Positions 1 through 64,000 of a stretch of DNA of 64,000 nucleotides are shown here, in pieces (the first letter of the stretch is position 1; each line of letters opens with the position of its first letter). The DNA lies in contig JACRKZ010000021.1 in NCBI GenBank assembly GCA_016235455.1, positions 1 to 64,000 of the forward strand, in the 5' to 3' direction. Position numbers and translations under genes: made by a program. The stretch comes from Armatimonadota bacterium (GTDB lineage Bacteria; Armatimonadota; UBA10988). A model generated the notes under the pieces. That model was not told the DNA's origin. It worked only from the letters and a program-made list of their open reading frames with translations, and did no database searches.

Positions 1-41
1 ACGAGAAGCACGACCTCGTGCGCATCGCCTGGCCGCGCTGA
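1..41 (+). CDS. possible 3' end of an upstream gene (…EKHDLVRIAWPR*), partial
   Basis: Open frame with GC3-rich codons ending TGA at 39-41, convergent with the next gene; too short to identify. Confidence 0.3.
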   Translation, partial: EKHDLVRIAWPR

Positions 42-47
42 CCCGCC

Positions 48-1925
48 CTACCCCACCGGCACGGGCTTGGTCTCCAAGATGAAGCGCAGGCGCTCGGGCG
101 CCGAGGTCTCGTGCATGCGCGCGACCGCGCCAGGCCGGAGCACCAGGCGCACGCGGAAGCCGCCCTTGGCGTTGGTCAGCGGCTCGACGGTCACGCCCAC
201 GACATGCGGGTGCTTGGGCACCTCCCAGGCCGCGGGCTTGGCCAGCCCCTTGACGCCGGGGAAGTCGATGGCCAGCCCGTCGGGCAGCGCGGTGAGCAGC
301 GACGGCCGGCTGGGCGAGACCACCACGCTGAAGGCCTGGTGACCGTTGTTGAGCTGCGCCAGCACCACGTGCAGACCGGCATCGCGGCCCAGCGGCAGCT
401 TCTGCTGCCAGAGGATCTTGTCCAGCACGAAGGTCAGCGTCGACGTCGAGACATCGTTGGGCGACGGCGCCGGCTTGGCGCCCACCTCGACCTTGGCGGT
501 CTGGCCGGCGGCCAGCACCAGTCGGCGCGCCGTGGGCTCGCCCTTGGCCGGTACCACGACCACCTCATGCTCGCCCGGCGGCACGTTGCTCAGCTCGATG
601 GGCGTGACGCCCATGTCCTTGCCGTTGAGCAGCACCTTGGCGCCCGGCGGCTCCGACGTGACCCGGATGACGCCGGCCAACGCCTCCAGCGTGGCCTTCA
701 GGTTCATCGCCTGGGCCATGGTGACCTTGGTCGACCAGGGCCGGTAGCCCGCGCGGCGCACGGCCACCTCGACGTCGCCGCTGAGGCCCGGCACGTCCAG
801 CGGCGTGCGGCCCTTGACCTCGCCGTTGATGACCACCTCGGCCTCGGCCGGCTCGGACTCGACGCGCAGCGTGGCGGCCGTCTGCACCGCCGTCGGCGCG
901 ACGGGCTGAGAGAGTTGCAGGGGTACGGTGAAGAGCCCAGCGCCCCGGTCGACCGCGGTCACCACGCGCCGCCAGGGCAGGGCCAGCGGATGGCTGGCAC
1001 CGATTTCGCGGTCGCCCGCGGGCAGCATGAGGCGGGTCGGCGTGAGGCCGCGCACCTCGCTGTCGACGGTGACCAGCGCACCCCAGGGCCGGCTGGTGAC
1101 GACCAGCGGCGAGCCCTCGCCGCGCGGCAGCGCGCCGTCGGCCGGCAGCAGGCGCAGCCGGGCGCCCGGCGCGAGCGGAATGCGATCGCCCACCGTGAGC
1201 GCGACGATGTCGCCCTCGGCCGCGCCGAGCACGGCGCGGCCCAGCGGCTGACCTTCGGCCACGAAACGCTCAGCCGTGGTCTCGCTGACCAGCGACGGGC
1301 CGAGCCGTTCGGCGTCGTAACCAGCGGCGTTGGCCGGCAGCGGGCCATCGACGCGACAGCGAATCTCCTGGCGCGGCGCGCTGGCCCGCACGTCGAGCAC
1401 TTCAGCGGTGGGATAGGCCGCCAGCCGCAGCCAGCGCGCCCACAAGCCGGCCACCGACCGCTCGAAGGCGGTGGTCAAGCCCGATTCATCAAGCGTGGCA
1501 CGCAGCGTGGGCGGCAGGTCGATCTCGTTGCGGCGCGCGTCGAACGCGGCCAGCCCGGCGATGAGCACTCGCGCCGGCGCCAGTTCCTCGGCCAAGGTGA
1601 TGATCAGCACCACATCGGCCTCGGTGGCGACAGCGACGCGCCGGCCCAACTCACCCGCACACAGCCCGCGGGCCACGCCGGCCAGCTCGGCGGTGGGTCG
1701 CACCTGGCTGACGGCGGCGCTGCCCGACTGCCCAAGCAACTCGACCACGGAGGCGCCGAGCGTTTCGGAAAGCTGGGTCAGGTCGCCCTCGCGAGCCGGG
1801 GCCACATAGACCGCCACCTTGCGGATGGGCGGCAGACCGGCGGCGCGAAGCGGCGACAGCCCGCCACACAGCGCCACGAACGCCAGCCCTACGCAGAGCC
1901 GAGCCAGCTTGGCCAAGGCCATCAT
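48..1925 (-). CDS. secreted PEGA-domain protein
   Basis: N-terminal signal peptide; three PEGA-like repeats (VTSRPWGALVTVD..GLTP, VESEPAEAEVVING..GRTP, VTSEPPGAKVLLNG..GVTP). Confidence 0.8.
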   Translation of the reverse strand: MMALAKLARLCVGLAFVALCGGLSPLRAAGLPPIRKVAVYVAPAREGDLTQLSETLGASVVELLGQSGSAAVSQVRPTAELAGVARGLCAGELGRRVAVATEADVVLIITLAEELAPARVLIAGLAAFDARRNEIDLPPTLRATLDESGLTTAFERSVAGLWARWLRLAAYPTAEVLDVRASAPRQEIRCRVDGPLPANAAGYDAERLGPSLVSETTAERFVAEGQPLGRAVLGAAEGDIVALTVGDRIPLAPGARLRLLPADGALPRGEGSPLVVTSRPWGALVTVDSEVRGLTPTRLMLPAGDREIGASHPLALPWRRVVTAVDRGAGLFTVPLQLSQPVAPTAVQTAATLRVESEPAEAEVVINGEVKGRTPLDVPGLSGDVEVAVRRAGYRPWSTKVTMAQAMNLKATLEALAGVIRVTSEPPGAKVLLNGKDMGVTPIELSNVPPGEHEVVVVPAKGEPTARRLVLAAGQTAKVEVGAKPAPSPNDVSTSTLTFVLDKILWQQKLPLGRDAGLHVVLAQLNNGHQAFSVVVSPSRPSLLTALPDGLAIDFPGVKGLAKPAAWEVPKHPHVVGVTVEPLTNAKGGFRVRLVLRPGAVARMHETSAPERLRFILETKPVPVG

Positions 1926-1948
1926 CAACGTCGCCTTCCCCGGCCCGA

Positions 1949-3415
1949 TCAGTGCTTGATGGGTGCCGCCACGTTGACCGGCACGGATTCGTTGACCAGA
2001 CCGCAGGTCACCTGCACCAGGCCCGCCAGGGCGCCGGGCTTCGGTGACAGCTTGACCTCGGCCAGCCCGCCCTTGGTCTGCACCAGGGCGCGCACGCCGG
2101 GCGGCACAGCGCCGTCGATGGCCCAGCCGTCGGGCGCCGCCACGAGCACGGGCGTGCCGTCGGCCACATGCTGGCGCCAGGCGTCGATGACCTCGATGCC
2201 CAGTGTGATGCTCTCGCTCGGATCGACCGCGCGCACCGACGGGCTCAGCGCCACGTGGCGCGGGAAGCCCGGCAGATGGAAGCGACGCACGACCGCCGAG
2301 CGCCGCTCACCCGAGGGCGACACGGCCGTGACGGCCAACTCGTAGGGACCCGGCTCCAGCGGCCCGGCATCGACCACCGAGGTGGCGCGCGGCACGGCGA
2401 AGGTGCCGGTCACGGACTGCGTGCCGGTCACCGGCTGGCTGCGCCCGTTGAGCGTGGCGGTAACCGTGACGCCGGCCTCGTGGGTCAGAGCCAGGTCGAC
2501 CGACTTGGTGCTCTGCCAGCCCTCGGCCGGCGAGGCGACCTCCAGCAGGGGATTGCTGATGCGGCCCCAGATGGTGACCGGCGTGGTGCGCTGGTTGCCC
2601 AGGTCGTCGGTCAGCGTCATCGTGTAGCGGTTGATGCCGTCGACCACGGGAATGGTGGTCAGATCGAAGAAGCCTTGTGCATTGGCCACGGCGGAGATGG
2701 CGGGGCCACCCTCTTGGGTCAGCTTGATGGTCGCGCCGGGCTCACTGCGCCCGCCGATGGCGAACGGATTGCGCTCGACGTACTCGATGGGACCTGGCGT
2801 GACCAACTGCAGCAGCGGCGCCTCGCGGTCGATCTCGAGCCGGCGCAGGCCAGCGCCACCGGGCTCCAGGTTGAGCGAGACCACCCAGCCGCCGTCGGCC
2901 AGGTCGAGCGGCAGCCGCCACTGGCCATCGAGCCCGGCCTTGGCCGAGCCGACGAGCACCTCGCCGCGCATCACCGTGACCTGGGAGTCGGGGCTGGCCG
3001 TGCCGACAATCTCCACGCTCGGCCCGCCGGCCAGCAGGGCATCGGGGTTGGCCGAACGCACGGCCCCACCGGCCGACTCCGGCGCGGTCACCTGGCGCTC
3101 GATGGCCGTCTGGCGGCCGGCCGCGTCGACGGCGGTCAGCGCGATCTGATTGGCGCCGGCGCGCAGCGTCACGTCGGCAAACTGGAAGACGCCCTTGTCG
3201 TCGGCCTTGGCGGTGCGCGTGTCACCGTTGATCTTGAGCGTGACCACGGCGCCCGGCGCGGTGGCGCCGCGCAGTACGATGCGCGCGCCCGCGGCAGCCT
3301 GCGCCAGAGGCTGATCCTGCAGGGTCAACGGCGGGGTCACCGGGGCTTCGCCCGCGGCCCAGACCACCGTCGCCCCTAGCAACGCCACACCTGCCCATCG
3401 TCGTGCGATACCCAC
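1949..3415 (-). CDS. secreted protein with bacterial Ig-like repeats
   Basis: Signal peptide; repeated GxTxPGAxV…ADxxGxF…GxNxIxLTAxDxxGN beta-sandwich motifs; C-terminal Big_1-like DAWRQHVADGTPV. Confidence 0.75.
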   Translation of the reverse strand: MGIARRWAGVALLGATVVWAAGEAPVTPPLTLQDQPLAQAAAGARIVLRGATAPGAVVTLKINGDTRTAKADDKGVFQFADVTLRAGANQIALTAVDAAGRQTAIERQVTAPESAGGAVRSANPDALLAGGPSVEIVGTASPDSQVTVMRGEVLVGSAKAGLDGQWRLPLDLADGGWVVSLNLEPGGAGLRRLEIDREAPLLQLVTPGPIEYVERNPFAIGGRSEPGATIKLTQEGGPAISAVANAQGFFDLTTIPVVDGINRYTMTLTDDLGNQRTTPVTIWGRISNPLLEVASPAEGWQSTKSVDLALTHEAGVTVTATLNGRSQPVTGTQSVTGTFAVPRATSVVDAGPLEPGPYELAVTAVSPSGERRSAVVRRFHLPGFPRHVALSPSVRAVDPSESITLGIEVIDAWRQHVADGTPVLVAAPDGWAIDGAVPPGVRALVQTKGGLAEVKLSPKPGALAGLVQVTCGLVNESVPVNVAAPIKH

Positions 3416-3440
3416 CTGCCGTCTCCCTGTACTGTTGGGA

Positions 3441-4691
3441 TTACGACGCGATTCTAGGTCCCCGGGTCGCTGCCGTCAAGGCGACCTCAAGCCCAGCGGC
3501 CAGGTCCTCGAGCGTTTCCGCCGGCAGGAGGTGGTCGATGGCCGGCGAGTAGGCCCGCAGAGCGGAGTCAGCCGTGTACCAGCGGCCGGCGCGCTCGGGG
3601 TTGAGCCAGACCACGCGCGCACAGCGCCGGGCGATGTCCTCCAGCGCCCAGACACCGGGATCGAACCGGTTGCACCGCGCATCGCCCAGCACCACCAGGC
3701 AGGTGCGCGGGCCCAACAGGTCGGCGTGGTCGCTCAGCAGTTTGGCGAAGACGTGGCCGAAATCGCTCAGCGCCTGGCGGTCGAGGCCGGCCAGGTCGTC
3801 CAGCGCGGCCAGCGCGTCGTCGAAGTCGGCACAGCGAAACAGCGGCGTCGCGTCCACCGGCCGGTCAACGAAGACGAAGCCCGCCGGCCGGTCCGAGATG
3901 CGGCCCAGTTGGTGCACCATGCGCAGCAGCAGTTCCGAACTGCGGCGTACGCTGCCGCTTACGTCGCACAGCAGCAGCAGGCGGGGCCGCGCGATGCGCC
4001 GCCGCCGCCGCACCAGCCGCCAGGGCACGCCGCCGGTGCGCGCGGCGCGCGCCACGGTGGCGCGCAGGTCGACCCTCCCGTGCTCGGCATGGCGCCAGCG
4101 GCGCGAGTAGCGCGTGCGCAGCAGCCGGCCCAGTCGTTCCGCCTCACGTGCCAGGGCCGCCTCGTCCACCGGGTCGGGCCGCTGCCAGAGCGGCCGCCGG
4201 CCGAGGCGCCGACCCTCGGCTTCACGCAGTTCAGCGGCCGACCGCGCCACCGCCTGCTGGCGTTGCGCCTCGTCGACCGGCTCGAGGGCCGCGGCGGTGG
4301 GGCTGGGCCGGTCGGCTTCGCTCGGCTTGGGCTCGGCCGCGGGCTTGCCCTGCGCGGCCGGTGTCTGCCCGGCGCGCTGACCGCGGCCCGCCGGCCGCTG
4401 GCCGGGACGCTGCCCGGCCTGCCGTTTGGCCGAGCCACGGCCCTCGCCAGGCCAAGGCACACTGAAGAACGCGTCGAAAAGTCGGTCGAAGGCGGTACAA
4501 TGCTGGGGCGATTTGGACAGGCAGGCCCGCAACGCGAGCCGGAACCGGTCTCGGTCGTCGATGCCTGCCGCGCGCACCGCGGCCGCCGCGTCGATCAATT
4601 CCGCCGGTGAAACCGGCAGGCCGGCTTTACGCAGCGCATGAGCGAATTCGAGCAATCTATCGGTCAAAACGGGCCATCCGGCGGCGAGCAT
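3441..4691 (-). CDS. CoxE-like VWA domain protein (start may be TTG 4667)
   Basis: N-terminal FAHALRKAGLPVS motif typical of the CoxE family; MIDAS DVSGS; GDAR and WLNPE motifs. Confidence 0.85.
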   Translation of the reverse strand: MLAAGWPVLTDRLLEFAHALRKAGLPVSPAELIDAAAAVRAAGIDDRDRFRLALRACLSKSPQHCTAFDRLFDAFFSVPWPGEGRGSAKRQAGQRPGQRPAGRGQRAGQTPAAQGKPAAEPKPSEADRPSPTAAALEPVDEAQRQQAVARSAAELREAEGRRLGRRPLWQRPDPVDEAALAREAERLGRLLRTRYSRRWRHAEHGRVDLRATVARAARTGGVPWRLVRRRRRIARPRLLLLCDVSGSVRRSSELLLRMVHQLGRISDRPAGFVFVDRPVDATPLFRCADFDDALAALDDLAGLDRQALSDFGHVFAKLLSDHADLLGPRTCLVVLGDARCNRFDPGVWALEDIARRCARVVWLNPERAGRWYTADSALRAYSPAIDHLLPAETLEDLAAGLEVALTAATRGPRIAS

Positions 4692-5633
4692 GACTCGCGG
4701 CGGGCGCCCGCGTCAAGGTCCAGCCACCTGGGCCGCGCGCTGCTGCGCTGGTTCGTGGCCTATGTGGTCTGGTTCCTGTTCCAACTGCTGTGGCACTTCC
4801 CGGCACTGGATCGCATCACCGCGACCATCGTCCTGTTCCTCGTGCGCCTGCTCAACCCCAGCCTGCACCACCGCATGTTGGACAACCTGCGCCTCGTCTA
4901 CGGCCGGCAGATGACCCCCGAGCAGCGTCGTCAACTGGCCGAGCGGGTCTGGGCCAATGAGTCCGCCACCTTCATCGAGTTCATCCACGGCCGCCGCCTG
5001 TCGCCCCACGAGGTGCGGCGGGTGACGGTCTTCCGGGGCCTGCGCCGCCTGGGCCAGGCCACCGCCGGCGGTCACGGCGTCATTGTGCTCACCGGCCACT
5101 TCGGCAACTTCGAGTGGCTGGGCATGGCCCTGGCCTCGTTTGGCCTGCCCGCGGCGGCCATCGCCCGCGCCAACCGCAGCGTGGCCGAGCAGGTGGTGGC
5201 CGAAGTACGCGAGACCCACGGCCTGGAGATCGTCTACGACACCGACTGGCGGCGCGCCATCTCGCTGCTGAAGCAGGGCGTCAGCGTGGGTATCGTCGCC
5301 GACCAGGCCGTCCGCCGGGGCGGCATCATGGCCGAGTTCCTGGGTCAGCAGGCTACCACGCCGCTGGGACCGTTCATCCTGGCACGCTTTGGCAATGCGC
5401 CGCTGATACCCGTGTTCATCACGCGCGACGCCAATGGCCGCCACATCATCGAGGCCCATCCGGCGCTGGAGATGCCCCGTACCCGTGACCGCGATGCCGA
5501 CTTCCGCGCCGCCGCGCAGACCATGAACGACCACTTCTCGGCGCAGATCCACTCCCGTCCCGAGCAGTGGCACTGGCTGCACCGACGCTTCAAGCCGCCC
5601 CTCAGCCTGCACGGCGAGAAGGGCGACTTGTAG
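4638..5633 (+). CDS. lipid A lauroyl/lysophospholipid acyltransferase (LpxL/HtrB family); start uncertain
   Basis: HFGNFE, ADQ, FLG and PEQWHWLHRRFK motifs. Confidence 0.85.
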   Translation: MSEFEQSIGQNGPSGGEHDSRRAPASRSSHLGRALLRWFVAYVVWFLFQLLWHFPALDRITATIVLFLVRLLNPSLHHRMLDNLRLVYGRQMTPEQRRQLAERVWANESATFIEFIHGRRLSPHEVRRVTVFRGLRRLGQATAGGHGVIVLTGHFGNFEWLGMALASFGLPAAAIARANRSVAEQVVAEVRETHGLEIVYDTDWRRAISLLKQGVSVGIVADQAVRRGGIMAEFLGQQATTPLGPFILARFGNAPLIPVFITRDANGRHIIEAHPALEMPRTRDRDADFRAAAQTMNDHFSAQIHSRPEQWHWLHRRFKPPLSLHGEKGDL

Positions 5634-5650
5634 CGTCAGCACTCACCGCG

Positions 5651-8600
5651 TCAGACCTCGGCGTCCGCGGCCCGGCGCGACTCGAAGGTGCGGTAGAGCA
5701 CCGGCAGCACGAACAGCGTGAGCAGCGTGCAGGTGACTAGCCCGCCGATGACGACGGTCGCCAGTGGTCGCTGCACTTCCGCCCCCGCGGTGTGCGAGAA
5801 GGCCATCGGGAAGAACCCGATCATGTCGCACAGCGCCGTCATCAGGATCGGTCGCAAGCGCACGTCGGCACCGCGCCGCAGCACCTGCTCGATGGGCTCA
5901 CCGGCCCCGCGCAGGCTGTTGAAGTAGGCCACCATCACCACGCCGTTGAGCACCGCGATGCCGGCCAGCACGATGAACCCGACCCCGGCCGAGATGGAGA
6001 ACGGCAGGCCCCGCAGCCACAGCGCCATGATGCCGCCCGAGATGGCGAACGGCACGTTGGTGTAGATCAGCAACGCGCTCCGCAGCGAGCCGAAGGTCAG
6101 GTAGAGCAGCACCAGGATGAGCGCCAGGGCCATGGGCACCACCAGCAGCAGGCGCTCGCGGGCACGGCGCAGATTCTCGAACTGGCCGCCCCAGTCCAGG
6201 CTGTAGCCCGGCGGCAGCTTCACGCCAGCATCGATGCGGCGCTGCGCCTCGGCCACGAACGAGCCGATATCGCGGCCGCGCACGTTCAGTTCCACCACCT
6301 TCCGGCGCGAGGCGCCTTCGCGGCTGATCTGAGCCGGGCCTTCGGTCAGGTCCAGCCGCGCCACTTCCCGCAGCGGCACGCGTTCGCCGGTGCGTGACTG
6401 CAGCAGCAGGTTGCCGATGGCTTCCGGCGTAGCCCGGTCCTCCGGCCTGAGGCGTGCCACGATGCGGTAGCGGGCATCGCCTTCGAGCACCTCGCCGGCG
6501 TCGGCGCCACCGATGCCGATGGCGATCAGATCGCGCACGTCCTCGACATTGAGGCCGTGGCGCGAAAGCCTGGCGCGGTCCATCTCGATGTTGAGCTGCG
6601 GCAAGCCCTCGGTCTGCTCCACCTGCACGTCAGCCGCGCCTCGCGTGGCCTTGAGCAGACCCTCGATCTGCTCGGCCAGCCGGTCGAGCTCGTCGAACTC
6701 GGGACCGAACACCTTGACCGCCACGTCGCTGCGCACACCCGACACCAGCTCGTTGACGCGCAACTCGATCGGCTGGCCGTAGCCCACGCTGATGCCGGGC
6801 AAGGTGTTCAGCCGCCGCTCGATCTCGGCGCGAATGCCCTCCTTGGTCATGCCCGCCCGCCAGGTCTCGGGCGGCTGAAGGGTGACGAAGGTGTCCGTGA
6901 TTTCCGGGCCGGCCGGGTCCACCGCGATTTCGGCGCGGCCCGCCCGGCCCACCACCGAGCGTACCTCGGGAATGCCCTTCATCAGCCGCTCGGCCACCAG
7001 ATCCACGGCGACCGACTGGGTCAGCGACGTCGAGGGCAGCTTGACGATCTGTAGCGCCAGCGAGCCCTCGTCGAGCCGCGGGATGAACACACTGCCCAGG
7101 CGACCGAACAGCACCAGGCTGACCAGCAGCACGGCCACGGCGGCCACCAACACGGGCGCCGGCCGACGCAGGGCAGAGTCCAGTGCCGGCCGGTAGATGC
7201 GGCGCAGGAAGCCCATGAGGCGCGTGTCCTCGGCCGCCGGGTCCTCGCCGTCGTGCGCGGTGGGCGACGGCTTGAGCACGTAGGAGGCGAGCACCGGCAC
7301 CACCGTCAGCGCGACCAGCAGGGCCCCGACCAGCGCGAAGCAGACGGTCAGCGCCAGTGGTCGGAAGAGCTTGCCCTCCATGCCCTGCAAGGTCAGGATG
7401 GGCAGGTAGACGATGAGGATGATGAGCATCCCGAAGCCCACCGGCCGCGCCACCTCCAACGAGGATTCCAGCACGGTCTGCAGGCGGTTCCGGCCAGGAC
7501 GCTGCGCCATGAGGCGCATCGCGTTCTCGACCATGACCACGCCGCCGTCGATCAGGATGCCGAAGTCGATGGCGCCCAGGCTCATCAGGTTGCCGCTGAG
7601 CCGGGCCTGCATCATCAGCAGCACGGCCACGACCATGGCCAGCGGCATGACCGTGGCGATGACCAGCGAGCCGCGCAGGTTGCCCAGCAGCAGGTACAGC
7701 ACGATGATCACCAGCAGGCCGCCCTCGATCAGGTTGCGTAGCGCGGTCCACACGGTGCGATCGACCAGCTCCTGGCGGTCGTAATACGGATCGATGATCA
7801 CCCCGGCGGGCAGCGACTTCTGGACCTTGGGCAGCGCGTCCTTGATGGCGGTCACCGTGGTCCGCGCGTTGGCGTCCTTGAGCATCATGACGATGCCGGC
7901 CACCTGCTCGCCCTCGCCGTCGCGCGTGGTGGCACCCATGCGCACTTCGCCCTCGAACACGACCTCGGCCACCTCGCTCACGCGCAGCGGCGTGCCGTGC
8001 GCTGCTTTGAGCACGATGTTCTCAATATCCGCCACGTTGCGCACCAGGCCGATGCCGCGGACCAGGGCATACTCGCCGGTCCGTTCGATGAACGCGCCGC
8101 CGGCATTGCCGTTGTTGCGCTCGATGGCCTCGACCACATCGACCGCCGTCAGATCGTGGGCCAGCAGCCGGCGCGGGTCCATCCACACCTGGTACTGGCG
8201 CACCTCGCCGCCGAAGGCATTGACCTCGGCCACGCCCGGCACGCGCAGCAACTGCCGCCGCACAATCCAGTCCTGGACCGAGCGCAAGGCCTGCAGTTCG
8301 GCGCGCGCCAGCGTCGCCGGGTCGTCCGGCTGGCTGGCGTCGTAGCCCGGCACATGCTGCTGCACGGCGCGGATCATGTCGGCCGGCGGCACCTGCGGAT
8401 CGCGCCGCAGGGTGTACTGATAGACCTCGCCCAGCCCGGTGGACACTGGGCCCATGGTCGGGTTCAGGCCCATCTGCTGGGGCAGCTCGTCGCGCGCCGC
8501 CTGCAGCCGCTCGCCCACCAACTGGCGGGCGAAGAAGATGCTCACGCGGTCGTCGAAGACCACGGTGATCTGCGACAGACCGTACTTGCTCAGCGAGCGC

Positions 8601-8845
8601 ACTTCCTCCACTTCGGGCAGACCGGACAGCGCCGTTTCCAGCGGCACGGTAACCAGCTTCTCCACCTCGACCGGCGCGGTGCCGGGCACCTCGGTGTTGA
8701 TCTGCACCTGCACATTGGTGACATCCGGCACGGCGTCCAGCGGCAGCCGGCGTACAGCCCAGCCACCCGCCAGCAGCAGGAGCACCGCCACGACCAGAAC
8801 CACTCCCCGGTTGGCCAGGGAGAGGCGTACCACTCGTTCCATCAT
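5651..8845 (-). CDS. czcA: CzcA/CusA family heavy-metal RND efflux transporter
   Basis: LDAVPDVTNVQVQINT, SLGAIDFGILIDG, RLRPILMTA and EVQRPLATVVIGGL; 1064 aa. Confidence 0.95.
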   Translation of the reverse strand: MMERVVRLSLANRGVVLVVAVLLLLAGGWAVRRLPLDAVPDVTNVQVQINTEVPGTAPVEVEKLVTVPLETALSGLPEVEEVRSLSKYGLSQITVVFDDRVSIFFARQLVGERLQAARDELPQQMGLNPTMGPVSTGLGEVYQYTLRRDPQVPPADMIRAVQQHVPGYDASQPDDPATLARAELQALRSVQDWIVRRQLLRVPGVAEVNAFGGEVRQYQVWMDPRRLLAHDLTAVDVVEAIERNNGNAGGAFIERTGEYALVRGIGLVRNVADIENIVLKAAHGTPLRVSEVAEVVFEGEVRMGATTRDGEGEQVAGIVMMLKDANARTTVTAIKDALPKVQKSLPAGVIIDPYYDRQELVDRTVWTALRNLIEGGLLVIIVLYLLLGNLRGSLVIATVMPLAMVVAVLLMMQARLSGNLMSLGAIDFGILIDGGVVMVENAMRLMAQRPGRNRLQTVLESSLEVARPVGFGMLIILIVYLPILTLQGMEGKLFRPLALTVCFALVGALLVALTVVPVLASYVLKPSPTAHDGEDPAAEDTRLMGFLRRIYRPALDSALRRPAPVLVAAVAVLLVSLVLFGRLGSVFIPRLDEGSLALQIVKLPSTSLTQSVAVDLVAERLMKGIPEVRSVVGRAGRAEIAVDPAGPEITDTFVTLQPPETWRAGMTKEGIRAEIERRLNTLPGISVGYGQPIELRVNELVSGVRSDVAVKVFGPEFDELDRLAEQIEGLLKATRGAADVQVEQTEGLPQLNIEMDRARLSRHGLNVEDVRDLIAIGIGGADAGEVLEGDARYRIVARLRPEDRATPEAIGNLLLQSRTGERVPLREVARLDLTEGPAQISREGASRRKVVELNVRGRDIGSFVAEAQRRIDAGVKLPPGYSLDWGGQFENLRRARERLLLVVPMALALILVLLYLTFGSLRSALLIYTNVPFAISGGIMALWLRGLPFSISAGVGFIVLAGIAVLNGVVMVAYFNSLRGAGEPIEQVLRRGADVRLRPILMTALCDMIGFFPMAFSHTAGAEVQRPLATVVIGGLVTCTLLTLFVLPVLYRTFESRRAADAEV

Positions 8846-8856
8846 GGTCGGTTCAC

Positions 8857-11211
8857 CTAGTCCTGCAGTTGGCCGTTGCCTTCACCGAGTTGGTCGCGCT
8901 GTTGCTGCGACTTGAGCAGGTAGCTGCCGTTCGTGACCACCGCGGCGCCGGCCGACAGGCCGCCCACCACCTCCACTCGGCCGCCGGCCGCGCGGCCCAG
9001 CGTCACGGCCCGCATTTCGTATTGCGTGGGCGTGCGTTGGATGAAGACCACCTTCTTGCCGCCGACCTCCTGCACCGCCTCCGACGGCACGGTCAGCACA
9101 CGGTTGCCGCGGTCGGTGATGAACGCCACGGTGGCGAACATCTCGGGCCGCAACGGCCAACTGGGATTGGGCAGCAGCGCGCGCACATGGGCGGCGCGAG
9201 TCTGCGCGTCCAGCTCGCCGCTGATGCTGACCACCGCGCCAACGAAGGTCTGGCCGGGACACGAGCGCACGGAGATGCGCACCAACTGACCGGTGGCGAC
9301 CCGCGGCAGATCGCGCTCGTAGACGTCGGCCTCGACGTACACCTCGGACAGGTCGACCACGGTCATCAGGTCTTTCTCGGGGCTGACCGCCTCGCCCACA
9401 CTGGCCGCCACCGTCGTCACCAGCCCGGCAATGGGCGCGCGCACCGGCACCTGGACCGGGCCGCGCGCACCCGCCGTCGCGCTCGTGGCGCCCAGCAGCG
9501 CCAGCACCTCGGCCGCGTTGTCGCGGGCGATGCGCGACGCGCGCACCTCGCGCTCGGACTCCAGCAACTGCTCGCGACTGCGCACCCGAGTCGTGGCCAA
9601 GCGCTCCTCGCGCTGCGCGGCGGCGCCGGCCACCTGCGCCTTGCGCGCGGACTCGGTGTCCTCGCCCTGCTTGCCGGCGACCACTCGCTCGGCCTGCGCC
9701 ACGCGCAGCCGAGCGGCCTCCAGCACCGTCGTGGCACGCGTCTTGTCGCCGGCCAGCTCCTTCTCGCGGGCCAGAGCGGCCGCCGCGGCGTCCACCGCGG
9801 CCTGGGCGGGCGCCATGCCACCGGCCACCACCTTGACCCGTGACGCCGCCTTGGCCACCCGGGCCTCGGCCGCGGCCAGTTCGCGCCGGGCCTCGTCCAG
9901 CGTGTTGCGCGCCTCCTGCTCGGCGCGGCCGCTGGTCATGCGTTCGGCGCTGATCTTCTGCTGACGGGCCAGCGCCGACTGCGCGTTGGCGGCGGCCGAG
10001 GCGGCCTCGGACCGCTGCGCCTCGCGCTCACGCACCAGGGTGCGGCGCGCTTCGAGATCGTTGAGCGAGACCAGTTCGGCGCGGTACAGATCCTCGCCGC
10101 GCTGGGCTTGGCGCCTGGCCTGCTCCAGCCCAGCCTCAGCCTGGCTGAGCCGCGACCGGGCCTCGGCCACCAGCGTCTCCGCCTGCTCCAGCGGGGCGCG
10201 GTCCATCTCGCCCGTGGCGGCCAGCCGCGAGGTGCGATCCAGCAGCGCCTGGGCGCTGTTGACCTTGCTCTGCGCCACCCGGAGCGCACCCTCGGCCTCG
10301 ATCTGGGCGGCCTCCGCCTCGGCATCGGCCGACCGGGCCTGGGCCAGACCGCGCTCCGCCTCGGCCAGCTTCTGGCGCGCGTCCTCCACCGCCGCGGCGG
10401 TGTAGGAGCCGCTGGCCACCATCCGCTCGGTGCGCGTGAACTCGGCGCGGGCGCTGTCCAGCTCGTTGCGCGCCTGCGCCAGTTCCGAGCCGACCTGCGC
10501 CTGCGCCACGCGGGCCTCGGCCAGGTTGCGGCGGGCTTCCTCCAGCGGCGCCTCGGTGAAAGCACCACTGGCCACCAGCTCGCGCCGTGTGGCCAGGTGA
10601 CGCTCGGCGGCGCTGACCCGCGCCGTCGCGTCGCGGTACGCCGCCGCCGCCTGCGCCGCGTCGACACTGTCGAGCGTGGCCACTACCTGCCCGGCGGACA
10701 CACGGTCGCCCACACGTACATGCACTCCGGTCAACCGGCCCGAGATACGCGCACCCAGATGCGCCTGCCGTGCTTCCACGGGCACGATGCGGCCGGTCGC
10801 CTCCAGGGTGGTAACCATGTCGCGCGGCGACAGCATCTCGGTCTTGATGCCCAGTTGGCGTGCCGCCTCGGCGTCTACCTCGATGAACGGGCTGGCCGGC
10901 GCGGCGGGCGTGGCGGCGCCACGCTCCTCGCTGGCGGCCGCGGTAGTCAATGAGCCGCCGACGACAACCACGGCCGAACCAGCCAACAAGCCACACGCCA
11001 GCCGCCAGGCCCGCGCGCCGCGGCGCCGCGCGGCCACCGCCACGCCCACGGCGCCCGCGCACAGTAGCAGCGCCAGAACGAAGACCCACACCGGTCGGCC
11101 GGTCGGCCGAGCGGCACCGACCTGCGCCAGGGCCACCGCCGGCAGGCCGCACACCGCGCAGGCCAGCAGCCCGGCGGAGCGCCGGGCAGAGGAGGAAGTC
11201 AAATGGTTCAT
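8857..11211 (-). CDS. RND periplasmic adaptor (CzcB-like) with a much extended coiled coil
   Basis: Lipoyl halves (ARISGRL..V.VGDRV / VRAPIAGLV), DLSEVYVEADVYE and LRPEMF; located between tolC-like gene and czcA. Confidence 0.9.
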   Translation of the reverse strand: MNHLTSSSARRSAGLLACAVCGLPAVALAQVGAARPTGRPVWVFVLALLLCAGAVGVAVAARRRGARAWRLACGLLAGSAVVVVGGSLTTAAASEERGAATPAAPASPFIEVDAEAARQLGIKTEMLSPRDMVTTLEATGRIVPVEARQAHLGARISGRLTGVHVRVGDRVSAGQVVATLDSVDAAQAAAAYRDATARVSAAERHLATRRELVASGAFTEAPLEEARRNLAEARVAQAQVGSELAQARNELDSARAEFTRTERMVASGSYTAAAVEDARQKLAEAERGLAQARSADAEAEAAQIEAEGALRVAQSKVNSAQALLDRTSRLAATGEMDRAPLEQAETLVAEARSRLSQAEAGLEQARRQAQRGEDLYRAELVSLNDLEARRTLVREREAQRSEAASAAANAQSALARQQKISAERMTSGRAEQEARNTLDEARRELAAAEARVAKAASRVKVVAGGMAPAQAAVDAAAAALAREKELAGDKTRATTVLEAARLRVAQAERVVAGKQGEDTESARKAQVAGAAAQREERLATTRVRSREQLLESEREVRASRIARDNAAEVLALLGATSATAGARGPVQVPVRAPIAGLVTTVAASVGEAVSPEKDLMTVVDLSEVYVEADVYERDLPRVATGQLVRISVRSCPGQTFVGAVVSISGELDAQTRAAHVRALLPNPSWPLRPEMFATVAFITDRGNRVLTVPSEAVQEVGGKKVVFIQRTPTQYEMRAVTLGRAAGGRVEVVGGLSAGAAVVTNGSYLLKSQQQRDQLGEGNGQLQD

Positions 11212-12542
11212 GGGGCACCTGCTACAGTCGGGCGAAGGGCTTGGGGAACGAGCGTCTGCGCCGGCACGGGCGGACCGAGCCGGCCCGGTTCGGCGTCCGC
11301 CGTCGGCACAGCGGCGGGGAGCACGGGCGGCGTCTCGGGCAGGTCGGCGCCGACGGCGGTGCGTAGCGCCAGCAGCGCCGTGGCCACCGCGGTGTCGAGC
11401 GCCACCGAGGCAACTCGGGCCTCGGCCAGGCGACGCCTGGCATCGAGCACCTCCAGCAGGCTCAACTCGCCTGACTGGTAGCCCTCGCGCGTCAGATCGG
11501 TCAGCCGCTGAGCGCGCGCCACCACACTCGACGCATGGCTGGCGCGACGGCGCAGGGCGGACTCAGCCGTCAGCCACGCGCTGTCTACGGCAAGCGCCAC
11601 TTCGCGCTGCGCGGCCGTCAGAAGCTGTTCGGCCTCGGCGACGCTCGCCTCAGCCGCCCGCACTTGCGCTCCGAGCCGGCCGTAGTCGAGCAGCGGCAGG
11701 TCGATCGCGATGCGCAGGCCGTGCTCCTCATCCTCGCGGAAGCCCTCGACGGCCACGCCTGGCGCGCGACCGGCCTTGGCCAGCGCCACCAGGCCACGCG
11801 CCTCATCGACGCGCAGGCGCGCCGCCTTGACCCGCGGCCGTTGCACGGCCAGCGCCTGGAGCGCCGACCGGTCCAAGGCCGGCCAGGTCGGCTCGGCCGT
11901 CGCCGCCGACAGCGGCTCGGCCAGGTCGCGACCGAGCAGACCGGCCAGCACGCCGCGCGCCAGCACCAGGGCCGCATCGGCGTCGGCCTGCGCCTGCTCG
12001 GTCAGGCCAACTTCCAACTCGGCGCGCAGGACATCCACGCCCGGCCGTTCGCCGACCTCGCGGGCCTTGGCCGCCGCGTCACGCAGCGCGCGGGCCAACT
12101 CGACATCCTGACTGGTCGCGGCCGCCTGGCGCTGCGCCGCCGCCAGGCCGTACCACGCCGCGCTGGCCTGAGCGGTGACCTCGAGCCGCGTCTCCGCCAC
12201 GTCGCAAAGCGCCGCCGCCAGCGCAGCGCGCGCGGCTCGCGCCGCGGGGCGGAGCGTGGCGTCGTACAGCGGCTGGGCCAACACCACCTCGATGTCCAGG
12301 CCGCGCTGGTCGCTGATCAGCGGTGTGGCCAGCAGGCGTGCCGCCGGCAGGACGCCGGCCGCCTCGGCCATGGCGCGGGCGCGGGCCGCGGCCTGTTCGG
12401 CACCGCGCAGCGAGGCGCTGCGGGCCAGCGCCTCGGTCACCACCTGGCCGAGTGGCAACTCGGTCTGAGCCCACGCACCGCTCAGGCAGCAGGCCAGCAG
12501 GGCCAACCACCCGGCGCGCGAGCCGCGGGGATGCAAACACAT
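11208..12542 (-). CDS. TolC/CzcC family outer membrane factor
   Basis: Signal peptide; YQSGELSLLEVLDARR motif; ATGA overlap with the adaptor gene. Confidence 0.9.
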   Translation of the reverse strand: MCLHPRGSRAGWLALLACCLSGAWAQTELPLGQVVTEALARSASLRGAEQAAARARAMAEAAGVLPAARLLATPLISDQRGLDIEVVLAQPLYDATLRPAARAARAALAAALCDVAETRLEVTAQASAAWYGLAAAQRQAAATSQDVELARALRDAAAKAREVGERPGVDVLRAELEVGLTEQAQADADAALVLARGVLAGLLGRDLAEPLSAATAEPTWPALDRSALQALAVQRPRVKAARLRVDEARGLVALAKAGRAPGVAVEGFREDEEHGLRIAIDLPLLDYGRLGAQVRAAEASVAEAEQLLTAAQREVALAVDSAWLTAESALRRRASHASSVVARAQRLTDLTREGYQSGELSLLEVLDARRRLAEARVASVALDTAVATALLALRTAVGADLPETPPVLPAAVPTADAEPGRLGPPVPAQTLVPQALRPTVAGAP

Positions 12543-12654
12543 GGGTGTCTCCAGACGAACAGCGCGCGGGCCAGGCCGGGCGGCGTTCGGAGCAGGGGAG
12601 GATCTCGCCGCGACCCGCGGACGGGCCGTGCGGACGAGAGGTCAGGGCAGGTGA

Positions 12655-13035
12655 TCAGGCCCTGGGCGGCGCGCGATCAGGAACCGCCCGCAGGGCGGAT
12701 CCGCTATCGGTGGGCCAGGTCGGCTCGTGGAGACAGGGGCGCACCCGCTCGACAGGCGGAGCAGGCAGCGGTGATTCGCAGTGGTTGGCCGGCAGGTCAT
12801 GCACGGCCGATTGGCGGGCGACGACCACGCAGGCGTCGAGCACATGATGCGCATCGCAGGGATCGAACGGCTGGGCGTGTTCGCCGGCATGGTTGGCGGC
12901 CATGCCGGACAGCGCCGTCGCGGCGTGGCTGACGCCGGCCTGCGCGTAGCAGTCGGTATGGACAAGCGAGACACAACCCGCGGCCAGCAGAAGGGCCGCG
13001 AGCCAGTCTCGGCCCAGACTGTGCCAGCGTTTCAT
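12655..13035 (-). CDS. His/Cys-rich leader protein ending in RAPP (DUF2946/CzcI-like)
   Basis: N-terminal hydrophobic segment, many His/Cys, C-terminal DRAPPRA; first gene downstream of a sigma70-like promoter. Confidence 0.7.
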   Translation of the reverse strand: MKRWHSLGRDWLAALLLAAGCVSLVHTDCYAQAGVSHAATALSGMAANHAGEHAQPFDPCDAHHVLDACVVVARQSAVHDLPANHCESPLPAPPVERVRPCLHEPTWPTDSGSALRAVPDRAPPRA

Positions 13036-13044
13036 GGTCGCGCC

Positions 13045-13073
13045 ATTCTACGGGTGGGACCCACCTGCGTCAA
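13045..13073 (-). promoter_or_regulatory. sigma70-like promoter with a palindromic operator in the spacer
   Basis: Minus strand TTGACG-N17-TAGAAT, 9 nt before the ATG at 13035; spacer holds GGTGGG-a-CCCACC (13053-13065). Confidence 0.7.
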
Positions 13074-13278
13074 TGCGTTCCGCCAAGGCGCACGGATGCT
13101 ACACGGATCCGTGAGACGAGCTCGCGCCGAACCCAACCCGCCCAGATCCTCCATGGGCCTTGGGCCTGCCGTCCACGGTCCGCCGAGCAGCGCTGGCAGG
13201 CACCGCCGTAGCCGCCCATGCGTACCAACGCCCGACAGCCGTGCTACACTGATCTCATCTCAAGATCGGGGTCGCACC

Positions 13279-15219
13279 ATGGACAACACGACTATTGGAC
13301 CAGCCAGCACCCATGCGCTGGAAGCTTTTGAGGCCCATGCCGAAGTGGCCCGCCTGCTGGGCGATCTGACCGACTTCGGTCTGATACCGGCTGGCACTTA
13401 TGAGATCGAGCCGCCGGCTGGTCCCCCCGTGGTCGCCCGGCCCCTGGTCGACCCGGCCAGCGCGTTCTACGCCGCCGTGCTGTGGTCGCCCATCGAAGGC
13501 GTCTATGTGCAGGTCACCACGCGCTTCGACGACGGCTCGGCACTGACCAGCACCTCGCCCACCAGCGAAGATCTGGCCGAGGTGGGTGAGTTCATCGACG
13601 CGCTGGCGCTGATCACCGTGCACCATGGCGACTCGTCCACCGAACTGGCCGAGTCGGGCTCGACCGCACTCAAGGTCGACCTCGACGGCATCGCCGAGGC
13701 GTTCGGCGAGGACCAGAGCCGACTCATTGAGACCGCGTTCGAGGCCGCGCCGGAAATGGCCGCGTCGGGCTACCTGCAGGAAGCCCTGAGCGAGCAGAGC
13801 GACGAAGACGTCGAGCCGGCCACGCGCCTGACCGCCTACACCGACGCTGACATCGTCCACCGCGAGTTCGTGCAGAGCGTGATCGACTGGCTCGCCGGCC
13901 ACGGCCTCGTGACCGAGGAGATCAGCGGCTACGAGATGGACGAACTCGACGACGATGCCTGGTCGGAGATCATGGCCGACGGCGAAGTGGTCATCGACGG
14001 CAGCGGCCCGGTGCCGTGGCAGGCGGTGGTCGACATCGCCGTACTGGCCGAGGCGCAGGTCGATATGGACTCGGTGGAGGACGAGGTCTCGCCGTTCGAG
14101 GTCAGCCTGGCGCTGGACGACCCCGAGGGCAGTTGGATCACGCCCGATCTGCTGCGGCAGTTGACCCAGGAGTTGGCCGCCCTGTCGCAGGCCATCATCA
14201 CCTACTGCGAGCCGTTCGATTTTGGCGCCAACCTCTACTGCGACGGGCTCGAGGCCGGCGCCTGGCTGCAGATCCACAGCCCGCGCTGCATTGAGCATTT
14301 CGGCGCTGATCGCTTCGTGGAAGCCACGCCCGCGGCGTCGATCACCGACCTGGGCGAGCTGGGCCTGCTGGTGCAGTTGACCCCCGAGCCGGCCTCCACG
14401 GGCGACCTGGAAGACCTGGGCATCGCCTGGGCCGAGCACCTGGGCGAGATCGACCTGCCCGAGTGGGACAACTCGCTGCGGCTGACCGCGGGCGACGTCT
14501 ACACCGAGCCCGACGGCGAACCTTGGGCCGCCGATGACGACGACGACGCGGAGGAACTGGCAGACCGGCGCGGGGTGGAAGGCTTCAACCAGACCTACCA
14601 CGCCATGTTCGTGCTGGCCGACCCGCCGCTGGTGGCCGAGGCGCTGGCGCGCGGCCGCGGCACGGCCACGCGTTCCGAGGTGCTGGGCACCGCCCAGGAC
14701 GTCACCGCCGAGCACCTGCTGGTCTACCGCATCGGTGGCCACGCCTGGACCGGTGTGGTGGACTGTTCCGCCGCCGAGCGGGCGCTGGGTGTGGCCGAGG
14801 CCAAGGCCCTGTCGGCCGAGCTGGCCACGCGCGCCATCCTGCATTTTGTCGACCCCGCCGTAGAGGCCATCGCCTTCGAGCTGTGGGAAGAGGGTGAGCT
14901 GGTCGAGCAGTTCGGTTTCGGGCTGCACGAAGCGGCGCCCGGCCCGTTCGCCGGCACGCACGGCCACGGTCTGGCCGCCGAATGCGGCATCGCCCCCGGC
15001 CAGCCCGGCCTGAGCTTCGCCTCGGCGCTGCGCGATGTCGACCCCGACAGCATCAACGACCCGTATGCGTTCGTCGACCACTGCTTCCGCATCCAGGACT
15101 GCTACGACCCGAGCTGGACGTTCGAGGAACTGCTGTCGCTGGTCACCGGCGACCCGATCGACCCGGCCGACGTGCCCATCGATCCGGCCGATGTGGAGGC
15201 GCTGCTGATCGTCGAGTAG
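13279..15219 (+). CDS. very acidic multidomain hypothetical protein
   Basis: Strong GC3 codon bias; ATG 13279 follows TGcTACACT; D/E-rich. Confidence 0.8.
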   Translation: MDNTTIGPASTHALEAFEAHAEVARLLGDLTDFGLIPAGTYEIEPPAGPPVVARPLVDPASAFYAAVLWSPIEGVYVQVTTRFDDGSALTSTSPTSEDLAEVGEFIDALALITVHHGDSSTELAESGSTALKVDLDGIAEAFGEDQSRLIETAFEAAPEMAASGYLQEALSEQSDEDVEPATRLTAYTDADIVHREFVQSVIDWLAGHGLVTEEISGYEMDELDDDAWSEIMADGEVVIDGSGPVPWQAVVDIAVLAEAQVDMDSVEDEVSPFEVSLALDDPEGSWITPDLLRQLTQELAALSQAIITYCEPFDFGANLYCDGLEAGAWLQIHSPRCIEHFGADRFVEATPAASITDLGELGLLVQLTPEPASTGDLEDLGIAWAEHLGEIDLPEWDNSLRLTAGDVYTEPDGEPWAADDDDDAEELADRRGVEGFNQTYHAMFVLADPPLVAEALARGRGTATRSEVLGTAQDVTAEHLLVYRIGGHAWTGVVDCSAAERALGVAEAKALSAELATRAILHFVDPAVEAIAFELWEEGELVEQFGFGLHEAAPGPFAGTHGHGLAAECGIAPGQPGLSFASALRDVDPDSINDPYAFVDHCFRIQDCYDPSWTFEELLSLVTGDPIDPADVPIDPADVEALLIVE

Positions 15220-15234
15220 CGGCTGGCGTGTTCA

Positions 15235-15279
15235 ACCGCAAGAGGCGCAGAGGCACGCGTTCCTTGCGCCTCTTGCGGT
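15235..15279. repeat. 15-bp perfect inverted repeat between convergent genes
   Basis: ACCGCAAGAGGCGCA (15235-15249) / TGCGCCTCTTGCGGT (15265-15279). Confidence 0.85.
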
Positions 15280-15324
15280 CCAGGGCCTGCCCGGACGGCG
15301 GCCGCCACGGAAGGCCTAGGAGCC

Positions 15325-15627
15325 TTACTCCGGCATGGGATCGGCGAAGTTGCGCGCGCGCACCAGCGTACGGTCGACCACGTCGTATTCCGCTTCGACG
15401 ATGACATCGCGCCAGTCGATGGCCAGGTCGCGGCGGATGACGCGCAGGCGGTCGAGGCTGCCGCGCGCCGACCAGGCCGCGCAGCGCAGCAGCCGGTCGC
15501 CCACCGGCTCGCCGCGCTCGTCGACCGCGGATTCGAGCAGGGCCGTGGCCTCGGCCAGGTCGGCTGGCGCGAAGGTGTCGGCCAACCAGCGGGTCACGTC
15601 GGGTGGGAAGGGCATGGTGCGCTCCAT
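15325..15627 (-). CDS. hypothetical protein
   Basis: 100-aa ORF 4 nt downstream of higA; DWRDVIVEAEY motif. Confidence 0.7.
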   Translation of the reverse strand: MERTMPFPPDVTRWLADTFAPADLAEATALLESAVDERGEPVGDRLLRCAAWSARGSLDRLRVIRRDLAIDWRDVIVEAEYDVVDRTLVRARNFADPMPE

Positions 15628-15631
15628 TCCC

Positions 15632-15937
15632 TCAGGCAGCTACGCCGGGCCACGGCCTGATGCGGGCCAACTCGTCCGCCAGAAGCCGCGATGCCACCTC
15701 GATATCGTGCGCGGCTTGCGCGCGTAGCCAGTAGCCGTCGGACAAGCCGAAGAAGCGACAGAGTCGCAGGTCAGTATCGGCGGTAATGCTCCGGCGACCG
15801 GCGACGATCTCGCCGATGCGCTGCGGCGGAACACCCGTCTCCTTGGCCAGCCGGTACCGCGTGATGCCCATCGGCACCAGAAACTCCTCCATCAGCAACG
15901 CGCCCGGAGTGATCGGATCCAAATGCTCAACCATCAT
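15632..15937 (-). CDS. higA: HigA family antitoxin
   Basis: PITPGALLMEEFL, HTH, RRSITADTDLRLCRFFG and YWLRAQ. Confidence 0.92.
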   Translation of the reverse strand: MMVEHLDPITPGALLMEEFLVPMGITRYRLAKETGVPPQRIGEIVAGRRSITADTDLRLCRFFGLSDGYWLRAQAAHDIEVASRLLADELARIRPWPGVAA

Positions 15938-15976
15938 TCCATCCCGCTGTCGGCCACCCATGGCCACACCGGCAGC

Positions 15977-16255
15977 CTAGTGGTAGTCAACGATCTCCAC
16001 CTCGGCCGCACCAGCCTCCGTCCACCGAAAACACACGCGGTACTGGTCGTTGATGCGGACGCTATGCTGCCCAGCCCGGTCGCCCTTGAGCGCCTCCAGT
16101 CGGTTGCCCGGAGGCACGCGCAAGTCGTCCAGCCGACCGGCGACCTGCAACTGGCGCAACTTGAGGCGCGCCGCGCGCTCAAACGACGTGAACCGCGCCA
16201 CGCGTCGCCCTCCGGCCAGCGCCTCCGTGTCCGCATCCCGGTAGGAGACCACCAT
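15977..16255 (-). CDS. higB: HigB/RelE family toxin
   Basis: LRVPPGNRLEALKGDRAGQHSVRINDQYRVCF…EIVDYH. Confidence 0.95.
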   Translation of the reverse strand: MVVSYRDADTEALAGGRRVARFTSFERAARLKLRQLQVAGRLDDLRVPPGNRLEALKGDRAGQHSVRINDQYRVCFRWTEAGAAEVEIVDYH

Positions 16256-16260
16256 GACCC

Positions 16261-16297
16261 ATTAATGACGTCGCGCGTGCATAACGTCAAGCGTCAA
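16261..16297 (-). promoter_or_regulatory. higBA promoter with tandem operator palindromes (probably leaderless mRNA)
   Basis: TTGACG-N18-ATTAAT, 5 nt before the ATG; two ACG-N5-CGT palindromes (16268-16278, 16284-16294) in an AT-rich patch. Confidence 0.65.
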
Positions 16298-16360
16298 TAA
16301 GGAGTCGTGGCTGACGTGACGCCGCGGTGATGTGCTACCATCCCCACCACGGAGACCGCC

Positions 16361-17383
16361 ATGCTACGGATCGGCGTCGTGGGCGCGGGCTGGTTCGCTT
16401 CGCGCCGCCATCTGCCCGACTTGGCCGCGCATCCCGAGGTTGAGTTGGCCGCGCTCTGCCGCCGCTCGCCCGAGCCGTTGGCCAGGCTCGCGAAGCACTT
16501 TGGCGTGCGCGAGACCTACACCGACCTCGACACCATGCTCGACCAGGCCCGGCTGGACGCGGTGGTCATCTGTTCGCCGCACAACCTGCACCATCCGCAG
16601 GCCAAGGCGTGCCTGGCCGCCGGCTGCCATGTGCTCATGGAGAAGCCGCTGGCGCTGACCGGCGCCGAGGCGCGCGATCTCGTGGCGCAGGCCGCGTCTG
16701 CCGGCCGCATCCTGGAGGTGGCCTACAACCCGCCCTACTGGAAGCACGCCCGCTGGCTCAGAGAACGGGTGCAAGCCGGCGACATGGGCGCTGTCGAGAC
16801 GGTCGACCTGCGCTGGAGCGGCAACGCGCTGGCGCTGTTTGGTGACGAGCCGCTGCCGGATTCGATGCCTGGGCTGGTGCAGCCGACACTCTATCGCGGC
16901 GACGCCGTGGCCAACGGCGGCGGACATCTGGCCGATGCCGGCTGCCATCCCGTGGCCGAGGTGCTGTTCGTCACCGGCGAGCAGCCCGTGTCGCTGAACG
17001 CCGAGGTGGACCGCCTGCCCGACGACCGGCGCTACGGCGTGTCCATGGTGTTGTCTGGCGGCGGCTATGCGGCCATCGGCTCCGTGGCCGACAGCCCACG
17101 CACCGACCGCGTCAACATGGGCCTGTGGAGCGGCAGCCGCGCCAGCGCGCTGGTGGTCGGCCGGCCCGGTCCGTTCGACGTGCTGTGGATGCCCAGCGAC
17201 GGCGAGCCGCGCTGGATCCGCGATGCCGAGCTGCCCGCTGCGCCGCAGCCAGTGGGCAGTTTCGTCGACGCCATCCTGGGCCGCGGCGAGCCGCAATGCC
17301 CGGCCAGCGTCGCCACCGCCTACGTGGATGTCATCGAAGCGGCCTACCAGAGCGCGGCCAGTGGCCTGCGTATGACGTTCTGA
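16361..17383 (+). CDS. Gfo/Idh/MocA family oxidoreductase
   Basis: RIGVVGAG, HVLMEKPLA and GGGHLADAGCH. Confidence 0.92.
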   Translation: MLRIGVVGAGWFASRRHLPDLAAHPEVELAALCRRSPEPLARLAKHFGVRETYTDLDTMLDQARLDAVVICSPHNLHHPQAKACLAAGCHVLMEKPLALTGAEARDLVAQAASAGRILEVAYNPPYWKHARWLRERVQAGDMGAVETVDLRWSGNALALFGDEPLPDSMPGLVQPTLYRGDAVANGGGHLADAGCHPVAEVLFVTGEQPVSLNAEVDRLPDDRRYGVSMVLSGGGYAAIGSVADSPRTDRVNMGLWSGSRASALVVGRPGPFDVLWMPSDGEPRWIRDAELPAAPQPVGSFVDAILGRGEPQCPASVATAYVDVIEAAYQSAASGLRMTF

Positions 17384-17386
17384 ACC

Positions 17387-17414
17387 TTGACCAACCCGCC
17401 ACGGACGTCATACT
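17387..17414 (+). promoter_or_regulatory. putative sigma70 promoter of the ccm/hem operon
   Basis: TTGACC-N16-CATACT. Confidence 0.45.
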
Positions 17415-17433
17415 GAGCGAAGGTAATCGGACC

Positions 17434-18105
17434 ATGCGATCCACTTGGAAACTGATCCTGGGCGCGGGCATGCTGGCCGTCGGCGCGGTGCTGGGCCTGA
17501 CCGTCGCCATGGACACCCAAGCCCTACCCAACCCTTGGCTGCGCGAGGCGTACCGCGTGGTCTTCTTCCACATGCCATTTGCCTTCGCGGGCACCGTCTA
17601 CTTCATGGTCGGGGCAGCCCACGCGGGGCGCTACCTGGTCACGCGCAACCTGCGCGCCGACCGCGCGGCGCTGGGCTCGGCCGAGTTGGGGCTCATCCTG
17701 CTGGGACTGGCCACGGTGACCGGCATGATCTTCGCCCGCTGCCAGTGGGGCATGTGGTGGAACTGGGACCCGCGCGAGACCTCGGTGTTCTTCGTGCTGC
17801 TCATCTACGCCGCCTACCTCATGCTGCGCCAGGCGCTGCCGCAGGACGAGGCACTGCGCGCGCGGGTCAGCGCGGCCTACCTGCTGCTGGCCGTGGCGCC
17901 GATGATCTGGCTGGTGGCCATCTTCCCGCGTACCGCGGCCCAGGTCAGCACCAGCCTGCACCCGGTGCGGCCACCGCTTGGGCCCGCGCAGTGGCGCATC
18001 ATCTTCTGGGACTTCGCCGGCCTGCTCATCCTCGGCGCCTGGCTGCGTGACCTGCAGAACAAGGTGACCGAGAAGCAGTTTGCCCTGTGGGAGAGCGGTC
18101 GATGA
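17434..18105 (+). CDS. ccmC: heme exporter/chaperone loader CcmC
   Basis: FFHMP, WGMWWNWDPRET (WWD motif) and SLHP. Confidence 0.9.
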   Translation: MRSTWKLILGAGMLAVGAVLGLTVAMDTQALPNPWLREAYRVVFFHMPFAFAGTVYFMVGAAHAGRYLVTRNLRADRAALGSAELGLILLGLATVTGMIFARCQWGMWWNWDPRETSVFFVLLIYAAYLMLRQALPQDEALRARVSAAYLLLAVAPMIWLVAIFPRTAAQVSTSLHPVRPPLGPAQWRIIFWDFAGLLILGAWLRDLQNKVTEKQFALWESGR

Positions 18106-18260
18106 ACAGCGGAACCTACGTGGCCCTGGGCGCCTGCCTGCTGGGCTGGGCCAGCCTGGGTGTGTATGCGTCCATGCTCATCAGCCGCGCCCGGCAACTG
18201 CCCTCGCCGGAGGAGCACGCGCCGGACGACGCACCGACAGTGACCGTACGCGACGCCTGA
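18102..18260 (+). CDS. ccmD: CcmD-like small membrane protein (absent from the ORF track)
   Basis: 52 aa MNSGTYVALGACLLGWASLGVYASMLISRARQL…; ATGA overlap with ccmC; one TM segment followed by a basic/polar tail; lies between ccmC and ccmE. Confidence 0.75.
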   Translation: MNSGTYVALGACLLGWASLGVYASMLISRARQLPSPEEHAPDDAPTVTVRDA

Positions 18261-18295
18261 GCACTGCCCGCAGTGCAGGCTCCGAGGAGATACCC

Positions 18296-18700
18296 GTGGA
18301 GGGACAGCGCAAGAAGTTCGTGCTCGGCTTGGTGTTCATCGTGCTCCTGGCCTTGGTGGCCATCAAGGGCATGAGTGGCTCCATGGCCGCCTACCAGAAC
18401 AGCTATGAGACCGTGAAGAGTCAGCCGGGCCGCGTCTTCCAGGTGCCCGGCGTGGTGGATAAGTCGGTGGCCGAGCAGGTCGACCGCCAGGCCGGCTCCT
18501 TCCAGTTCACCATGCGCGACGTGGAGACACGGGCGCAGAGCATGGTCGTGCGCTCAAAGCGCATCAAGCCCGGCAACTTCGACACGGCGACCCAGGTGGT
18601 CTGCATCGGGCGCTACAAGGACGGCGTCTTCGAGGCCGACAACATCCTGGTCAAATGCCCCTCCAAGGAGCAGGAGAAGCTCAAGGCCGCCGGCGGCTAG
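18296..18700 (+). CDS. ccmE: CcmE heme chaperone, Cys-type variant
   Basis: GGAG RBS plus GTG; N-terminal TM; KPGNF…VVCIGRY…FEADNILVKCPSK. Confidence 0.85.
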   Translation: MEGQRKKFVLGLVFIVLLALVAIKGMSGSMAAYQNSYETVKSQPGRVFQVPGVVDKSVAEQVDRQAGSFQFTMRDVETRAQSMVVRSKRIKPGNFDTATQVVCIGRYKDGVFEADNILVKCPSKEQEKLKAAGG

Positions 18701-18735
18701 CGCTCCGTGCTGGTCCGCGACCCTAACGAGGCACC

Positions 18736-19383
18736 ATGTCCGAGTCCCGTCTGCCCGTGGCGCTGGAACTGCGAGGCCGCCGCGTCGTGGTCATCGGCGG
18801 CGGTCAGGTGGCGCGGCGCAAGGTGCTGAGCCTGCTCGACGCCGAAGCCGTGGTCACAGTCGTGGCGCCACGACTGTGCGCGGAGCTGGCCGAGCTCGTG
18901 GCCGCCGGTCGCATCGGCCAACACGCGCGCGGCTATGCCGAAGGCGACCTGGCCGACGCTTGGCTGGCCTTTGCGGCCACGGACGACCAGGCCATCAACC
19001 AGGCCGTCGCCGCCGAGGCGGAGGTCCGGCGCATCTGGTGCAACTGCGCCGCGCCACCCGAAGCCGGCAACTGCCACGTACTGGCGGCGGTGCGGCGCGA
19101 GGGCGTCACCGTGGCGCTGGGCACCGACGGCGCCAGCCCGTTCGCCGCGCGCCGCCTGCGCGAACGCGTGGAACAGGTCATCAGCCCCGAGGTGGCCCAA
19201 CTGGTGAGCCTGCTGGGCGAGCTGCGCAGCGAGGTGCAAGCCCGCGTGGCCACGGAATCGGCACGGCGCGCCTGCTATGAGACAATGTGGGACAGCGCGG
19301 CGCTCGACCGGCTGGCGGCCGGAGACCCCGACGGGGCGCGTGCGGTGCTACAGGCCATTCTGGATGAGGCGGCGAACGGGTGA
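18736..19383 (+). CDS. precorrin-2 dehydrogenase/sirohydrochlorin ferrochelatase (SirC / CysG N-terminal)
   Basis: VVIGGGQVARRK, AATDD..N and GTDGASP. Confidence 0.9.
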   Translation: MSESRLPVALELRGRRVVVIGGGQVARRKVLSLLDAEAVVTVVAPRLCAELAELVAAGRIGQHARGYAEGDLADAWLAFAATDDQAINQAVAAEAEVRRIWCNCAAPPEAGNCHVLAAVRREGVTVALGTDGASPFAARRLRERVEQVISPEVAQLVSLLGELRSEVQARVATESARRACYETMWDSAALDRLAAGDPDGARAVLQAILDEAANG

Positions 19384-20693
19384 ACAACGAGCTCCACATC
19401 GTGGCGGCAGGCCTCAACCACCGCACCGCACCCATCGAGGTGCGGGAGCAGGTGGCTTTCGGCAACGGACGCTTGGAGGCCGCGCTGATCCAGATCACCG
19501 ACCAGCCCGCGCTGGGCGAAGCGGTGATCCTGTCGACCTGCAATCGCGCCGAGCTGTACGCGGCCGCGTCCAGCGCGCCAGAGGCACTCGATGCGCTGGC
19601 GCGCTTCCTCAGCGAGTTCCACGGCGTGGAGCAGGCAGCGGTCTCGCCTCACCTGTACCGCTACGAGGACGAGGAGGCGGTGCGGCACCTGTTCACCGTG
19701 GCCGTCGGGCTCGACTCCATGGTGCTGGGTGAAGGGCAGATCCTGGCCCAAGTGAAGCAGGCGCTGCTCTCGGCCAGCGAGGCCGGTTCGGCGCGCACCT
19801 GCCTGCAGGAGCTGTTTCAGCGCGCACTCAGCCTGGGCAAGCGGGCCCGTACCGAAACTGCCATCGCCCGCGGCGCGGTGTCCATCAGTTCCGCCGCGGT
19901 GGACCTGGCCAAGACCACCTTCGGCGACCTCAAGGGCCGCGAGGTGCTGGTCGTGGGCGCGGGCGAGATGAGCCGGCAGACGCTCACCCACCTGGTGGAC
20001 AGCGGCGTCAAGTCGGTCATCGTCGCCAATCGCACCTTCGAGAACGCCGACGAGCTGGCCGGCGAGTTCGGCGGCAGCGCCATCCGTTTCGACGAGTTCC
20101 CCCAGCATCTCGACCGCGCCGACATCATCGTCTCGTCCAGCTCGGCGCCGCACGCCATCATCACCGTGGAGAAGCTGCGACCCCACCTGGCCACGCGGCG
20201 TGGCCGGCCCTTGTTCATCGTCGACATCGCCGTGCCACGCGACGTCGAGCCGGCGGTGGCCGACCTCGAGGATGTCTACCTGTTCGATATCGACGACCTG
20301 CAGACCGTCTGCGACCGCTATCGCGCCGAACGCGCCAAGGAGGCCGAGGCGGTGGCGGTGATGGTCGATGAGGAGACGCGGCGGTTCGAGCACTGGCTGG
20401 GCAGCCGGGCCGTGACGCCGCTCCTGGTCGAACTGCGCACGCGCACCGAAGCGCTGCGCGATACCGAACTTGAGCGCTGGATGCGGCGTCTGCCCAATCT
20501 GGAGCCCGAAGAGCGTGAGTTGGTGGGTCAGATGATGCGCAGCTTCGCCAACAAGCTGCTGCACGGCCCGACCACGCACCTGCGCGCCATGGCGGGCCGA
20601 GAGCAAGGGGCCGAGTGGGTGCCCTTCGTGCGGTCGCTCTTTGAGCTGCACGAGCACATCGACGCTCAGAGCGACGAGGAGGACGTACGATGA
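19380..20693 (+). CDS. hemA: glutamyl-tRNA reductase
   Basis: GLNHRTAP, LSTCNRAE, GLDSMVLGEGQILAQ, GAGEM and DIAVPRD. Confidence 0.97.
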   Translation: MNNELHIVAAGLNHRTAPIEVREQVAFGNGRLEAALIQITDQPALGEAVILSTCNRAELYAAASSAPEALDALARFLSEFHGVEQAAVSPHLYRYEDEEAVRHLFTVAVGLDSMVLGEGQILAQVKQALLSASEAGSARTCLQELFQRALSLGKRARTETAIARGAVSISSAAVDLAKTTFGDLKGREVLVVGAGEMSRQTLTHLVDSGVKSVIVANRTFENADELAGEFGGSAIRFDEFPQHLDRADIIVSSSSAPHAIITVEKLRPHLATRRGRPLFIVDIAVPRDVEPAVADLEDVYLFDIDDLQTVCDRYRAERAKEAEAVAVMVDEETRRFEHWLGSRAVTPLLVELRTRTEALRDTELERWMRRLPNLEPEERELVGQMMRSFANKLLHGPTTHLRAMAGREQGAEWVPFVRSLFELHEHIDAQSDEEDVR

Positions 20694-21520
20694 CCGCGCT
20701 GTGCGTGCTGGCTGAGACGGTGGCGCTGTTGGGCCTGTTGGCCGCGGCGGTCACGTTCCCACTACGGCTGCTGCGGCCGGACCGCGACTACACGCGCTGG
20801 GGGCAGCGCGGCATGTTGCTGGGAGCCGGGTTGCTGGGCATGGGGCTCATGGCGCATTTCGTGCGCCGCGGCGAGGGTCCGCTCGGTGATTGGGCCAACA
20901 TCTCGTTCCTGCTCGTGCTGCTGCTGGCGCTGGCGGTGCTGTGCGTGGAACGGTTCGCCAAACGGCCCGCCCTGGCCGCGTTCATCACGCCGCTCATGTT
21001 CGGCACCGCGTTGCTGGGTCTGTTGCGCGCGGCCAAGGCGCTGCCCGCCATCAGCAACCACTGGCTGGTCGTGCACATCCTGCTGTCACTGGTGGCCTAT
21101 GTCTGCTTCACACTGGCTTTTGCCATGGCCGCCTCGTACCTGATCTCCGACCACCTGCTCAAGCGCAAGCAGCTCGAACGGCTGCCGCTGCTGCCGCCAT
21201 TGGCCTCGGCCGACCGTGTCGGGCATGGCGCGGTGATGGTCGGGCTGGCATTGTTCACCATCGGCCTGCTGGTCGGCGCGCTGACCTTTTGGGACTTCGG
21301 CGTGGGTATGGATCCCAAGATCCCGGCGGCTATGGTGACCTGGCTGATCTACGCTGGCTACCTGGGCCTGCGCCACCTCGCCGGCTGGCGCGGCCGGCGG
21401 CTGCAGTGGGTGCTCGTGGCCGGGTTCGCCATGGTGGTCATCACCTTTGCCTTCTTCGGGCACAATGCCGTGCGGCTCAAGGCGCCCGACGCGGCTCCGG
21501 TGACGACCGAGCGGGCCTAG
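20690..21520 (+). CDS. CcsA/HemX-like cytochrome c assembly membrane protein
   Basis: About 8 TM segments; WLVVHI, DPKI…TWLIY and GWRGRR; adjacent to hemA. Confidence 0.8.
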   Translation: MTALCVLAETVALLGLLAAAVTFPLRLLRPDRDYTRWGQRGMLLGAGLLGMGLMAHFVRRGEGPLGDWANISFLLVLLLALAVLCVERFAKRPALAAFITPLMFGTALLGLLRAAKALPAISNHWLVVHILLSLVAYVCFTLAFAMAASYLISDHLLKRKQLERLPLLPPLASADRVGHGAVMVGLALFTIGLLVGALTFWDFGVGMDPKIPAAMVTWLIYAGYLGLRHLAGWRGRRLQWVLVAGFAMVVITFAFFGHNAVRLKAPDAAPVTTERA

Positions 21521-23265
21521 CCAGGCCCGCGCAGGTAGCACTCCGTCGACTGCCCCCAGTGCTCGCCGTTGACCACCACGTCGAAGGTGACCATAAGCAC
21601 ACCGCTCAGGTGCGCGCAGTCGACCGGCCAGGTCAAGCGCGTCTGCTCGCCAGGCGCGATGGTCACGGTCTGGGTGACGCCGCGGATGCCCACCGGCGTC
21701 ACCGTCAGCGCCATCGGCCCGTCACTGGGGTTGCGACAGATCAGCGCCACCTCGCGCGCCGTGGCGGCCGGCTGCACATACGGTCGCGCCTCGATCAGGT
21801 GCGGGTTGTGGTGCCGACCCAGAGCGTCGTCGGGCGACAGATCGGCCAGTAGGGCCTCTGCCTCGTAGCTCCACGCCACCACTTCCTCGAAGTCCTCGCG
21901 CCGGAACGGATACGGCTGGCGATGGCTGGCCAGAATCCAGTCGGGCGCCAGCGACAGCACCAGCTCGGCCGAGCGCCGCCAGAGTCGCGGCTGCCCGCCA
22001 TTGAAGGCGCTCAGGCCGCCCGTACCACCCCATTGCTGCGCGGGATAGAAGTTGTCGCCCGCGAACAGCGCGCGGTGGCCATCGATGATCAGGCTGTAAG
22101 CGGCATGCAGATCCGTCTGCGCCGGGAACCAGTAGGGCGTCAGTTCATACTCGCGCCAGCGCACGGGCACGGCCTCGGCCAGCGGGCGGTCGACCTTCGT
22201 CGGGCTGTCGTGCATCCACGGCCGCGCAAAGGCGTAGGGCTGCTCGATCACGTCGAGCAGCGACTCATGCGCCCAGCATGCCAGCGGGTGCGCAGCGCGC
22301 AGCGGTTCGATGCCCATGACGTGGTCGCAGTGGGCATGGCTCACCAGCACCACCTCGATGGGCTGCTCACCGAACACCTCGCGGTAGCCAGCCTGCCAGC
22401 GCTCGGGGCTCACGTCGGCATCCACAAGCAGCACCGGCCCGTCGTCGCTGCGCAGGAAGTAGCTGTTGTCGCACAGCCACAGGTGGTCCGAGACCTGCAC
22501 AAACTGGCCGGGCCGCGAGCGCACCAGCCGCCGGACGGCAGGCCGGCCGGCTAGGTTGGTATCGCGCAGGTCAGCCAGTCGGTACAACCGGGCAATGGTC
22601 ACCGTGAGCGCACAGTCGACCTCGCGGCAGGTCACCGGGCCGTGGCTCGGACAGAGCCAGTCGGCCCGCAGGTTGCGCAGCGCGCAGAGCGTGTCGGCGG
22701 CCAGACGCGTGCCCGCGCCGGTGTAGTGGTCGTTCTCCAGGTGGTAGCCTTCGTGCACGCAGCCCAGCGAGTGGATGGCATCGCCGCACAGCAACGCGAT
22801 GCCGGCCGGCCCTTCGGCCAGGATGGCGATCTGGTGGTCGCAATGGCCGGGCGCGGCCACGATGGCCAGATCGAACGGGCCGAAGGCCACCTCGCGGCCG
22901 GGACTCAGGTCGTACACCGCGCCCGGAATGGGCGGCGAGATGCGGAACGGCCACGGATAGCGGATGTGGCAGGGCGACGGCAGCGCGTAGTCGAGCCGCT
23001 GGGCGCGATCGAGGTGCGCCGCGGCGGCCGGCGCGAAGTGCAGGGGGATGCCGGCGGCCTGTGCCCAGCCCTGGCATTGGTCGGCATGGGCGTGGGTGAA
23101 CCAGACCGCCTCCACCGTCTCGACGCCGATGTCGGGCAAACGGGCCAATCCGGCACCGCTGCCCAGGTCGATGAGCAGCGCGCGCGTGCCGTCAACGAGC
23201 GCGTAGACGTTGACACAGTCCTCAAACCGCCACAGGCCCTCGGCGATGGGTTGCCACGCGCGCAC
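21517..23265 (-). CDS. tandem MBL-fold metallo-hydrolase
   Basis: Two metal motifs, THAHADQ and SHAHCDH; LIDLGSG; PGH. Confidence 0.85.
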   Translation of the reverse strand: MRAWQPIAEGLWRFEDCVNVYALVDGTRALLIDLGSGAGLARLPDIGVETVEAVWFTHAHADQCQGWAQAAGIPLHFAPAAAAHLDRAQRLDYALPSPCHIRYPWPFRISPPIPGAVYDLSPGREVAFGPFDLAIVAAPGHCDHQIAILAEGPAGIALLCGDAIHSLGCVHEGYHLENDHYTGAGTRLAADTLCALRNLRADWLCPSHGPVTCREVDCALTVTIARLYRLADLRDTNLAGRPAVRRLVRSRPGQFVQVSDHLWLCDNSYFLRSDDGPVLLVDADVSPERWQAGYREVFGEQPIEVVLVSHAHCDHVMGIEPLRAAHPLACWAHESLLDVIEQPYAFARPWMHDSPTKVDRPLAEAVPVRWREYELTPYWFPAQTDLHAAYSLIIDGHRALFAGDNFYPAQQWGGTGGLSAFNGGQPRLWRRSAELVLSLAPDWILASHRQPYPFRREDFEEVVAWSYEAEALLADLSPDDALGRHHNPHLIEARPYVQPAATAREVALICRNPSDGPMALTVTPVGIRGVTQTVTIAPGEQTRLTWPVDCAHLSGVLMVTFDVVVNGEHWGQSTECYLRGPG

Positions 23266-23273
23266 GGTTCACC

Positions 23274-23477
23274 TCAGATCGGCTTGACGATGGTCGCCTT
23301 GGGTCCCTTGGCGCCGGGCTCAGCTTCATAGGCCACGCGCTGGCCCTCGAGCAGCGTGCGGTAGCCGCCGGTCTGAATGACCGAGTGGTGCACGAACACG
23401 TCGGGGCCGCCGTCATCGGCCTGGATGAAGCCGAAGCCCTTCTCTTCGCTGAACCACTTCACGATGCCCTCGGCCAC
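23274..23477 (-). CDS. cold-shock protein
   Basis: [12 protein letters not shown] and DVFVHHS (RNP1/RNP2); strong AGGAGG RBS. Confidence 0.97.
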
Positions 23478-23577
23478 AGCACTCTCCTCCTACCAGATAG
23501 CCTTGCCGCGCCGAGGTTGTCAAGTGCCCCCACCACAGCCAAGCCCGTCTGCTACAATGGGTCCGAAGGTAGGGCAC

Positions 23578-24585
23578 ATGGAGACCAAGCGGGCAATCGT
23601 GTTGACGGGTGCGGCTGGGTTCGTAGGCTTCCACACCGCGCAGGCGCTGCTGGCCGCGGGTCACGAGGTGGTGGCCATCGACGCCGTCGTCGACTATTAC
23701 CCCACCATCATCAAGCGCCGCCGCCTGGCCATCCTCGCCGAACAGCCCGGCTTCCGCTTCGTCGAAGGCGATCTGGCCGACCAGAGCACGGTCGACGCAC
23801 TGTTCGAGGACGTGCGGCCCGAGCTCGTCTGCCATCTGGCCGCGCAGGCCGGCGTGCGCCATTCGCTGCGCCATCCGCGCGACTACCTCCGGGCCAACAT
23901 CGACGGTACGCTCAACATCCTCGAAGGCTGCCGCCACAACGGTGTGCGCCGCCTGGTCTATGCCTCGTCGTCCAGTGTCTACGGCGGCAATACCAAGGTG
24001 CCCTTCAGCGAGGAGGACCGGGTCGACTCGCCGATCAGCCTGTATGCCGCCACCAAGCGGTCCAACGAGCTGATGGCCCACGCCTACACGCACCTGTTCG
24101 GCTTCGAGACCGTCGGTCTGCGCTTCTTCACGGTGTACGGTCGCTGGGGCCGGCCCGACATGGCACTGTGGGAGTTCACCGAGCGGATCCTGGCCGGCGA
24201 GCCGATCCGCGTGTTCAACTACGGCGAGATGCAGCGCGATTTCACGCACGTCAGCGACATCGTTAAAGGTGTGGTGGGAAGCCTGTTCGCGGAGGGGCTG
24301 GACGCCTGGGAGGTGTTCAACCTGGGAAATCATCGTAGCGAGAAGCTAGGCGACATGATAGACTGCATCGAACAGGCGTGCGGCCGCGAAGCCCAGCGCG
24401 AGCTCCTGCCGATGCAGGCAGGCGATGTCCCGGCAACGTATGCAGACATCGATCGCGCTCAGGCCAAGCTGGGCTTTGTGCCCACCATGCCCATCGCCGA
24501 AGGCATCCCGGATTTCGTCGCGTGGTATCGCTCGGAGCCCGAGATCGCCGAGGCGGCTCGGCAGTGGCGGCTGCGGCTCGATTAG
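23578..24585 (+). CDS. NAD-dependent epimerase (UDP-glucuronate 4-epimerase-like)
   Basis: TGAAGFVG, HLAAQAGVR, YAATK and RFFTVYGRWGRPDM. Confidence 0.92.
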   Translation: METKRAIVLTGAAGFVGFHTAQALLAAGHEVVAIDAVVDYYPTIIKRRRLAILAEQPGFRFVEGDLADQSTVDALFEDVRPELVCHLAAQAGVRHSLRHPRDYLRANIDGTLNILEGCRHNGVRRLVYASSSSVYGGNTKVPFSEEDRVDSPISLYAATKRSNELMAHAYTHLFGFETVGLRFFTVYGRWGRPDMALWEFTERILAGEPIRVFNYGEMQRDFTHVSDIVKGVVGSLFAEGLDAWEVFNLGNHRSEKLGDMIDCIEQACGREAQRELLPMQAGDVPATYADIDRAQAKLGFVPTMPIAEGIPDFVAWYRSEPEIAEAARQWRLRLD

Positions 24586-24601
24586 GTTCGAGGCCCATGA
24601 A

Positions 24602-24745
24602 CGGAGGACACGAAGGGGCACACTAACGGCGTCCAACTGGGACCAGATCGTAACATGCTCATGAGCAGCCCCCAGCCACGGCATGCCAGGCGACCTGGTC
24701 CTCCTTCCTCCCGTCGTCGTTTCCCGTGCCCCTTCGTGTCCTCCG
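24602..24745. repeat. 20-bp perfect inverted repeat enclosing a 104-nt spacer
   Basis: CGGAGGACACGAAGGGGCAC (24602-24621) / GTGCCCCTTCGTGTCCTCCG (24726-24745). Confidence 0.88.
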
Positions 24746-24776
24746 CGGGCTTCCTCCCGTGCTGATTCTCTAGACC

Positions 24777-24813
24777 GCGCCTTGCTCAGGCGGCAGCGCC
24801 TTGCTCAGGCGGC
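24777..24813. repeat. 18-bp tandem duplication spanning the glmM stop codon
   Basis: GCGCCTTGCTCAGGCGGC at 24777-24794 and 24796-24813. Confidence 0.85.
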
Positions 24814-26151
24814 CGCGGTGGCCAGCCCCGCCACGCCGAACGCGGTCTCCACGAACCCGACCACCTGGCCAAGCAGGCCGGCGTCGGGCCCTTCGGCCAT
24901 GATGCGGGCCAGGTTCTCCGTGCCGCTGTAGCGCACGATCAACCTGCCATGCCCGTTGAGCAACGCGCGCCCGGCGGCAATCGCCTCGCTGACCGGAGAC
25001 AGACCTTCCAATTCCGGCTTGGCCAGCACACGCACGTTCTTCACGGCCTGGGGCACCAGGGCCACCTGCTGCGCCAGTTCGCACAGCGGTCGACCCGATT
25101 CGGCCACCACGGCCAGTAGCTGCATTGCCGTCAGCAGTGCGTCATCGGTGGAGAGGAGCCGCCGGAAGATCAGATGCCCCGACGGCTCACCACCAATGAC
25201 AGCCCCCAGCTCAAGCATTTTCAGCCACACATTGCGGTCGCCAACACGCGACCGGTGCAGGGCGATGCCCTGCTCACGCAACCACAGCTCTAATCCGATG
25301 TTGCTCAGCACCGTGCCGACCACGGCCTGTCCATCGAGCTCGCCGCGCCGGGCCATGGCCTGCGCCGTCAACCCGATGATGCGGTCGCCATCGACCGTCG
25401 CGCGCTGTTCGTCGACGAACACGACCCGGTCGCCGTCGCCGTCGTGGGCCAGGCCCAGCGCGGCGCCACAGCGGTCAGCCGCCTCGCGCACGGCTGCCGG
25501 ATGCTGAGACCCGCAACTCGCGTTGATCAACTCGCCCTGGTCGTCGGCGTTGATCGCCACCACGTCGACGCCCAGCCGCGCCAGCGCGGTCGGCGTGGTG
25601 TAGGCCGTGGCGCCGTGGCCACAGTCCACCGCCACCTTCAGCCCACGCAGCGACAGGCCGGCGGGCATGGTGCCCACGGCGAAATCCACATACTCGTCGG
25701 CGGCGTGCGGCCGCGGGCTCAGCGTGCCACGGGCCGCGCCGACGGGCTCGTTGGCCCAGAACAGCGTCTCGATAGCGCGCTCACAGGCCGCGGTGACCTT
25801 CTCGCCACCCGGGCCGAACAGCTTGAACCCGTTGTCTGGCGCCGCGTTGTGCGAGGCCGACAACGCCACCGCCGCGGCGCCACCATGGGCCGCTAGAGCC
25901 TGCGCGATGCCCGGCGTGGGCAGCACGCCCAGGTCGATCACGTCGCAGCCGGCCGCCATGATGCCTTCGGCCACGGCGGCGCTGAGCGCCGGTCCGCTGG
26001 GCCGGGTGTCACGGCCGAGGTAGACCGCGCCGCCGCCGCGCGCCATGTGCCGCGCCGTGGCCAGGCCAAAGCGCCAGGCGCCTTCCTCATCAATCGGGAA
26101 CTGACCAGCCGGACCACGAATGCCGTCGGTACCGAACAGTTCAGACTTCAC
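24805..26151 (-). CDS. glmM: phosphoglucosamine mutase
   Basis: FGTDGIRG, SASHN, DGDGDR, GGEPSGH and RYSGTE. Confidence 0.93.
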   Translation of the reverse strand: MKSELFGTDGIRGPAGQFPIDEEGAWRFGLATARHMARGGGAVYLGRDTRPSGPALSAAVAEGIMAAGCDVIDLGVLPTPGIAQALAAHGGAAAVALSASHNAAPDNGFKLFGPGGEKVTAACERAIETLFWANEPVGAARGTLSPRPHAADEYVDFAVGTMPAGLSLRGLKVAVDCGHGATAYTTPTALARLGVDVVAINADDQGELINASCGSQHPAAVREAADRCGAALGLAHDGDGDRVVFVDEQRATVDGDRIIGLTAQAMARRGELDGQAVVGTVLSNIGLELWLREQGIALHRSRVGDRNVWLKMLELGAVIGGEPSGHLIFRRLLSTDDALLTAMQLLAVVAESGRPLCELAQQVALVPQAVKNVRVLAKPELEGLSPVSEAIAAGRALLNGHGRLIVRYSGTENLARIMAEGPDAGLLGQVVGFVETAFGVAGLATAAA

Positions 26152-26855
26152 GGTGCGCTCCCCTCACTGCCGCGCCGGCCAGCAGGCCGGGCCATCGGCG
26201 CCACCACCGTGGACCCGGCCGCATAGCAGCCGACCACGTTGGCCATCGGGTAAAACCGGCATCCACGCCCGGCCACCGTGCCGGGGTTCAAAACCACATT
26301 GCAGCCCGTCTGCGAACGGTCGCCCAGCACCGCGCCAAACTTGCGCAGACCGCTGTTGAGCGGGCCGTCGCTGGTCGACACCATCACCGGGCCCCGACTC
26401 AGGGTCACGTTGGAACAGATGGTGCCCGCGCCCAGGTTCACGTCGCGCCCAATCAGGCTGTCGCCCACGTAGTTGAAGTGCGGCACCTTGGCGCCAGGCA
26501 GCAACACCACGTTCTTCAGCTCGCTGCAATGCCCAACCACGGCGCCCGCGCCAACCAAGACGTTGCCGCGCACATAGCAGCCCTGCCGCAGCTCGGCACC
26601 CGCCTCGATCACCGCCGGCCCCTTGATGTAGGCGCCCGGCTCGATGACCACACCCTCGCCCAGCAGCACCGAGCCGCTGATGAAGACGCCCTCGGGCACC
26701 TCCGGCGCGGCCGCGTCGGCCGTCAGCTCCGCGAGGTAGGTGCCGAGACGACCCAAGGCCGTCCAGACCGGCTCATCGGCCACGAACAACCCGGCATGGT
26801 CCCAGCCTGCCAGATCGAAGAACGACTCGGCCGCCAATCCCAGATCACTCGCCAC
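26148..26855 (-). CDS. stand-alone GlmU-like hexapeptide acetyltransferase
   Basis: Left-handed beta-helix repeats; PHFNYVGDS..G..VNLGAGT and RKFGAVLGD; GTGA overlap with glmM; start uncertain (26855 or 26867). Confidence 0.82.
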   Translation of the reverse strand: MASDLGLAAESFFDLAGWDHAGLFVADEPVWTALGRLGTYLAELTADAAAPEVPEGVFISGSVLLGEGVVIEPGAYIKGPAVIEAGAELRQGCYVRGNVLVGAGAVVGHCSELKNVVLLPGAKVPHFNYVGDSLIGRDVNLGAGTICSNVTLSRGPVMVSTSDGPLNSGLRKFGAVLGDRSQTGCNVVLNPGTVAGRGCRFYPMANVVGCYAAGSTVVAPMARPAGRRGSEGSAP

Positions 26856-26931
26856 AGATCGCCTCATACCCTCTTGCGACCAGCCGCTGCGCCATTTGTT
26901 GCAGCAGCGCTCGCTTCGCATCAACACGACC

Positions 26932-26961
26932 AGTATATCGACCATATGCGGCAATTGTCAA
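26932..26961 (-). promoter_or_regulatory. sigma70-like promoter of the glmU-like/glmM operon
   Basis: TTGACA-N18-TATACT on the minus strand. Confidence 0.65.
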
Positions 26962-27131
26962 GCTGGTGAGAAAATGTTCGCGTTGCACGGAATCGGCGCG
27001 GCGGCGCCGGGCCCCGCCGCCATTCCGGGGTGTAGCCCCGGCCACTCCGCGGGTACAGACTGGCAAGGCGCGCTGGAATAGCCGCGCAACTGGGCGGGCT
27101 CGCGCGTATAGAAGTGGGAGGGTGTGTCCGC

Positions 27132-28877
27132 GTGAAGGGGGCCGACGAGGCCAGGAAGATCCGTTTGCGAGCCGCCGAGGCTCTACTGCCTGCGTTTGCC
27201 TGGGTGCTAGGCGGCCAGGCGTGGCGTCTGGCCGTCGGCTCGCTGGCCCATGCCACGCTCACGCCGTGGCTGGTCGTGGGTGTGGCGGCGGTGTTCCTGC
27301 CGGTCCTGGCCGCGCCCAGTCTGACGCGGCACCATACCGCGCCGCGCGCGGCGGCGGGTGCGGCGCTGGTGCTGGGCGGGCTGCGGCTGACGGCGGCGCT
27401 GGTCGGCCCGGCGCTGGCTGGCGCTTACGGCTGGCTTGGTCTGGCGGCATTCGCCCTCTACCTGGCCCTGTGGCCGGCGGCCTGCCCGTCGCGCCGACAG
27501 GCGGGCCATGCCCTGATGCTCGGTCTGAGCCTGCAGCTGGTGGACCGCATCCTCACTGCCACGCTCGACCTGGCCTGGCGCCCTGGCTGGTGGGCCATGG
27601 TCAGTGCGCTGCTGCTCACCGCGCCGGCACTGATCGTGGCCCGCGATGGGCTGCGCGCCGAGCCGGGCGAGCCGCGCCGCTCCCCGCTGCCGCTGGCCAT
27701 GCCACTGGTGCTCCTGGCCTGCTCCGTGGCGGTCAGCCATCCCACCCGACTGAGCGAGCCCCTGGGGTTGAGCCTGCCCACCACCTTCTGGGTCATGGCG
27801 CTAAGCATCGTCGTCGGCATGGCCGTGGCCGGCCTGACTGACCAGTTCCTCAAGAGCCTGGCCGCGCGCAGCCGCACGCGGCCGGCGCGGCTGCGCGCGG
27901 CCTATCAGGCCTGGCGGACGACTCTGACGGTGATCGCCGTGGTCGGTCTGCTGAGCGGCGCGCAGTGGGCCTTGCGCGCGGCCGTGGTGGTCGGACCGAC
28001 GGTGGTGGCCATCAACCTGGCAGCCCTGCTGCGCGCGCGGCCGATCGGGCGCGACCGGCTCATCGGCGGCGTGCTGCCGCTCCTGAGCTGGTGGCTGACG
28101 ATCGCTCTGGCCGCGCAGTCGAACGATCATTTCTGGCCAGCGGCCGTGGCCCTGGCGCTGCTCTATGGTTATGCCACAGTGTCGCTGCTCAACCAGGAGC
28201 GCGTCGACCCGACACACGAGCGCGTGGAGCACTGGACGCTGCTGGGCCACGCCCTGCTGCTCGTTGTGGCCGCCTGGCCGGCTCTGGCGCGCGTGGCACC
28301 GCCGGCCGCGCATGTGCTGGCGGGCGATCGGCTCACCGTCGCCGTGGTCGACGCCGCCGGCACGCCGCGCTCGGTGGCACGGCGTCTGGCGGCGGTCAGC
28401 GCGGCCCGGCCTGACCTGGTCATGCTGCTGGGCGACCGGCGCGGCTCAGGCTTGCGCTTCGATGATTCCGCCTGGTGGTTGAGCCGCAGTCTGGGACTGA
28501 CCGTGCGCCTGCAGAGCCGCGGCGACCTCGCGCTGCTGGCCCGCGTGGCCCCGCTGGAGACCAGCGTCGTGGGGGCCAATGCCATGGCCGGTCTGTGGCC
28601 CCTGTCCGGCGACAACGGTCTGGCTGCCGCAGTCCTCGATGCGCCCGAACGCGAGAGCACGACGATCGAGCAGGTGCTGCCCTCGCTGGCGCCTTGGCCG
28701 CGCCGACTGCTGGCCGGCCGGGTGGCCGACGGTACGCCGCCGCCGCCAGGCTACGACGACCTGCTCGCGGGTGAGCCGTGCGAGTTGGTCCTGTGGGGCG
28801 CCGGCGGCGTCGCCGCCAATGTCGTGGCCCGCCCGGAGCTGGGCGTAGTGTGCGTGGAAGTGGTGGTCGAACCCTAG
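27132..28877 (+). CDS. polytopic membrane protein with a degenerate C-terminal EEP-like domain
   Basis: About 12 hydrophobic segments, then LTVAVVD…RPDLVMLLG…WLSRSLGL…DLALLAR, resembling the endonuclease/exonuclease/phosphatase scaffold. Confidence 0.6.
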   Translation: MKGADEARKIRLRAAEALLPAFAWVLGGQAWRLAVGSLAHATLTPWLVVGVAAVFLPVLAAPSLTRHHTAPRAAAGAALVLGGLRLTAALVGPALAGAYGWLGLAAFALYLALWPAACPSRRQAGHALMLGLSLQLVDRILTATLDLAWRPGWWAMVSALLLTAPALIVARDGLRAEPGEPRRSPLPLAMPLVLLACSVAVSHPTRLSEPLGLSLPTTFWVMALSIVVGMAVAGLTDQFLKSLAARSRTRPARLRAAYQAWRTTLTVIAVVGLLSGAQWALRAAVVVGPTVVAINLAALLRARPIGRDRLIGGVLPLLSWWLTIALAAQSNDHFWPAAVALALLYGYATVSLLNQERVDPTHERVEHWTLLGHALLLVVAAWPALARVAPPAAHVLAGDRLTVAVVDAAGTPRSVARRLAAVSAARPDLVMLLGDRRGSGLRFDDSAWWLSRSLGLTVRLQSRGDLALLARVAPLETSVVGANAMAGLWPLSGDNGLAAAVLDAPERESTTIEQVLPSLAPWPRRLLAGRVADGTPPPPGYDDLLAGEPCELVLWGAGGVAANVVARPELGVVCVEVVVEP

Positions 28878-31800
28878 CTCACGGGCTGCCCATCCATGAC
28901 GCCGCTGACTGCGCCACGCAGTTCCTCGAGTGTGAACGGCTTGCCCAGCACCCGGTCCACCCCGAGCGGCTGTTCGCCGCCGGCGTCCATGAGCGCGCCG
29001 AACCCCGTGAGCATGAGGACGGGCGTGGCCGGCGACTGCTCCTTCACCGCGCGCGCCAACTGGTCTCCGTTGACCACCGGCATGGCCCGGTCGGTGATGA
29101 CCAGGTCGAACGTCTCCGAGGCGAAGGCCTCCAGCGCCACGCGCCCGTTGGGCGCCAGTACCACGCTATGGCCGTCATACTGCAGGAACTCGCTGAGCAG
29201 GTCGCGCAGGTCAGGCTCATCGTCGGCCACCAGCACGCGCAGCGAGCCGCCCGCGGGGCCGGCGGAGGCGCGGGACACCACATCCGGCGCGGCGTCCGCG
29301 TGGTAGGGTAGCCGGAGCACGACGGTCGTGCCCTGGCCCGGCTGGCTCATGACGTCGATGGCACCAGCATGGCGCCGCACGATGGTCAGCACGGCGACCA
29401 GGCCGAGTCCGCAGCCGGGCTCGTCCTTGGTCGAGTAGAGCGGTTCAAAGCACAGCCGCTGCGCCGCGGCGTCCATGCCGACCCCATCATCACCGACCGA
29501 CAGGCGCACCTCGTTGCCCACGCGGCGGCAGCCGGCGACAATGCGCCCCGTGGGTCCGCCGCGCGATTCGATGGCGTCGGTGGCGTTGAGCAACAGGTTC
29601 AGCAGCGCCTCGTGCAGCTCGGCAGCGTGCGCCGGCAGCGGCTCCACGGGGTCGAACTCGGTGACGACCTCGATGGTGATCCCGGCGGCCAGAGCCTGGT
29701 CCCGCCAGCGCGGCTGGGCCAGGGCGATGGCATGTCGGAAGGCCTCGACCGGGTCGACCATGCCGGCCTCTTCGCCGTCGGGCCGCTGGCGGTAGAGCTC
29801 GCGCAGGCGGCGTACCACGTCGCTCGCCTCGTGGGCGCCCTTGAGGATCAACCCAAGATAGCGCCGCACCCGCGCGCGATCGTCGAGCACGCCGTCGGTC
29901 AGCATGATCTCGGCGAAGCCCATGACCGGCGAGAGGGCGTTGTTGATGTCGTGGGCAATGCCACTGGCCATGGTGCCCAGGGCGCGTAGCCGTTCCTGGG
30001 CGATGACCTGGCTCTGGGTAACGCGCAGGTCCTCATAGGCCTGCTGCAACTCGCGCGTGCGGTCGGCGACGGCCGCTTCGAGCGTCTCCTGCGACCGATG
30101 CAACGCCGCCTCGGCCTGCTTGCGCGCGGTGTTGTCGAAGAAGCTCTCCACCAGGTAGCGGCGCCCCTCGAGCTCGACTGGCACGACGGTCTTGACCACT
30201 GGCACCGACAGGCCCGCTGCCGTGAGCACGGTGCGCTCCGCGGCATCGACCGCCTGGCCCAGGTCGGTCACCGGGCAACGGCCCTGCGCGCTGGGGCAGA
30301 TGAAGCGATGGCAGACCTGCCCGACAATGCGTGAGGCTTCCGCGCCAAACATGGCCAGCGCCACGGGGTTGGCGTCGGCGATGGTGTGCGTCTCGGCATC
30401 GATGACGACGATGCCGGCGGGCACCTGCTCGAAGATGGTGCGGTTCCAGGCCTCGCTGGCCTGCAGTTGGTCGATGGCGGCCTCGCGCGAGATGGCGGCG
30501 CCCAGGACGTTGGCCGCCGCCTTGAGCGCGTCGAGCTCGGCGCGCGAGAACTCGCGGTCGGCCATGAGGTCGTCGAAACCCAGACAGCCCCACAGCTCAT
30601 CGGCCACGAAGACCGGCACCAGGGCCATGGCGCGGATGCCATGCGCGCTGAGTTGGGCGCGCTGCTCGGCCGGGAACTCCGCGAGCCGGCCACACACCGA
30701 CTCGCCGGCCAACAGTCGCGCCTGCCACCAGACCAGGAAGTCGGCGGCCATGGCCCGGTCGAGTTCGGCGCCGGGGCTGCGCGACCAGGTCCAGCCTGGC
30801 TGCGCCTCGCTCGTGGACACCGGCATCAGATGGACGCGACTCACCGCGCACGCCGCGCCGAGCTCGGCCAGCAGACTGTCGACGCGATCGATCCAGCGCC
30901 GACCAGTGAGCAGTCGTTCGGCGAACTCGGCCACCACGCCCAGCAACTGGTCGCGCGCCAGCAACTGCACCATGGCCCGTGAGCGCCGACCCATCTCACG
31001 GTCGGTGGCCTCGCGTAGGCGCCGCTCTTCGGCGGCGCTCAAGCCTTGGCGCAGCGCCACCAGCGACACCACCACGACCACGCCCGCCGCGGCTACGCCG
31101 CCGGCGAGTTCCGGCGCCAGGTGGGGCGCCAAAGCCAACGCCGCCATGGCCAGACAGACGAAGGCGTAGGGCAACAACTCGAACCAGGCGAACGCCGGCG
31201 GCTCGGCTTCGCTCCGGCTCGGCCCGCGCAGCCGCCACCAAGCGGCGGCGATAAACAGCGTCTGCGCCAGGGGATAAATGACCGTGGCCGCGCGCACCCA
31301 CTGCGCCTGCATGCTCGCCTCGCCCTGGGCAAAGACCATGTCAGCGGCGCCCTGGCACAGCGTGGCCGCCGCCAGCGCCATCATCGCCAGCCGCGGCTCG
31401 CCAGGACGAGCGGGCTGCACAAGCAGCAGCAGGGCGCTCTGGATGAGCAACAGATCGAGCAGCGGGTAGAGCAGGCCCAGGACGGTGGGCATCTGGTTGC
31501 CCGCCGCGCCGTTCAGCGAGGGGTACACGTAGACCACGCCAACCAGCAAGAAGCCGGAGATGGTCATGATGGCGCCGTCCACCGTACGCCTGACGCGGGC
31601 CGAGCCGGTGGGGGGCGCCTGCCGCATGGCCGCCAAGGCGATGAGCGCGGGCACGAACTGCAGTACATAGAACACATCGGCGACCGAGGGGAACGGCGAC
31701 CGGCGCGCCACGACCTCGATCCACAGCCAGCAGGCATCGCCCACGGCCCACACGAACTGCGAGCCCGCCAACCACCGCCACGCGCGCCGGCTGGCGGGGT

Positions 31801-31990
31801 CATCGAGGGCGTTGGCGGCAAGCCACAGGGCGGTGGCCGCCACCCAGGGCGAGAGCGACTGCAAGACGGCGGTGACCGACGGAGCGGCGCCAGCCAGGGC
31901 GCACGCCAACATCACCACAAACAGCCCGGCATTGGCCGCCAGCGCTGTCGTTACCGCCTTGGGTTGCTCGCCTGAGAAGTCCGCCATCAT
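28874..31990 (-). CDS. membrane-bound hybrid sensor histidine kinase (TM-GAF-PAS-HisKA-HATPase-REC)
   Basis: GIAHDINNAL, NLLLNATDA, DDGVGM and GLGL; receiver ADDE…DRAMP…GKP; start may be GTG 32005. Confidence 0.93.
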   Translation of the reverse strand: MMADFSGEQPKAVTTALAANAGLFVVMLACALAGAAPSVTAVLQSLSPWVAATALWLAANALDDPASRRAWRWLAGSQFVWAVGDACWLWIEVVARRSPFPSVADVFYVLQFVPALIALAAMRQAPPTGSARVRRTVDGAIMTISGFLLVGVVYVYPSLNGAAGNQMPTVLGLLYPLLDLLLIQSALLLLVQPARPGEPRLAMMALAAATLCQGAADMVFAQGEASMQAQWVRAATVIYPLAQTLFIAAAWWRLRGPSRSEAEPPAFAWFELLPYAFVCLAMAALALAPHLAPELAGGVAAAGVVVVVSLVALRQGLSAAEERRLREATDREMGRRSRAMVQLLARDQLLGVVAEFAERLLTGRRWIDRVDSLLAELGAACAVSRVHLMPVSTSEAQPGWTWSRSPGAELDRAMAADFLVWWQARLLAGESVCGRLAEFPAEQRAQLSAHGIRAMALVPVFVADELWGCLGFDDLMADREFSRAELDALKAAANVLGAAISREAAIDQLQASEAWNRTIFEQVPAGIVVIDAETHTIADANPVALAMFGAEASRIVGQVCHRFICPSAQGRCPVTDLGQAVDAAERTVLTAAGLSVPVVKTVVPVELEGRRYLVESFFDNTARKQAEAALHRSQETLEAAVADRTRELQQAYEDLRVTQSQVIAQERLRALGTMASGIAHDINNALSPVMGFAEIMLTDGVLDDRARVRRYLGLILKGAHEASDVVRRLRELYRQRPDGEEAGMVDPVEAFRHAIALAQPRWRDQALAAGITIEVVTEFDPVEPLPAHAAELHEALLNLLLNATDAIESRGGPTGRIVAGCRRVGNEVRLSVGDDGVGMDAAAQRLCFEPLYSTKDEPGCGLGLVAVLTIVRRHAGAIDVMSQPGQGTTVVLRLPYHADAAPDVVSRASAGPAGGSLRVLVADDEPDLRDLLSEFLQYDGHSVVLAPNGRVALEAFASETFDLVITDRAMPVVNGDQLARAVKEQSPATPVLMLTGFGALMDAGGEQPLGVDRVLGKPFTLEELRGAVSGVMDGQPVS

Positions 31991-32083
31991 TTGTGTCGCT
32001 GCCACAGTATGCGCCTTTGGCGGCTCCGAGACCAGCCCTCACCGCGACACGTGGTAGAATCGACCGCGCAGCGGGAGACCGAC

Positions 32084-32752
32084 GTGCCGCGGCCGTACCA
32101 GGAGCACTTACGGCGAGCACCGACGATATGTGGCCGGCAGGCCGTGCTGGCCAGCGTCACCGTTGCGCCGGCGGCCGCATTGATCGCGCTGCTCACCACG
32201 CCGCAGGCGTTCGTCTTCATCTGGCTGACGCTGTTTCTGGGCTGGCAACTCCAGTTCGGCATTCTGGCGGGCAATCGCGCCCTGCGCAACGCGGTGGCCG
32301 AGCGGCTGGCCTCGTTTGGCCATGCTGTCGAGACCGGACACGACCGCTTCGTGGGCCTGGCCTATCCCTGCTACTTCGGACACGAGCGCCGCGCGGTGGA
32401 GACCGATGATGACGTCGGCTTCCTCACCGTCGATGCGCGCGGGCTGGTCTTTTTGGGGGACGGCCTTGACTTCGTGGTTCCCGCCGAGCAGATCGCCGAC
32501 GTGCGGCTGGTGCGCGACGCCAACACGTTCTTCCTCTCCAACCGGGTCGAGGTCGAGACACGAGACGGCGAGCCGCAGGACACGATCGTTTTCGACTCGC
32601 GCGACCATGCCGCGCACAGCGCCTGCAATCGCGACAACAGGCGCTTGGCCAGCGAGATACGCGCGATCATGCCACGGGCGCAGCGCGCGCGACTGACGGC
32701 TACGGCCGAGGCCACCTTGGCGGAGGACGACTGCGTGACAAGCACGCGGTGA
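32084..32752 (+). CDS. hypothetical membrane protein
   Basis: TGgTAGAAT, GGAG RBS and GTG; two TM segments followed by a beta-rich soluble domain. Confidence 0.7.
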   Translation: MPRPYQEHLRRAPTICGRQAVLASVTVAPAAALIALLTTPQAFVFIWLTLFLGWQLQFGILAGNRALRNAVAERLASFGHAVETGHDRFVGLAYPCYFGHERRAVETDDDVGFLTVDARGLVFLGDGLDFVVPAEQIADVRLVRDANTFFLSNRVEVETRDGEPQDTIVFDSRDHAAHSACNRDNRRLASEIRAIMPRAQRARLTATAEATLAEDDCVTSTR

Positions 32753-32823
32753 CCTTCCTTTACAAGCATCCGTGGGGTGCTATGCTGAACCTGGGAACGC
32801 ATTTGGCAAGGAGGCGAACCGAC

Positions 32824-34827
32824 GTGGCCGGAGATGCAACATCGCGCCTGACGCTGTACCTGTCGCCGGGCGCCCATGTGGCGCTTCCCGCCGAGACCCT
32901 GGGCGACCTGCGGCAGGTGGCCCTGGCACCTGGCGAGCAGCCGCCTGTGTCCAACGGCGCCGGCGTCTGGCTGGTCGGTGCTGGTCAGTTCGGCGGCGAC
33001 GCAGCGGGCGTTTCGCAGGCGCTCGAGGCGCTCGACGTCTCGGACCATTTCGCCATCGTGCTGGCCGCCAACGCCGAGCAGACGCTGCTGACCCGCGCCG
33101 CCGACGAGCGCGTCTTCGCCTTCCTCGATCCATCGGCGCCCCAGCATCTGCAGGCCAAGGTGCTGCGGTCGGCGCTCAACTCCGTGCGCATCACCGCGCA
33201 ACACGAGGATCTGGCCGGCGGGCTGCAAAGCCGCGACCGGCAACTGCGCGAACTCAATCAGATCGGTGTGGCGCTCTCGGCCGAACGCAACGTCGACTCC
33301 TTGCTGGCCATGATCCTGTCCAAGGCTCGCGAAATCACCTGCGCCGATGCCGGCAGCCTCTATCTGCTCGAGCCCGGCGCGCCCGGCGAGTTCCACCTAC
33401 GCTTCAAGCTGAGTCAGAACGACAGCTTCGACCTGAACTACACCGAGTTCACCATGCCGCTGGACACCCAGAGCCTGGCCGGCTACACCGGCACGACGGG
33501 CGAGGTGCTGCGGCTGGAGGATGTCTATCACCTGCCCGCGGACGTACCGTACTCGTTCTCGCGCTCGTGGGACGAGGAGCATGGCTACCGCACCCGCAGC
33601 ATGTTGGTCGTGCCCATGGCCAACAACAAGGGCGAAGTGCGCGGCGTGCTGCAACTGATCAACCGCAAGCCCGCGCGCGAGGTGAAGCTGGCGCAGCCGG
33701 CGGACTTCGAAGAGCAGGTCATCGGCTTCGACCTGCTGAGTGAGCAATTGGTGGGCTCGCTGGCCAGCCAGGCCGCGGTGGCGCTGGAGAACCAGATCCT
33801 CCTGCGCAACATCTCGGGCATCTTCGAAGGCGTGCTGATGAGCTGGGTGAAGGCGGTTGAAGACCGCGATCCAGCCACCGCCGGCCATAGCCACCGCGTC
33901 ACCACGCTGACTCTGGCCCTGGCGCGTCAGGTCAACCGCACGACCACTGGCCCGTATGCCGACGCCCACTTCACCCAGCAGCAACTCGAGGAATTGCGTT
34001 ACGCCGGTCTGCTGCACGATATCGGCAAGATCTACGTGCGCGCCGAAGTCTTCCTCAAGGCCAAGAAGCTCTATGGCCACCACCTCAAGCTCATTGAGGA
34101 GCGCTTTGACTTCGTCCGGCGCACGCTGGAGGCCGAGTACAACCGGCGCAAGCTCGACCTGATGCTGGTCCATCCCGGCATGGACATGAGCCAGCGCTTC
34201 AGCGAGATCGATACGGCCCACCGCCGCGAACTCGACGTGCTCAACGACTATTTCGACACGATCCTGACCGCCAACGAGCCTTCGGTGCTGGCCGAGGGCG
34301 GGTTCGACCGCCTGGCCGAGGTATCAGCGCGCACCTATGAGGACATCTACGGCAACAACCGCAAGCTGCTCTCGCCAGAGGAGCTGCAACTGCTGAGCAT
34401 TCGTCGAGGCAACCTGGACGAAGAGGAGCGGCGCGAGATCGAGTCGCACGTGGAGTGGAGCTACCGCATCCTGTCGCGCATCCCGTGGAGCCCGGAGCTG
34501 CAGAACATCCCGTTCATCGCCTGGGCGCACCACGAGAAGCTCGATGGCTCGGGCTACCCGCAAGGCCTGCGCAGCGAGCAGATCCCGCTCGGCGCCAAGA
34601 TGATGACCATCGCCGACATTTACGACGCGCTGACCGCGGCCGACCGGCCCTACAAGAAGGCGCAGTCCATTGAGAGTGCGCTGCGCATTCTGGAGTACGA
34701 ACGCAACGACGGGCACATCGACAGCGATCTCTTCGCCATGTTCGTCGACAATCAGATCTACCGGCTGGCCCATGTTCAGGGAGCGGAGCAACTGGCGGAT
34801 CGTCTGGTCTATGAGGACGTTACATGA
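32824..34827 (+). CDS. GAF + HD-GYP cyclic dinucleotide phosphodiesterase
   Basis: AAGGAGG RBS; GAF (YRTRSMLVVPM…QLINRK); LHDIGK, HHEKLDGSGYP and DIYDALT..RPYK. Confidence 0.92.
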   Translation: MAGDATSRLTLYLSPGAHVALPAETLGDLRQVALAPGEQPPVSNGAGVWLVGAGQFGGDAAGVSQALEALDVSDHFAIVLAANAEQTLLTRAADERVFAFLDPSAPQHLQAKVLRSALNSVRITAQHEDLAGGLQSRDRQLRELNQIGVALSAERNVDSLLAMILSKAREITCADAGSLYLLEPGAPGEFHLRFKLSQNDSFDLNYTEFTMPLDTQSLAGYTGTTGEVLRLEDVYHLPADVPYSFSRSWDEEHGYRTRSMLVVPMANNKGEVRGVLQLINRKPAREVKLAQPADFEEQVIGFDLLSEQLVGSLASQAAVALENQILLRNISGIFEGVLMSWVKAVEDRDPATAGHSHRVTTLTLALARQVNRTTTGPYADAHFTQQQLEELRYAGLLHDIGKIYVRAEVFLKAKKLYGHHLKLIEERFDFVRRTLEAEYNRRKLDLMLVHPGMDMSQRFSEIDTAHRRELDVLNDYFDTILTANEPSVLAEGGFDRLAEVSARTYEDIYGNNRKLLSPEELQLLSIRRGNLDEEERREIESHVEWSYRILSRIPWSPELQNIPFIAWAHHEKLDGSGYPQGLRSEQIPLGAKMMTIADIYDALTAADRPYKKAQSIESALRILEYERNDGHIDSDLFAMFVDNQIYRLAHVQGAEQLADRLVYEDVT

Positions 34828-35615
34828 GGGTGAGGACCGAGCCGAGGCCGATCATCAAGACCGCTGAGGAACTGGACAAGATGCGCGCCGCCAACCGCCT
34901 GGCGCGCGCCGTGCTGGCCGAGATGGGCCGCCGCATCCTGCCCGGTGCGACCACCATGGACCTGGAGACCGAGGCCCGGCGTATGACCGAGGAGGCCGGC
35001 GCCAAGGGCGCGTTCTACCAGTATCGCGTGGGCGACAAGGTCTACCCGTACTACCTGTGCACGTCGGTCAACGACTGTGTCGTCCACGGCTTCCCCGACG
35101 ACCGTCCGCTGCAGGCCGGCGACCTGGTCAGCGTCGACTACGGGTGCGTGCTCGACGGCTTCGTTGGCGACACCGCCTGGACCTGGTGCGTGGGCGAGCC
35201 GAGCCCCGACGCCAAACACCTCATGGACGTGACACGCGAGGCGCTCTACCGCGGCATCGCCATGGCCCAGCCGGGCCGCCGCGTGTTCGACGTGGCCCGT
35301 GAGATCCAGACCTGGTGCGAGTCCAACGGCTGCGGCGTGGTGCGCGCCCTGGTCGGCCACGGCGTCGGCCGCCGCATGCACGAGCCGCCGCAGGTGCCCA
35401 ACTACGCCGCGCCCGAGAGCCGCCGCGACCGCCTGCGCGCGGGCATGACCATCTGCATCGAGCCCATGATCACCGCCGGCACCCACGAAGTCTATGAGCC
35501 GGCGGGCAAATGGGATGTGCTCACCCGCGACGGCTCGTTGGCCGCGCACTATGAGCACTGCATCGCGATCCTCGACGATGGGCCCGAGATCCTGAGCGTG
35601 CCCGAAGACATCTAG
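34824..35615 (+). CDS. map: methionine aminopeptidase type I
   Basis: CTSVNDCVVHGFP, GDTA, GHGVG..MHEPP, IEPMI and AHYEH. Confidence 0.96.
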   Translation: MRVRTEPRPIIKTAEELDKMRAANRLARAVLAEMGRRILPGATTMDLETEARRMTEEAGAKGAFYQYRVGDKVYPYYLCTSVNDCVVHGFPDDRPLQAGDLVSVDYGCVLDGFVGDTAWTWCVGEPSPDAKHLMDVTREALYRGIAMAQPGRRVFDVAREIQTWCESNGCGVVRALVGHGVGRRMHEPPQVPNYAAPESRRDRLRAGMTICIEPMITAGTHEVYEPAGKWDVLTRDGSLAAHYEHCIAILDDGPEILSVPEDI

Positions 35616-35684
35616 AGTCATTGAGCACCTTGAAGGACGCCGTTGCCTGGCGTCGAACCTCGATGGTAGAGGGGAGACAAAACA

Positions 35685-36125
35685 ATGTACCAGGCGCAAT
35701 CCGGCGTAGACGCCCAGCGCGTCGTCAGTATCGCTCGGGCCCTGCGGATGCTGCTCTGCTGGTTTGGCGTCCGCATGCTGGTCGCCATCACCGTCGGTGT
35801 GACGGTCGCCTCGGCGGCGCAGTCGTCCGACACGGTCGGTGCTCTGCCGCGGGTGCTCTCGCTGGTCTCGTGGGTACTCCTGCTGGTCGTGCTCTACTGG
35901 ACCTACCGCCTGGCGCAGGCCCTGGACAAGCCCGGCGTGGTGTGGGTCCTCCTGATGTTCGTGCCGTTGGTCAACCTGATCTGCCTGCTCGTCCTCAACG
36001 ACAACGCCTGCAAGGCGATGCGCGCGGCAGGTCTGAGCGTCGGGCTGCTGGGACCGAACAAGGCCGAACTCGACCGCTACGAGCGCACCCATCGGGCCGA
36101 GAGGCCGGCCGAGCCCGGTCTCTGA
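35685..36125 (+). CDS. hypothetical membrane protein
   Basis: GGAG RBS; 3-4 TM segments; FVPLVNLI…VGLLGP. Confidence 0.75.
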   Translation: MYQAQSGVDAQRVVSIARALRMLLCWFGVRMLVAITVGVTVASAAQSSDTVGALPRVLSLVSWVLLLVVLYWTYRLAQALDKPGVVWVLLMFVPLVNLICLLVLNDNACKAMRAAGLSVGLLGPNKAELDRYERTHRAERPAEPGL

Positions 36126-36141
36126 CTGTCGTCTACAGGCC

Positions 36142-36891
36142 CTATTTCGCCATGACCGGCTCAGCGCTGACCGAGCGCGCCACCGGGCACTTGGCGTAGA
36201 GCGCCTCGACCACCAGATCAGCGCACGCTGGCACACCAAGTGTCGCCGTATTGACCTCCAAGTCGAACGGGCAGTTCTCGCCTGGGCGGGCCGGGAAGGT
36301 GCGGTGCAGCCAGCCCTCGCTGGCCTTGTCGAGCTTGTCGAGCTTGGCGTGCGCCAGATGACGCGGCAGGCCCTCGGCCTCTGCCAGCCAGGCCACGCGT
36401 TGCTCCATGGGTGCGAAGACCCGTACGCGCAGGCCTTGCTCGGCGGGCAGCACGCGGTGCGCGCCACGGCCCACCACGACCACGCGACCCATCTTTCCCA
36501 GCCCAGACAGCACGCGCAACAGCGAGCGGGTGTACTCGTGGACCTCGGCCGCGCCGTGGCCCATCAGGCCGGCCACCCACTCATCGATCTGGCCCAGTGC
36601 ACGCTCGTCGAAACGCTGCAAGATGCGGCTCTGCAGATGCGCGTCGGCGGCCACGGCCTCGAGCAACTCACGGTCATAGAGCGCCCACTCGAGGCGCTTG
36701 GCGACCGCCTCCGCCACGGCCGAGCCCTGCGAACCATGCTGGCGCGAAATGGCTACGTACGGCGCCGACGAGTGGGCAGGCTGGTCGTCGGGGCGTGTCT
36801 CGGCCCCACGGGCCGCGGCCTGCAGAGCGTTGTACATGCGCATATGGCGATCGACCAGATGCGCGGCTTGGCCGCCGGTGAGCTTGGGCAT
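36142..36891 (-). CDS. cytidylate kinase-like family protein
   Basis: VAISRQHGSQG..VA..VA..L….YDRE, VVVGRGA and FDLEVNT. Confidence 0.88.
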   Translation of the reverse strand: MPKLTGGQAAHLVDRHMRMYNALQAAARGAETRPDDQPAHSSAPYVAISRQHGSQGSAVAEAVAKRLEWALYDRELLEAVAADAHLQSRILQRFDERALGQIDEWVAGLMGHGAAEVHEYTRSLLRVLSGLGKMGRVVVVGRGAHRVLPAEQGLRVRVFAPMEQRVAWLAEAEGLPRHLAHAKLDKLDKASEGWLHRTFPARPGENCPFDLEVNTATLGVPACADLVVEALYAKCPVARSVSAEPVMAK

Positions 36892-36980
36892 CGGAGTCCT
36901 CCTACGTAGCAGTAGAGACTCGGATGGCCAGGACTGGCTACATGCCGATCTTGCGTGTTCGTTGCAGGCGACGGCCGCGC

Positions 36981-37709
36981 TCAGACACCGAGCATGCCGC
37001 TCAGGCCGTCCAGCACCAACTGCACAGCTTCGGCCGGGTCGTCCGTGACTCGGAACAGACCCATGTCGGCCGGCGCGATGCAGCCGGCGCCGGCCACTGA
37101 CGTGCGCAGCCAGTCGAGCAGGCCGGCCCAATAGGCACTGCCGAACAGCACCACGGGGAAGTGGCGGATGGTGTCCGTCTGCACCAGCGTCAGCGACTCG
37201 AACAACTCGTCGACCGTACCGAACCCGCCGGGGAAGACCACGAAGCCCGACGAGTACTTGACGAACATGGTCTTGCGCACGAAGAAGTAGTGGAAGCGCA
37301 GGCTGAGGTGCTGCCAATGGTTCGCCGTCTGCTCGAACGGCAGATGGATGTTGAGGCCGACGCTCTTGCCGCCGGCCTCAAAGGCGCCCTTGTTGCCGGC
37401 CTCCATGATGCCCGGTCCCCCCCCGGTAATGACGGTGAAGCCGGCCTGCGCCAGCAGCGCGGCGGTCTGCTCGGCGGCCTGGTAGTATTCGTGGCCGGGC
37501 GCCAGGCGCGCCGAACCGAACAGGCTGATCGCCGGCCGGACCCGGCACAACTGCTCGAATCCCGTGACGAACTCGCTCATGATGCGGAACACACGCCAGG
37601 TGTCTTCCTGCACGAAGTCGGCGCTCTGGCGCTCGGTACCGAGCAGTTCGGCGTCGCCGCTGTCGGTGCGGCGCGGTCGGTAGCTCGTGGTCCTCTCGAT
37701 CTCGCTCAT
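36981..37709 (-). CDS. LOG family nucleotide phosphoribohydrolase (TIGR00730-like)
   Basis: FGSAR, TGGGPGIMEA, FFVRK and PGGFGTVDE. Confidence 0.93.
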   Translation of the reverse strand: MSEIERTTSYRPRRTDSGDAELLGTERQSADFVQEDTWRVFRIMSEFVTGFEQLCRVRPAISLFGSARLAPGHEYYQAAEQTAALLAQAGFTVITGGGPGIMEAGNKGAFEAGGKSVGLNIHLPFEQTANHWQHLSLRFHYFFVRKTMFVKYSSGFVVFPGGFGTVDELFESLTLVQTDTIRHFPVVLFGSAYWAGLLDWLRTSVAGAGCIAPADMGLFRVTDDPAEAVQLVLDGLSGMLGV

Positions 37710-38521
37710 TCGGCACGTCCTGTCTCGAGCGCCAGCGGCTCGGCTTCCACGGCCTCTAGTCGGCCGTCCTCGAAATCCAGCGTGACCCGCATGACGGTCC
37801 GGCCGTGGGCCTCATTCTGACAGATCAGTGTCTGGCCCACGCGCTCGATCATGGGTGTGTGACTGTGACCGCCCAGAATGAGCCGCAGTGCGGGGCAGGA
37901 CTCGGCCAGGCGGCGGTCGGTGCGTTCGCCCAGGTGGGTCAGGGCGATGGGCAGGACGCCGCCGGCGGCGGGCCCCCACCCCAGCCCTCCCCGCGCGCGG
38001 GGAGGGGGCGAACTGTCCGTCCCCCCGCTCGCGGGGGGACTACAGGGGGGGCTGAGCAGGTCTCGCGCCGCCGCCAGCGGATCATCGAACCGCGATGCCG
38101 TGAGATGCCGCGCCCACATGGCTTCGGTGACCATGGGCGTGAGCAACCCGAAAACGACCACGCGCGGCAGGCCCGGCAGGGCGAACTCGGCCTGGGGCAC
38201 GGACCCGCCCCAGCCGGTCGGCCGCAGATTGGCGCACAGCACCGGGCACGGCGCCAGCCGCAACTTGGCGGCCTGCGGCCCGGGCCGGAAATGGTATTCG
38301 CGGTTGCCCATGGCCAGCGCGTCGTAGCCGGCCAGCGCCATGAGCCGGTGCATGGCCTCGCCGCCACGGTGCCAGCCGATGTTGCCGCAGGTCACCGCGT
38401 CGCCGCTGTCGAACAGCAGGCACGGCCCGCTGTCGGCCTTCAGCCGGGCGAGCCGCTCGGCGGTCGCCACGGACATGTGCCCGTGCAGGTCGTTGGTATG
38501 CAGCAGCGTGAGCCGGGTCAC
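37706..38521 (-). CDS. metallophosphoesterase (5'-nucleotidase N-terminal-like) carrying an in-frame palindromic insertion
   Basis: LHTNDLHG, DSGD, GNRE, LTHLG and GGHSH. Confidence 0.88.
   Translation of the reverse strand: MTRLTLLHTNDLHGHMSVATAERLARLKADSGPCLLFDSGDAVTCGNIGWHRGGEAMHRLMALAGYDALAMGNREYHFRPGPQAAKLRLAPCPVLCANLRPTGWGGSVPQAEFALPGLPRVVVFGLLTPMVTEAMWARHLTASRFDDPLAAARDLLSPPCSPPASGGTDSSPPPRARGGLGWGPAAGGVLPIALTHLGERTDRRLAESCPALRLILGGHSHTPMIERVGQTLICQNEAHGRTVMRVTLDFEDGRLEAVEAEPLALETGRAE
37973..38051. repeat. C/G-tract palindromic doublet inside a coding sequence
   Basis: CCCCCACCCCAG-CCCTCCCCGCGCGCGGGGAGGG, then inverted partner GTCCCCCCGC-TC-GCGGGGGGAC-TACAGGGGGGG. Confidence 0.8.
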
Positions 38522-38527
38522 ATTACC

Positions 38528-39118
38528 CTACCGGCGGAAGCCAATCTTGCTCAGGGAGCCGCCGGCCTCGGCCTCGAGTTCGTTCAGCCAGCCACCTTCG
38601 GTGCTCATGCCCTGCGCGGTGTACCACGCCTTGAGCACGTCGCAGAAGCGGCCTTGGACGGTCAGCAGTCGTTCGACGAGTTCGCGCACGGCGCCGCGGC
38701 CGCCGGGAGTTTCGAGAATCAGGTCGGCGCGCTTGCGCACCAGCAGTACGCCGTCGCGCGGGGTCACGCTCAGCCGGCAGGTGAGCATGGCCGGCAGGTC
38801 GGCCAGGTCACTGCCCAGGTAGGCCACCTGGCCCAGATCGACCCAGTCCATCACGGCCTGACCACGGCTGGCCAGCACCTCCACGCCTTCCACGCGACTG
38901 GTGATGGGCGCCAGCGCCTCGGCTGACTGATCGGACACGAGAGCCACCCGCCAACCGGCGGTGAGCGCCAGTTCCATGCCGAGCAGGTCGACCCGACTGT
39001 AGAGCCCGCCGCAATCTCCGCCCAGCGACCGCAGCCCGTCGATCAGTCCGCCTTCAACACCTATCACCAACGCCGAAACGGCTTTCATCCGTTCGGCAGC
39101 TTCCAAAGTCTCGCGCAT
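38528..39118 (-). CDS. KdsC-like HAD-fold protein with degenerate catalytic motifs
   Basis: Retains VAYLG.D..DLP.M and ADLI…PGGRGAVREL.E.LL; motif I reads IGVEGGLIDG rather than LDVDGVLTDG. Confidence 0.75.
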   Translation of the reverse strand: MRETLEAAERMKAVSALVIGVEGGLIDGLRSLGGDCGGLYSRVDLLGMELALTAGWRVALVSDQSAEALAPITSRVEGVEVLASRGQAVMDWVDLGQVAYLGSDLADLPAMLTCRLSVTPRDGVLLVRKRADLILETPGGRGAVRELVERLLTVQGRFCDVLKAWYTAQGMSTEGGWLNELEAEAGGSLSKIGFRR

Positions 39119-39144
39119 GGCTAACCTCTCAGGCGGCGCCTTGA

Positions 39145-40578
39145 TCAGGCAGCAGCTGCCTGGGCCATCGCCTCGTTGCCGGCGCAACTCGGGGCGCTCA
39201 ACGCGCGCACCGCGTCCACGCTCGCATCGTGACGCACGGCGGCCATGACCAGCAGGAGTAGCAACTCGTCGGCCAGCACCAGCGTGCCCAGCGGCACAGC
39301 CAGCAACGCCGTCGCGCACAGCAAAGCGCGCGACCAGCCAACCATACGCGCCAGCCGTTGCTGCTTGGCGCGCTGGCGCCGAGCCAGACCGTAGACCATC
39401 GGCAACACCGAGAGTCGTTCGGCCGGCAATGCGGCCAGCGCTTGCTCCGGCAGCTCCTCGTCGCCTTCGGTGACGACCAGGAGCAGACCGTGGCCCGCCA
39501 ACAGCGCGGCGTCGCGCGCGGCGACCACCACTACCTGCTCATGAGGCAGCCGACCCACACCCGCATCTTCGGGTTGGGCCGCCGGTGCCAAGGGTATCAC
39601 GGTTTCGAATGCCACGTCCGCCAAGCGGCTGCCGATCTCGTCACAATCGACCTCGGCCACCAGCGTCAGCGGCTCCACGCCGCTCGACAGCAGCGCCGGC
39701 ACCAGACCCATGCCGCTGTGCCGCGGCGCATCCTCGATCACCAACCAGCCGAGCACCTGCTGGTCGGCCATGACCAGCAACACGCGCCGACACGGCACCG
39801 GCGTGGCCAGGAATGGCGTCAGCGCGTCGGGCAAGGCGACTTCCAGCCGGCGCGCCAGGCTCGGCCCGCCGACCGCATGCGGCTGACCGGCGATGTGGCC
39901 CAGCAGACCCTCGCCCGGCAGCGCCAGCAGGTCGTCGACCTTGGGCAAGGCCAGGCGATAGGTGCGCGCCGCTTCGAGCACGGCCTCGGTGAGCGCCGCC
40001 GACCGCGGGCGCAGCAGCGCCGCCGCCGCGCGCAGCACGTCCACCGCGCGCAACTCGCCATGCGCCACCACTTCGGTCACGCGCGGCTTGCCGCGGGTCA
40101 GCACGCCCGATTCACACAGCGCCAGGCCGCGACCGCGCAGCAGACGCGCCAGCGCCGAGGAGGGGAGGTTCGTGTCCCAGGCGCGCGCCACCTTGGCGGC
40201 CAGCGCGGTGGGCAGGAGGTGGGCCAACACCGCGGACGAGGTGTCGTGCGCCAGCACCAGCAGTCCGGCGCCAAGCGCAGCCAGCCGCCCCAGCCCAAAG
40301 CCCAGGTCGACGCCGCACATGGCCAGCAGCACCGCCAGGCCGCCCAGGCCGGCGATAGCGCAGGTGGCCGCCGACGGCCGGCATCGCCGATCACGCAGGA
40401 CCTCGTCGACATCGATGCCGCGCACGCGCGCCAGGTCGTCAAGCGCGCGCCACTCGAGCACCCAGCCGACGGCCGCCACGCTCAACGCCAGCAGCGCCGA
40501 ACCGCGATCGCCCAGTCGCCAACACAACGCCGCGGCAAAGGCGACGCCCACGAGCCGGTGTACTTGAAAGATAGCCAT
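39145..40578 (-). CDS. degenerate P1B-type ATPase-like membrane protein
   Basis: LCESGVLTRGKPRVTEV aligns with FDKTGTLTxGKPxVTxV; LPGEGL and VLGWLVIEDAPR retained; TM segments at both ends. Confidence 0.7.
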   Translation of the reverse strand: MAIFQVHRLVGVAFAAALCWRLGDRGSALLALSVAAVGWVLEWRALDDLARVRGIDVDEVLRDRRCRPSAATCAIAGLGGLAVLLAMCGVDLGFGLGRLAALGAGLLVLAHDTSSAVLAHLLPTALAAKVARAWDTNLPSSALARLLRGRGLALCESGVLTRGKPRVTEVVAHGELRAVDVLRAAAALLRPRSAALTEAVLEAARTYRLALPKVDDLLALPGEGLLGHIAGQPHAVGGPSLARRLEVALPDALTPFLATPVPCRRVLLVMADQQVLGWLVIEDAPRHSGMGLVPALLSSGVEPLTLVAEVDCDEIGSRLADVAFETVIPLAPAAQPEDAGVGRLPHEQVVVVAARDAALLAGHGLLLVVTEGDEELPEQALAALPAERLSVLPMVYGLARRQRAKQQRLARMVGWSRALLCATALLAVPLGTLVLADELLLLLVMAAVRHDASVDAVRALSAPSCAGNEAMAQAAAA

Positions 40579-40579
40579 C

Positions 40580-41287
40580 CTAGGTAAAGACCGGGATGGC
40601 GCCCCGAAGTTGCAGACCGGCAACCGACCAGCCGCAGCGCACCGCCAGCAACATCACCCCCGCCGCCTCCGCCGCGCGCAACGCCTCGCCGAAGTCGGGA
40701 TCGGTCCCATCGTTGGGTCCCACCGAGCGCACATCGTCGCGCTGCACGACGAACAACGCCGCCGCGCGCTGGCCCTCGCCCACCAACGCCGTCAACTCGC
40801 CCAGGTGCCGCCGGCCGCGCACCGTCGGCGCGTCGGGGAAGCGGCCGTGCCCGTCGTCGACCAGCGTGCACGACTTGACCTCGACCCACACCGCCGGCTC
40901 CGCCTCCAGCCGGAAGTCGAGCCGGCTGGCGCCCCAGCGCACCTCGGGCCGCACCGCGTCGTACGCACCCAGTTCGGGGATCGAACGCTGTTCGAGCGCA
41001 GCGCGGGCCAGCTTGCCGCCCAGGCGGTTGTCGATGCAGACCGGCACCACGCCGGCCTCGGTCTCGTGCAGCACACCCAGCAGATCCCACGCGGTCTTGC
41101 GGTCGGGGTTGGTCGCCGGCCGCAGATGCACGGTGCGGCCGGCGATCATCAACTCGGTCATGCGGCCAGGGTTGGGCACATGGGCGAACTGCTCACGACC
41201 ATCTATGTCGACCCGCGCCAGGTAGCGGTTCGGCCGTTCGAGCAGACGACCCTCGACTACACCTTCACCCGCGGAAATAGCGACCAT
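40580..41287 (-). CDS. sfsA: DNA/RNA nuclease SfsA
   Basis: RPNRYL, HVPNPGRM.EL, SRLDF, EVKSCTL and FPDAPTVRGRRHL. Confidence 0.95.
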   Translation of the reverse strand: MVAISAGEGVVEGRLLERPNRYLARVDIDGREQFAHVPNPGRMTELMIAGRTVHLRPATNPDRKTAWDLLGVLHETEAGVVPVCIDNRLGGKLARAALEQRSIPELGAYDAVRPEVRWGASRLDFRLEAEPAVWVEVKSCTLVDDGHGRFPDAPTVRGRRHLGELTALVGEGQRAAALFVVQRDDVRSVGPNDGTDPDFGEALRAAEAAGVMLLAVRCGWSVAGLQLRGAIPVFT

Positions 41288-41322
41288 GCACGGTCCTCGG
41301 GGCCGTTGGCCCTATACGCATG

Positions 41323-43161
41323 TCATTCCACCGTGACGGACTTGGCCAGGTTGCGCGGCTGGTCGATCTCGCGGCCCAGCGCGGCCGACAGGTAGTAGGT
41401 GAACAGGTAGGCCGGCACCACCGTGAGGAACGGCATCAGCAGATCGTCGGCATCGGGCACCCTGATCACCTCGTCCACCTGGCCCGTTACCACGTTGTCG
41501 CCAGCGCGCACCACGCCGATGACCCGCGCGCCGCGGGCGGCGACTTCCTGCAGGTTGCTCAGCGTCTTGTCCACCAGCTCGCGTTGGGTGGCCAGCCCGA
41601 AGACCAGCACCTCGGGTGTCATCAGCGCCAGCGGACCGTGCTTGAGCTCACCCGCGGCGTAGGCCTCGGCGCGCTTGTAGCTAATCTCCTTGAGCTTGAG
41701 CGCGCATTCCAGGCTGCTGGCGGCGTCGAGCCCGCGGCCCAGGTAGAAGAAGTGCTCCCAGTGGGCATAGCGACGGCCCATGTCCGCGATCTGCTCGCGC
41801 TCGGCCAGGATCTGCTCGAGCAGCGCCGGCACCGTGCTCAGCGCCGTGGTCACCTCGGCCACGCCGGCGTCGTCCAGCGCCCCGTTGAGCCGCGCCAGGT
41901 GCAGCGCCAGCAGGTAGAGCGCCACGAGTTGCGTGACGTAGGCCTTGGTCGAGGCCACGCAGATCTCGGGCCCGGCCCAGGTCGGCCAGTTGGCGTCGGC
42001 CTCGCGGCTCAGGCTCGAGCCGATGACATTGACCACGCCCAGCGTGAGCACGCCGCGGCGCTTGGCCTCACGCAGCGCGGCCAGCGTGTCGGCCGTCTCG
42101 CCGCTCTGGCTGACGGCGATGACCATCTGGTCGTCGCTCAGGATGGGCGAGCGGTACCGAAACTCGCTGGCCAGATCGACTTCGACCGGCAGCCGCGCCA
42201 GCTTCTCGATGACGGCCTTGCCCACCATGGCCGCGTAGTAGCTGGTGCCGCAGGCGACGATGGAGAGTCGGCGCACGGCGCGCAGCCGTTCGTCGCTCAG
42301 GCCCAGTTCCGCGGCCACCACCTGGCCCGCCGGATCGATGCGGCCGCGCAGCGTCTGCGCCACGGCCGCGGGGATCTCCTCGATCTCCTTGAGCATAAAA
42401 TGCTCGTAGCCGCCCTTCTCCGCGGCGTGGATGTCCCAGTCGATGTGCCGCGCCGGCCGCTCGACGCTCTCGCCGGCCAGGTTGGACAGCATCACCGAGC
42501 CCGCGCGCACGCAGGCCACGTCGCCGTCTTCGAGGACGATGACCGACCGCGTGTAGGGCAGCACGGCGGGGATGTCCGAGGCGATGAAGGTCTCGCCCTC
42601 ACCCAGCCCGATGACCAGCGGCGACTGCTGGCGCACGACATACAGGCAGTCGGGCGCCGCCTCCGCCACCACCGCCACGGCGAACGCGCCACGCAGCTCG
42701 GCGGCGGCCAGCAGCAAGGCGCGACCCACGTCGCCCGCGGCCGGGCCGGCCAGCTTGGCGGCCAGCAGATGGGCGATGACCTCGGTGTCGGTCTCACTGA
42801 CGAACACCGCGCCGCCCGCGGTCAATCGCGCGCGCAGCTCGGCGTGGTTCTCAATGATGCCGTTGTGCACCACGGCCAGATCACCCGCGGTGGAGACATG
42901 AGGATGAGCGTTGGGCGTGGAGGGCCGACCGTGCGTGGCCCAGCGGGTATGGCCGATGCCGAGATGCACATCCAGCGGGTCGCGTTCGACCAGCGCCGCC
43001 AGGGCACGCACCTTGCCCACGGTCTTGACCACGCGCAGGCGCCCGCGGTCGAGTACGGCCAGGCCCGCGGAATCGTAGCCGCGGTACTCCAGCCGAGAGA
43101 GTTCGTCGAGCAGCACTCCGGTGGCGCTACGGGGTCCCAAATAGCCGACGATGCCGCACAT
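41323..43161 (-). CDS. glmS: glutamine-fructose-6-phosphate transaminase
   Basis: MCGIVGY, LEYRGYDSAG, GHTRWATHG, SQSGETADT and PRNLAKSVTVE; AGGAGG RBS. Confidence 0.98.
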   Translation of the reverse strand: MCGIVGYLGPRSATGVLLDELSRLEYRGYDSAGLAVLDRGRLRVVKTVGKVRALAALVERDPLDVHLGIGHTRWATHGRPSTPNAHPHVSTAGDLAVVHNGIIENHAELRARLTAGGAVFVSETDTEVIAHLLAAKLAGPAAGDVGRALLLAAAELRGAFAVAVVAEAAPDCLYVVRQQSPLVIGLGEGETFIASDIPAVLPYTRSVIVLEDGDVACVRAGSVMLSNLAGESVERPARHIDWDIHAAEKGGYEHFMLKEIEEIPAAVAQTLRGRIDPAGQVVAAELGLSDERLRAVRRLSIVACGTSYYAAMVGKAVIEKLARLPVEVDLASEFRYRSPILSDDQMVIAVSQSGETADTLAALREAKRRGVLTLGVVNVIGSSLSREADANWPTWAGPEICVASTKAYVTQLVALYLLALHLARLNGALDDAGVAEVTTALSTVPALLEQILAEREQIADMGRRYAHWEHFFYLGRGLDAASSLECALKLKEISYKRAEAYAAGELKHGPLALMTPEVLVFGLATQRELVDKTLSNLQEVAARGARVIGVVRAGDNVVTGQVDEVIRVPDADDLLMPFLTVVPAYLFTYYLSAALGREIDQPRNLAKSVTVE

Positions 43162-43225
43162 ACAAGACCTCCTGTCTTTCCTCAGCCGGCCAAATGGGGG
43201 GCTTGCCGGCGGCGACGTCAGACTC

Positions 43226-43253
43226 ATTGTAGTACGCTGGCGGTCAGCGTCCA
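43226..43253 (-). promoter_or_regulatory. putative glmS promoter with an overlapping palindrome
   Basis: TGGACG-N16-TACAAT; ACGCTG-N5-CAGCGT at 43234-43250. Confidence 0.5.
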
Positions 43254-43321
43254 GGGAAGTTGGGTGCCGGACTCGTGGCGACCGCCGCCAGCCGGCGACG
43301 CACCGGCGCTGATGACGGCCT

Positions 43322-43350
43322 TTGACACTAAGTGATCAGGGTGCTACCAT
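43322..43350 (+). promoter_or_regulatory. sigma70 promoter of rpsO
   Basis: TTGACA-N17-TACCAT with extended TG. Confidence 0.75.
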
Positions 43351-43382
43351 GCAGGGGTAGGCAATCGAGAGGAGCTCAAGGG

Positions 43383-43649
43383 ATGCTGGATGCGGCCGAC
43401 AAGACGGCCATTATGGCCCCGTTCCAGCGGGACGAGAAAGACACCGGTTCCGCCGAGGTGCAGGTAGCCATCCTGACCGCGCGGATCCAACAGATGACCA
43501 AACATCTGGTGACCTTCCCGAAGGACTTTCATTCGCGTCGAGGCCTGTATGGCCTCGTGGCGTCGCGCAAGCGGATGCTCCGCTATCTCGCGCGAACCAA
43601 GCCAGAGACGCATCGCCGAGTACTGACAGAACTCGGTATTCGCGGTTGA
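43383..43649 (+). CDS. rpsO: 30S ribosomal protein S15
   Basis: DTGSAEVQVAILT and KDFHSRRGL; GAGGAG RBS. Confidence 0.97.
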   Translation: MLDAADKTAIMAPFQRDEKDTGSAEVQVAILTARIQQMTKHLVTFPKDFHSRRGLYGLVASRKRMLRYLARTKPETHRRVLTELGIRG

Positions 43650-43652
43650 GCG

Positions 43653-43682
43653 AAAGCCCGCGCCTTGTGCGCGGGCTTTCTG
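43653..43682 (+). terminator. intrinsic terminator-like hairpin after rpsO
   Basis: AAAGCCCGCGC-cttgt-GCGCGGGCTTT followed by ct; short U tract. Confidence 0.7.
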
Positions 43683-43894
43683 CATTTGAGCATCTCCCCA
43701 CAGGACCATCCACGCCCGCCCGTAGGGACGCGTGGTGGCCCGTTGTCCGTCATCCTCGCCCGGCTGTGAGGCCTGCCGCAGGTAGAGATGACACAGCGAC
43801 ACTCCTCACTGCCTGGTTGGGTCGACTTTGGCGTCGGCTCCTCACCGGAGCACGCCATCGCGGCTCAGGGGGCCTCACGGAAGACGAGTAAGTG

Positions 43895-46477
43895 ATGAAA
43901 GCAACCACTGTGACCACCCGCGTGGGTGATCTGGACCTCTCGATCGAGACCGGCAAGATGGCCAAACAGGCCGGCGGCTCGGTGGTGGTCCGCTACGGCG
44001 ACCTGACGCTGCTGGCGACGGCAACGATGGGTAATGTGCGGGAAGGCGACTTCTTTCCGCTGACCGTGGATGTTGAGGCGAAGACGTATGCCGCCGGCCG
44101 CATCCCAGTCACCTTCTTCCGCCGCGAGGGCCGACCGGGCGACCGCTCGACGCTCATCGCGCGGATGACCGACCGACCTCTGCGCCCGCTGTTCCCCAGC
44201 GGCATGCGCAACGAGGTGCAGGTGGTCCTGACCATCCTGTCCACCGATGAGCACGGCATTCCCGACACGCTCTGCGGCCTGGGTGCTTCGGCGGCCTTGA
44301 CCATCTCCGAAATCCCCTTTGGCGGCCCGGTTGGTTCGGTGCGCGTGGGTTGGCTCGAAGGCGCCCCGATCATCAACCCGACCTATGAGCAGTTGGCCGA
44401 GAGCCAGCTCGACCTGCTGGTGGCCGGCACCGCCGACGCCATCACCATGGTCGAGGCCGGCGCTGGCGAGCTGTCGCGCGCCGACATGCTGACCGCGCTT
44501 GAGGCCGGTCACGCGGCCATCAAGGCCATCTGCGCCATCCAGGAAGAGCTTCGCTCGCTGGTGGGCAAGGCCAAGGTCGAGGTGCCCCTGCCCCAGACCG
44601 ACGAAGAGCTCAAGGCCAAGGTGCGGGAGCTGTTCGCCCCGCGCTGGCGCGCCGAGCTCGGCTCGCCCGGCAAGGAGCGCCACTACAACACGCTCAAGCA
44701 GTACGGCAAGGAAACCGCCGCCACGCTGCTGGAAGACCCCGCCAACGAAGGCCGGGAAGCCGAGATCAAGCGCTACGTGCACGAGATCGAAGGCGAGGTC
44801 GTCCGGCGCATGATCCTCGACGAGGGCATCCGCTCCGATGGTCGCGACATGGTCACCGTGCGCCCCATCGACGTCGAAGTGACGGCGCTGCCGCGCGTTC
44901 ACGGCTCGGCTCTGTTCACCCGCGGTGAAACGCAGGTGCTGAGCGTGGCCACCCTGGGTACCGTCGGCGACCGCAAGGCCACCGACTGGCTGTTCGAGCA
45001 GTACCAGGAGCGCTACTTCCACCAGTACAACTTCCCGCCGTACAGCGTGGGCGAGTGCAAGCGCATGGGCAGCCCCGGTCGGCGTGAAGTCGGCCACGGC
45101 ATGTTGGCCCAGCGCGCGCTGGTGCCCGTGCTGCCCACCGAGGAAGACTTCCCGTATACCATTCGCGTGGTGTCCGAGGTCATGGAGAGCAACGGCAGCT
45201 CCTCGATGGCCAGCGTCTGCGGCAGCACCATGTCGCTGATGGACGCCGGCGTGCCGATCAAGTCGCCGGTCTCCGGCGTGGCCATGGGCCTGTTGCAGGA
45301 GGGTGACCGCTTCCTGGTCATCACCGACATCCTGGGCCTGGAAGACCACTGCGGGGATATGGACTTCAAGGTCTGTGGTACCGAGAACGGCATCACCGCC
45401 CTGCAGATGGACATCAAGTGCGACGGTCTGTCGCGCGAGGTCATGGAGCAGGCGCTCGAGCAGGCCGAGTCGGCTCTGGCGCACATCCGCGGCAAGATGG
45501 CCGAGGCTCTGGCCGAGCCGCGTGCCGAGATCTCGCCGTATGCCCCCAAGATCGAAGTGCTGCAGATCAACCCCGAGAAGATCGGCACGCTCATCGGCCC
45601 CGGTGGCAAGACCATCAAGAAGATCCAGGAAGAGTCCGGCGCCCGCCTCGATATCGAGCAGGACGGCCGCGTCTTCATCGCCGCGCCCAACGGCGAGTCG
45701 GGCAAGATTGCTCGCGACTGGATCATCGGCCTGACCCACGAGGCGACCGTTGGTGAAGAGTACGAAGGTCCGGTCACCCGCATCTTCGGCTTCGGCGCCA
45801 TGGTTGAGATTCTCCCTGGCAAGGAAGGCCTGGTGCACATCTCGCGCCTGGCCGCCGAGCGCATCGCGCGGGTTGAGGATGCCGTCAACATTGGCGACAA
45901 GCTCAAGGTCCGGGTGAGCGAAGTCGACGATCAGGGCCGCATCAACCTCGAGCGGACGGACATCCCCATCATCGTGAACCTCGGTGGTGGCGGCGGTGGC
46001 GACGACGAAGGTCGGCGCAATCCGGCTCCGCGCGGCGGCGGTGACCGCGGCGGCGACCGCGGTGGCCGTGGTGGCGACCGTGGCGGTCGAGGTGGCGACC
46101 GTGGTGGCCGAGGTGGCTACGGCGGTGGCGGCGGCGGTGGTGACCGTGGCCCGCGCCGCGATGGTGGCGGGGGCGCTCCGGGCGCTCCGGGCGCCTCGGC
46201 TGGTCCCGGTGGTGGCGGCGAGCGCCGCGACGACCGCGGCCCGCGCCGTGACGACCGTGGCCCGCGCCGCGACGACCGCGACCGACCGCGACCGATGGGC
46301 GAAGGCCGCCGCGAGGATAACGGCCCCGTCATCGACGATCCGGATCGGCCGGCGCCGCGCGGTATGCGCGACCGTGGCGATATCGCTCCCGACAATGCGC
46401 CCGACAACGGCCCGAACGTTGCGCCTGACACCCAGGACAACGGTCCCGAGCCCGGTAACGAGCGCTACGACGACTAG
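43895..46477 (+). CDS. pnp: polyribonucleotide nucleotidyltransferase with a long low-complexity C-terminal tail
   Basis: FFPLTVD, FFRREGRP, RREVGHG, SNGSSSMASVC and GDMDFKV; KH and S1 domains. Confidence 0.98.
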   Translation: MKATTVTTRVGDLDLSIETGKMAKQAGGSVVVRYGDLTLLATATMGNVREGDFFPLTVDVEAKTYAAGRIPVTFFRREGRPGDRSTLIARMTDRPLRPLFPSGMRNEVQVVLTILSTDEHGIPDTLCGLGASAALTISEIPFGGPVGSVRVGWLEGAPIINPTYEQLAESQLDLLVAGTADAITMVEAGAGELSRADMLTALEAGHAAIKAICAIQEELRSLVGKAKVEVPLPQTDEELKAKVRELFAPRWRAELGSPGKERHYNTLKQYGKETAATLLEDPANEGREAEIKRYVHEIEGEVVRRMILDEGIRSDGRDMVTVRPIDVEVTALPRVHGSALFTRGETQVLSVATLGTVGDRKATDWLFEQYQERYFHQYNFPPYSVGECKRMGSPGRREVGHGMLAQRALVPVLPTEEDFPYTIRVVSEVMESNGSSSMASVCGSTMSLMDAGVPIKSPVSGVAMGLLQEGDRFLVITDILGLEDHCGDMDFKVCGTENGITALQMDIKCDGLSREVMEQALEQAESALAHIRGKMAEALAEPRAEISPYAPKIEVLQINPEKIGTLIGPGGKTIKKIQEESGARLDIEQDGRVFIAAPNGESGKIARDWIIGLTHEATVGEEYEGPVTRIFGFGAMVEILPGKEGLVHISRLAAERIARVEDAVNIGDKLKVRVSEVDDQGRINLERTDIPIIVNLGGGGGGDDEGRRNPAPRGGGDRGGDRGGRGGDRGGRGGDRGGRGGYGGGGGGGDRGPRRDGGGGAPGAPGASAGPGGGGERRDDRGPRRDDRGPRRDDRDRPRPMGEGRREDNGPVIDDPDRPAPRGMRDRGDIAPDNAPDNGPNVAPDTQDNGPEPGNERYDD

Positions 46478-46594
46478 AGGCATCGGTTCGTAGCACCGCC
46501 TTTGGGCGGATCTACTGACCCTTCACGACGGTCCGGCCCTTGGTGGTCGGGCCGTCGTGGTATCTTGGGGGCTATCCTTCGCACGGGCGGACCA

Positions 46595-47881
46595 ATGGGC
46601 ATGGTGTTCGACAACAATCAGGTGACCACGAGGCGGCTCAGCCGCGGCGCGCGCGTGGCCGTGCTGACGCTGCCGTGGGCCCGCAGTGTGTCCATCGGCG
46701 CGTGGGTGCGCTCGGGCACGCGCGATGAGCCGGCCGAGCTCGGCGGCATCGCCCACTTCCTCGAGCACATGGTGTTCAAGGGCTCGCGTCGCTACGACAC
46801 GTTGGGCCTGGCCCGCGCCTTCGAGACGCTCGGCGGCACCATGGACGCTTACACCACGCACGAGACGACCGTCTACAGCGTTCAGGTGCTGCCCGAGCAT
46901 GTCGGCGCCGGGCTGGAGCTGCTGTCCGAGTTGCTGGTCTACCCCACCCTCTCTAGCGACGACATCGAGCTGGAAAAGCAGGTCGTCGACGAAGAGATCC
47001 AGGAGTCCGAGGACAGTCCCAGTGACATCGTCCTGGAGATCTGCGCCCGGCAGGCCTGGGGCGAGCATCCGCTGGCACGCCCGGTGCTGGGCACGCGGGC
47101 CACGGTGGGCCCGCTCGACGAGGCCACGCTGCGCACCTGGCAGCGCGGGCAGTATGCCGGCGACCGCCTGTTGCTGGCGGCGGCCGGTGCCATCGAGCCC
47201 GAGGCCTTCATCGATGCCGCCGAGCGCGCCTTTGGCGAACTGCCCGAGCAGCCCGCGCCGCTGGAGCGCCGCCAACCCGAGTTCACGCCCGGCCTGGTCG
47301 TCAAGCGCGAGCCGGCCGACCAGATCCACCTCTGCCTGGCCACCCGTGCGCCCGCGGCGGTCGATGCCGAGCGCCACGCGCTGTGGGTCATCGACATGCT
47401 GCTGGGCGCGACCATGTCCAGCCGGCTGTTCCAGGAGGTGCGCGAGAAACGTGGCCTGGCCTACCAGGTGAGCAGTTCGTGGCAGGCGCAGCAGGACGTG
47501 GGCATGTTGACCATCGATGCCATCGCCAGCCCGGCCAAGGTGCCCGAACTGCTGGAGGTGGTGCTGGCCGAAGCCGAGGCCATGGCCGCCGCCCCGTTGG
47601 CCGAGGACGACCTGGCCTGGGTCAAGGAGTACGCGCGCACGACGCTGCGGCTGGGCTCGGAATCGGTCTCGGCGCAGATGTCGCGGCTGGCGCGCGGATA
47701 CTTCCACGAAGATCGCTACGTGACATTGGACGAGACGCTGACGGCCATCGAGGAGCTGTCGGGCGAGGAGATCCAGGCAACGGCCGAGCGTCTGTTTGGC
47801 GACCGACGCTGGGTGTTGGCCGCGGCGGGGCCGGTGACCCCCAAGCGCGCCGACCGTTGGGGAAAGGTGATACTGCCATGA
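46595..47881 (+). CDS. M16 family zinc peptidase
   Basis: HFLEHMVFKG and SSRLFQEVREKRGLAY; conserved pnp-M16-dapB order. Confidence 0.94.
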   Translation: MGMVFDNNQVTTRRLSRGARVAVLTLPWARSVSIGAWVRSGTRDEPAELGGIAHFLEHMVFKGSRRYDTLGLARAFETLGGTMDAYTTHETTVYSVQVLPEHVGAGLELLSELLVYPTLSSDDIELEKQVVDEEIQESEDSPSDIVLEICARQAWGEHPLARPVLGTRATVGPLDEATLRTWQRGQYAGDRLLLAAAGAIEPEAFIDAAERAFGELPEQPAPLERRQPEFTPGLVVKREPADQIHLCLATRAPAAVDAERHALWVIDMLLGATMSSRLFQEVREKRGLAYQVSSSWQAQQDVGMLTIDAIASPAKVPELLEVVLAEAEAMAAAPLAEDDLAWVKEYARTTLRLGSESVSAQMSRLARGYFHEDRYVTLDETLTAIEELSGEEIQATAERLFGDRRWVLAAAGPVTPKRADRWGKVILP

Positions 47882-48657
47882 GTGAGCCGATTCGAGTACT
47901 GGTGTTGGGCGCGGCCGGGCGCATGGGCCGCATGGTGACCGCGGCGGTCGAGGCCGCCGACGGGCTGGAAGCCGTGGGCGCGGTGGACCTGCCGCAACTG
48001 GCCGACGGGCTGAGCCTGCCCTGCTTCGGCACGGTGGCCGAAGCCGTGGCCGCGGTGCAGCCGCAGGTGGCCATCGACTTCACCCATGCCGAGCCCGCGC
48101 GGCTCAACCTGCCCGCGCTCATCGAGCACGGTGTGTCGCCGGTGATCGGCACCACTGGCCTCAGCGCGGCCGAGGTTGAGGCGCTCGGCGGCACCGCCAA
48201 GCACCGCGGCATCCCCGCCTTCCTGGCGCCCAACTTCGCTATCGGCGCGGTGCTCATGATGCGCTTCGCCGGCGAGGCCGCGAAGTACTTCGACTATGCC
48301 GACGTGATCGAGTATCACCACGAGAACAAGCGCGACGCGCCCAGCGGCACCGCCGCCAAGACCCTCGAGATGATGCTCACGGCGCGCGGCGGCGACTTCG
48401 CCGACACGCCGGTGGACGAGTTCGAGACCATCGACGGCGCGCGCGGCGGCGGCCGCGGTTTTGCCCATGTGCACAGCGTGCGCATGCCCGGCTTCGTGGC
48501 CGATCAGGACGTGCTGCTGGGCGGGCCGGGCGAGAACCTGCGCATCTCGCACCGCAGCCTGGACCGCGGGTGCTTCATGCCGGGCGTGGTGCTGGCGGCG
48601 AAGCGTGTGCTGGGGCTGCCGGCGGGGTTGACGGTGGGGCTGGACGCGATTCTGTAG
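47878..48657 (+). CDS. dapB: 4-hydroxy-tetrahydrodipicolinate reductase
   Basis: GAAGRMG, IDFT, GTTG, APNFAIG and EYHHENKRDAPSGTA. Confidence 0.96.
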   Translation: MSEPIRVLVLGAAGRMGRMVTAAVEAADGLEAVGAVDLPQLADGLSLPCFGTVAEAVAAVQPQVAIDFTHAEPARLNLPALIEHGVSPVIGTTGLSAAEVEALGGTAKHRGIPAFLAPNFAIGAVLMMRFAGEAAKYFDYADVIEYHHENKRDAPSGTAAKTLEMMLTARGGDFADTPVDEFETIDGARGGGRGFAHVHSVRMPGFVADQDVLLGGPGENLRISHRSLDRGCFMPGVVLAAKRVLGLPAGLTVGLDAIL

Positions 48658-48711
48658 AGTGGCACGACCGGAGTGGCAGGGCTACGGCGCGCCGACCAGC
48701 CTGGACCAGTG

Positions 48712-48808
48712 CCGGAGCGCCAGGCTCCTGCGTGGCATCGGCCGTTGGCCGACACCAAAGGCGACGCGGACCCGCATTGGGTGCCGCGCAGGAGCGCGGC
48801 GCTCCCAG
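48712..48808. repeat. degenerate GGAG-type REP doublet (REPIN-like)
   Basis: GGAGC-GCCAGGC-TCCT-GCGTGGCA … TGCCGCGC-AGGA-GCGCGGC-GCTCCCAG; related to 60833-61021. Confidence 0.7.
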
Positions 48809-48964
48809 GCTCGGTAGGGGGCGGTTGGCAATCGGCTCAGCCACCTGCCCACACGGTCTACCGCGGCGGGCCCCAGAGCACCGAAGCGGCGCCTACCTCC
48901 GACTTGGCGACCGATCAGGGCCTGGATGGCGGCCATCGCCAGCGGCTCACTCCGCTCCGCGGCC

Positions 48965-50425
48965 TCACTTGCCCCGCTTCACCTCATTCACCCGCGCCCG
49001 CTCCGGCAGCCGCTTGTAGTGCTCATCCAGCGGATAGCACCCCGAGATCATGCCGTTGCGCGGCGCGGTGGTGCAGTCGGAGAAGGTGCGGCAGATGCGC
49101 TTCTTGGCCATCGGCCGCCCGGCCAGCGTGTCGGCCGGCAACTCGGGGTAGCTGAGCACCATGCGGCCCAGGCCCACCGAGTCCACCCAGCCCTGACGCA
49201 CCACGGCCTGCGCCACGTTGGGGATCCACTCCTGCAGATACGTGTAGCCCGTGCCGACGATGACGTGCTGCGGGAACGCCGCCTTGAGGTCGCGCACCGC
49301 CGCCACCTGCCGCGCCACGCCGATGAGCGGGTCCTCGGGCGGCTGATAGCCGTCGCTCGGCGGGTAGTAGGCCGGGCGCTGGATGTGGGGGTTGTAGTAC
49401 GGGCTGCCCGCGGTCAGGTTGACCCAGTGGATGCCAAGCCGGTCGAGCAGCGCCAGGAAGGCGTGCGTCTCGGTCAGGTCGACGGCCAGCGGGTGCTGCC
49501 GGTCGCAGCCGAAGGCCGGGTACGGCAGCGCGTCGGCGAACGGCTCGGGCACGCCGCGGCCGAGCTTGCCGTCGGCGCCGTCATGGTCAGGGTCGGGCCG
49601 GTAGGCCACGAAGTCGAAGGCGCTCAGCCGCACGCCCAGGCCCAGTCCCGGCGCCGCCGCGCGCACCGCCTCGGTCAGCTCGACCAGGTAGCGCGTGCGG
49701 CCCTCGAAGTCACCGCCGAATTCGCCCGGCCGATCATAGGCTGAGAGCAGTTCATGGCCCAGATAGCCGTGGCAGTGCTTCAGGTCGACAAACTGGTAGC
49801 CAAGCTCGTAAGCCGCCTTGGCCGCGACCGCGTAGTCGGCGATGTACTCGCGGATCTGCGCGTCGGTCAGCACCGGGTAGTCGGGCGCGATGCCGAACTT
49901 ACGGTCGAGGATCGGATGGTGATAGGCGATCCTTGGCTCCAGCTTCTTCTTGTCGTTCGGTCGGGAAAAGCGGCCTGAGTGGGTCAGTTGCAGGCCGACG
50001 AGCAGGTCGTCGGTGTTGCCATAGAGCTCGCGGTGCACCTCGACCAACCGCGCGCGCAGCGCGCCGATGGCCTCGTGGGTGTGGGGCGCGAGCAGGAGCT
50101 GGTTGGGATTGGCGCGGCCATCATGCCGCACGGCGACCGCCTCGCCACCCCAGATGAGCTTGGCACCGCTCTGGCCGAAGCGCTCCCAGCGGCGCATGGT
50201 GTACTCGGTGGGCAGCCCGTCGGGCGTGCCGTCCCAGCCCTCCATGGGGTGGATGCAGAAGCGGTTGCCCGCGGTCAGGCCGTCGGCCGACAGCGGCTGA
50301 GCCAGCGGCGACGCGGGGCCGGACTCGACAGTGTCGTCGCTCGGCAGGTCCAACTCCAGCGTAGCGAGGTGCGCGCGGAGGGCGGCGATATCGGGCAGCG
50401 TGCCCAGACGCGGGTATTCAGCCAT
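48965..50425 (-). CDS. NADH:flavin oxidoreductase (Old Yellow Enzyme family)
   Basis: [34 protein letters not shown] and GLGR. Confidence 0.92.
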
Positions 50426-50524
50426 GGCGGTCGTCCTTTGCTGACGGTAGCCCCAAGGTAGCGGCCGAGGGCGGCTTGTGTCAATCCGGCAGGAGCCGCG
50501 CCCGTCACGGCCAACACCGCCGGC

Positions 50525-52051
50525 ATGAAGCGCATCAGCATCCTCAACGACGTGCTCGGCCCCATCATGCGTGGGCCGTCCAGCTCCCATACCGCCGGCT
50601 CGTACCACCTCGGCGCGCTCGGCCGGTCGCTGCTCGGCGGGCGTCCGACGCGCGCGGTAATCACCTTCGATGCCGACGGCTCGTTTGCCCCGTGCTATCG
50701 CGCCCAGGGGTCCGATCTGGCCTTTGCCGCGGCGCTGCTGGGCTGGTCCATCACCGACGACCGCGTGCCCATGGCGCTGCTGGAGGCGCCTGCCTCGGGC
50801 CTGGAGATCCGTTTCGAGACCGCGGCGTTGCGTGACGCCGACCACCCAAACCGCGTGCACCTCGACCTGACCGCCGCCGGCGGCCACACGATGCACCTCT
50901 CCGGCCGCTCGGTCGGTGGTGGTGCCGTGGAGATCACCGAGGTCGACGGCTGGCCCGTGCTGCTCACCGGCGCGAGCCACACGCTGCTGGTCGAAGTCGA
51001 CCGCGAAGACGCCGAGTCCGCCGCCGCCGAGTTGGCCTGTCTGCCGCTGCTGAAACCTGTCAGCCAGCAACGTGACGGGACCGCGGTGCTGTTGACGGCC
51101 GAGCTGGCCGAGCCGGCGACGGCAGTGCCCACGACGGCGAAGCAGGTCTGGCGGGCCGAGCCGCTGATGTTCACCAAGCGCGGCTCCGAGCTGTTTGCCG
51201 GCACGCGGGAGATGCTCGCTTACGCGTCAGCGCAGTCCTGCGGGCTGGCCGCCGCGGCCCTGGCTTACGAGGCCGCCCTGCTGGGCATCGACGAAGCTGA
51301 GGCCAACGCCGCCATGGGCCGGCGCCTGGCGGTGATGCTTGGCTCGGCGCGCGGAGGGCTGGAGCCCGGACTGCCGCTGATGCAACTGCTGCGCCCCACG
51401 GCCGGCAGCATCTTCGCCGCCGAGCAGGCCGGCCAGGTGGCCGTCGGCGGGCTGCACACCCGCGCCGCGGCGCGAGCCATGGCGGCCATGCACATCAACT
51501 GCGGCATGGGCGTGGTCTGCGCCGCGCCAACCGCGGGTTCCGCGGGCGTGCTGCCCGGTGTGCTGACCACCCTGGCCGACGACCGCGAACTGAGCGAGGC
51601 GGCGCTGATCGCCACGTTGTGGGCGGCCGGCGCGGTGGGGCTGGTGGTCGCTGAGCGCGCCACCTTCGCGGCCGAAGTGGGCGGCTGCCAGGTGGAGATC
51701 GGCGCGGCCGGCGCCATGGCCGCCGCGGCGGTGGTGGAGATGGCCGGCGGCACGGCGCAGCAGGCCTGCGATGCCGCTGCGGTCTGCTTCCAGAACACCA
51801 TGGGCTCGGTCTGCGATCTGGTGCAGGGCATCGTGGAGATCCCCTGCCACACGCGCAACGCGGTGGCGGCGTCGTCAGCGTTCGTCGTGGCCGACCTGGT
51901 GCTCGGCGGGTATGAGAACCCCGTTGGCCTCGATGAGACCGTGGACGCCGTGTTGGCCGTGGGCCGCATGTTGCCCCCCGAGCTGCGCGTCACCTCGCGT
52001 GGCGGGCTGGCCGTCTGCCCGTCGGCCCTGGCCCTGCCGCGCCTGAGCTGA
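50525..52051 (+). CDS. Fe-S L-serine dehydratase, fused beta-alpha subunits
   Basis: [37 protein letters not shown] and PCHTRN. Confidence 0.92.
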
Positions 52052-52069
52052 GATACCGGAGAACCCACC

Positions 52070-53050
52070 GTGTCGAGCCTGCTCTTCCTGTCCGCATCAT
52101 CCCTACGCCAGGCGCTACCCATGGCCGACGCCGTGGCCGCGATGAAAGACGCCTTCGTGGCGGTCTCCGCTGGCCGCGTGGCCATGCCCGCGCGCTCGCA
52201 CCTGGACATCGGTGAGCCGGGCGACAAGAGCCTGGTCATGCCGGCCTTCTGCCCGGATCTGGGCGGCCTGGGCGTCAAGGTGGTCAACCTGGTCGGCGGC
52301 AACCTGGCGCGAGGCCTGCCGCGCATCCAGGCGCTGGTGGCGCTGTTCGACGGCGACACCGGCCAGCCACTGGCCGTCCTCGACGGCGCCGCCCTGACCG
52401 CCCAGCGCACCGGCGCGGCGGCCGGCGCGGCGACGGATGTCCTGGCCCGCGCCGACGCGCGCACGACGGCCATCTTCGGCGCCGGTGTGCAGGCGCGCAC
52501 CCAACTCGCCGCCGTGCACTGCGTGCGGCCCCTGGCCCGTGCCTGGGTGGTCGACGCCGACCCAGCGCGCGCGGCGGCCTTCGCCACCGAAATGAGCGAC
52601 GCGCTGGGCCTGCCGGTGACGCCGGCCAGCGCGGCCGAGGCGCTGTCGGCGGCCGACATCGTCTGCACGGTGACCACCTCGGCCAGCCCGGTGTTCGACG
52701 ATGCCGACCTGCGGCCGGGCACGCACGTCAACGCGGTTGGCGTCTATCAACTCCACATGCACGAGGTCCCGCCGGCCACCGTGGCTCGTGCCAGCCTGTT
52801 CGTCGACCAACGCGAAGCAGCCCTGGACGAGGCCGGTGACCTGGTCATCCCGCTGCGTGCGGGCCTGCTGACCGACAACAACTGGCCCGAACTGGGCGAG
52901 GTCATCGTCGGCGGCCGACCCGGCCGGACATGGGACGACGAGGTAACGCTGTTCAAGTCGGTGGGCCTGGCCGCCCAGGACCTGGCGGCGGCGGCGCGCG
53001 CCGTGGCCACGGCGCGGCGGCTGGGGCTGGGTTGCGAGGTCGAGATGTGA
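52070..53050 (+). CDS. ornithine cyclodeaminase/mu-crystallin family protein
   Basis: [21 protein letters not shown] and [10 protein letters not shown]. Confidence 0.93.
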
Positions 53051-53115
53051 GCGGCGCCCGCGCGCCTTACACCCAGGCCCGCAGGTGGTACAATACCCTC
53101 ACGGAGGCCACGGTC

Positions 53116-53754
53116 ATGCCCGACCAGGACGTGCTGTCGATGGAAGAGAATGTGCTGCTGGCGCAGACCAGTACGGTCTTCGACTGGGCGCAGTCGCAGA
53201 AAGACAAGCTCAAGGGCGTGGTGGACAACGTGGTTGCCGCCGATCACCTCATCGGCCGCACCGTGCGCGATGTGGAGCGCTGGGCCCAGCGCAACGCCGT
53301 GTGGCCCGCGCTGTTTGGCCTGGCCTGCTGCGCCATCGAGATGATGGCCGTGGGCGGCAGCCATTTCGACCTGTCGCGCTTCGGCTCCGAAGTGTTCCGC
53401 GCCTCGCCGCGCCAGGCCGACCTGATGATCGTCGCCGGCCGCGTGAGCCACAAGATGGCGCCGGTCCTCAAGCAGATCTACGACCAGATGGCCGAGCCCA
53501 AATGGGTGCTGGCCATGGGCGCCTGCGCCTCCAGCGGTGGCGTGTTCAACAACTACGCCATCGTGCAGGGCGTCGACAACGTCGTGCCCGTGGACATCTA
53601 CGTGCCCGGCTGCCCGCCGCGACCGGAACTGCTGCTCGAGGGCATCTTCCTGCTGCAGGAGAAGATCGGCCGCGGTGAGCCCAGCCGTGCCATCCAACTG
53701 GCCCAAGCCGCTGCCGCGGGCGCCGCGGGTGCCACCGCTGACGTAACTGCCTAG
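53116..53754 (+). CDS. nuoB: NADH-quinone oxidoreductase subunit B (copy 1)
   Basis: [24 protein letters not shown] and VPGCPPRPE; TGgTACAAT and GGAGG upstream. Confidence 0.95.
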
Positions 53755-53763
53755 GGAGCCATC

Positions 53764-54396
53764 GTGAGCGAGCCCACCGGAACCCCCAGCCCAGCCACCG
53801 TGGCCGACCTGGCCAACAGTTCGTTGCCCTCGTCGGTCGGCTTTGAGGCGCTGCCCGATGGCGGCGTGCTGATGGCCAACACCGACCATCTGAGCGATCT
53901 GATCAACACGGCGCGCGCCAACTCGCTGTGGTACATGACCTTCGGCCTGGCCTGCTGCGCCATCGAGATGATGGCCACCGCCGGCCCGCGCTACGACCTG
54001 GACCGCTTCGGCATGATCCCGCGGCCCACGCCGCGCCAGAGCGACCTGATGATCGTCGCGGGCACCGTGGTCAAGAAGATGGCCCCGCGGGTCAAGCGCC
54101 TCTATGACCAGATGGCCGAGCCGCGCTACGTCCTTGCCATGGGCTCTTGCGCCACCTGCGGCGGACCCTTCCAGGACAGCTACAGCGTGCTCATGGGCGT
54201 CGACCAGATCATCCCCGTGGACGTCTACGTGCCCTTCTGCCCGCCGCGACCCGAGTCGCTCCTACACGGTCTGCTCATGCTGCAGCGCAAGATCCGCCAC
54301 GAGCAGTACCACCGCGCGCGCAGCCTGTCGCCGCTCGGCCGTGTGCTGGCCGGCATCTTCGACCGGGGTGAGGATGCGCCGGTCGAGCAGGCGTAG
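53764..54396 (+). CDS. nuoB: NADH-quinone oxidoreductase subunit B (copy 2)
   Basis: [22 protein letters not shown] and VPFCPPRPE. Confidence 0.93.
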
Positions 54397-54455
54397 GCCG
54401 GCTGCCTGGCAGACGCGCATGGGGCACAGCCACCCCTCGGGCCCGACGTACGGTG

Positions 54456-55415
54456 CTAGATGAACGTGCCGATCATGCCCGCGCCCAGGAAGGTGCTGAC
54501 GAAGCCCAGGATGTAGATGTCGCGCCACTCAAGCTCCATCACGCGTCTGTAGATGATGACCGTGACAATGAGCTGGGCCAGCATTCCGGCACCGGCGGTG
54601 CCCGTGATCAACGCCAGCAGATCCGCGATGACGCCGCCCAGGAAGGCCGTGGGCACCACGCGGATCATCAGGACGAGTGTCTCCCAGGCACTGAGCCCAG
54701 GACTGTCGTCGGTGATCAGCCATGTCACCTGGAGCGCGAGCGACATGGCGATGCTCTGCATCGGCCAGATGGCAAACGGCACCACCACGCCGATGATGGC
54801 GAACGGCGCGGTTTCGGGGTCGGCGGACAGCGTGCCCCACAGGATGAGGCCGGCCACGAACAACAGCAGTGGCGCCATCCATAGCGGCATCCCGCAGACG
54901 AACCATGACGCCCACGGCTGACCATCGAGGCGTTCGGGCCAGAGCCCCAGCGGTCCGTAGCCGTTCGCCTCGCGCAGCTCCGCGTCGTCCACCTCTTCCT
55001 CGGCCGCCGCCGCGGCAACCTCGGCCTGCTCCTCGACCGCCTGGGCCCAGCGCGGCTTGAGCAAGTCCGGCGCCACGGCCGCCTGCAGGGCGTCGGCCTG
55101 GCCGTCGCGCAGCCAGACCAGCTTGCACTTGCCGCAGGTGTACATGGGCAGGTCGGGCGCCTTGGGGAACGAGCGCTCCTTCATCGGCTCATGGCAACGG
55201 CCGCACTGGGGCACCTGGCCCGCGCGTGAGCCGGCCAGCAGCGTGGCGTTGTAACGATGCTCCAACTCGCCCAGTGCCTGAGGCTGGTGCTTGGCCAGCG
55301 CCGCCAGGTCGCCCGCGTCGAAAAGGAGGCCGCCGCACTCACGGCACCCCTGGACGTTGCGTCCCTCGGTGCTCGTGGTCTCCAGAAGCAGTCCGCATGT
55401 TGGGCAGCGATCCAT
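54456..55415 (-). CDS. double zinc-ribbon (zf-TFIIB-like) membrane protein
   Basis: CPTC…CRECGG.LFD.GDL and CGRC…CGKC.LVWL; C-terminal TM segments. Confidence 0.8.
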   Translation of the reverse strand: MDRCPTCGLLLETTSTEGRNVQGCRECGGLLFDAGDLAALAKHQPQALGELEHRYNATLLAGSRAGQVPQCGRCHEPMKERSFPKAPDLPMYTCGKCKLVWLRDGQADALQAAVAPDLLKPRWAQAVEEQAEVAAAAAEEEVDDAELREANGYGPLGLWPERLDGQPWASWFVCGMPLWMAPLLLFVAGLILWGTLSADPETAPFAIIGVVVPFAIWPMQSIAMSLALQVTWLITDDSPGLSAWETLVLMIRVVPTAFLGGVIADLLALITGTAGAGMLAQLIVTVIIYRRVMELEWRDIYILGFVSTFLGAGMIGTFI

Positions 55416-55502
55416 GAGTGCCCTCCCCTGCCAGCCGTAACGCCGGCCACCCGCTGTCAGTTCCGAGCAGGACTTGTACCCCGGCTCGCCAATGCTTACC
55501 AC

Positions 55503-57614
55503 ATGAGGCGGCGCGTCGTCCAGTCCATGTTACTCCTGCTGCCGCTGGCGCTGGCCGCGGGCTGCCATCGCGCGTCTCCGCCGCCGCCGGCCAGCGTCGA
55601 CCCGGCCAGCACCGCGCCGGAAGCGCCGAACCAGGCCGCTGAGCCCGTGATCATCACCGAGCCCGGCCAACCGCGCTATGTCGGCGCGAGCACCTTCGAG
55701 CCGGCGCGCGCGGCGGCCACCATCCCCGTCTTCGCCGCCAAGGCCGATCTGTCCAACCTGGTGAACCGCGAGGCGTTGAGCGGGTTCGGTGCCAAGCACC
55801 GCGACCTGCTGGCCGCCAACGGTTTTGTGGCCATGCCGGTGGCCGATGAGACGCTGGAGAGCGTCTACCTGCGCAACGCCGCCGACAAGCTGCCCAGCCT
55901 GCTCACCAGCGACGCGCTGCTCTGCGCGTTCGACCGGCTGGCCGACAGCGTGCGCGCGCGCCTGGAGCAGGCCGACCTGCCGGCGCTGCTCACCGCCACG
56001 GTGCTGACTCTGACCGAGCGCTGCACGGCCCAGCTCGCCGCGGCGCCCAGCCCCAACCTCAAGGACGCCGCGCGCCGCAACACCGCCTGCTTCGCGGTGG
56101 CCGCCAGCCTGCTCGGCGTGCCGGTGCGCGTGGAGGCCGGCGCGGGCGCCATGGCCCAGGCCGAGCTGGCGTTGCTCAAAGCGGGCGCCAGAGCGCACAG
56201 CGAGGTGTTTGGCGAGGAGATCGACTACGCCCTCTACCGGCCCGGCACCGGCGACAGCCGTCAGGTACGCTACGACGCCGCCTGCCAGTGGCTCGGCCTG
56301 GCCGGCTGGCACGCCGATGCCGAGCAGCCGCGCGCCACGCGCATGTTGCTGCTGCTCATCCACGCCCTCGGCACCCCGCCCGACCGGGCGCTACGCCAGA
56401 TGGAGGCGTTGGCCGATACGCGCCACTACCTGGTCGGCGCCGAGCCGGCGCGGCTGGCACCGGCTTTCTCCGCTGCCGCCGCGGTCTACAGCGCCAAGCG
56501 CCGGCTGGCCGACTACGACGACATGGACCGCCTGCGTGCCGTGGCCAAGCGGCTACGCCAGCCGCTGGTGCTGCTGCCACGCCCGGCCCGATTGGACGAC
56601 CGGGTGCTGACCGCGTTGTCACCCGCCTCGCCGAGCGGGCTGCCCTCGGGCCTGCTGGTCATGCAGGCGCTGGGCCAGTCGCGCGCCGAATGGCTGGCGG
56701 GCACTGGCTACGCCGTCGGGGCCAAGCTGCCAGCCTACGCCGAGGCGCTGCGCCGGCTGCGCGACGAACTGGCCGCGGTGGACCCGCGGCGCTGGGAATC
56801 CGACCTGGCGCATGGCCGGCTGTGGGCCTCGGCGCCGCTGGACCGCCGCCCGACCGCCGGCTGGCCGGCCTGGCAGCAATCCGCCGCCTGGGCCGACAAG
56901 TCGCTGCTGACCATGCTGGCGGTCTGGTCAGCCAGCCGCCACCGGCCCGACGGCGCCGAGCCGGGCGTGACCGTGACCGCGAGCACCCCGTCGACCAACG
57001 TGCCGCCGAGTTACGTGGAGCCGGCGCCGGACGTCTATGCACGACTGGCACAGCTAGCGCAAGCGCTGTCCATCGGCCTGCGCGGCCACGGCCTGCTGGA
57101 TGCCGACGCCGAGACCCAGACCGACCGCTTCACCACCCTCTGCCTGCTGGCCAAGCGCCTGTCGGAAACCGAACTGCGCAACGAGAGCCTCAATGCGGTC
57201 GACCTGAAGCGCCTGGCTGGCATTGGCGCCGAGCTGGCGACCATCGGCGCGGACGAGGATCGCCTGGCGCGGCCCACGATGGCCACGGCCGTGGCCGCCC
57301 TCGGCGGCACGAAGCTGTGGGAGGCGGTGGGGCCAGTGCAGGTGGTCTACGCCGTGGTGCCCGACCGCGGCAAGCTGTATGTGGCGCGTGGCGCGCTGCT
57401 CAGCTACCACGAGTTCACCGCGCCGGCGCTCAACGACACCGCCTGGCGCGGCCTGGTGGCCGACGGCACGGCGCCGGGGCAACCGGAGTGGGCGGCGAGC
57501 TACCTGTTGGCCAACCCGTTCCGGCCGGGCCTGCCGACGGCCAAGGCGGCGCCGTTCCCGCCGCCGGCGTTGGGGGCGCCTACCCCTTCACCCCCGCCGC
57601 CATCCCCTCGATGA
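55503..57614 (+). CDS. DUF3160-like lipoprotein
   Basis: Lipobox LAAGC; LAANGFV, LTSDALL, WADKSL.T.LA.W, YVEP.PDVY.RL and ARGALLSYHEF. Confidence 0.75.
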   Translation: MRRRVVQSMLLLLPLALAAGCHRASPPPPASVDPASTAPEAPNQAAEPVIITEPGQPRYVGASTFEPARAAATIPVFAAKADLSNLVNREALSGFGAKHRDLLAANGFVAMPVADETLESVYLRNAADKLPSLLTSDALLCAFDRLADSVRARLEQADLPALLTATVLTLTERCTAQLAAAPSPNLKDAARRNTACFAVAASLLGVPVRVEAGAGAMAQAELALLKAGARAHSEVFGEEIDYALYRPGTGDSRQVRYDAACQWLGLAGWHADAEQPRATRMLLLLIHALGTPPDRALRQMEALADTRHYLVGAEPARLAPAFSAAAAVYSAKRRLADYDDMDRLRAVAKRLRQPLVLLPRPARLDDRVLTALSPASPSGLPSGLLVMQALGQSRAEWLAGTGYAVGAKLPAYAEALRRLRDELAAVDPRRWESDLAHGRLWASAPLDRRPTAGWPAWQQSAAWADKSLLTMLAVWSASRHRPDGAEPGVTVTASTPSTNVPPSYVEPAPDVYARLAQLAQALSIGLRGHGLLDADAETQTDRFTTLCLLAKRLSETELRNESLNAVDLKRLAGIGAELATIGADEDRLARPTMATAVAALGGTKLWEAVGPVQVVYAVVPDRGKLYVARGALLSYHEFTAPALNDTAWRGLVADGTAPGQPEWAASYLLANPFRPGLPTAKAAPFPPPALGAPTPSPPPPSPR

Positions 57615-58404
57615 ACCGCCGCTGCATGGCCACGAACAGCGCTAGCACCGGCAGCAGCGCAATCACCGAGCCGGCCATGACCAGATGCACGTTGCTCGAT
57701 TCGGCCTGGACGAAGCTGCTCAGGCCCATCTCCACCGTGCGCATCCGCTTGTCGTCGGTGACCACCAGCGGCCAGAGCAATGAGTTCCAACTGCCCAGGA
57801 AGGCGAAGATGGCCGACGTGGCCAAGGCCGGGCTGACCAGCGGCGCGGCGATGCGGCGCAGATAGGCCCAGTGGCCGCAGCCATCGAGCATGGCCGCCTC
57901 CTGGAAGTCGCGCGGCAGGCCGCGGAAGGATTGGGTGACCAGGAACACCGAGAACACATTCGCCGCCCAGGGCACGATCAGCGCCCAGAACGTGTTGGTC
58001 CAGTGCAGCTTCAGGACGGTCAGGTAGTTAGGGATGAGGATGACCTCGAACGGCACCATCATCGTGGCCATGTACAGCCCGAACAGCACGCCCTGCCCGC
58101 GCCAGCGCAGCACGCCGAAGGCGTAGCCCGCGCCGAGCGATGAAGTCACCACGCAGAGCGTCACTGCGCTGGAACTGAGCGCCGTGACGAACAGGTAGCG
58201 CCCGAAGGGGATGTCGCGCCACACCGCCGCGTAGTTGCCCCACTGCGGGCTATGCGGCCAAGGCCAGAAATGGACCGTCTCGGCCACCGTCTTGAGCGAC
58301 GTGCCGATCATCCAGAGGAACGGGAACGCCACCAGCAGGCCCAGCGGCAGCAGCACCACATGGGTCAGCAGTTCCTCGCGCCCGCGCCACCCGCCTCGCG
58401 TCAT
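57580..58404 (-). CDS. carbohydrate ABC transporter permease (MalG-like)
   Basis: PFLWMIGTSLK, EAAMLDG and SWNSLLWPL; ATGA overlap with the upstream permease. Confidence 0.93.
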   Translation of the reverse strand: MTRGGWRGREELLTHVVLLPLGLLVAFPFLWMIGTSLKTVAETVHFWPWPHSPQWGNYAAVWRDIPFGRYLFVTALSSSAVTLCVVTSSLGAGYAFGVLRWRGQGVLFGLYMATMMVPFEVILIPNYLTVLKLHWTNTFWALIVPWAANVFSVFLVTQSFRGLPRDFQEAAMLDGCGHWAYLRRIAAPLVSPALATSAIFAFLGSWNSLLWPLVVTDDKRMRTVEMGLSSFVQAESSNVHLVMAGSVIALLPVLALFVAMQRRFIEGMAAGVKG

Positions 58405-59357
58405 GCCCGGCCTCCATAGTGGACGCGCTTGCCCAGCACGCGGAACTGCACGAGCGTGAGTGAGACGATGATGCCGAACAGCACCAACGCCACCGCCGAG
58501 CCGTACCCGGCGCCCTTGCCGCCCATCATGAAAGCCGACTCGTAGATGTAGAACGTGACCGTGCCCGTGCGCCCGCTGAGCCCGCCGGGGGTCATGACGT
58601 AGATCGTGTTGAACGCCTGGAAGGCCTTGATGACGAACACGATGAGCAAGAAGAACAGCGTCGGCGAGAGCAGCGGCACGATGATCCGCCGCCGCAACTG
58701 CCAACCGGTGGCGCCGTCGAGCCGGGCCGCCTCAATCACGTCGGCGGGCACCTGCGACATGCCGGCCAGCAACACCACCACGGCGAAGCCCAGCATGGTC
58801 CAGATGGACACCAACATGACGCAGCACAGCGCCACACTCGGCCCGCCGGCCCAGGCCGGCAACTCGCGCCCACAGGCCTCGCCCAGCAACGCGAACAGGC
58901 CGCGCGGCTGCAACAGCCAGTTCTGCTCGGGCACCGGCAGGCCCCAGGCCACCAGCCTGGCATTGACCACCGTGCTGACCTCGAACATCCACTTCCACAC
59001 CGCCGACGCCGCCACGGGCGAGACCACGTACGGGGTGAAGAACAACATGCGGTAGAAGGCGCGTCCCCGGATGTCGCGGTTGAGCAGTTCGGCGACCAGA
59101 TAGCCGACGAACAGCGTGGCCGGCACCGTGCCCAGCACGAACCACATGGTCACGACCAGGCTGGCCCAGAAGGCAGGATCGTGCAGCAGCTCGCGGTAGT
59201 TGGCCAGTCCCACCCAGGCGTCATGGCCGATGGCGCCGGTGTGCAGGCTGACGCCGACGGCACGCAACAGCGGACCCAAATGGAAGCAGCCCAGCACCAA
59301 CGCGCTGGGTAGCAGGCACAACGCCGCGACCAGAGCCTGTTTCCGACGACTTCCCAT
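58401..59357 (-). CDS. carbohydrate ABC transporter permease (MalF-like)
   Basis: WVGLANY, EAARLDGA and IVPLLSPT. Confidence 0.93.
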   Translation of the reverse strand: MGSRRKQALVAALCLLPSALVLGCFHLGPLLRAVGVSLHTGAIGHDAWVGLANYRELLHDPAFWASLVVTMWFVLGTVPATLFVGYLVAELLNRDIRGRAFYRMLFFTPYVVSPVAASAVWKWMFEVSTVVNARLVAWGLPVPEQNWLLQPRGLFALLGEACGRELPAWAGGPSVALCCVMLVSIWTMLGFAVVVLLAGMSQVPADVIEAARLDGATGWQLRRRIIVPLLSPTLFFLLIVFVIKAFQAFNTIYVMTPGGLSGRTGTVTFYIYESAFMMGGKGAGYGSAVALVLFGIIVSLTLVQFRVLGKRVHYGGRA

Positions 59358-59453
59358 ACCGATCCTTAGTGTCCCAGATGGGCGGTGAGTGTCAACTGCC
59401 GGCACGCTCCGCGCGCGGGCCCGACGCGCTATACTCCCGCCCAGGAGACCCTC

Positions 59454-60824
59454 ATGCGGCGACGTGAGTTCCTCGGCACAGTGGGCGCCGGCCTGGCCCT
59501 GGCCGGCGCGCGCGCTCAGACACCGGCGCGCAAACCCAACATCATCTTCATCCTCTCGGATGATCTGGCCCAGGGCGATGTGGGCTGTTACGGTCAGAAG
59601 CTGATCAGGACGCCGAATCTCGACCGCATGGCCGCGCAAGGCACGCGCTACAACCAGGCCTACTGCGGCACCTCGGTCTGCGCGCCGTCGCGCACCTCGC
59701 TGATGACCGGCCTGGACACCGGCCACAGCCCGGTGCGCGCCAATCGCGAGATCCAGCCCGAGGGCCAACTGCCGTTGCCCGCCGAGACGGTCACCGTGGC
59801 GCAAGTGCTGCGCCAACAAGGCTATGCCACGGCTTGCATGGGCAAGTGGGGCATGGGCATGTTCGACACCACGGGCAGCCCGCTGCGCAAGGGCTTCGAC
59901 CACTTCTTCGGCTACAACTGCCAGCGCCACGCGCACAGCTACTTCCCGACCTACCTCTACCGCGACGACCAACGCTTCGAGCTGCCTGAGAACGTCGGCG
60001 GCGCCAAGAAGACCTACGCGCAGAACCTGATCCAGAAGGACGTGCTCGACTGGGTCCGCGGCCATCGCGATGGGCCGTTCTTCCTGTTCTATGCGGTCAC
60101 GTTGCCACATGGCGACTACGAGATCGACAACCTGGGCGAGTATGCCGACCGTGCAGGCTGGACGCCGCAGCAGAAGACCTACGCGGCCATGGTCTCGCGG
60201 CTGGACAGCGATGTCGGCGCGCTGCTGGCGCAGCTCCGCGAGCTGGGCATAGACGACAACACGCTGGTCATGTTCGCCGGCGACAACGGCTCGTCGTTCG
60301 CCCCGAACTCCGAACTCGGCCGGCGGTTCGACCAGACCATGGGCGGCCGGCTGCGCGGCTTCAAGCGCGGGCTGTATGAGGGCGGCCTACGGCAGGCGGC
60401 GCTGGCGCGCTGGCCGGGCGTGGTGCCCGCCGGGCGCGTAAGCGACGAGCCGTGGGCCTTCTGGGACTTCCTGCCCACCTGCGCCGAGCTGGCCGGCGCC
60501 ACGATGCCCGCCGGCTGTAAGCCCGACGGCCTGTCGCTGGTGCCCTTCCTCAAGGGCGGCGCCGCGCCACAGCGTGAGAGCTTCTACTGGGAGCTGCACG
60601 AGGCCGGCAGCATCCAGGCCATCCGCTTCGGTGACTGGAAAGCCGTCCGCAACTACGCTAACCAGCCGACGGAACTGTATGACCTGGCCAAGGACCCGGG
60701 CGAGACGACCGACCTGGCGGCGGTGCGGCCCGAGTTGGTGGCCAAGGCGGAGAAGCTGATGGCGGCGGCACGGGTGGACGACCCGAACTGGCCGTGGAAG
60801 ATGCGAGCCAGGCCCGGCAAGTAG
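59454..60824 (+). CDS. Tat-exported arylsulfatase (Cys type)
   Basis: MRRREFL Tat motif; [16 protein letters not shown] and GDNG. Confidence 0.94.
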
Positions 60825-60832
60825 GCCGCGCA

Positions 60833-61021
60833 CTGGGAGCGCCAAGCTCCAGCTTGGCAATCGGCCGTCAGGCCGACAGTCCGGCGCCGGGGCCGGACGC
60901 TCTGGCCCAGCCGACCGCGGGCTGGGGCTCACGTGTGCCAAGCTGGAGCTTGGCGCTCCCAGATCCGCAGGGGGTTGACCGGTGAGCCCTGCCGTGCGGA
61001 CCTGGAGGTCCGCGCTCCCAG
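60833..61021. repeat. GGAG-tagged REP cluster (perfect 27-bp doublet plus a variant copy)
   Basis: CTGGGAGCGCCAAGCTCCAGCTTGGCA at 60833-60859, its exact reverse complement at 60936-60962, variant at 60995-61021. Confidence 0.9.
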
Positions 61022-61040
61022 GCGGCGTACAATAGTTCTC

Positions 61041-63353
61041 ATGGACGTCGACCGCTTCCTCGCCGAACTCCAAGCCGACCGCCACTACCGCAAGCAGCTC
61101 GTGGTGCATCACATCCTGCCCCCGCGGCCCGCGCGCACCGCCGAACTCGACCCGCCGATGCCCGGGGAACTGGCCCAGGCACTGGCGCGGGAGGGGATCC
61201 GCCAGCTCTATACCCATCAGGTCGCCGCGGTCGATGCCGCGCGCGCTGGGCGCGATGCCATCGTCGTCACCGGCACCGCCAGCGGCAAGACGCTGGGCTA
61301 CACCATTCCCATCGTCGAGACCATTCTGGCCGACCGGCAGGCGCGGGCGTTGTGCCTGTTTCCGCTCAAGGCGCTGGCCGCCGACCAGCAGCGCAAGCTG
61401 GCCGATCTGGGGCTGTGGCGGTCGGTGCGGGTCGGCACCTACGACGGCGACACGCCCGAGCATGACCGGCGGTCCATCCGGCAGAACGCGCATGTCGTCA
61501 TGACCAACCCCGACATGCTGCACCAGGCCATTCTGCCGCACCACTCGCTGTGGGCCGACTTCCTGGCCAATCTCAAGTATGTCATCGTCGACGAGGTGCA
61601 CACCTACCGCGGCGTGTTCGGCTCCCATGCGGCGCTGGTCTTTCGGCGCCTGCTGCGGCTCTGCGAGCGCTATGGCAGCCGGCCCACGTTCCTCTGCTCC
61701 AGCGCCACCATCGGCAATCCCGTGGAGTTGGCCGAGCGGCTGACCGGGCGCGACGACTGGGTGTTCATCGACGAGAACGGCGCGCCGGCCGGCCAGCGGC
61801 ATGTGGTGGTCTGGAACCCGCCCATCGTCAACGAGGCCGCCGGTCTGCGCCGCAGCGGCGCCGTCGAGGCGACGTACATCCTGGCGGACCTCGTGGAGCA
61901 GGGCACGCGCACACTGGCCTTCACCTTCTCGCGCGAGGAGGCCGAGCTGGTGCTGCGCTACCTGCGCGCCGCGCTCGACTCGCGTGGGCCGGGCCTGGTG
62001 GCCAAGGTGGCCGCCTATCGCGCGGGCTATCTGGCCGCCGAGCGCCGTGAACTCGAACGCCAGATCGGCGAAGGCGAGCTGACGGCGTTGGTCTCCACGG
62101 TGGCCCTGGAGGCGGGCATCGACATCGGCGCGCTGGACGTAGCGGTGGTCATCGGGTATCCCGGCACGCTGGCCGGCTTCTGGCAGCAGGCGGGCCGCGC
62201 CGGCCGCCGCGGCGATGAGTCGCTGGCCATCCTGGTCACGCGCTCCAGCCTCGTCGACCAGTTCTACGCCCAGCACCCCGAGATGCTCTGGAGCCGGCCC
62301 ACCGAGGAGGCGCGCATCGACCCGAGCAACGTCTACATCCTCGGCGGGCATCTGCTCTGCGCGGCGCACGAGCAGCCGCTGACCGACGCCGATCTGGAGC
62401 GCTTCGGGCCGGGCGCGGCCGACCTGCTGCCCATCTTCGTCGACGAGGGCTACCTGACCAAGACGTCGACCGGCTGGATGTTCTGTGCCGACTGCTATCC
62501 CGCGGGCAGCCTCAACCTGCGCTCGGCCACCGACGAGCGCTGGCAACTCGTGGAGGAAGGCACCGGCCGCGTGCTGGAGACCGACGAGGGCACGCGCATC
62601 TGGGACCGCTACTACCCCGGCGCGATTCACCTGCACCAGGGCGAGCAGTATCTGGTCAAGGAGACCTCGGTCGAGCGCCGGCAGGTGGTACTGGAGGCGG
62701 TGGAGGTGCCCTACTTCACCAACCCCGCGCTGCACATCGACGTGGCCGTGCTGGAGACGACGTCCGAGCGCCCGCTCGGCCCGCTGACCATCGGCTTTGG
62801 CGATGTGGTGGTGACCCGGCAGACCATCGGCTTCCAGCAGATCGCCACCAAGGGCCGTGAGATCCTGCAGGCCTTCGACCTGAGCTGCCCGGCGCGCACC
62901 ATGGAGACCGCCGCGCTGTGGATCACCCCCTCGGCGCAGTTGCAGGAACAACTGATGGCCCACGGCCACGACCTGCTGGGCAGTATGCACGCCGTGGAGC
63001 ACGCGCTGGCCGCCGCGCTGCCGTTGGTGGCGCTGTGCGATGTGCGCGATGTGCAGGGCAGCAGCACGCTGGACCACCCGAACCTGGGCCCCGCGGCGAC
63101 GTTCCTCTACGACACCTTCCCCGGCGGCATCGGCCTGGCCGAGCGCGGCTACGAGGCCATCGAGGCGCTGTGGCGGCGGACGCTGGAGGTGGTGGCCAGT
63201 TGCCCCTGCGAGACCGGCTGCCCGGCCTGCGTGCAGGCCAGCTTCTGCGGGTCAGCCAATCAGCCGCTGGACAAGGCCGGGGCGTTGGCGGTGCTGTGGG
63301 CGGGGGCGCGCTCAGAGCACCGATCAACAGATGACGCAGACGGACGCAGATAG
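61041..63353 (+). CDS. DEAH-box helicase with DUF1998 zinc domain (MrfA/YprA/Hrq1-like)
   Basis: TASGKT, TNPDML, DEVH, SATIGNP, QQAGRAGRR and CPCETGCPAC; TACAAT 7 nt upstream suggests a leaderless mRNA. Confidence 0.95.
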   Translation: MDVDRFLAELQADRHYRKQLVVHHILPPRPARTAELDPPMPGELAQALAREGIRQLYTHQVAAVDAARAGRDAIVVTGTASGKTLGYTIPIVETILADRQARALCLFPLKALAADQQRKLADLGLWRSVRVGTYDGDTPEHDRRSIRQNAHVVMTNPDMLHQAILPHHSLWADFLANLKYVIVDEVHTYRGVFGSHAALVFRRLLRLCERYGSRPTFLCSSATIGNPVELAERLTGRDDWVFIDENGAPAGQRHVVVWNPPIVNEAAGLRRSGAVEATYILADLVEQGTRTLAFTFSREEAELVLRYLRAALDSRGPGLVAKVAAYRAGYLAAERRELERQIGEGELTALVSTVALEAGIDIGALDVAVVIGYPGTLAGFWQQAGRAGRRGDESLAILVTRSSLVDQFYAQHPEMLWSRPTEEARIDPSNVYILGGHLLCAAHEQPLTDADLERFGPGAADLLPIFVDEGYLTKTSTGWMFCADCYPAGSLNLRSATDERWQLVEEGTGRVLETDEGTRIWDRYYPGAIHLHQGEQYLVKETSVERRQVVLEAVEVPYFTNPALHIDVAVLETTSERPLGPLTIGFGDVVVTRQTIGFQQIATKGREILQAFDLSCPARTMETAALWITPSAQLQEQLMAHGHDLLGSMHAVEHALAAALPLVALCDVRDVQGSSTLDHPNLGPAATFLYDTFPGGIGLAERGYEAIEALWRRTLEVVASCPCETGCPACVQASFCGSANQPLDKAGALAVLWAGARSEHRSTDDADGRR

Positions 63354-63396
63354 CGGGCGGGAATCATCAGCGTCCTTCTGCGTCATCTGTTGATCG
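63321..63396. repeat. 31-bp inverted repeat (2 mismatches) with 9-nt internal periodicity
   Basis: CGATCAACAGATGACGCAGACGGACGCAGAT / ATCAGCGTCCTTCTGCGTCATCTGTTGATCG, between convergent genes. Confidence 0.88.
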
Positions 63397-63402
63397 CGAC
63401 AC

Positions 63403-64000
63403 CTACACCAGCCCGTACAGCGTCGTCCGCCGCTGCGCCTGATACCCGGCATCCTCGATCAGCCGCGTCATCTCGGCCAGCGGCATCTCGTCGGTGTGGT
63501 CGGTGCCGGCGGCGGAGACGACGTTCTCCTCGATCATCGTGCTGCCGAAGTCATTCACGCCGAACTGCAGGCTGATCTGGGCGATCTTGGCGCCCTGGGT
63601 GACCCACGAGGCCTGGAAGTTGTCGACGTTGTCGAGCATCAGCCGCGCGACGGCCAGCGTGCGCAGGTAGTCGAACCCGCTGGTGCGGTGGTTGGCCAGC
63701 GTCTCCCCCAACGGCGTGCCGTCGGGCTGGAAGTTCCAGGGGATGAACGCCGTGAAGCCGCCCGTCTCGTCCTGCAGCTCGCGCACACGCAGCAGGTGCG
63801 AGAGTCGCTGGTCGAGCGTCTCCACCGTGCCATACATCATCGTCGCCGAGGTGCGCAGGCTGAGTTGGTGCGCCTCTCGCATGACGTCCAGCCACTCGCC
63901 GGTGGTCTCCTTGTGCGGCGCGATGACCTGGCGCACCTCGTCGTCGAGCAGTTCGGCGCCGGCGCCGGGGATGCTGCCCAGCCCAGCCGCAGCGAGACGC
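63403..64000 (-). CDS. mqnC: cyclic dehypoxanthinyl futalosine synthase, radical SAM (5' end outside window)
   Basis: SIPGAGAE, TSATMMYG, GGFTAFIPW, QASWVTQG and DFGSTMIEENVVSAAG. Confidence 0.88.
   Translation of the reverse strand, partial: RLAAAGLGSIPGAGAELLDDEVRQVIAPHKETTGEWLDVMREAHQLSLRTSATMMYGTVETLDQRLSHLLRVRELQDETGGFTAFIPWNFQPDGTPLGETLANHRTSGFDYLRTLAVARLMLDNVDNFQASWVTQGAKIAQISLQFGVNDFGSTMIEENVVSAAGTDHTDEMPLAEMTRLIEDAGYQAQRRTTLYGLV

Follow-up and report, generated by a model that had tools for sequence, protein, structure and literature searches.

The window (the whole 64,000-nt stretch of DNA analyzed here) carries, on its minus strand, a small leader gene followed by the genes of a heavy-metal efflux system, namely an outer-membrane efflux protein (OEP), a periplasmic adaptor (MFP) and an RND pump. 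The features of the locus are summarized in Table 1. The RND pump showed 45–47% identity to plasmid-encoded Czc-like pumps, compared to 34% to SilA. Aligned against SilA and two Czc-like pumps from plasmids, it shared DFG..DG..EN in TM4 with the Czc-like proteins, and three Met positions of SilA were absent. We take D-F-G...D-G...E-N and the methionine triad positions of Cus/Sil pumps to be the markers that distinguish the Czc-like from the Cus/Sil type. The 93%-complete assembly contains five RND matches, and the pump of this locus is the only one above the family cut-off. The start of the OEP gene is preceded by a conserved GGAGA-N5-ATG. The original prediction had noted that no two-component or MerR regulator is adjacent, which held: no regulator of these types or of the ArsR type was found among the 10 flanking ORFs and the divergent 649-aa gene.

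Table 1. Features of the leader and efflux operon, with positions in the window
Feature	Position	Strand	Details
Sigma-70-type promoter	13073..13045	minus	TTGACG-N17-TAGAAT; 9 nt from the end of the -10 box to the ATG
Leader gene (P0001)	12655..13035	minus	126 aa plus stop; ATG at 13035
Putative N-terminal signal-anchor or signal peptide, residues 5–30	12946..13023	minus	Hydrophobicity and AlphaFold2 helix
Candidate metal-ligand region, residues 26–69	12829..12960	minus	H26-x-D28-C29, H49, P59-C60-x2-H63(H64), C69
Conserved C-terminal tail, residues 100–126	12658..12738	minus	PCLHEPTWPTDSGSAL....DRAPPRA; alignment, tail dN/dS 0.15–0.33
RAPP codons (R121–P124)	12664..12675	minus	CGC GCG CCG CCC; inferred arrest point
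C-rich spacer, leader stop to OEP start	12543..12654	minus	112 nt; C52/G32 on the mRNA strand
Predicted spacer hairpin 1	12603..12639	minus	15 pairs, 5 of them kept via double-sided changes between the window and L004 (two sequences only)
Predicted spacer hairpin 2	12549..12592	minus	CUCC (12589–12592) paired with the Shine-Dalgarno GGAG (12549–12552); two-sequence consensus fold (window and L004)
Outer-membrane efflux protein (TolC/OEP family)	11208..12542	minus	444 aa; PF02321, 1.5e-33
Periplasmic adaptor (MFP)	8857..11211	minus	784 aa, long coiled-coil insert; HlyD_D23 1.4e-37; TIGR01730 187 bits
CusA/CzcA-family heavy-metal RND pump, Czc-like	5651..8845	minus	1064 aa; TIGR00914, 1208 bits (cut-off 701)

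The promoter of the leader is the only sigma-70-like site between positions 12300 and 13400, where 0.1 sites were expected from shuffled sequences. Both promoter hexamers and the 9-nt gap to the ATG are kept in all three loci compared (the window and the metagenome loci L004 and L003), and in the two metagenome loci they are likewise followed by a 126-codon ORF and then by a TolC-like gene. No Shine-Dalgarno sequence was found between the -10 box and the ATG, which, together with the position of the -10 box only 9 nt upstream of this ATG, implies a leader mRNA with little or no 5' untranslated region. The promoter and the almost leaderless ORF of 126 aa were recovered as originally described.

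The G+C content of the leader frame by codon position is 0.76/0.57/0.78. Three pairwise comparisons gave dN/dS values of 0.30–0.34 for the leader (0.15–0.33 for the last 27 codons), which indicates that the gene is under purifying selection. The three full-length homologues whose DNA was read are each 126 codons long and align without gaps.

The N-terminus of the leader consists of basic residues (K2, R3, and R9) followed by a hydrophobic stretch from W11 to V25, in line with the export-like N-terminus of the original prediction. The assignment of a signal peptide was made by eye and from an AlphaFold2 helix. In this model, which was based on a shallow alignment of six sequences and reached a mean pLDDT of 54, helix 5–30 was the sole confident element (block pLDDT of 87 for residues 11–20) and no folded domain was predicted past it. 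This would suit a peptide that is unstructured for the most part. LAAGC was considered as a lipoprotein signal but rejected, as C21 is not conserved.

The His/Cys motifs named in the original prediction are all present, at residues 26–29 (HTDC), 49–53 (HAGEH), 59–64 (PCDAHH), and 85–86 (HC). Residues H26, D28, C29, H49, P59, C60, H63, and C69 are invariant in all six members of the leader family identified in this study. A CxxC motif, which had been noted to be missing, is absent from the four close-family proteins P0001–P0004; the motifs H-x-D-C and C-x2-H are found instead. RAPP is invariant in six of six members as well, and all four close-family proteins end in DRAPPxA directly before the stop codon, after an invariant LHEPxWPTDxGxAL. 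The original prediction had placed RAPP at the very C-terminus. The motif itself was confirmed, but its position has to be corrected, as it occupies residues 121–124 and is separated from the stop codon by two further residues. At 27 residues, the conserved tail could span the ribosomal exit tunnel. By analogy, the ribosome would be arrested when Pro123 occupies the P site and Pro124 the A site, a geometry taken from ApdA/ApdP and CruR (PMC10951233, PMC12992588).

The distance between the conserved cysteines and the motif is nearly constant. C60 and C69 precede the Arg of RAPP (R121) by 61 and 52 residues in five of the six members and by 60 and 52 residues in the sixth, while the sequence that makes up this ruler is itself hardly conserved.

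RAPP is strongly avoided by the proteome of this organism. It occurs eight times (observed/expected 0.12) in the 1.69 million residues of 3016 likely coding frames, compared to 39–114 occurrences for each of its 11 other permutations, and RGPP occurs 11 times in the same frames compared to 30–78 for its permutations. Avoidance of RAPP/RGPP has been reported across bacteria and was ascribed to arrest activity (PMC12992588). Such strong avoidance renders a neutral RAPP in the leader unlikely. A chance ORF in DNA of 70% G+C, with a RAPP that merely follows from composition, would be compatible with two observations: long spurious ORFs overlap the leader region, and, among the stop-to-stop ORFs of 60 aa or more in all six frames of the genome, 87 have RAPP within their last 12 residues. 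When a hydrophobic N-terminus was additionally demanded, four candidates were left in the whole genome. The dN/dS values and the conservation of start, promoter, length, and motifs likewise speak against this explanation, which is extremely improbable. On these sequence comparisons the leader gene is real, and a chance ORF is excluded.

A word-index search of approximately 5.8 billion clusters yielded three close homologues of the leader with 56–63% identity. A HMMER scan of 1.84 billion representatives returned only the family's own cluster and two long low-complexity proteins, and a profile built from six leader sequences added only P0007, which is the ORF of locus L015. The family thus comprises four close and two distant members among approximately 15 billion proteins. 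A scan of genome contigs gave no match, and tblastn against plasmids gave only noise at E≥1. By sequence, the leader represents a new and very small family that is distinguished by its ligand set and its ruler.

The absence of RAPP from syntenic homologues had been set as a refutation test. For this test, 41 related genomes were searched with the TolC-like protein; 14 genomes matched, giving 13 foreign loci, and for 12 of these the upstream region was on the contig and could be evaluated. Altogether 47 ORFs on the same strand whose ends fall from -450 to +60 relative to the TolC start were scored for motifs in their last 15 residues. R[AG]PP was present in the upstream ORF of four of the 12 loci, as RGPP in L012 and as RAPP in L014, L015, and L017. 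None of nine control motifs (AAPP, AGPP, RAPA, RAAP, PPAR, PPGR, RSPP, PAPP, and GAPP) occurred among the same 47 ORFs. All four loci contain orthologous operons of the order leader-OEP-MFP-RND. Identity of the RND protein was 71–74% in three genomes of the same family and 57% in the fourth, where the gene is partial. A further same-family locus, L013, is cut by the contig end and was left out of the evaluable set. Leaders with R[AG]PP were therefore found in all three evaluable genomes of the family and in one more distant genome, so that the prediction passed this test.

The leaders of these relatives have diverged to 28–30% identity (L014 and L015) or beyond recognition, which explains why they were missed by the profile of the close family. 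Despite this divergence, the leaders of L014 and L015 keep the ligands H26, D28, C29, H49, P59, C60, H63, and C69 along with P82, P91, and R121-A122-P123-P124. The leader thus evolves far faster than the pump encoded behind it (28–30% vs. 71–74% identity). Regulatory peptides in general evolve fast.

This pattern bears on a first alternative, in which the leader would be a trans-acting periplasmic accessory that modulates pump activity, like CzcI, or a small metallochaperone, and in which RAPP would tune only its own synthesis or export. CzcI and CzcI2 of Cupriavidus metallidurans are also small His/Cys proteins encoded directly upstream of czcC, the czcI2 mRNA is leaderless as well, and CzcI was reported to quench the activity of CzcCBA (PMC10127602). 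The position of the leader directly upstream of the OEP gene and the conservation of its His/Cys/Asp residues would agree with such a role. However, divergence has spared only ligands, ruler, and RAPP while the pump stayed 71–74% identical, and the proteome-wide avoidance of RAPP argues against a neutral motif. A folded domain, moreover, is lacking beyond the N-terminal helix of the AlphaFold2 model (mean pLDDT 54, shallow alignment). The leader also showed no similarity to a small His/Cys protein encoded upstream of a TolC gene in a czc-like operon of a Variovorax plasmid; this protein is annotated as hypothetical and is an analogue of CzcI by position only. CzcI and CzcI2 are said to be devoid of a C-terminal proline motif (PMC9973294), and CzcI is described as acting on pump activity (PMC10127602). 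Taken together, we consider a trans-acting accessory unlikely.

A cis-acting arrest peptide has counterparts among known systems. In CutF of Rhodobacter capsulatus (cutFOG), copper bound at a periplasmically exposed motif is reported to prolong a stall at the C-terminal proline motif, which opens a stem-loop over the next ribosome-binding site (PMC9973294; bioRxiv 10.1101/2025.02.05.636593). The leader resembles CutF in being a small exported protein with a ligand motif and a C-terminal proline stall motif, encoded first in an operon for metal detoxification. OEP genes of RND pumps are given as the most frequent downstream neighbors of CutF-like proteins, whose ligand motifs contain Cys, His, or both (PMC9973294). 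By the rule set of the same report, and with the signal peptide assigned by inspection and from the AlphaFold2 model as described above, the leader has the properties of a CutF-like protein: it is shorter than 150 aa (126), has PP within the last 15 residues (123–124), carries an N-terminal signal peptide, and is followed within 1000 nt by a gene on the same strand (112 nt). As small exported proteins ending in PP have already been reported in front of RND OEP genes (PMC9973294), the leader is of a known kind. No sequence homology to CutF was detected, and the two differ in their parts. CutF has CxxxC, an EF-P-dependent PPP, and a short spacer whose stem-loop covers the ribosome-binding site, whereas the leader has HxDC...PCxxHH...C, RAPP, and a C-rich spacer of 112 nt in which masking of the Shine-Dalgarno sequence is not above chance; it precedes a Czc-like pump instead of a copper oxidase. 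RAPP is reported to be refractory to EF-P (PMC12992588).

The second counterpart is CruR (Bp2923) of Bordetella pertussis, in which a stall at RAPP is reported to keep Rho from terminating transcription in an intergenic region of 162 nt, and copper relieves the stall (PMC9426467). Arrest at the Pro-Pro of the CruR motif was demonstrated in vitro (PMC12992588), and RAPP was described as necessary for downstream expression (PMC9426467; PMC12992588). The spacing between CXXC and RAPP is kept in more than 2000 members of the CruR family, and altered spacing disturbs regulation (PMC9426467). Leader and CruR share a ligand motif that keeps its distance to RAPP, and in both the intergenic region is long and rich in G+C. 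They differ in that CruR has CXXC approximately 45 residues before RAPP and controls an importer, while the leader, without CXXC, has Cys at 61 and 52 residues and precedes an exporter.

Of the properties of the DUF2946 family, the leader shows RAPP near the C-terminus; an HMM match, CXXC, and the spacing of approximately 45 residues are absent. Neither the leader nor the leaders of four relatives had any Pfam match, including DUF2946 (PF11162), at E≤1; a DUF2946 protein of the same phylum scored 30.7 bits. In four DUF2946 proteins, the CxxC cysteines are positioned 44–51 residues before R[AG]PP. When the leader was compared to these four proteins with hhalign, only the 12-residue RAPP tail was aligned, with a probability of 2.3%. 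The DUF2946 profile comprised four sequences only, as a search with the DUF2946 protein of the phylum returned no homologues. DUF2946 was detected in four of 201 genomes of the phylum and stayed below the cut-off in this genome. By sequence, the leader is not a member of Pfam DUF2946. As a separate observation, clusters named 'DUF2946 domain-containing protein' ranked first among the language-model neighbors of the leader (0.96; 143/256 features), which was taken as a lead only.

The general context of RAPP arrest peptides is present at this locus: a small secretory or membrane protein, encoded ahead of an operon, carries the motif close to its C-terminus. ApdA, ApdP, and SecM likewise are small secretory proteins with a RAP(P/G) core close to the C-terminus, and each regulates the gene that follows (PMC10951233); unlike the leader, they monitor Sec/YidC activity, precede genes for protein localization, and lack metal ligands.

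An arrest peptide could also act without binding metal. The conserved Cys would then report on periplasmic oxidative folding or on export capacity, as a sensor of thiol or envelope stress, and thiophilic metals would act indirectly. Three cysteines (C29, C60, and C69) are invariant, disulfide formation was proposed as the force that ends the arrest of CutF (bioRxiv 10.1101/2025.02.05.636593), and RAPP/RGPP leaders have been described in front of DsbA and thioredoxin genes too (PMC12992588). A pure disulfide sensor, though, would have no need of the invariant H26, D28, H49, and H63, and the genes regulated here encode a metal pump. Sensing of oxidative folding is thus a rather improbable explanation.

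How a stall is read out by the operon would depend on the spacer between leader and OEP gene. The original prediction of a spacer of 112 nt that is C-rich in its first part on the mRNA strand was borne out: its C/G ratio of 1.62 lies within the top 1.35% of all segments of 112 nt in the genome, and the C content peaks at the 5' end. Spacers are C-rich in five of five loci, with C/G ratios of 1.33–1.78 compared to 0.85–0.91 in the pump genes. Rho is encoded in this genome. No intrinsic terminator was found in the spacer, and no Rfam match was obtained at E≤1.

The folds predicted for single spacer sequences were not significant (z -1.0 to -1.6). In the window, the Shine-Dalgarno sequence of the OEP gene was masked at least as well in 76 of 150 shuffled sequences, and masking was no better than in shuffles in four of five loci, the exception being L014 (0/150). 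An anti-Shine-Dalgarno sequence is located between RAPP and the stop codon in L014. The predicted accessibility of the Shine-Dalgarno sequence in the window did not change when the stretch of mRNA occupied by a stalled or terminating ribosome was kept from pairing. As a stalled ribosome would be positioned approximately 60–100 nt from the Shine-Dalgarno sequence, direct melting of the CutF type is geometrically difficult. For Rho, it is the composition alone that speaks in the window. We lean slightly toward a read-out of the Rho type, or a mixed one, at this locus.

With regard to polarity, a regulation of the CruR type would mean that metal relieves the arrest and turns the operon off, or that arrest is the off state, and that the pump answers a signal other than metal excess. 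The long C-rich spacer (112 nt, compared to 162 nt in cruR-bfrG) and the position of RAPP near the C-terminus are indeed closer to CruR than to CutF (PMC9426467). On the other hand, CruR controls an importer, and it would make no physiological sense to shut off the sole heavy-metal exporter at rising metal concentrations. This polarity is very improbable. In CutF, metal leads to more expression, and the same direction is proposed for the leader by analogy.

Our preferred explanation, to which we assign a probability of roughly 60%, is that the leader is a cis-acting, co-translationally exported, metal-sensing arrest peptide of the CutF/CruR kind that controls the OEP-MFP-CzcA operon. The strong conserved promoter would give rise to a leaderless mRNA, and the N-terminal signal-anchor would bring the nascent chain to the translocon. 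With R121-A122-P123 in place and Pro124-tRNA in the A site, peptide-bond formation would be slowed. The ribosomal tunnel holds approximately 30–40 residues. The putative His/Cys/Asp ligands, located 52–97 residues from the peptidyl-transferase center, should at this moment be outside the tunnel, at or beyond the membrane. In the absence of metal, translocation, folding, or disulfide formation would pull on the chain, so that the arrest would soon be over and termination would follow two codons on; the C-rich, structured spacer would then keep expression of the pump genes low via Rho loading, a masked Shine-Dalgarno sequence, or both. When a divalent metal is bound in the periplasm, the force-generating step would be blocked, the arrest would last, and the operon would be transcribed and translated. 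As the pump is Czc-like and the ligands are His/Cys/Asp, the metal sensed is probably of the Zn/Cd/Co type.

The original prediction of a force- or metal-released stall that controls an exporter is supported in part, namely by the conservation and by the fixed Cys/His distance. The inverted logic that it suggested is not new, as CutF is reported to couple metal-prolonged stalling to a detoxification gene (PMC9973294). Among metal-sensing arrest leaders, two copper systems, CutF and CruR, have been studied experimentally. In the literature searched, the papers on these two were the only relevant ones, and no characterized arrest leader that heads a Czc-type pump or an RND efflux operon was found. 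A broader interpretation is offered as tentative. It holds that such leaders are lineage-specific transmembrane arrest sensors outside DUF2946 which respond to periplasmic Zn/Cd/Co via His/Cys/Asp ligands 52–61 residues from RAPP, and that a Czc-type pump is regulated by them alone in an Armatimonadota-like lineage. Their read-out would be by Rho on a C-rich spacer, thereby combining the sensing of CutF with the read-out of CruR, and rapidly evolving ligands might retune metal specificity between close relatives.

The locus constitutes a compact test case, with one promoter, a leader, a spacer, and a Czc-type pump, and with no competing regulator nearby. From the natural variants of the relatives it might be learned how metal specificity depends on ligand chemistry and on the length of the ruler, and also whether Rho or an unmasked ribosome-binding site serves to read out the arrest. 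One of these variants, the leader ORF of L015, is recorded as a hypothetical protein of a MAG named 'Fimbriimonadaceae bacterium'.

In the source genome assembly, RAPP and RGPP were found 8 and 11 times, respectively, within 3016 likely coding frames, corresponding to observed/expected ratios of 0.12 and 0.23, and each motif was the rarest among its own 12 permutations. The lineage avoids both motifs, matching the pattern published for bacteria generally.

Three further small ORFs of this assembly, located on contigs C41, C70, and C91, carry RGPP close to their C-terminus (see table). Five to six residues separate RGPP from the stop codon, and a prepilin-type gene follows each ORF at a distance of 54–56 nt. 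The gene downstream of the C41 ORF matched the Pfam families DUF1559 and N_methyl, and its N-terminal sequence is common to the downstream genes on C70 and C91. The parts of the published accounts of such leaders that were consulted contain no mention of prepilin-type genes as a downstream class.

Among the loci compared, masking of the Shine-Dalgarno sequence was better than in 150 of 150 shuffles only at L014, the orthologous leader-OEP-MFP-RND locus of a relative. Here (L014:1170-1245), the leader's coding sequence contains GCUCCG after RAPP and before the stop codon, and this element pairs with CGGAGC, the Shine-Dalgarno region of the TolC-like gene located 35 nt further on. With a ribosome arrested at RAPP, this anti-Shine-Dalgarno element would be covered.

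Features located in the window, on further contigs of the assembly, and on plasmids
Feature	Location	Strand	Remark
RND adaptor protein, 784 aa	window 8857-11211	minus	
Acidic 649-aa protein, divergent	window 13270-15219	plus	
Run of haem and cytochrome c genes	window 18080-21520	plus	
Small ORF, RGPP near C-terminus	C41, L031:1056-1394	minus	N-terminal hydrophobic segment, CLLC
Small ORF, RGPP near C-terminus	C70, 39200-39538		N-terminal hydrophobic segment, CLLC
Small ORF, RGPP near C-terminus	C91, L032:110-436		N-terminal hydrophobic segment, several Cys
Small "hypothetical" gene directly upstream of OEP, Czc-like operon	L026:1621-1980		Variovorax plasmid
Same	L027:1961-2272		Nitrobacter hamburgensis plasmid 2
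Same	L028:2109-2414		Ralstonia megaplasmid

One of the three small plasmid proteins, encoded upstream of ihpA, carries CYVC and, near its end, PPP; its match to DUF2946, the family of CruR-type leaders, was weak (E 0.11). The Variovorax protein is rich in His/Cys and lacks PP, and one of the three is built of RDPYTDG-like repeats.

The adaptor of the window operon contains an Ala/Glu/Arg-rich coiled-coil stretch of ~370 residues, roughly double the normal length, placed between the lipoyl-like and barrel-sandwich parts. This insert is conserved in the operons of relatives (52–62% identity, residues 107–781).

For the 649-aa protein encoded divergently from the leader, no significant Pfam match was obtained (DUF6928, E 0.013). 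It is again the divergent neighbour at metagenome locus L004; at L003, the end of an HslU-like gene lies upstream instead. The haem and cytochrome c run encodes a CcmE-domain protein, a sirohaem-synthase-like protein, glutamyl-tRNA reductase, and a cytochrome c assembly protein.
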